458 nucleotides of DNA from Escherichia coli (GTDB lineage: Bacteria; Pseudomonadota; Gammaproteobacteria; Enterobacterales; Enterobacteriaceae), in NCBI RefSeq assembly GCF_003334305.1, contig NZ_QOWS01000076.1. One strand, 5' to 3'. How positions within the stretch are numbered: position 1 is the first letter of the stretch; the number at the start of each line of letters is the position of its first letter. The translations under genes and the position numbers were made by a program. Below are positions 1-458 of this stretch, piece after piece. Below the pieces are notes generated by a model. The model was not told the origin of the DNA and did not search any database. It saw nothing but the letters and a program-made list of their open reading frames with translations.

Positions 1-458
1 GGGTATGACGCTGCCGGGCGCATCACCGTGCTGACCAACGAGAACGGCAGCCAGTCCACGTTCCGGTATGACCCGGTCGACAGGCTGACGGAGCAGCGTG
101 GCTTTGATGGCAGGACGCAACGTTACCATTATGACTTGACCGGAAAACTCACGCAGAGTGAAGATGAGGGGCTTATCACCCTCTGGCATTACGATGCGTC
201 AGACCGTATCACCCGGCGCACGGTGAACGGCGACCCGGCGGAACAGTGGCAGTATGATGAACACGGGTGGCTAACCACCATCAGCCATACCAGTGACGGC
301 CACCGAGTGTCGGTCCACTACGGCTATGACGATAAAGGCCGCCTGACGGGCGAACGGCAGACGGTGGAGAACCCGGAGACGGGGGAGATGCTGTGGGAGC
401 ATGAGACGGGGCATGCGTACAGCGAACAGGGGCTGGCGACCCGTCAGGAGCCGGACGG
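1..458 (+). CDS. Rhs-family YD-repeat protein (polymorphic toxin shell/core region), internal fragment; partial at both 5' and 3' ends
   Basis: Frame 1 is open across the whole window (152 complete codons, no stop), while + frames 2 and 3 hit stops almost immediately (TGA at nt 32-34 and nt 6-8). The translation contains six recognisable YD-repeat units with Y-D dipeptides at codons 2-3, 23-24, 44-45, 64-65, 85-86 and 109-110, each followed by a G/D-R-L/I-T-like motif (e.g. RYDPVDRLT, RYHYDLTGKLT, WHYDASDRIT, YGYDDKGRLTG). GC is about 62% by hand count, consistent with the established GC-rich Rhs core. The paralog (rhsA/B/C/D-like) cannot be resolved from an internal core fragment, so no gene symbol is given. 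Confidence 0.92.

Follow-up and report, generated by a model that had tools for sequence, protein, structure and literature searches.

What can a piece taken from the middle of a repeat-rich Escherichia coli gene reveal about the protein to which it belongs, about the toxin that such a protein may carry, and about whether the gene is still alive? The question is raised here by a stretch of 458 nucleotides, and the term window is used throughout for that whole stretch. The full explanation, which is held with high confidence, is that the window is an internal segment of the conserved core of rhsG, that its repeats would contribute to the wall of a protein cocoon, that the tip enclosed by this cocoon would be fired by a type VI secretion system (T6SS), and that an open reading frame (ORF) downstream of the gene would be protective. 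The evidence comes from the letters of the window itself, from profile and structure-database matches, and from genomes in which the identical 458 nucleotides lie within longer annotated loci.

Frame +1 of the window is open across all 152 codons and is the sole open frame of six, the remaining five containing 2–12 stops each. The GC content is 62%, and its distribution over the three codon positions (64/45/76%) is coding-like. Among 2000 shuffled windows, frame 1 was open in 13 and at least one frame of the six was open in 205, while the analytic probability of an open frame in the window is P = 0.008. At 62% GC, an open frame by itself constitutes only modest evidence for coding; the coding and Rhs reading of the window is settled because the YD-repeat content is decisive. 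One minus-strand frame contains only 2 stops, and a minus-strand gene was considered in this frame and rejected, since no support was found there and a gene rich in GC3 would be expected to leave such a pattern on its opposite strand. Further searches of the window returned little: no Rfam match on either strand at E ≤ 1, no DNA-level tandem repeat with TRF, no inverted repeat, and no promoter-like site. The repeat search yielded only three short two-copy families of 73–86% identity; one of them stems from the GGTATGAC codons (G-Y-D). A weak terminator-like hairpin is located on the minus strand at window positions 353–339, where a 5-bp stem is followed by a T-rich tail (1 found versus 0.2 expected from shuffles); inside the ORF and antisense to it, this hairpin is probably a product of chance.

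The translated window can be parsed by motif into xYD units that begin at residues 1, 22, 43, 63, 84, and 108, with a spacing of 20–24 amino acids, and all of the units lie on the plus strand. Unit 1 (GYDAAGRITVLTNENGSQSTF; positions 1–63) is covered by the strongest of three Pfam RHS_repeat matches to the window peptide (residues 2–39, 3.5e-9), and unit 2 (RYDPVDRLTEQRGFDGRTQRY; 64–126) falls within the same Pfam match and within the match to the NCBIfam YD_repeat model TIGR01643 (5.3e-13). Unit 3 (HYDLTGKLTQSEDEGLITLW; 127–186) and unit 5 (QYDEHGWLTTISHTSDGHRVSVHY; 250–321) carry the other two RHS_repeat matches, at residues 44–74 (7.7e-4) and residues 85–119 (1.3e-5), respectively. Unit 4 (HYDASDRITRRTVNGDPAEQW; 187–249) is defined by the motif parse and by alignment to the shell hairpins of the Pseudomonas aeruginosa protein Tse5; similarly, unit 6 (GYDDKGRLTGERQTVENPETGEMLWEHETG; 322–408), which has a longer insert, is defined by the parse and by a Tse5 alignment that reaches residue 121. 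A degenerate seventh unit (HAYSEQGLATRQEPD...; 409–458) starts near residue 137 and runs past the window end; it is recognized by reading the sequence only and lies inside the alignment to the RHS_core profile. The first-pass annotation had described an uninterrupted frame-1 ORF composed of YD repeats, and this description is borne out by the 152 open codons with six clear units and the degenerate seventh.

The window as a whole (1–458, plus strand) can thus be entered as an internal rhs core ORF segment of the rhsG type, linked to a T6SS and predicted to form part of a YD-repeat beta-shell, on the basis of its open frame, its match to the NCBIfam RHS_core profile NF041261, and its 100% identity to annotated genes. 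Residues 1–152 align with profile positions 644–795 of 1261 in NF041261 (E = 1.9e-90), and the window alone scores 304 bits, a 152-residue fragment being too short for the 2000-bit equivalog cutoff. Two full proteins in which the identical window occurs reach 2554.4 and 2618.9 bits against the same cutoff and also contain TIGR03696 Rhs_assc_core (3e-23); the membership in the Rhs family that had been proposed from the letters of the window is thereby confirmed by profile search of the full protein. In a search of solved structures, the peptide from the window is enough by itself to find the Rhs shell of Tse5 (8cp6; 5.9e-29). The window belongs to the Rhs family of E. coli, and the relation goes beyond resemblance.

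The distribution of the window in the species was assessed by a megablast search of 5,426 complete E. coli genomes, in 3,708 of which it is present; 271 records match it at ≥99% identity, many of them at 100%, and these are annotated as "RHS element core protein." On E. coli replicons, 14 of the 9,837 window-matching places sit on plasmids and the rest are chromosomal. Sixteen loci with an exact (100%) match, a non-random convenience sample taken among the first 25 hits of the list and numbered here with the prefix L, were examined, and all 16 are at one chromosomal site. The genes at this site run in the order tssF/E/C/B, hcp, vgrG, rhs, a small ORF, an ISAs1-family transposase, and yafV-ivy-fadE. 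The pair hcp-vgrG stands directly 5' of rhs in 10 of 10 intact loci, and the tss genes are adjacent in every locus whose retrieved flank reaches that far. On the 1998 map, rhsG is placed at minute 5.3. Cummins et al. in 2023 (PMC10711316) gave the name rhsG to the gene that follows vgrG in a cluster of the T6SS-2 type and regarded it as a probable effector, and the rhsG/H subfamily is the grouping of Hill and colleagues, as summarized in PMC2935791. By locus and by gene order as described in PMC10711316, the window is an allele of E. coli rhsG: the species, the gene order (tss cluster, hcp, vgrG, rhs), and the kind of deletion junction between tssM and rhs are all the same, with no substantive difference between the published gene and that of the window. 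In a 2025 mSystems survey of the E. coli T6SS (PMC12282107), the terms "Rhs," "T6SS-2," and "aspV" are absent from the main text. The RhsA and RhsD systems of K-12 are likewise similar in their GC-rich YD core, variable extension, small downstream ORF, and nearby H-rpt/ISAs1 elements; however, the nucleotide identity of the window is only 73.4% to rhsA and 81.2% to rhsD, and the K-12 rhsA and rhsD loci are shown without adjacent hcp, vgrG, or tss genes, unlike the window locus. The window gene is already known, and there is no novelty in the window itself.

The anatomy of the full-length gene can be read from the intact copies. The window corresponds to residues ~645–796 of a 1,411-residue protein (L002) and to residues ~646–797 of a 1,499-residue protein (L001). 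From the N-terminus onward, the domain order comprises a short segment with a PAAR motif, DUF6531, approximately 1,100 residues of YD repeats, a DPxGx18DPxGL motif, and an AT-rich tip, followed by the small ORF. The literal string KPAARQGD occupies residues 5–12, a tetrapeptide only, as a Pfam search of residues 1–645 detected no PAAR domain; Pfam DUF6531 lies at residues 48–124, and RHS repeats follow. In L001 and L002 the core ends in DPIG-x18-DPLGL, with the boundary motifs PVQRGDPLGL and PIRYTDPLGL, and DPxGx18DPxG is the aspartyl-protease motif quoted in PMC10684867. The boundary of a further copy, L012, reads PVRFIDSLGL, in which DSxGL replaces DPxGL. It had been anticipated that the informative parts would lie downstream on the plus strand, and in intact identical-window copies the PxxxxDPxGL boundary between core and tip indeed ends 1,371–1,386 nt 3' of the window end, counted from its last full codon (nt 456). 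The first-pass annotation could not judge how far downstream to look; in identical-window genomes, the distance is ~1.4 kb from the window to the boundary and ~1.85–2.1 kb to the rhs stop codon. Along this path the GC content falls from 58–67% in the core (~64%) through 45% to 28–33% past the boundary. The tips beyond are AT-rich, variable, and 151–245 residues in length, and the small ORF comes next, so that the divergent C-terminal domain and the small downstream gene that had been predicted are both found in genomes with the identical 458 nucleotides.

Among solved structures, the closest to the full protein is Tse5 (2.1e-122), and other matches are a "Rhs family protein" (7q97), Tse15, Tre23, and a Rhs protein of Salmonella bongori. 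The likeness to Tse5 (8cp6; PMC10684867) extends to the YD repeats, the DPxGx18DPxG protease motif, and the position of DUF6531, which has the residue numbers of the Tse5 plug; the short N-terminus with its PAAR string may correspond to the comparably short PAAR-like N-terminus of Tse5, and the C-terminus would be encapsulated as it is there. In Tse5, the N-terminal plug comprises residues 48–124 and is preceded by a PAAR-like piece of ~5 kDa (PMC10684867). The differences are that Tse5 belongs to another species, bears another, pore-forming tip, and is more distant in sequence. Cocoon, encapsulation, and aspartyl-protease mechanism have been described for Tse5, RhsA, and Rhs1 (PMC10684867). 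By homology with these proteins and Tse15, the YD hairpins of the full protein, including those encoded in the window, would build the wall of a closed beta-cocoon, and a C-terminal aspartyl protease would release the tip within it. As in the solved homologues, the loaded cocoon would then sit on the spike protein VgrG, and the T6SS would shoot it into neighboring bacteria, and the product of the downstream ORF would be expected to protect sibling cells. The role of the window in this scheme is structural and non-variable.

The variable part of the system lies past the boundary. Across the 16 loci, identical windows precede four unrelated tips, with T2 in 13 loci and T1, T3, and T4 in one each; therefore, the window cannot identify the toxin. 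A tip-specific small ORF, putatively for immunity, is always present 3' of rhs, encoding 125 residues, 130 residues, a sel1-repeat protein, or dsORF-h1. T2 has 153 residues, a weak Pfam YkuD match (7.5e-5), and the motif H-x18-TMGC, and its downstream ORF of 130 residues has a lipobox-like LVIGC; orphan copies of T2 are annotated by NCBI as "L,D-transpeptidase family protein." A sequence search of the PDB with T2 returned no relative, Tlde1a included. The weak YkuD match, a His...Gly-Cys arrangement resembling the L,D-transpeptidase motif, and the lipoprotein-like partner ORF are features that T2, and only this tip, shares with the Tlde1 family of T6SS effectors (PMC9638812), from which it differs in its spacing of 18 residues versus 14–17 in HXX14-17-(S/T)HGCh, in having Met for His before Gly-Cys, and in being fused to a Rhs core rather than standing alone. 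The probable activity of T2 is that of an L,D-transpeptidase-like enzyme on peptidoglycan, with the lipoprotein-like immunity-type ORF as its partner.

The remaining tips are more varied. T1 (L001:10840-11562) forms the last 245 residues of the 1,499-residue Rhs protein and is followed by an ORF of 125 residues. Residues 24–175 of T1 align with the N-terminal portion of CdiA-CT tRNA-nuclease constructs (5j5v, 5j43, 8zyc) with E values of 1.5e-7 to 7e-7, whereas its C-terminal ~70 residues have no match in the Pfam or PDB sequence searches; this suggests that the N-terminal part may be a pre-toxin or entry segment common to CDI and Rhs toxins. T3 has 151 residues, precedes a sel1-repeat protein, and finds nothing in the PDB by sequence; Pfam gives nothing significant for either T1 or T3. 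T4 (L012:7700-8286) contains HEFVH, an HExxH motif, and is metallopeptidase-like, its only Pfam match being a weak one to Peptidase_M91 (0.0016); the protein encoded downstream is annotated as "RHS element protein dsORF-h1." Two of the immunity-type ORFs were searched against NCBIfam and match no family. When queries reaching from the window to the immunity-type ORF were applied at ≥80% coverage, three tip modules were found in 777, 340, and 216 RefSeq E. coli genomes. The suggestion that novelty would be found off-window is borne out only weakly: most of the tips linked to the window are without characterised activity, but they are common in RefSeq E. coli.

Several rival accounts of the window have to be weighed against the rhsG reading. 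YD repeats are common to several classes of protein, and the window could in principle be derived from a TcB/TcC component of a Tc toxin, a teneurin-like protein, or WapA; for instance, weak teneurin-like matches are obtained with Pfam TEN_YD-shell (0.088) and with teneurin-like proteins in the PDB (~1e-11). Nevertheless, the window is 100% identical in nucleotides to E. coli rhs genes and matches the RHS_core equivalog as given above, and the Tc protein YenC2 (4igl) matches only residues 1196–1257 of the full protein (1.7e-6). A shell of the teneurin type was rejected, as the E value for PF25023 is not significant, and the derivation from any of these classes is effectively refuted and barely conceivable. 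Tc toxins do share the YD cocoon, the C-terminal aspartyl autoprotease, and the enclosed toxic tip; the window locus, however, has no TcA partner and neighbors T6SS genes, and delivery would be by T6SS rather than through a Tc translocation channel. Because the similarity is confined to the last ~60 residues of the core, the relation to TcB/TcC is one of functional resemblance and not of family. Another account places the window in a dissociated rhs core fragment, namely a displaced core-plus-tip remnant 3' of the main rhs gene. Extra rhs material does occur beyond the main rhs and the ISAs1 element at some of the same loci (L002:13019-18138; L014, L015, and L016 from about 9500; L018:9501-11458), and it includes another copy of rhs, frameshifted and accompanied by an ORF of the YdcD family, as well as an ORF with DUF3969 and short orphan pieces of rhs beside an ankyrin-repeat ORF. 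This downstream material looks like stacked displaced tips with their own immunity-type genes, and displaced core-plus-tip fragments are expected under the C-terminal displacement model (PMC2935791), of which they are the basis. However, none of the 16 exact matches is an orphan, the frameshifted tandem second rhs of L002 is only 91% identical to the window over 378 nt, and the lone short orphan fragment seen is about 600 nt; moreover, the window is located mid-core, and over 1.3 kb separates it from the tip. An orphan origin is accordingly considered highly improbable.

A more substantial rival concerns the state of the gene rather than its identity, in that the window may come from an inactivated rhsG, either split by an insertion sequence (IS) or deprived of its N-terminus by a deletion that also took hcp, vgrG, and the greater part of the T6SS cluster, which would make it a relic without a deliverable effector. 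Six of the 16 exact-match copies are in such a state, being interrupted by an IS or cut short at the N-terminus by a deletion. In L003 and L015, rhs is interrupted by IS3 or IS3/IS30 insertions. L004 (at 5684) and L013 (at 4184) have an identical junction, in which a minus-strand tssM remnant abuts an N-terminally truncated rhs, and L008 (at 6170) has a tssM-rhs junction at another breakpoint; the two distinct breakpoints therefore imply that the T6SS cluster was lost between tssM and rhs on two or more independent occasions. In L011, hcp and vgrG are gone and rhs is N-terminally truncated. The deletion type of the three copies with tssM-rhs junctions is of an already published kind, a 21-kb deletion from rhsG to tssM being fixed in ST410-B/H24 (PMC10711316). 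Against inactivation, the window contains no stop or frameshift, and the annotation gives 10 of the 16 sampled copies as intact and full-length with hcp and vgrG upstream, a proportion that has to be read in the light of the non-random sample. The supposition that frame 1 would continue without interruption beyond the window stands for the intact copies and fails for the six broken ones, which are pseudogenes. With 6 of 16 identical copies broken, the window is no proof of a living gene, and a given copy may be non-functional; for the window itself, inactivation is a tenable though somewhat doubtful account. The assignment of the window to the core of rhsG remains the preferred reading.

At the T2 loci of this rhsG allele, a side observation was made in the immunity-type ORF. 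In L002, the 130-residue ORF (11282-11674) holds a run of eight guanines (G8) at about 11485–11492, and it lies about 2.0–2.4 kb 3' of the window. Over the 13 T2 loci, the run is G8, the in-frame form, in eight, G7 in three (L004, L011, and L018), G9 in one (L003), and G11 in one (L015), where the frame is retained with one extra Gly. In L018, G7 splits the ORF while rhs and hcp-vgrG are intact, and L004 and L013, which have a common deletion junction, differ in the length of the run. The T2 immunity-type ORF is found in 1,021 genomes; in a spread sample of 60 genomes, its match spans are 390, 392, 393, 394, and 395 nt, and 12 rows are annotated as two ORFs. The G run could be a slipped-strand switch that toggles protection against the Rhs toxin, even where the strain retains an intact toxin gene and intact hcp-vgrG, and this is regarded as unlikely; the alternative is that the variation results from homopolymer errors in sequencing or assembly, or from ordinary gene decay. 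If slippage were true, it would give a phase-variable T6SS immunity gene.

Thousands of E. coli genomes carry an annotation of the gene to which the window belongs; this gene is named in the literature, and its mechanism is understood through solved homologues. For the Rhs family, the lesson of this locus is that a fragment of the core tells nothing of its toxin: identical windows of 458 nucleotides stand in front of at least four unrelated tips, and they are found in live and dead genes alike.

Follow-up and report, generated by a model that had tools for sequence, protein, structure and literature searches.

[quoted passage not shown] Descriptions of YD repeats in E. coli Rhs cores go back to about 1990, and those of the window were already known and did not represent a new feature. 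We considered it almost certain that the window encoded part of the YD-repeat wall of such a toxin, with its hairpin modules kept by structural selection. The repeats carried one unit more than had first been noticed, and they were older than the divergence of the Rhs proteins that share them.

The window within an rhs core gene

Frame +1 was open over the whole window (152 codons) and contained no boundary of the gene, so that the window was represented by a single coding feature:

1-458, plus strand: internal fragment of the rhs core ORF, without start or stop; residues 646-797 of the 1499-residue RHS element core protein

Coding in the remaining five frames was rejected, since each of them contained 2-12 stops and no YD dipeptide. 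An antisense ORF of 47 codons starting with ATG was present on the minus strand (window 271-414), where frame 3 had only 2 stops. This ORF has most likely arisen as a side effect of the coding sequence with its 62% GC, and a gene at this place was not supported. A search of both strands of the window against Rfam at E up to 1 revealed no RNA element.

The identity of the gene was established by megablast, according to which the window was 100% identical to positions 3593936-3594393 of NZ_CP025851.1, inside the CDS WP_097346590.1 annotated as "RHS element core protein". Among the complete E. coli genomes, many chromosomes matched it at 100% identity over all 458 nt, and 3708 of the 5426 genomes carried relatives of the window, at a median of 3 places each. 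An identity of at least 99% was reached by 271 records; 1980 records fell into the range of 90-95% and 1331 into that of 80-90%. Of the 9837 matching places, 14 were located on plasmids rather than on chromosomes. The full-length host gene was read in strain 510016, where a 1499-codon CDS contained a 100% match to the window.

Profile searches gave the same assignment at the protein level. Namely, the window alone aligned over its whole length with the RHS_core model NF041261, covering positions 644-795 out of 1261 (E 1.9e-90), and the whole host protein scored 2554 bits against this equivalog over residues 4-1254, the cut-off being 2000. It also matched TIGR03696 (Rhs_assc_core). According to Pfam, the host protein possessed a DUF6531 domain at residues 48-124, which is the N-terminal plug in Tse5, 14 RHS_repeat matches (nine with E <0.001, one at 0.001 and four weaker) and an RHS domain, that is, the RHS C-terminal plug, at residues 1151-1185. 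Two further motifs were located outside the window: the aspartyl protease motif DPxG-18-DPxG at residues 1228-1253 and PxxxxDPxGL at residues 1245-1254, the latter followed by a C-terminal tip of 245 residues.

Repeat units and their hairpin register

The translation of the window followed the motif (Y/aromatic)-D-x-x-G-R-L-(I/T/V), which recurred about every 20-21 residues, and consisted of six YD units and one YS unit that came 31 residues after the last of them. The earlier note, made from the letters alone, had placed YD dipeptides at codons 2, 23, 44, 64, 85 and 109, which are 21, 21, 20, 21 and 24 codons apart. The translation reproduced these positions and spacings exactly, as well as the coordinates and peptides of the individual units.

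The periodicity itself was seen in a BLOSUM62 autocorrelation of the protein, with peaks at lag 21 (z 3.1) and lag 42 (z 3.4). Family-wise, the observed maximum z was reached in 97 of 2000 shuffles, which was marginal for so short a sequence, and therefore the motif count and the profile matches should be taken as the stronger evidence. In the DNA, the signal at a lag of 63 nt was weak (z 2.1; 197 of 2000 codon shuffles reached the observed maximum z). Such values, together with the shortness of the window, would be compatible with a chance or compositional effect of GC-rich DNA with no true repeat behind it. However, six YD dipeptides were not reached in any of 20,000 shuffles of the 152 residues (9 Tyr and 14 Asp). 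Moreover, Pfam RHS_repeat (PF05593) matched significantly three times, at residues 2-39 (3.5e-9), 85-119 (1.3e-5) and 44-74 (7.7e-4), and TIGR01643 (YD_repeat_2x) exceeded its cut-off of 15.8 bits with a score of 48.9 (E 5e-13). The YD columns were also conserved in the 29 homologues that we aligned, down to about 32% identity, and the predicted structure had a regular hairpin register. Given these observations, an origin of the periodicity by chance was vanishingly improbable, and both the period and the membership in the RHS_repeat/YD-repeat family that the earlier note had proposed were borne out.

The first two YD intervals were invariant at 21 residues in all 29 sequences. K-12 RhsA had His (RYHHD) where the third YD of the window has its Tyr (codon 44, nt 130-132), and about half of the distant homologues had Arg instead of Tyr at codon 109. 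Substitutions at the Y position have been reported to be tolerated in Tse5, and these two cases can be considered as examples of it.

The structural role of the units was examined in an AlphaFold model of host residues 295-1262. Its 29-sequence alignment was composed of the query core, K-12 RhsA, K-12 RhsD and 26 representative homologues, and the underlying search of 1.84 billion representatives returned 144,403 proteins at E up to 0.001. Several of the best representatives (P0008, P0033, P0043, P0091 and others) were proteins of 3000-7800 residues in which the Rhs core was matched in up to 25 stretches; these were very long YD-repeat proteins rather than single cocoons of the usual size. The model had a mean pLDDT of 87.3 and a pTM of 0.80, and blocks of 10 residues over the window averaged 83-94. 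The predicted fold was a closed beta-cocoon with a TM of 0.80 to Tse5 and 0.77 to RhsA. In a Foldseek comparison with the PDB, Tse5 ranked first (E 3.9e-70) and was followed by Tse15, RhsA, RhsP and Tre23-Rhs1, while the teneurins and the Tc toxin BC components ranked after these bacterial Rhs effectors.

Within the window, strands and turns alternated strictly in the model. The Tyr of each YD, and likewise of the YS, was predicted to close a strand, and the five-residue turn (DAAGR, DPVDR, DLTGK, DASDR, DEHGW, DDKGR or SEQGL) started at the following D or S. Consecutive hairpins were joined by Gly-containing connectors of 2-6 residues (NENGS, GFDGR, EG, NG, DG and NPETGE). The units are listed below as first strand / turn / return strand.

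1-36, plus strand: YD hairpin 1, cut by the window start; G-Y / DAAGR / ITVLT; YD at nt 4-9; from RHS_repeat 2-39, unit score and model
52-99, plus strand: YD hairpin 2; QSTFRY / DPVDR / LTEQR; YD at nt 67-72; from motif, unit score and model
115-165, plus strand: YD hairpin 3; TQRYHY / DLTGK / LTQSED; YD at nt 130-135; from RHS_repeat 44-74, unit score and model
172-225, plus strand: YD hairpin 4; LITLWHY / DASDR / ITRRTV; YD at nt 190-195; from motif, unit score and model
232-294, plus strand: YD hairpin 5; DPAEQWQY / DEHGW / LTTISHTS; YD at nt 253-258; from RHS_repeat 85-119; strands of 8 residues
301-369, plus strand: YD hairpin 6; HRVSVHYGY / DDKGR / LTGERQTVE; YD at nt 325-330; strands of 9 residues
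388-450, plus strand: hairpin 7, degenerate; MLWEHETGHAY / SEQGL / ATRQE; YS at nt 418-423 in place of YD; from homologue columns and model

The first strand of hairpin 1 (GGLTRSMGY) started upstream of the window. The register of the model agreed with the cryo-EM description of Tse5, where 40 hairpins with the consensus YDXXGRLV form a barrel, DXXGR is the hairpin turn in which Gly gives torsional freedom, and Tyr points toward the cavity (PMC10684867). Thus, the beta-hairpin shell anticipated by the earlier note was recovered in the prediction, with YD at the strand end and DxxGR as the turn, and the model superposed on the solved Rhs cocoons.

The seventh hairpin had been overlooked in the earlier note. 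It occupied codons 130-150 (HAYSEQGL), after an interval of 31 codons, and Pfam RHS_repeat produced no match on it. In our unit scan it was a sub-threshold candidate (WEHETGHAYSEQGLATR), its score of 5.1 being above 99.5% of the null and below the family-wise threshold of 7.6. However, the columns under Y140 and S141 contained Y in 18 and D in 18 of the 29 homologues. Therefore, codons 130-150 genuinely formed a seventh unit, the D of which had turned into S. Accordingly, the claim of six units at nt 4-348 held for the six YD dipeptides but not for the end of the array at nt 348, because the seventh unit lay at nt 388-450 and the run also extended upstream.

In the whole host protein we detected at least 21 units with adjacent spacings of 20 to 30, and the six YD units of the window belonged to a run of at least ten regularly spaced ones (21, 21, 21, 20, 21, 21, 20, 21 and 24). 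These units were identified by a BLOSUM-profile scan with a threshold derived from shuffles. It replaced an initial HMM scan, which merged domains, and a position-specific scoring matrix scan, which was overfitted, since both missed plain units such as DGKRSATEYDKRGRPVS.

Age of the array and the longer last interval

No repeat of the units could be recognized in the DNA. On average, the five full units shared 29% amino-acid and 45% nucleotide identity. Tandem Repeats Finder (minimum score 30) reported no tandem array in the window, and a search for short repeats produced only matches of 2-3 copies with 73-91% identity, which looked like chance. Their spacings were unrelated to the period, except for one 15-mer at a distance of 63 nt (match D4, 80% identity). 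Between units, the identity was 0.50 at codon positions 1 and 2 and 0.34 at position 3, the latter against 0.32 expected by chance from the third-position composition of the window. Moreover, the same codon was used in only 20 of the 49 cells with identical amino acids. The near-chance identity at third positions and the low number of shared codons supported the view that the repeats were old and were kept by selection at the protein level.

The regular period of 20-21 codons and the single 15-nt match at the 63-nt spacing could also be expected after a recent tandem duplication of a 63-nt unit, in which case the likeness of the units would reflect their recency rather than structural selection. 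The absence of an array in the Tandem Repeats Finder output and the randomised third positions argued against such an event. In addition, K-12 rhsD and rhsA contained these units at unchanged lengths, as did homologues at 30-40% identity, so the array was older than the divergence of these proteins. We therefore regarded recent duplication as highly improbable. The earlier note had described the repeats as conserved in the protein and degenerate in the DNA, and had attributed this to structural constraint. Both statements agreed with our results, since the synonymous sites had been randomised between units.

The earlier note had also suggested a small insertion in the last YD unit because its interval (from YD 85 to YD 109) was longer than the others. 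Across the 29 homologues the length of this interval indeed varied: it was 20 in 9 sequences, 24 in 8, 26 in 5 and longer in the others, and the 4-residue difference fell at codons 97-100. On the other hand, the 24-codon interval and the 31-codon one following it aligned without gaps with both K-12 rhsD and rhsA. Since the window was gap-free against RhsD (81% DNA and 80% protein identity) and RhsA (73% and 70%, respectively), the 24-codon form was old and there was no recent insertion. Sequence comparison thus portrayed the site as indel-prone in the family, and the 24-codon form as an old one that was normal for the E. coli Rhs cores.

In the model, the strands became longer along the window (5, 6, 5, 6, 6, 7, 6, 8, 8, 9, 9 and 11 residues), and consequently the intervals lengthened to 21, 24 and 31. 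The hairpin strands around the last YD interval were predicted to have 8 and 9 residues as compared to 5-7 in the earlier hairpins, so that the extra residues would be spread over both strands of the hairpin. Thus, variation of the length at this site was real, but a discrete or recent insertion did not fit the longer strands and the form common to RhsA and RhsD.

The longer strands and the indel-prone connectors (codons 97-100 and 124-129) might mark a special region of the wall, for example an opening or a contact used at toxin release or VgrG loading. We gave this idea only a slim chance. The longer strands and both connectors were common to all E. coli Rhs cores, and a mere widening of the barrel would be an alternative account of the strand lengthening.

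Locus, related systems and proposed role

In strain 510016, the rhs gene was part of a type VI secretion cluster, in which it came immediately behind hcp and vgrG. The order on the same strand was hcp, vgrG, rhs, a hypothetical ORF of 125 codons and an ISAs1 transposase (L001:11411-12547), which was followed by yafV, ivy and fadE, while tssE, tssC and tssB were encoded on the strand opposite to rhs. The hypothetical ORF (L001:10565-10942) overlapped the end of the rhs stop codon by a single base and had no matches in NCBIfam. Judging from its position, this ORF of 125 codons was likely to be the cognate immunity gene.

The C-terminal tip of the host protein occupied residues 1255-1499 (L001:9828-10562), directly after DPLGL. 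There were no matches to it in Pfam (all 245 residues) or in NCBIfam (residues 1263-1499). Nevertheless, tip residues of about 1276-1429 matched the solved CdiA-CT tRNA nucleases 5j5v, 5j43 and 8zyc with weak but significant E values of 2e-6 to 3e-6. This similarity suggested that the tip may be a tRNase toxin common to CDI and Rhs systems.

The composition of the locus differed between its parts. The GC content was 0.634 in the core and 0.620 in the window, and fell to 0.486 in the tip and to 0.370 in the ORF downstream. Compared with its flanks, the rhs gene (L001:6066-10565) was part of a compositional mosaic, with a GC content of 0.63 in the core, 0.56 in vgrG, and 0.29-0.49 in the tip and the downstream region. 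A GC-rich core with a sharp drop of GC in the tip and downstream of it is known for Rhs elements, which are classically considered to be composite (PMC2935791). The mosaic observed here fitted the classical view that cores and tips were of separate, foreign origins.

The closest known systems were the Rhs element core proteins of E. coli (K-12 RhsD and RhsA), which belonged to the same gene family and shared all unit lengths with the window, including the 24- and 31-codon intervals. However, the window represented a different allele or subfamily, and the host gene differed from them in its C-terminal tip as well as in its locus, being beside a T6SS cluster and yafV-ivy-fadE. This position suggested that the gene may belong to the RhsG-H subfamily, which reportedly goes back to Wang, Zhao and Hill (1998).

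Tse5 from Pseudomonas aeruginosa (8cp6) was the best solved relative. It matched the whole host protein with an E value of 4e-113, its residues 547-668 aligned to window residues 2-121, and its structure had a TM of 0.80 to the model at 32% identity. Both proteins had the YDxxGRL consensus and the same role of the DxxGR turn (PMC10684867). In contrast, Tse5 came from another genus and its toxin is pore-forming, whereas the tip found here resembled the CdiA-CT tRNA nucleases. Furthermore, the HMMER repeat register between Tse5 and the window shifted by a few residues at codons 77-100, pointing to indels that separate the two sequences.

Other solved T6SS Rhs cocoons also consisted of a spiral YD-repeat beta-sheet shell: RhsA (7q97), Tse15 (8uxt and 8uy4), RhsP (8h8a), Rhs1-Tre23 (7pq5) and the cores from Advenella and Salmonella bongori (8qja-8qjd). 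They had significant sequence matches to the window itself and a TM of 0.55-0.78 to the model, but their identity was 21-27%, and their N-terminal clade domains and toxins were different. The Tc toxin BC components (4igl and 4o9x) and the teneurins (6fb3 and others) possessed the same kind of shell (Foldseek probability 1.0), but with 11-17% identity, lower TM values, another architecture and another biology. Assignment of the window to the teneurin/Tc-toxin family was rejected, because TEN_YD-shell was matched in Pfam only at E 0.088 and the corresponding structures ranked well below the Rhs effectors.

Based on these comparisons, we propose the following role for the window. It would encode roughly a seventh of the wall formed by the YD repeats. 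Each unit of about 21 residues would fold into a beta-hairpin, starting with a strand that has an aromatic end (usually Tyr) and a five-residue turn D-x-x-G-(R/K), and continuing with a return strand from L/I-T and a short connector with Gly that leads to the following unit. One after another, the hairpins would add up to one long antiparallel sheet that spirals into a closed cocoon, and this cocoon would hold the C-terminal toxin until its delivery, with the DPxG-18-DPxG aspartyl protease plug cutting the toxin off. Selection may then have kept the residues of the turn and of the packing (Y, D, G, R and L), while the rest, including synonymous sites, would have drifted. Encapsulation, self-cleavage and T6SS/VgrG delivery have their basis in homologues that were solved and tested (PMC10684867; PMC3150448). 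By analogy with them, the host protein may likewise encapsulate its toxin, cleave itself after DPxGL and be delivered by the T6SS on VgrG.

Earlier, the YD repeats of Rhs proteins, WapA and teneurins were seen mainly as a surface that binds carbohydrates or other ligands rather than as the wall of a container, and the older literature does tie the YD repeat to carbohydrate binding and a role at the cell surface (PMC2935791). However, all close solved homologues were closed cocoons around a C-terminal toxin (PMC10684867), and the host gene, which adjoined vgrG and hcp, encoded both a protease plug and a toxin tip. We thus considered ligand binding as the main function to be decidedly unlikely. 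An additional binding role of the outer face of the shell would be compatible with all our results, but it was unneeded to explain the repeats.

Thus, the window was best understood as part of the toxin-enclosing wall. Since the role of the hairpins in such a cocoon was already solved for several homologues, the result carries little weight as a discovery, although the reading made from the raw sequence alone proved to be correct. What was added here was the hairpin register at the level of residues, the previously overlooked seventh unit, and the recognition of the longer unit as an old feature of the family.

Follow-up and report, generated by a model that had tools for sequence, protein, structure and literature searches.

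An acidic segment of an Escherichia coli Rhs core protein as a mildly degenerate YD repeat with an elongated β-hairpin

Introduction

The closest described relatives of the sequence analysed here are the RHS element core proteins of Escherichia coli (NCBIfam NF041261), which include RhsA-D and the vgrG-linked paralogs, and of which it is an exact member. Among proteins of solved structure, the best homologue is Tse5 from Pseudomonas aeruginosa (8cp6), which shares the cocoon fold predicted below (Foldseek E 1e-86, TM 0.77/0.85, 31% identity). The Tse5 structure paper describes a repeat Tyr that faces the cavity and a repeat Asp that is often replaced by Asn or Ser, leaving the hairpin undisturbed (PMC10684867). 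RhsA from P. protegens (7q97) forms the same shell, and TcB/TcC cocoons and teneurin YD shells have the same YD-repeat β-spiral architecture (Foldseek E 1e-30 to 1e-40). Rhs containers are reported to be negatively charged inside and outside, with a smooth, undecorated exterior (bioRxiv 10.1101/2024.02.26.582050), and the cores of the family are known to recombine with one another (PMC2935791).

The window, by which we mean the whole 458-nucleotide stretch of E. coli DNA under analysis, encodes a part of such a core. A first-pass annotation made from the letters alone drew attention to its 3′ end, bases 349-458, as a Glu-rich segment that departs from the canonical YD repeat, and offered two readings: a strongly degenerate repeat, or else a loop or lineage-specific insertion in the shell. 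We assign a probability of roughly 0.88 to the reading that the segment forms part of the wall of the Rhs β-cocoon, as an elongated β-hairpin followed by a YD-type turn in which Asp is replaced by Ser.

Results

The parent gene and protein

Frame 1 of the window (1..458, + strand) is open throughout and codes for residues 646-798 of a 1499-residue protein annotated as "RHS element core protein" (CDS WP_097346590.1, NZ_CP025851.1), to whose DNA it is 100% identical by megablast. The same DNA, again 100% identical, is found within annotated Rhs genes of many E. coli chromosomes. A matching core occurs in 3708 of the 5426 complete genomes of the species, and the median copy number per genome is three. 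The NCBIfam RHS_core model (NF041261) matches residues 4-1254 of the parent protein without a break (profile positions 3-1261) and with a score of 2554 bits, the equivalog cut-off being 2000 bits. TIGR01643 (YD_repeat_2x) scores 168 bits and Pfam RHS_repeat gives 13 matches on the same protein; its Rhs-associated C-terminal core is recognised by TIGR03696 (82 bits) and Pfam PF03527, both outside the window. In strain 510016, tssB, tssC, hcp and vgrG lie immediately upstream of the 1499-residue Rhs gene, and a small open reading frame (ORF) followed by an ISAs1 transposase lies on its 3′ side. The G+C content is 0.57-0.67 over the core and 0.39 in the tip. All the membership features tested are present, the cocoon fold by prediction, and the parent is thus a T6SS-linked Rhs, or YD-repeat, toxin core.

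The boundary motifs of the parent are DPIG at residue 1228 and PVQRGDPLGL, which conforms to PxxxxDPxGL, at residues 1245-1254. Neither PxxxxDPxGL nor DPxG motifs occur within the window, and the earlier statement that the segment is not the core/tip boundary is borne out, the PxxxxDPxGL motif being some 450 residues downstream.

The flagged segment and the repeat rhythm

Bases 349-458 correspond to residues 762-798, and codons 118-152 read ERQTVENPETGEMLWEHETGHAYSEQGLATRQEPD. The first-pass annotation had quoted this peptide correctly, though with a start one codon early, since base 349 opens codon 117 (Gly) and the quoted peptide begins at base 352. Its count of eight Glu in 35 residues, the absence of a Y-D dipeptide from codons 118-152 and the placing of H-A-Y-S at codons 138-141 all agree with the sequence, as do the six preceding repeats, whose Y-D dipeptides are at codons 2, 23, 44, 64, 85 and 109. 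The features of the window are as follows.

1..458, + strand: frame-1 coding sequence, residues 646-798 (megablast match and RHS_core score)
1..342, + strand: six canonical YD repeats with periods of 20-24 residues (Y-D positions and Pfam RHS_repeat matches)
343..369, + strand: descending strand L-T-G-E-R-Q-T-V-E, residues 760-768 (DSSP strand 670-678 of the AlphaFold2 model, pLDDT about 90-94)
370..387, + strand: hairpin tip loop N-P-E-T-G-E, residues 769-774 (non-strand model residues 679-684)
388..420, + strand: ascending strand M-L-W-E-H-E-T-G-H-A-Y, residues 775-785 (DSSP strand 685-695 of the model)
421..435, + strand: degenerate YD-type turn S-E-Q-G-L, residues 786-790, with Ser at the Asp position (alignment to Tse5, RhsA and Tse15)
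436..458, + strand: short strand A-T-R-Q-E and the start of a P-D-G-L-P-P loop (DSSP strand 701-705 of the model)

The P-D-G-L-P-P loop leads to a conserved WLTYGSG block just past the end of the window.

The spacing from Tyr to Tyr is 20-24 residues over the six preceding repeats and 31 here (Y754 to Y785), so that the reported departure from the canonical repeat is a genuine and reproducible one, in the form of a 31-residue period. A spacing of about 21 residues is found again downstream, at TYGSG (Y806/Y807), YTRDRLH (R827-D828), AWNTSG (W849-N850) and DYDWND (869). Matches to Pfam RHS_repeat stop at residue 764 and restart at 871, leaving residues 765-870 unscored and, as far as this profile goes, atypical. 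Compared with a canonical unit, the segment has the Tyr at the end of the strand (Y785, codon 140) and the turn Gly at +3 (G789; the turn in the model spans residues 786-790), but Ser786 stands where Asp should follow the Tyr, and the distance to the preceding repeat is 31 residues in place of about 21.

Homology and conservation across Rhs cores

Residues 640-962 were aligned by HMMER to proteins of solved structure. The alignments run unbroken across the segment for four Rhs cores (8cp6, 8qja, 8uxt/8uy4 and 7q97), and they place HAYSEQG opposite HSHDALG of Tse5, EFDELS of the A. mimigardefordensis VgrG-Rhs protein (8qja), YEYDELG of Tse15 and HRYDELG of RhsA. Beyond the segment, all four share the block WLxYGxGHL...FxRDxLHRE. 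Tse5 resembles the window in keeping the repeat position (HSHDALG) and in the block WLTYGPGHL...FERDALHRE that follows it; it differs in a hairpin that is 6 residues shorter, in retaining the Asp and in having His for Tyr. In P. protegens RhsA, the downstream landmark is likewise recognisable as YGSGHL...FQRDRLHRE, whereas the repeat itself is the fully canonical HRYDELGNL, with a 20-residue period and no extension of the hairpin.

A scan of 1.84 billion representative proteins returned 149,685 matches at E <= 0.001. From the best 150 representatives we picked 28 relatives with 32-78% identity, a small sample, and calculated column statistics over the resulting 29 sequences. MAFFT L-INS-i on the region, MAFFT on the full-length proteins (alignment A1) and MAFFT on the excised region (alignment A2) gave the same correspondence. 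The segment is found in all 28 relatives, and its consensus is DxxGRxxxExQ....WxHxxxHxYDxxG. G758, E763 and G789 are invariant, and Q765 is Gln in 25 of the 29 sequences. Along the ascending strand, position 777 is Trp in 21 and Phe in 7, position 779 is His in 22 and Tyr in 6, and His783 and Tyr785 are found in 23/29 and 19/29, respectively; the columns between these conserved residues have entropies of 2.3-3.0 bits. The tip-loop columns are of high entropy and are gapped in 6-16 of the 29 sequences.

At position 786, the Asp site, the column contains D 18, N 5, S 2 and Q 2 (28-29 sequences), and Ser is therefore found in a minority of sequences at what is a conserved position of the YD repeat. 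The alignments and the column statistics agree in making H-A-Y-S the equivalent of (aromatic)-x-Y-D with Ser for Asp, as the first-pass annotation had supposed. Its description of the repeat as strongly degenerate holds only in part: the repeat is degenerate, but only the Asp has been lost and the His, the Tyr and the Gly at +3 are retained.

With the regional profile, S. bongori Rhs (8qjd) and Vibrio RhsP (8h8a) each gave one continuous match, a result taken at table level, and Photorhabdus Rhs1 (7pq5) did not attain E <= 0.01. In teneurins the profile matched only the generic flanking repeats. For TcB/TcC and teneurins together, it is these flanking YD repeats that match, coverage is confined to profile positions 9-71 or 124-164, and the segment and its downstream landmark are unalignable by sequence. 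Because of these outcomes, any statement about all family members applies here to the sampled T6SS-type Rhs cores. The annotation had contrasted its reading with that of a standard repeat conserved in the core of every family member; the latter is essentially what we find among T6SS-type Rhs cores, except that the length of the hairpin before the repeat varies.

Hairpin length

The hairpin between the two turns is 29 residues long in the window. It spans 27-30 residues in most relatives, 23 in the group that resembles Tse5 and up to 37 in a few, and in 17 of the 28 relatives its length differs from that in the window by 0-2 residues. In terms of the period at this site, P. protegens RhsA has 20 residues and E. 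coli 31, and elsewhere the period reaches about 39. Compared with RhsA, the hairpin of E. coli has about 10 additional residues, and compared with Tse5 about 6. Since hairpin length varies across the family, the 10 residues in excess of a standard repeat are seen to lie at a hairpin that tolerates insertions and deletions.

Within E. coli, length is constant. Paralogs with 81-95% nucleotide identity, including genes annotated as rhsD, have a segment of exactly identical length, and the paralog clades checked share the pattern W-x-H-x-x-x-H-x-Y. The E. coli copies read GERQTVENPETGE[M/L]LW[E/Q/H]HET[G/K]HAY[S/N]EQGLA[T/N]R... Copies of the RhsA-D type, which read ...ELLWQHETKHAYNEQGLANRVTPDS, differ from the window by point substitutions only; they have Asn where the window has Ser at the Asp site, and six Glu instead of eight. 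Judged from these alignments, the length seen in E. coli is the one usual in its clade and no private insertion.

Predicted structure

Residues 91-1290 were modelled by AlphaFold2 from alignment A1, and secondary structure was assigned by DSSP. The model has a mean pLDDT of 84 and a pTM of 0.78, with pLDDT values of 81-94 in the blocks that span the segment, and is predicted to consist almost entirely of β-hairpins. The top Foldseek matches are Tse5, the A. mimigardefordensis Rhs protein, RhsA and Tse15, and superposition on other T6SS Rhs cores gives TMq values of 0.54-0.74. In the segment the predicted order is strand, loop, strand, turn, strand (residues 760-768, 769-774, 775-785, 786-790 and 791-795). 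The two long strands comprise 9 and 11 residues; in the shell as a whole the median strand length is 6 and the longest strand has 11 residues. The neighbouring strands, in residues 736-754, are likewise long, which points to a sheet strip that is locally wider at the segment.

The only long region of low confidence in the modelled core is at model residues 177-201, where pLDDT falls below 50. It coincides with a Ser/Pro-rich stretch, SLSSPAGPRSASSSSAFPDTLPAG (residues 267-291; L001 6864-6938), that follows a 16-residue helix.

Glutamate content

No stretch of 35 residues in the parent protein has more than the eight Glu found here, a count whose binomial p for a single stretch is 0.002. When the residues are shuffled, however, some stretch attains eight or more in 32% of trials with the full protein and in 46% with the core, and the count is therefore within chance. 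The label Glu-rich is accurate as a count, but it does not denote enrichment, which the shuffle test rules out. Only one of the eight, Glu763, is conserved, being invariant in the family (29/29 sequences). The remaining seven (768, 771, 774, 778, 780, 787 and 795) occupy loop, turn or variable strand positions with column entropies of 2.1-3.4 bits, and relatives have 1-6 Glu across the aligned stretch. Because of this variability, the acidity of the segment, whose net charge is about -7, is best regarded as a drifting surface property of a sub-lineage. As judged from the aligned sequences, it fits the generally acidic surface of Rhs proteins and not a conserved functional patch.

Discussion

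A probable wall element of the cocoon

The reading favoured here draws on the identity of the protein, the positional homology of the segment, its conservation pattern, its predicted secondary structure and its lack of Glu enrichment, each of which is demonstrated in the analyses described above. The segment is a repeat that is only mildly degenerate and whose hairpin is elongated, an ordinary element of a kind that is already known and is covered by curated models and solved homologues. As a wall element, it would help to enclose the C-terminal toxin. Strands 760-768 and 775-785 would pair around the NPETGE tip and be followed by the turn S-E-Q-G, in which Ser replaces Asp; the register of about 21 residues resumes directly after this turn. 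E763, Q765, W777, H779, H783 and Y785 alternate along the strands and should face the lumen; Glu residues in between should be exposed to solvent and free to vary. We assign the conserved face to the lumen and the variable face to the exterior because the repeat Tyr of Tse5 faces the cavity; the assignment is thus inferred from the alternating conservation together with the published description of Tse5, as is, at a more general level, the way in which the tip packs. The extra 10 residues would then merely widen the sheet strip locally.

Alternative explanations

The length of the hairpin invites the alternative that the segment is a lineage-specific insertion or a surface loop decorating the shell. 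It exceeds its counterparts in P. protegens RhsA and Tse5 by about 10 and 6 residues, the site tolerates insertions and deletions to the extent that 23 to 37 residues separate the turns among relatives, and the stretch goes unscored by Pfam RHS_repeat. However, a single length is found in every E. coli paralog clade examined, 17 of 28 relatives at 32-78% identity come within 0-2 residues of it, and the curated RHS_core match passes through the segment unbroken. The model, moreover, predicts paired β-strands with high confidence and no loop at this position, and the exteriors of T6SS Rhs proteins are reported to be smooth, without decorations (bioRxiv 10.1101/2024.02.26.582050). An insertion is accordingly improbable, and the corresponding half of the first-pass proposal falls, given that the paralogs are of the same length, that all 28 relatives have the segment, and that it lies inside the RHS_core match in predicted strands with pLDDT 81-94. 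A narrower version, in which the long hairpin with its acidic NPETGE tip is a surface feature specific to the Escherichia clade with a function of its own, such as contact with VgrG or an adaptor at loading or a weak point for opening of the shell, we consider very unlikely. If it were true, the substitutions clustered in window 376-458 would reflect diversifying selection and not neutral mosaicism. The tip sequences of other relatives (DPHEQ, DKIGQQ, NADGEA and others) indicate that it is conserved only among close relatives. NPETGE also contains what we take to be matches, 4-5 residues long, to the NPxTG sortase signal and to the ETGE Keap1-binding degron. Since conservation of the tip stops at close relatives and the tip belongs to a structural repeat of a Gram-negative protein, these look-alikes are ascribed to coincidence.

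A functional acidic patch, acting either as a site at which VgrG or an adaptor docks or as a charge that keeps the toxin unfolded, would account for the peak in Glu density along the protein and for the net charge of about -7, and it would be in keeping with the acidic nature of Rhs containers in general (bioRxiv 10.1101/2024.02.26.582050). The same density is, however, attained in 32-46% of shuffles, Glu763 alone is conserved and the other seven stand in columns of 2.1-3.4 bits, relatives make do with 1-6 Glu, and the RhsA-D-type paralogs have six; there is little likelihood that the acidity serves such a role. Least probable of all, to the point of being negligible, is a feature that does not depend on the plus-strand protein, whether an RNA element, a DNA repeat or an antisense gene. 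The minus strand does carry a 47-codon ORF beginning with ATG (window 271-414), but ORFs of this kind are expected at a G+C content of about 0.6, and we regard this one as probably a by-product of base composition. Rfam gave no match at E <= 1 on either strand of the window, no inverted repeats were found, and the only direct repeats are two that are short and imperfect. Frame 1 of the plus strand, by contrast, is open and annotated, and is conserved at the protein level over 30-90% identity.

Significance

Taken as a wall element of the cocoon, the segment marks a site in the shell where the length of a hairpin varies while the register and the residues presumed to face the lumen are maintained. 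Such a length-variable site could be a tolerant insertion point in the engineering of Rhs or Tc-like containers. The importance of the finding is otherwise small: it closes a low-priority flag in an E. coli repeat protein that is among the best known.

Mosaicism and neighbouring features

The paralogs differ unevenly along the window. In 45-base bins, the identity of one paralog (L003) to the window is 89-100% upstream and 76-82% in window 376-465, where this paralog resembles copies of the RhsA-D type; in window 331-375, the values for all paralogs lie at 93-98%. Both the Ser/Asn replacement and the two additional Glu fall in the divergent block 376-465. This mosaic of identities suggests a recombination junction between clades of Rhs cores, and the pattern, as read from the sequences, fits recombination between cores.

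Seventeen bases past the 3′ end of the window is a block (L001 8475-8564, residues 804-833) with the sequence W-L-T-Y-G-S-G-[H/Y]-L ... [F/Y]-x-R-D-x-L-H-R-E. Nothing else in the central core is as highly conserved, and the block is also present in Tse5, RhsA, Tse15 and the A. mimigardefordensis Rhs protein; Y807, G808, G810, R827, D828, L830, H831, R832 and E833 are each found in 26-28 of 29 sequences. From its residues the block reads as two cryptic YD-type repeats with a 21-residue spacing. We found no description of its role in the Rhs literature cited here.

The tip that follows PVQRGDPLGL (residues 1255-1499; L001 9828-10562) has no Pfam or NCBIfam match, and its residues 1276-1429 match CdiA-CT tRNA nucleases of solved structure (5j5v, 5j43 and 8zyc; E about 2e-6). 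An overlapping downstream ORF of 125 amino acids (L001 10565-10942), for which no family match was obtained, is likely to be the immunity gene. Just 3′ of the tip and this putative immunity gene is an ISAs1-family transposase (L001 11411-12547) in A+T-rich DNA with a G+C content of about 0.3. The succession of tip, putative immunity ORF and ISAs1 transposase is the classic layout of a composite Rhs element.

Follow-up and report, generated by a model that had tools for sequence, protein, structure and literature searches.

Why does a 458-nt stretch of DNA from an Escherichia coli assembly (the window, meaning the whole stretch analysed) have 62% GC, and does this composition record a foreign ancestry? 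A first-pass annotation had read the window as part of a GC-rich, horizontally acquired Rhs core, with a hand count of 284 G+C. The exact recount agrees (G=158, C=126, A=108, T=66; 284/458 = 62.0%). Descriptions of the GC-rich Rhs core go back to the early 1990s, and it serves as a standard case of atypical DNA in E. coli, with little discovery value as such. The quantitative checks reported here back the classical interpretation, and place the event before the split of E. coli and E. albertii.

An internal fragment of an rhs gene beside T6SS genes

The window can encode protein throughout in only one frame. Frame +1 runs without a stop over bases 1-456 (152 codons), the other five frames are interrupted by stops, and the longest minus-strand ORF, at 47 aa, is nothing meaningful. 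The translation covers positions 644-795 of the 1261 in the NCBIfam model NF041261, 'RHS element core protein' (E=1.9e-90, 304 bits); the curated cutoff of this equivalog model, 2000 bits, is meant for the whole protein and is out of reach for a fragment such as the window. Tandem YD (RHS) repeat units on the plus strand account for three matches to Pfam PF05593 (RHS_repeat), at 4..117 (aa 2-39, YD at aa 2 and 23, i-E=3.5e-9), 130..222 (aa 44-74, YD at aa 44 and 64, i-E=7.7e-4) and 253..357 (aa 85-119, YD at aa 85 and 109, i-E=1.3e-5), and the NCBIfam model TIGR01643, YD_repeat_2x, matches at aa 2-43. An Rfam search of the window gave no match, and a search for DNA repeats gave no meaningful ones. 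The proposed identity as Rhs core is therefore well founded on the family and repeat matches.

When 5,426 complete E. coli genomes were searched by megablast, many chromosomes were found to contain the complete 458-nt window at 100% identity, in every case within a gene annotated 'RHS element core protein', which confirms the enterobacterial source that had been proposed. A match of any kind was present in 3,708 of the 5,426 genomes, and only 271 records matched at 99% identity or more. Most of the matches are 80-95% identical, because they represent paralogous core subfamilies.

In E. coli strain 510016 the window corresponds to bases 20001-20458 of the extracted locus (L001), within the 4,500-nt rhs coding sequence at 18066-22565, and its plus-strand frame (1..456) encodes residues 646-797 of the 1499-aa protein WP_097346590.1. 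The full protein scores 2554 bits on NF041261 (positions 3-1261), passing the cutoff of 2000. It has six stretches that match the YD/RHS repeat, a Pfam DUF6531 domain at aa 48-124, and a TIGR03696 Rhs-associated core-end domain at aa 1177-1254 (82 bits), which lies outside the window. The motif DPLGL is present in the translation, as in the PxxxxDPxGL core/tip junction region. Pfam gave no PAAR family match in aa 1-350, although aa 6-9 read P-A-A-R. Relatives of the full protein in the PDB include Tse5 (8cp6, E=4e-113) and the Rhs entries 7q97 and 8qja-8qjd. By homology to these solved effectors, the core would fold into a beta-shell enclosing a variable C-terminal toxin, which a T6SS spike would deliver. 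The toxin tip has no Pfam match; it weakly resembles the CdiA-CT tRNA nucleases (PDB 5j5v, 5j43 and 8zyc; E~2e-6). The AT-rich tip and the small ORF after it occupy L001 21828-22942.

The gene order in strain 510016 is T6SS genes - hcp - vgrG - rhs - small ORF - ISAs1 - yafV - ivy - fadE, with hcp and vgrG directly upstream of rhs and tssA-tssK adjacent. The small ORF (378 nt, 125 aa) overlaps the rhs stop codon. This is the usual position for an immunity gene, which the ORF is presumed to be, and its product has no NCBIfam family match (37% GC). An ISAs1 family transposase lies further downstream. We compared this locus with six further E. coli alleles (L054-L059), and found the small ORF and ISAs1 downstream of rhs in these alleles as well. 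The hcp/vgrG and T6SS arrangement recurs in five of the six, the T6SS being mostly deleted in L059, where the left island boundary reads dnaQ, tRNA-Asp, then T6SS remnants.

Several rearrangements were noted at these loci. In strain LZYWN_4 (L059 9725-11920), a deletion has removed nearly all of the T6SS that would separate tRNA-Asp from rhs, leaving rhs intact; fragments of VasL and of ISAs1 remain, along with an ORF that is annotated 'RHS element protein dsORF-h1'. In strain 510016, an IS1A insertion (L001 9090-11717) splits tssF of the adjoining T6SS, and the system meant to deliver Rhs is thus probably inactive in this strain. Two alleles have tandem extras downstream: L054 (16496-27411) has ISAs1 in three copies plus another complete rhs core gene, and L056 (17292-23028) has a pair of rhs fragments that are truncated at the N-terminus and differ in their tips, neighboured by ankyrin, sel1 and YdcD genes. 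Extras of this type match the 'displaced tip' array of Jackson et al. (PMC2935791).

The contig history of the window also deserves comment. Most of its database relatives are annotated 'RHS repeat protein, partial' and lie on contigs of 250-800 nt in draft assemblies of E. coli and Salmonella; one of these contigs is 458 nt long. Given this pattern, the window is probably a collapsed-repeat mini-contig, and a 458-nt contig of 62% GC in an E. coli assembly is best taken as a collapsed rhs repeat and not as contamination. Enterobacterial rhs cores were also found on short contigs assigned to unrelated phyla, including an 'Akkermansia muciniphila' MAG (L005, SFDX01000073.1) and a Lentisphaerae MAG (L007), and further ones in an Oscillospiraceae MAG (L008) and in Streptomyces griseoloalbus (L031, a 544-nt contig). 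The L005 contig also holds the end of a vgrG gene 99.4% identical to that of E. coli. All four are almost certainly mis-binned or contaminant contigs from E. coli or other enterobacteria, and atypical GC content and repeat collapse probably helped to misplace them. The practical lesson is that rhs fragments get mis-binned into unrelated MAGs.

GC content against host, neighbours and protein content

For the host background, the same E. coli chromosome was sampled at three unrelated 50-kb stretches, with 50.6-51.6% GC (pooled, 51.2%). Windows of 458 nt drawn from them have a mean GC of 0.512 (SD 0.048), a 99.9th percentile of 0.605 and a maximum of 0.616, and none of the 148,629 reaches 0.62. 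The contrast that had been drawn between a GC-rich core and a host of about 51% GC is borne out by these numbers. The opposite case had also been considered, in which the source genome itself has about 62% GC and the window encodes a generic YD-repeat protein rather than an enterobacterial Rhs; the YD-repeat proteins of many high-GC bacteria do match their hosts in GC content. However, the window is identical to E. coli chromosomes at 458/458 nt, the sampled host stands at 51.2% GC, and the high-GC relatives are just 31-40% identical in protein, such that we give this reading virtually no credence. A high-GC source organism for the window is ruled out by the exact E. coli matches.

Closer to the locus, the native genes to the right (16 kb) have a mean GC of 0.521, and 1.1% of their 458-nt windows reach 0.62; for the T6SS genes to the left the mean is 0.552 and the share 4.2%, and hcp-vgrG averages 0.555. 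A GC content of 62% is rare in the host genome but not unique. We also noted nearly core-level values in the same island, at vasI (63.4% GC) and tssH (59.3% GC; L001 610-4115). Parts of the T6SS island, even the whole of it, may share a compositional history with the core.

The high GC content extends well beyond the window. The whole rhs gene has 61.0% GC, and when the core (aa 1-1254) is divided into 458-nt windows the mean is 0.635, with 73% of windows at or above 0.62; the window itself falls at the 27th percentile within the core, slightly under that mean. At the core end the composition changes abruptly, from 0.631 GC (GC3 0.739) over aa 1-1290 to 0.480 (GC3 0.368) in the tip, aa 1291-1499, and 0.370 in the downstream ORF; the tip, immunity ORF and ISAs1 segment together average 0.390. 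The locus thus has what defines an Rhs element in the sense of Hill, both the GC-rich core followed by an AT-rich extension and the ISAs1/H-rpt-type element with a small downstream ORF. The expectation that the window would stand out from its flanks holds for the 3.8-kb core against the neighbouring genes, but not for the window against its immediate flanks, which belong to the same core of the same gene and show no contrast.

Within the window (1..458, part of this 3.8-kb block of mean 63.5% GC), GC over 100 nt ranges from 0.51 to 0.67, and the values at the three codon positions (GC1/GC2/GC3) are 0.64/0.46/0.76. The coding strand is purine-rich, with 58% A+G, and toward the 3´ end, at 301-458, both the GC skew (0.23-0.34) and the AT skew (0.31-0.46) are positive. 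The skews and the purine richness probably reflect the Gly/Glu/Thr/Arg-rich codons of the repeat stretch.

Could the amino-acid content of the YD repeats (Gly, Arg, Thr, Asp) by itself force a high GC content, with no signal of ancestry? The window protein is indeed rich in Gly (10.5% vs 7.7%), Arg (8.6% vs 5.5%) and Thr (11.8% vs 5.4%), and the core has a GC2 of 0.50 against 0.41 in the host. We separated the two contributions with a host codon usage compiled from the 78 long ORFs of the background samples, whose coding GC is 0.533 (GC3 0.587 +/- 0.066, maximum 0.719). Recoded with this usage, the window protein has an expected GC of 0.556, still higher than the mean of host coding sequence (0.533), and the in-frame GC actually found is 0.618; for the whole core, 0.579 is expected and 0.631 observed. 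Of the excess of the window over host coding GC, +0.023 is therefore due to the amino acids and +0.062 to synonymous choice, and protein content covers just 27% of the excess in the window and 47% in the core. By comparison, the deviation of host genes from their own expectation has an SD of 0.023 and does not exceed +0.036. The GC3 of 0.763 in the window, like the 0.74 of the core, exceeds the maximum of the 78 host ORFs (0.719). Moreover, a YD segment from Parabeggiatoa is encoded at 42.6% GC, with a GC3 of 0.35. An explanation by protein content alone is thus largely refuted, and we regard it as very improbable. The tip departs from expectation in the opposite direction (0.565 expected, 0.480 actual).

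The excess in the window is about three-quarters synonymous, with about one-quarter from the Gly/Arg/Thr/Asp-rich repeat protein, and, being mainly synonymous, it resembles a foreign codon signature. Both composition and codon usage lie beyond the host range and are not explained by protein content, as expected of atypical DNA. The comparison with host and flanking values that the first-pass annotation had proposed, made here on the three host samples, gives the same picture, with a GC3 of 0.763 in the window against 0.587 in the sampled host ORFs and a GC of 0.521 in the native flank.

Age and fate of the excess

Relatives in other genera show how widely the excess is shared. A protein search with the 152-aa window returned almost exclusively short E. 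coli and Salmonella fragments. We therefore rely on a scan with an alignment of the window region, taking one genome per species, which yielded 49 loci; its search patterns were biased to the enterobacterial clade. The Enterobacteriaceae hosts compared were E. albertii, Superficieibacter, at least three Citrobacter species, Phytobacter, Yokenella, Trabulsiella, Buttiauxella, Lelliottia and Pseudocitrobacter. Their relatives of the window segment are 57-93% identical in amino acids and have 0.57-0.66 GC (one Yokenella contig reaches 0.70); their GC3 is 0.62-0.89. At the Enterobacteriaceae loci with enough flanking sequence, the GC of the segment exceeds that of the flank by 0.015 to 0.156, the sole exception being an Enterobacter MAG contig (-0.031). 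For Serratia marcescens, the published values are 67.7% GC in the core and 46.4% in the tip (Jackson et al. 2009, PMC2935791).

Distant YD-repeat relatives, at 31-40% amino-acid identity, instead follow the GC content of their hosts: 0.426 in Parabeggiatoa (host 0.416; GC3 0.35), 0.669 in Curvibacter (host 0.660), and 0.66-0.75 in Micromonospora, Streptomyces and Amorphoplanes (hosts 0.68-0.75). Given that these genes match their hosts, the YD fold does not force DNA to be GC-rich, and the excess belongs to the enterobacterial clade of rhs cores and not to E. coli alone. The enterobacteria-biased scan found no close relative beyond the Enterobacteriaceae that might represent a donor lineage, the best being the 31-40% identical proteins.

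The classical reading of such data is that the core lineage comes from a GC-richer background, and that its composition is a relic which has not yet been ameliorated. We consider this the probable explanation and infer a foreign origin for the core. In this scenario, the lineage would have evolved in, or come from, a GC-richer background and been transferred before E. coli and E. albertii separated; its synonymous GC signature is now eroding toward AT at the per-site rates of native neighbours. The claim of horizontal acquisition is thus refined, to an ancient rather than a recent event.

Older phrasing has the element 'recently introduced', that is, acquired by E. coli itself. Several features are compatible with this: the locus is missing or variable in many strains (3708/5426 genomes have a match of any kind), the island adjoins tRNA-Asp, and it has ISAs1 copies. 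In addition, GC1 and GC3 of the core both return a genomic GC of about 63% from the Lawrence-Ochman regressions. At face value, a back-calculated donor GC of about 63% would mean little differential amelioration, which is suggestive only, and the GC1 of one protein is biased by its amino-acid content. Against a recent arrival, E. albertii carries a syntenic ortholog between vgrG and yafV, with 88.9% nucleotide identity over vgrG-rhs and 91.9% over the yafV...dpaA flank, and from this ortholog we take the acquisition to be old. Relatives 57-79% identical in amino acids, mostly with the same excess, are found in at least eight other enterobacterial genera. Finally, Jackson et al. 2009 (PMC2935791) place position 1, the map position of this locus, among the oldest rhs loci, infer it to be ancestral and to predate E. 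coli, and record it in E. albertii. Recent acquisition by E. coli is therefore improbable.

Age also raises a difficulty for the relic reading. The locus is old, given its synteny in E. albertii and the ancestral status inferred by Jackson et al., and a large excess must therefore have outlived a long residence in the host.

Variation in the core is unexpectedly high. The core alleles differ from that of strain 510016 by 5.5-11.5% of nucleotides, compared with 1.2-2.9% for hcp-vgrG, 0.5-2.4% for tssB-C-E and 0.5-2.7% for the native flank. The divergence is block-wise, with identity per 200-nt block ranging from 70% to 100% and blocks of 70-82% lying beside blocks of 96-100%. The core is therefore a recombinational mosaic, which also explains why the whole core is at least 99% identical in 2 records only, as against 271 for the 458-nt window. 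The diverged, mosaic segment spans L001 18066-21900 and was noted with the alleles L054-L059, L006 and L005.

The direction of change was obtained by polarising E. coli polymorphisms by parsimony, with the syntenic E. albertii ortholog as single outgroup. Over all core sites there are 371 changes from G or C to A or T (S>W) and 208 in the reverse direction (W>S), implying an equilibrium GC of 0.50 where the current value is 0.64; third positions alone have 215 and 92, with an implied equilibrium GC3 of 0.60 and a current GC3 of 0.78. The native flank has 106 S>W and 71 W>S changes (implied equilibrium GC 0.43, current 0.53). Since imported mosaic blocks confound an unmasked count of this kind, we masked every 100-column block in which any pair was more than 12% divergent, which kept 900 of 3890 columns (77% masked). 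In the remaining, non-mosaic blocks, 43 changes are S>W and 15 W>S (34 and 10 at third positions). The S>W share is 0.74, close to the 0.70 that native per-site rates predict (p=0.57), and is incompatible with compositional equilibrium (p=3e-4; 58 changes, parsimony). Small as the counts are, and dependent on parsimony, these data support a GC excess in decay, under pressures like those on the host's own genes, rather than one that is being maintained. The decay is relative, since native genes likewise have an AT-biased polymorphism spectrum. An excess that is decaying and not maintained argues for a relic of a GC-richer past, and, together with its largely synonymous basis and its departure from equilibrium, lends support to the foreign origin that had been proposed.

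It is nonetheless worth asking whether the GC content is actively maintained, by GC-biased gene conversion, by recurrent recombination among multi-copy rhs cores, or by selection on DNA or mRNA. The strong mosaicism of core alleles at a single locus, their 5.5-11.5% divergence beside nearly uniform neighbours, the drop from 271 to 2 records at 99% identity, and the persistence of the excess at most of the enterobacterial loci sampled would all fit such maintenance. So would the unmasked S>W share of 0.64, which lies below the native-rate expectation of 0.71 (p=7e-4). However, the non-mosaic spectrum of 43:15 fits native rates and rejects equilibrium, and even with all sites included the implied equilibrium GC and GC3 (0.50 and 0.60) are far under the current values. 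The weaker AT bias of the unmasked data can be attributed to mosaic blocks imported from other, equally GC-rich cores, in which case GC is reshuffled and not created. We consider active maintenance unlikely.

A related possibility is that enterobacterial cores form a hyper-diverse gene pool, whose GC content is buffered by block-wise recombination within otherwise clonal flanks. We hold this unlikely, if somewhat less so than active maintenance. If it were true, the GC-rich state would outlast simple amelioration, with diverged GC-rich cores re-imported within and between loci, perhaps between species. Under the relic reading, which we prefer, recombination among cores of this kind may still make the decay slower.

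Comparison with known Rhs elements and YD shells

The YD repeats of the window are shared with systems of very different kinds. The most distant are the YD shells of teneurins and Tc toxins, which have the repeat type in common with the window; the Pfam match to TEN_YD-shell is weak, teneurin-like PDB entries match at E~1e-25, and these eukaryotic or insecticidal-complex settings have no bearing on the question of composition. Much closer are the solved T6SS Rhs effectors, Tse5 of P. aeruginosa (8cp6), 7q97, Salmonella bongori and other cores (8qja-8qjd) and Tse15 (8uy4). Their YD shells are homologous to that encoded here, aligning best over residues 295-1073 (E=4e-113 to 1e-54), a span that includes the window's 646-797, and they share the C-terminal Rhs-associated core domain with the protein described here. 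They differ in coming from other species and in having other N-terminal and toxin domains.

The nucleotide sequence of the core is ~79% identical to K-12 rhsD and ~77% to rhsB (~21-23% divergent). The cores of RhsG-H are reportedly 22-29% divergent from the RhsA-B-C-F and RhsD-E subfamilies, and RhsG is said to map near min 5.3. The divergence that we observe, together with the yafV-fadE neighbourhood, is what would be expected for the RhsG-H subfamily, and the gene is probably of Hill's RhsG type, going by where it maps and by its divergence at the subfamily level. Its counterpart in Jackson et al. 2009 (PMC2935791) is 'position 1' (dnaQ...fadE), Clade I. A vgrG-linked gene in the T6SS region of ST410 has been named rhsG (PMC10711316); naming is inconsistent, as PMC7216683 applies RhsG to another gene, in EDL933.

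A GC-rich core with an AT-rich tip is already known from Hill and colleagues (1990s) and Jackson et al. 2009. The passage of PMC7259588 that cites Hill et al. 1994 describes E. coli Rhs elements as having a GC-rich core of ~3.7 kb, an AT-rich extension and a presumed high-GC donor, and the passage of PMC2935791 that cites Wang, Zhao & Hill 1998 gives three core subfamilies, rhsABCF, rhsDE and rhsGH, with a G+C-rich core and an A+T-rich extension. Measured against the RhsG-type locus at position 1, with the RhsG label resting on map position and subfamily-level divergence, the locus described here has no material difference. As in that Clade I locus, a small ORF and an ISAs1 (H-rpt-type) element follow rhs, vgrG and hcp lie upstream, and the whole sits between dnaQ/tRNA-Asp and yafV-fadE; as in Hill's E. 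coli Rhs elements (RhsA-H), a GC-rich YD core of ~3.7-3.8 kb gives way abruptly to an AT-rich extension at the core end.

Follow-up and report, generated by a model that had tools for sequence, protein, structure and literature searches.

A short piece of an Rhs core raises the question of whether its sequence belongs to one gene copy or is a composite of several, and of which locus it came from. The window, i.e. the whole 458-nt stretch of Escherichia coli DNA analysed here (contig NZ_QOWS01000076.1, assembly GCF_003334305.1), had been flagged in a first-pass annotation as part of a near-identical multi-copy element, with a risk of assembly collapse or chimerism. Our analysis revealed that it is a genuine, unmixed stretch of a core gene of the RhsG/RhsH subfamily, that it cannot be assigned to one locus with certainty, and that the effect of paralogy on it was most likely fragmentation, neither collapse nor chimerism. 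Overall, the concern over paralogy is partly supported, in that paralogy is real, blurs the locus and has very probably shaped the contig.

The window consists of one stop-free frame (frame 1) with a 152-residue product, corresponding to residues 645-797 of a 1,411-aa vgrG-linked Rhs protein of the RhsG/RhsH subfamily. In strain STN0717-20 it occupies nucleotides 1933-2390 of a 4,236-nt rhs gene. At the DNA level it is 100% identical to genes of closed E. coli genomes that carry the annotation 'RHS element core protein', and 271 records are at least 99% identical over its whole length. The product matches the NCBIfam equivalog RHS_core (NF041261) at profile positions 644-795 with 304 bits, the cutoff of 2,000 bits being out of reach for a fragment of this kind; a full-length window-bearing gene (locus L002, 10069-14304) scores 2,620.8 bits over profile positions 1-1261. 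Two stretches of YD repeats were also detected within the window (TIGR01643, YD_repeat_2x, 48.9 bits, cutoff 15.8). ORFs of 21-47 aa on the minus strand were considered and taken as chance ORFs opposite a G+C-rich coding frame. A search of the window for internal DNA repeats gave none that was significant, just imperfect matches of 14-22 nt, and no inverted repeats. The exact 152-aa product was absent from the protein and contig collections queried by exact look-up, and a scan of species-representative genomes for a 56-nt copy-specific pattern gave no match. The features located along the window are collected in Table 1.

Table 1. Features of the 458-nt window, with their positions and the evidence on which they were placed.
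Feature	Positions	Strand	Evidence
Internal part of Rhs core CDS	1-458	+	Open frame; RHS_core profile; 100% match to annotated genes
5' terminal 77-mer, common to second G/H-type copy; putative branch vertex of K=77 graph	1-77		Exact copies; mismatch list
Top-scoring YD-repeat pair (fragment residues 2-43)	4-129	+	TIGR01643
Copy-specific stretch (304 nt, 27 differences from partner copy)	78-381		Mismatch list; haplotype table
3' terminal 77-mer, common to partner copy; putative merge vertex of K=77 graph	382-458		Exact copy; mismatch list

The full-length protein carries DUF6531 at residues 47-123, Pfam RHS_repeat in its N-terminal part, six TIGR01643 stretches and the TIGR03696 core end at residues 1181-1258, with the core-end motif PIRYTDPLGL at residue 1249. 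Outside the window, a variable tip rich in A+T and then a small immunity ORF come after the core end, the G+C content being 0.635 in the core, 0.437 in the tip and 0.326 in the downstream immunity ORF. In Rhs effectors the C-terminal toxin is enclosed in a beta-cage built by the core, and delivery takes place on VgrG. The window-bearing gene combines the linkage and the N-terminal domain of a T6SS-delivered Rhs effector, namely vgrG/hcp adjacency and DUF6531. Judged from the sequence, its toxin would be delivered by the type VI secretion system, and the window is predicted to code for part of the YD-repeat beta-cage wall of this toxin shell. The solved T6SS Rhs effectors, i.e. Tse5 of P. aeruginosa (8cp6), RhsA of P. 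protegens (7q97), Salmonella Rhs (8qja-8qjd), Tse15 (8uy4) and Tre23 (7pq5), are homologous to the E. coli protein across the YD-repeat cage, window residues included. Their E-values range from 2e-122 to 8e-42 (Tse5, 2e-122; RhsA, 1e-90), with the best stretches spanning full-length residues 294-933 and 310-1084. They differ from it in species, in the N-terminal loading domain and in the toxin, and the search found no structure for the E. coli protein.

The divergence of the copies defines how far the term near-identical can be carried. A megablast search of the window against 5,426 closed E. coli genomes gave a match in 3,708 of them, with a median of three and a maximum of six places per genome; copies of the rhsA/B/C type (73%) fall below the sensitivity of this search and come in addition to these counts. 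K-12 rhsA, rhsB and rhsC are 73.4-73.6% identical to the window and rhsD 81.2%, and the vgrG-linked RhsE-type copy of F200, which is followed by dsORF-e4, reaches 82%. Identities of 94-100% were found for the vgrG-linked T6SS-1 copies and for copies with dsORF-h1 downstream, and second G/H-type copies preceded by a DUF3969 gene are 91-96% identical. Within one genome, the nearest paralogue is 94.1% identical, with 27 differences. Copies of the A/B/C/F type and of the D/E type (81-82%) share no 31-mers with the window, the exception being the K-12 rhsE remnant with 11. The expectation of near-identical multi-copy sequences thus held for the copy number, but near-identity applies only within RhsG/RhsH and fails for K-12 rhsA/B/C and rhsD.

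The core of the window-bearing gene is far nearer to G/H copies than to A-B-C-F or D-E copies. It shares with the RhsG/RhsH elements the G+C-rich YD-repeat core, the PxxxxDPxGL core end, the A+T-rich variable tip, the small immunity ORF with H-repeat/ISAs1 downstream and the vgrG linkage, and no essential difference was found. We take RhsG to map at min 5.3 and RhsH at min 32.8, in tandem with RhsE. Jackson et al. (PMC2935791, citing Wang, Zhao and Hill 1998) give the E. coli subfamilies as rhsABCF, rhsDE and rhsGH, with which the identity classes of 73%, 81% and G/H agree. The names RhsG and RhsH have been given to other genes in a later EHEC paper (PMC7216683).

Two RhsE-type copies deserve mention. 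The K-12 rhsE remnant, a pseudogene (L008, 3904-4075), aligns to window positions 272-443 at 91.9% over 172 nt, and it looks G/H-like or mosaic in this part; the vgrG-linked 'RhsE' of F200 lies at L009, 22218-22658. The ydcD tip/immunity of K-12 rhsE is also present behind the T6SS-1 Rhs of RM10042 and behind the tandem copy of GE3 and IBS28.

Concerning the locus, the exact window lies in a vgrG-linked T6SS-1 Rhs in 14 of the 15 closed genomes sampled, and in these 14 either hcp-vgrG is immediately upstream of rhs or T6SS genes are directly adjacent. The usual order runs from tssB to hcp-vgrG-rhs, followed by a small immunity ORF, ISAs1 and yafV. Copies of the RhsH type have a DUF3969 gene upstream instead of vgrG. 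Specificity for the T6SS-1 locus was a candidate reading, which agreed with nine of nine and then 14 of 14 genomes; it is ruled out by H240, DETEC-E601 and the DUF3969-linked metagenome contigs. H240 (NZ_OL790696.1, L020) holds the exact window at the RhsH position, with flanks collinear with the yncH-pptA region of F200 and 2013C-3181, and DETEC-E601 holds 457 of its 458 bases at that position. Nine metagenome contigs carry the exact window, five of them vgrG-linked and four DUF3969-linked; the scan returned contigs almost all of at least 4.9 kb, and these could be mis-joined in the shared 5' core. Across genomes, the window is therefore found at T6SS-1 (14 closed genomes) and at the RhsH position (H240). 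Within one genome it can be unique, as in STN0717-20, where it has a single place. The suggestion that the fragment might derive from any paralogue is accordingly right about an ambiguity between T6SS-1 and RhsH; it is too broad for A/B/C/F and D/E copies, given the 31-mer result above.

The H240 record, of 4,795,340 bp, is labelled 'unnamed plasmid', typed as IncQ1 and listed in PLSDB though it is chromosome-sized. Its collinearity with chromosomal rhsE/H loci makes it evident that a chromosome has been mislabelled, possibly one into which an IncQ1 segment has integrated. Damage of varied kinds was also observed at the T6SS-1/Rhs junction in strains HKUOPY1 (L022), Ecol_AZ147 (L023), PE15 (L026), 2013C-3181 (L010), SCU-106 (L011) and 510016 (L001). 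In three strains a 5'-truncated Rhs core abuts a truncated tssM, vgrG or tssB, in two the Rhs N-terminus is split by IS3/IS30, and in one tssF is interrupted by IS1.

A second G/H-type copy occurs in two arrangements. At yncH-pptA it stands in tandem with RhsE and is followed by dsORF-h1 (F200, D5, 2013C-3181, DETEC-E601), and in GE3, IBS28 and SCU-106 it stands in tandem behind the T6SS-1 Rhs. Between the tandem copy of SCU-106 and the window there are 27 mismatches, which run from position 78 to position 381 and leave both terminal 77-mers identical, and the RhsH of 2013C-3181 and D5 equals this partner across the window. Downstream of the partner copy lies an ORF named 'dsORF-h1' in RefSeq, and the Rhs with which this copy forms a tandem has 'dsORF-e4' behind it. 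At least five closed genomes (2013C-3181, H15, D5, S51 and SCU-106) contain the window and the partner together, each at 100%. Only four of the 27 differences change an amino acid (R72H, I94L, S98C and D99E), a pattern to be expected if purifying selection acts on two functional copies.

These 27 sites bear directly on the suspicion of collapse or chimerism, according to which the window would be a consensus or a chimera of several Rhs paralogues. The window carries one haplotype at all 27, and it matches many independent closed genomes at 100% over its full length. The widest gap between neighbouring discriminating sites is 45 nt, below K=77, so that every inner 77-mer of 78-381 covers at least one of them and is phased, and no switch of haplotype can occur within the edge. 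It is true that natural mosaics of both haplotypes exist (RhsH of F200, copy 2 of GE3) and that assembly errors related to Rhs have been documented (PMC3045373); even so, a composite origin appears very improbable in the face of a single haplotype that recurs in 271 records at 99% or more. The exact tracts common to the window gene and the partner on either side of the differing stretch measure 98 and 143 nt, and these adjoining tracts would be the collapsed parts of the graph, with two-fold coverage. Over 78-381 single-copy depth is expected even for a multi-copy element, and the refutation by depth proposed in the first-pass annotation is ill-posed.

The position of the window ends is informative in its own right. 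SPAdes edges overlap by exactly K, and the default largest K is 77 for 150-nt reads. The window has the form of such an edge at K=77: its terminal 77-mers are shared with a second copy, the differences start at K+1 and end at L-K, and no gap between them reaches K. The 5' 77-mer has exact second copies in GE3, IBS28 and SCU-106, and 1,951 records match it at 99% or more, as compared with 271 for the whole window; the 3' 77-mer has an exact second copy in SCU-106, and 1,582 records match it at this level. Each of the two occurs at up to three places per genome.

Graphs were simulated on the actual loci of one closed genome at a time, each K-mer being a vertex and each (K+1)-mer an edge, and the non-branching path through the window was followed. 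For 2013C-3181, whose two loci lie about 1.5 Mb from each other, and for the tandem of SCU-106, the simulated edge equals the window exactly at K=77 (458 nt). The path measures 160 nt at K=21, 291 nt at K=31, 295 nt at K=33, 414 nt at K=55 and 3.1-9.5 kb at K=99 or 127, and at none of these values does an edge equal the window. In STN0717-20, with its single place for the window, the simulated graph is unbroken. A tandem of the GE3 or IBS28 type was tried as the partner and rejected, as it accounts for the 5' boundary only; the second copy has a deletion that follows position 377, and the simulated edge extends to 3.1-5.6 kb.

If the window were an arbitrary slice of a longer, correct assembly, the match of both boundaries to 77 nt would be coincidental. 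The collections searched yielded no contig of 458 nt, which would agree with a slice, but 458 is an unusual length for a window cut on purpose. Both ends are exact to the base, and when all windows 200-1,000 nt long on the aligned pair are taken, only about 5e-4 of them have equal flanks at one or other of 17 K values in common use, and about 5e-6 at 77. Since the simulation also yields the window at K=77 only, we consider such a slice improbable.

We thus regard as the probable explanation that a K=77 short-read assembly produced the window as a contig, and that a paralogous second copy caused the fragmentation. On this account it would be a whole short contig from a K=77 de Bruijn graph, shaped like a SPAdes edge. 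A second G/H-type Rhs would be present in the source genome, either RhsH at yncH-pptA or a tandem copy behind the first. With copies that are identical in their flanks and differ at 27 positions within 78-381, the assembler would emit one arm of a bubble, and this arm would consist of the sequence of one copy plus 77 shared bases per end. The window ends fall exactly on K=77 branch points made by a second copy, and paralogy very probably affected the assembly. The case resembles repeat-induced fragmentation of de Bruijn contigs in the shared 77-mer ends, in the differences running from K+1 to L-K and in the match to simulation; it differs in that the assembler and K are here inferred. In E. 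coli K-12, contig breaks and an assembly error due to Rhs elements are on record (PMC3045373).

The partner haplotype need not have come from the same genome, and two strains in one sample would yield the same graph shape. The sample would then be mixed or metagenomic and the second haplotype would belong to a different E. coli strain, with the same graph-edge origin but with alleles of one locus in place of paralogues. This fits the finding that other strains, for example RM10042, have the partner haplotype as their allele at T6SS-1, that 711 records match this haplotype at 99% or more, and that both 77-mers are far commoner than the whole window. However, the closed single genomes that hold both haplotypes are sufficient for the edge. 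K=77 is typical of isolate assemblies, and metagenome defaults usually end at K=55; a metagenome contig that begins 55 nt before its first variant site (L044) fits the metagenome setting. A mixed sample is a minority explanation in our view, though one to be taken seriously, and fragmentation by a paralogue within the source genome is the reading that we favour.

Breaks in and around this stretch were observed in other records. Metagenome loci L027-L045 break recurrently, with pairs of contigs that begin 2,672, 3,052 or 3,245 nt before the window, while several stop about 2,500-2,550 nt downstream of it. L044 starts exactly 55 nt ahead of its first variant site (window position 27), as an edge of a K=55 graph would. 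The chromosome-level record NZ_CM142896.1 of strain 2196 (3.46 Mb) begins inside the Rhs core at window position 342 (record positions 1-117), and it is thus another assembly that breaks within this stretch.

Exchange between the two loci has also left traces. The haplotype table shows that F200 and GE3 carry mosaics of both haplotypes. The tandem pair of GE3 has exact shared tracts of 301-371 nt, and the T6SS-1 Rhs of H5 and the RhsH of D5 share an exact tract of 650 nt. The presence of both haplotypes at both loci, together with the mosaics and the exact tracts, indicates that core segments move between the G and H loci. A bolder proposal is that gene conversion between RhsG and RhsH is frequent and involves core segments, not just tips, and that Rhs 'plasmids' of about 7 kb are real excised circles; we regard this combination as speculative and rather unlikely. 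In the tip-displacement model, an episomal circle is the proposed intermediate (PMC2935791).

Some further observations touch on this subject. The T6SS-1 Rhs genes of GE3 and STN0717-20 have two differences only, at L003 positions 11404 and 11706, which are also the two interruptions of an otherwise exact 722-nt tract common to the GE3 tandem copies; private SNPs, or errors that polishing left in a repeat, may account for them. Three Rhs-only 'plasmid' records of E. coli are without replicon or mobility typing, namely pF873-2 (L017, NZ_OY757120.1, 7,307 bp), pL65-4 (L018, NZ_CP034740.1, 6,767 bp) and CP048292.1 (L019, 7,010 bp, linear). The first aligns end to end (7,294 nt, 95.7%) with exactly one period of the chromosomal RhsE-RhsH tandem (L009, 13710-21003). 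Such records are either artefacts, i.e. circularised repeat units, or circles excised by recombination between tandem cores.

Behind an identical window, at least three tip/immunity pairs were found (WP_001101835, WP_001077738 and dsORF-h1 WP_000978828), which fits the tip-displacement picture of Jackson et al. (PMC2935791). The L002-type tip (L002, 13756-14301) has a weak match to YkuD, an L,D-transpeptidase (E=4.7e-5), and the h1 tip (L016, 7756-8322) has a marginal match to Peptidase_M91 (E=0.002). The L001-type tip (L001, 13753-14562) gave no match in Pfam, and the immunity ORFs behind the three tips gave none in NCBIfam.

In practical terms, the window is unfit for locus placement, for counts of rhs copies or for variant calls near its ends, the last because at least two copies share each terminal 77 nt, and a single-copy read depth would not prove the element to be single-copy. 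It is nevertheless trustworthy as real G/H-type Rhs core sequence. More generally, exact contig ends can betray both the K of the assembler and a paralogue that is out of view. The assembly effect is routine and the biology behind it is already known, the Rhs cores being recombination substrates of polymorphic T6SS toxins.
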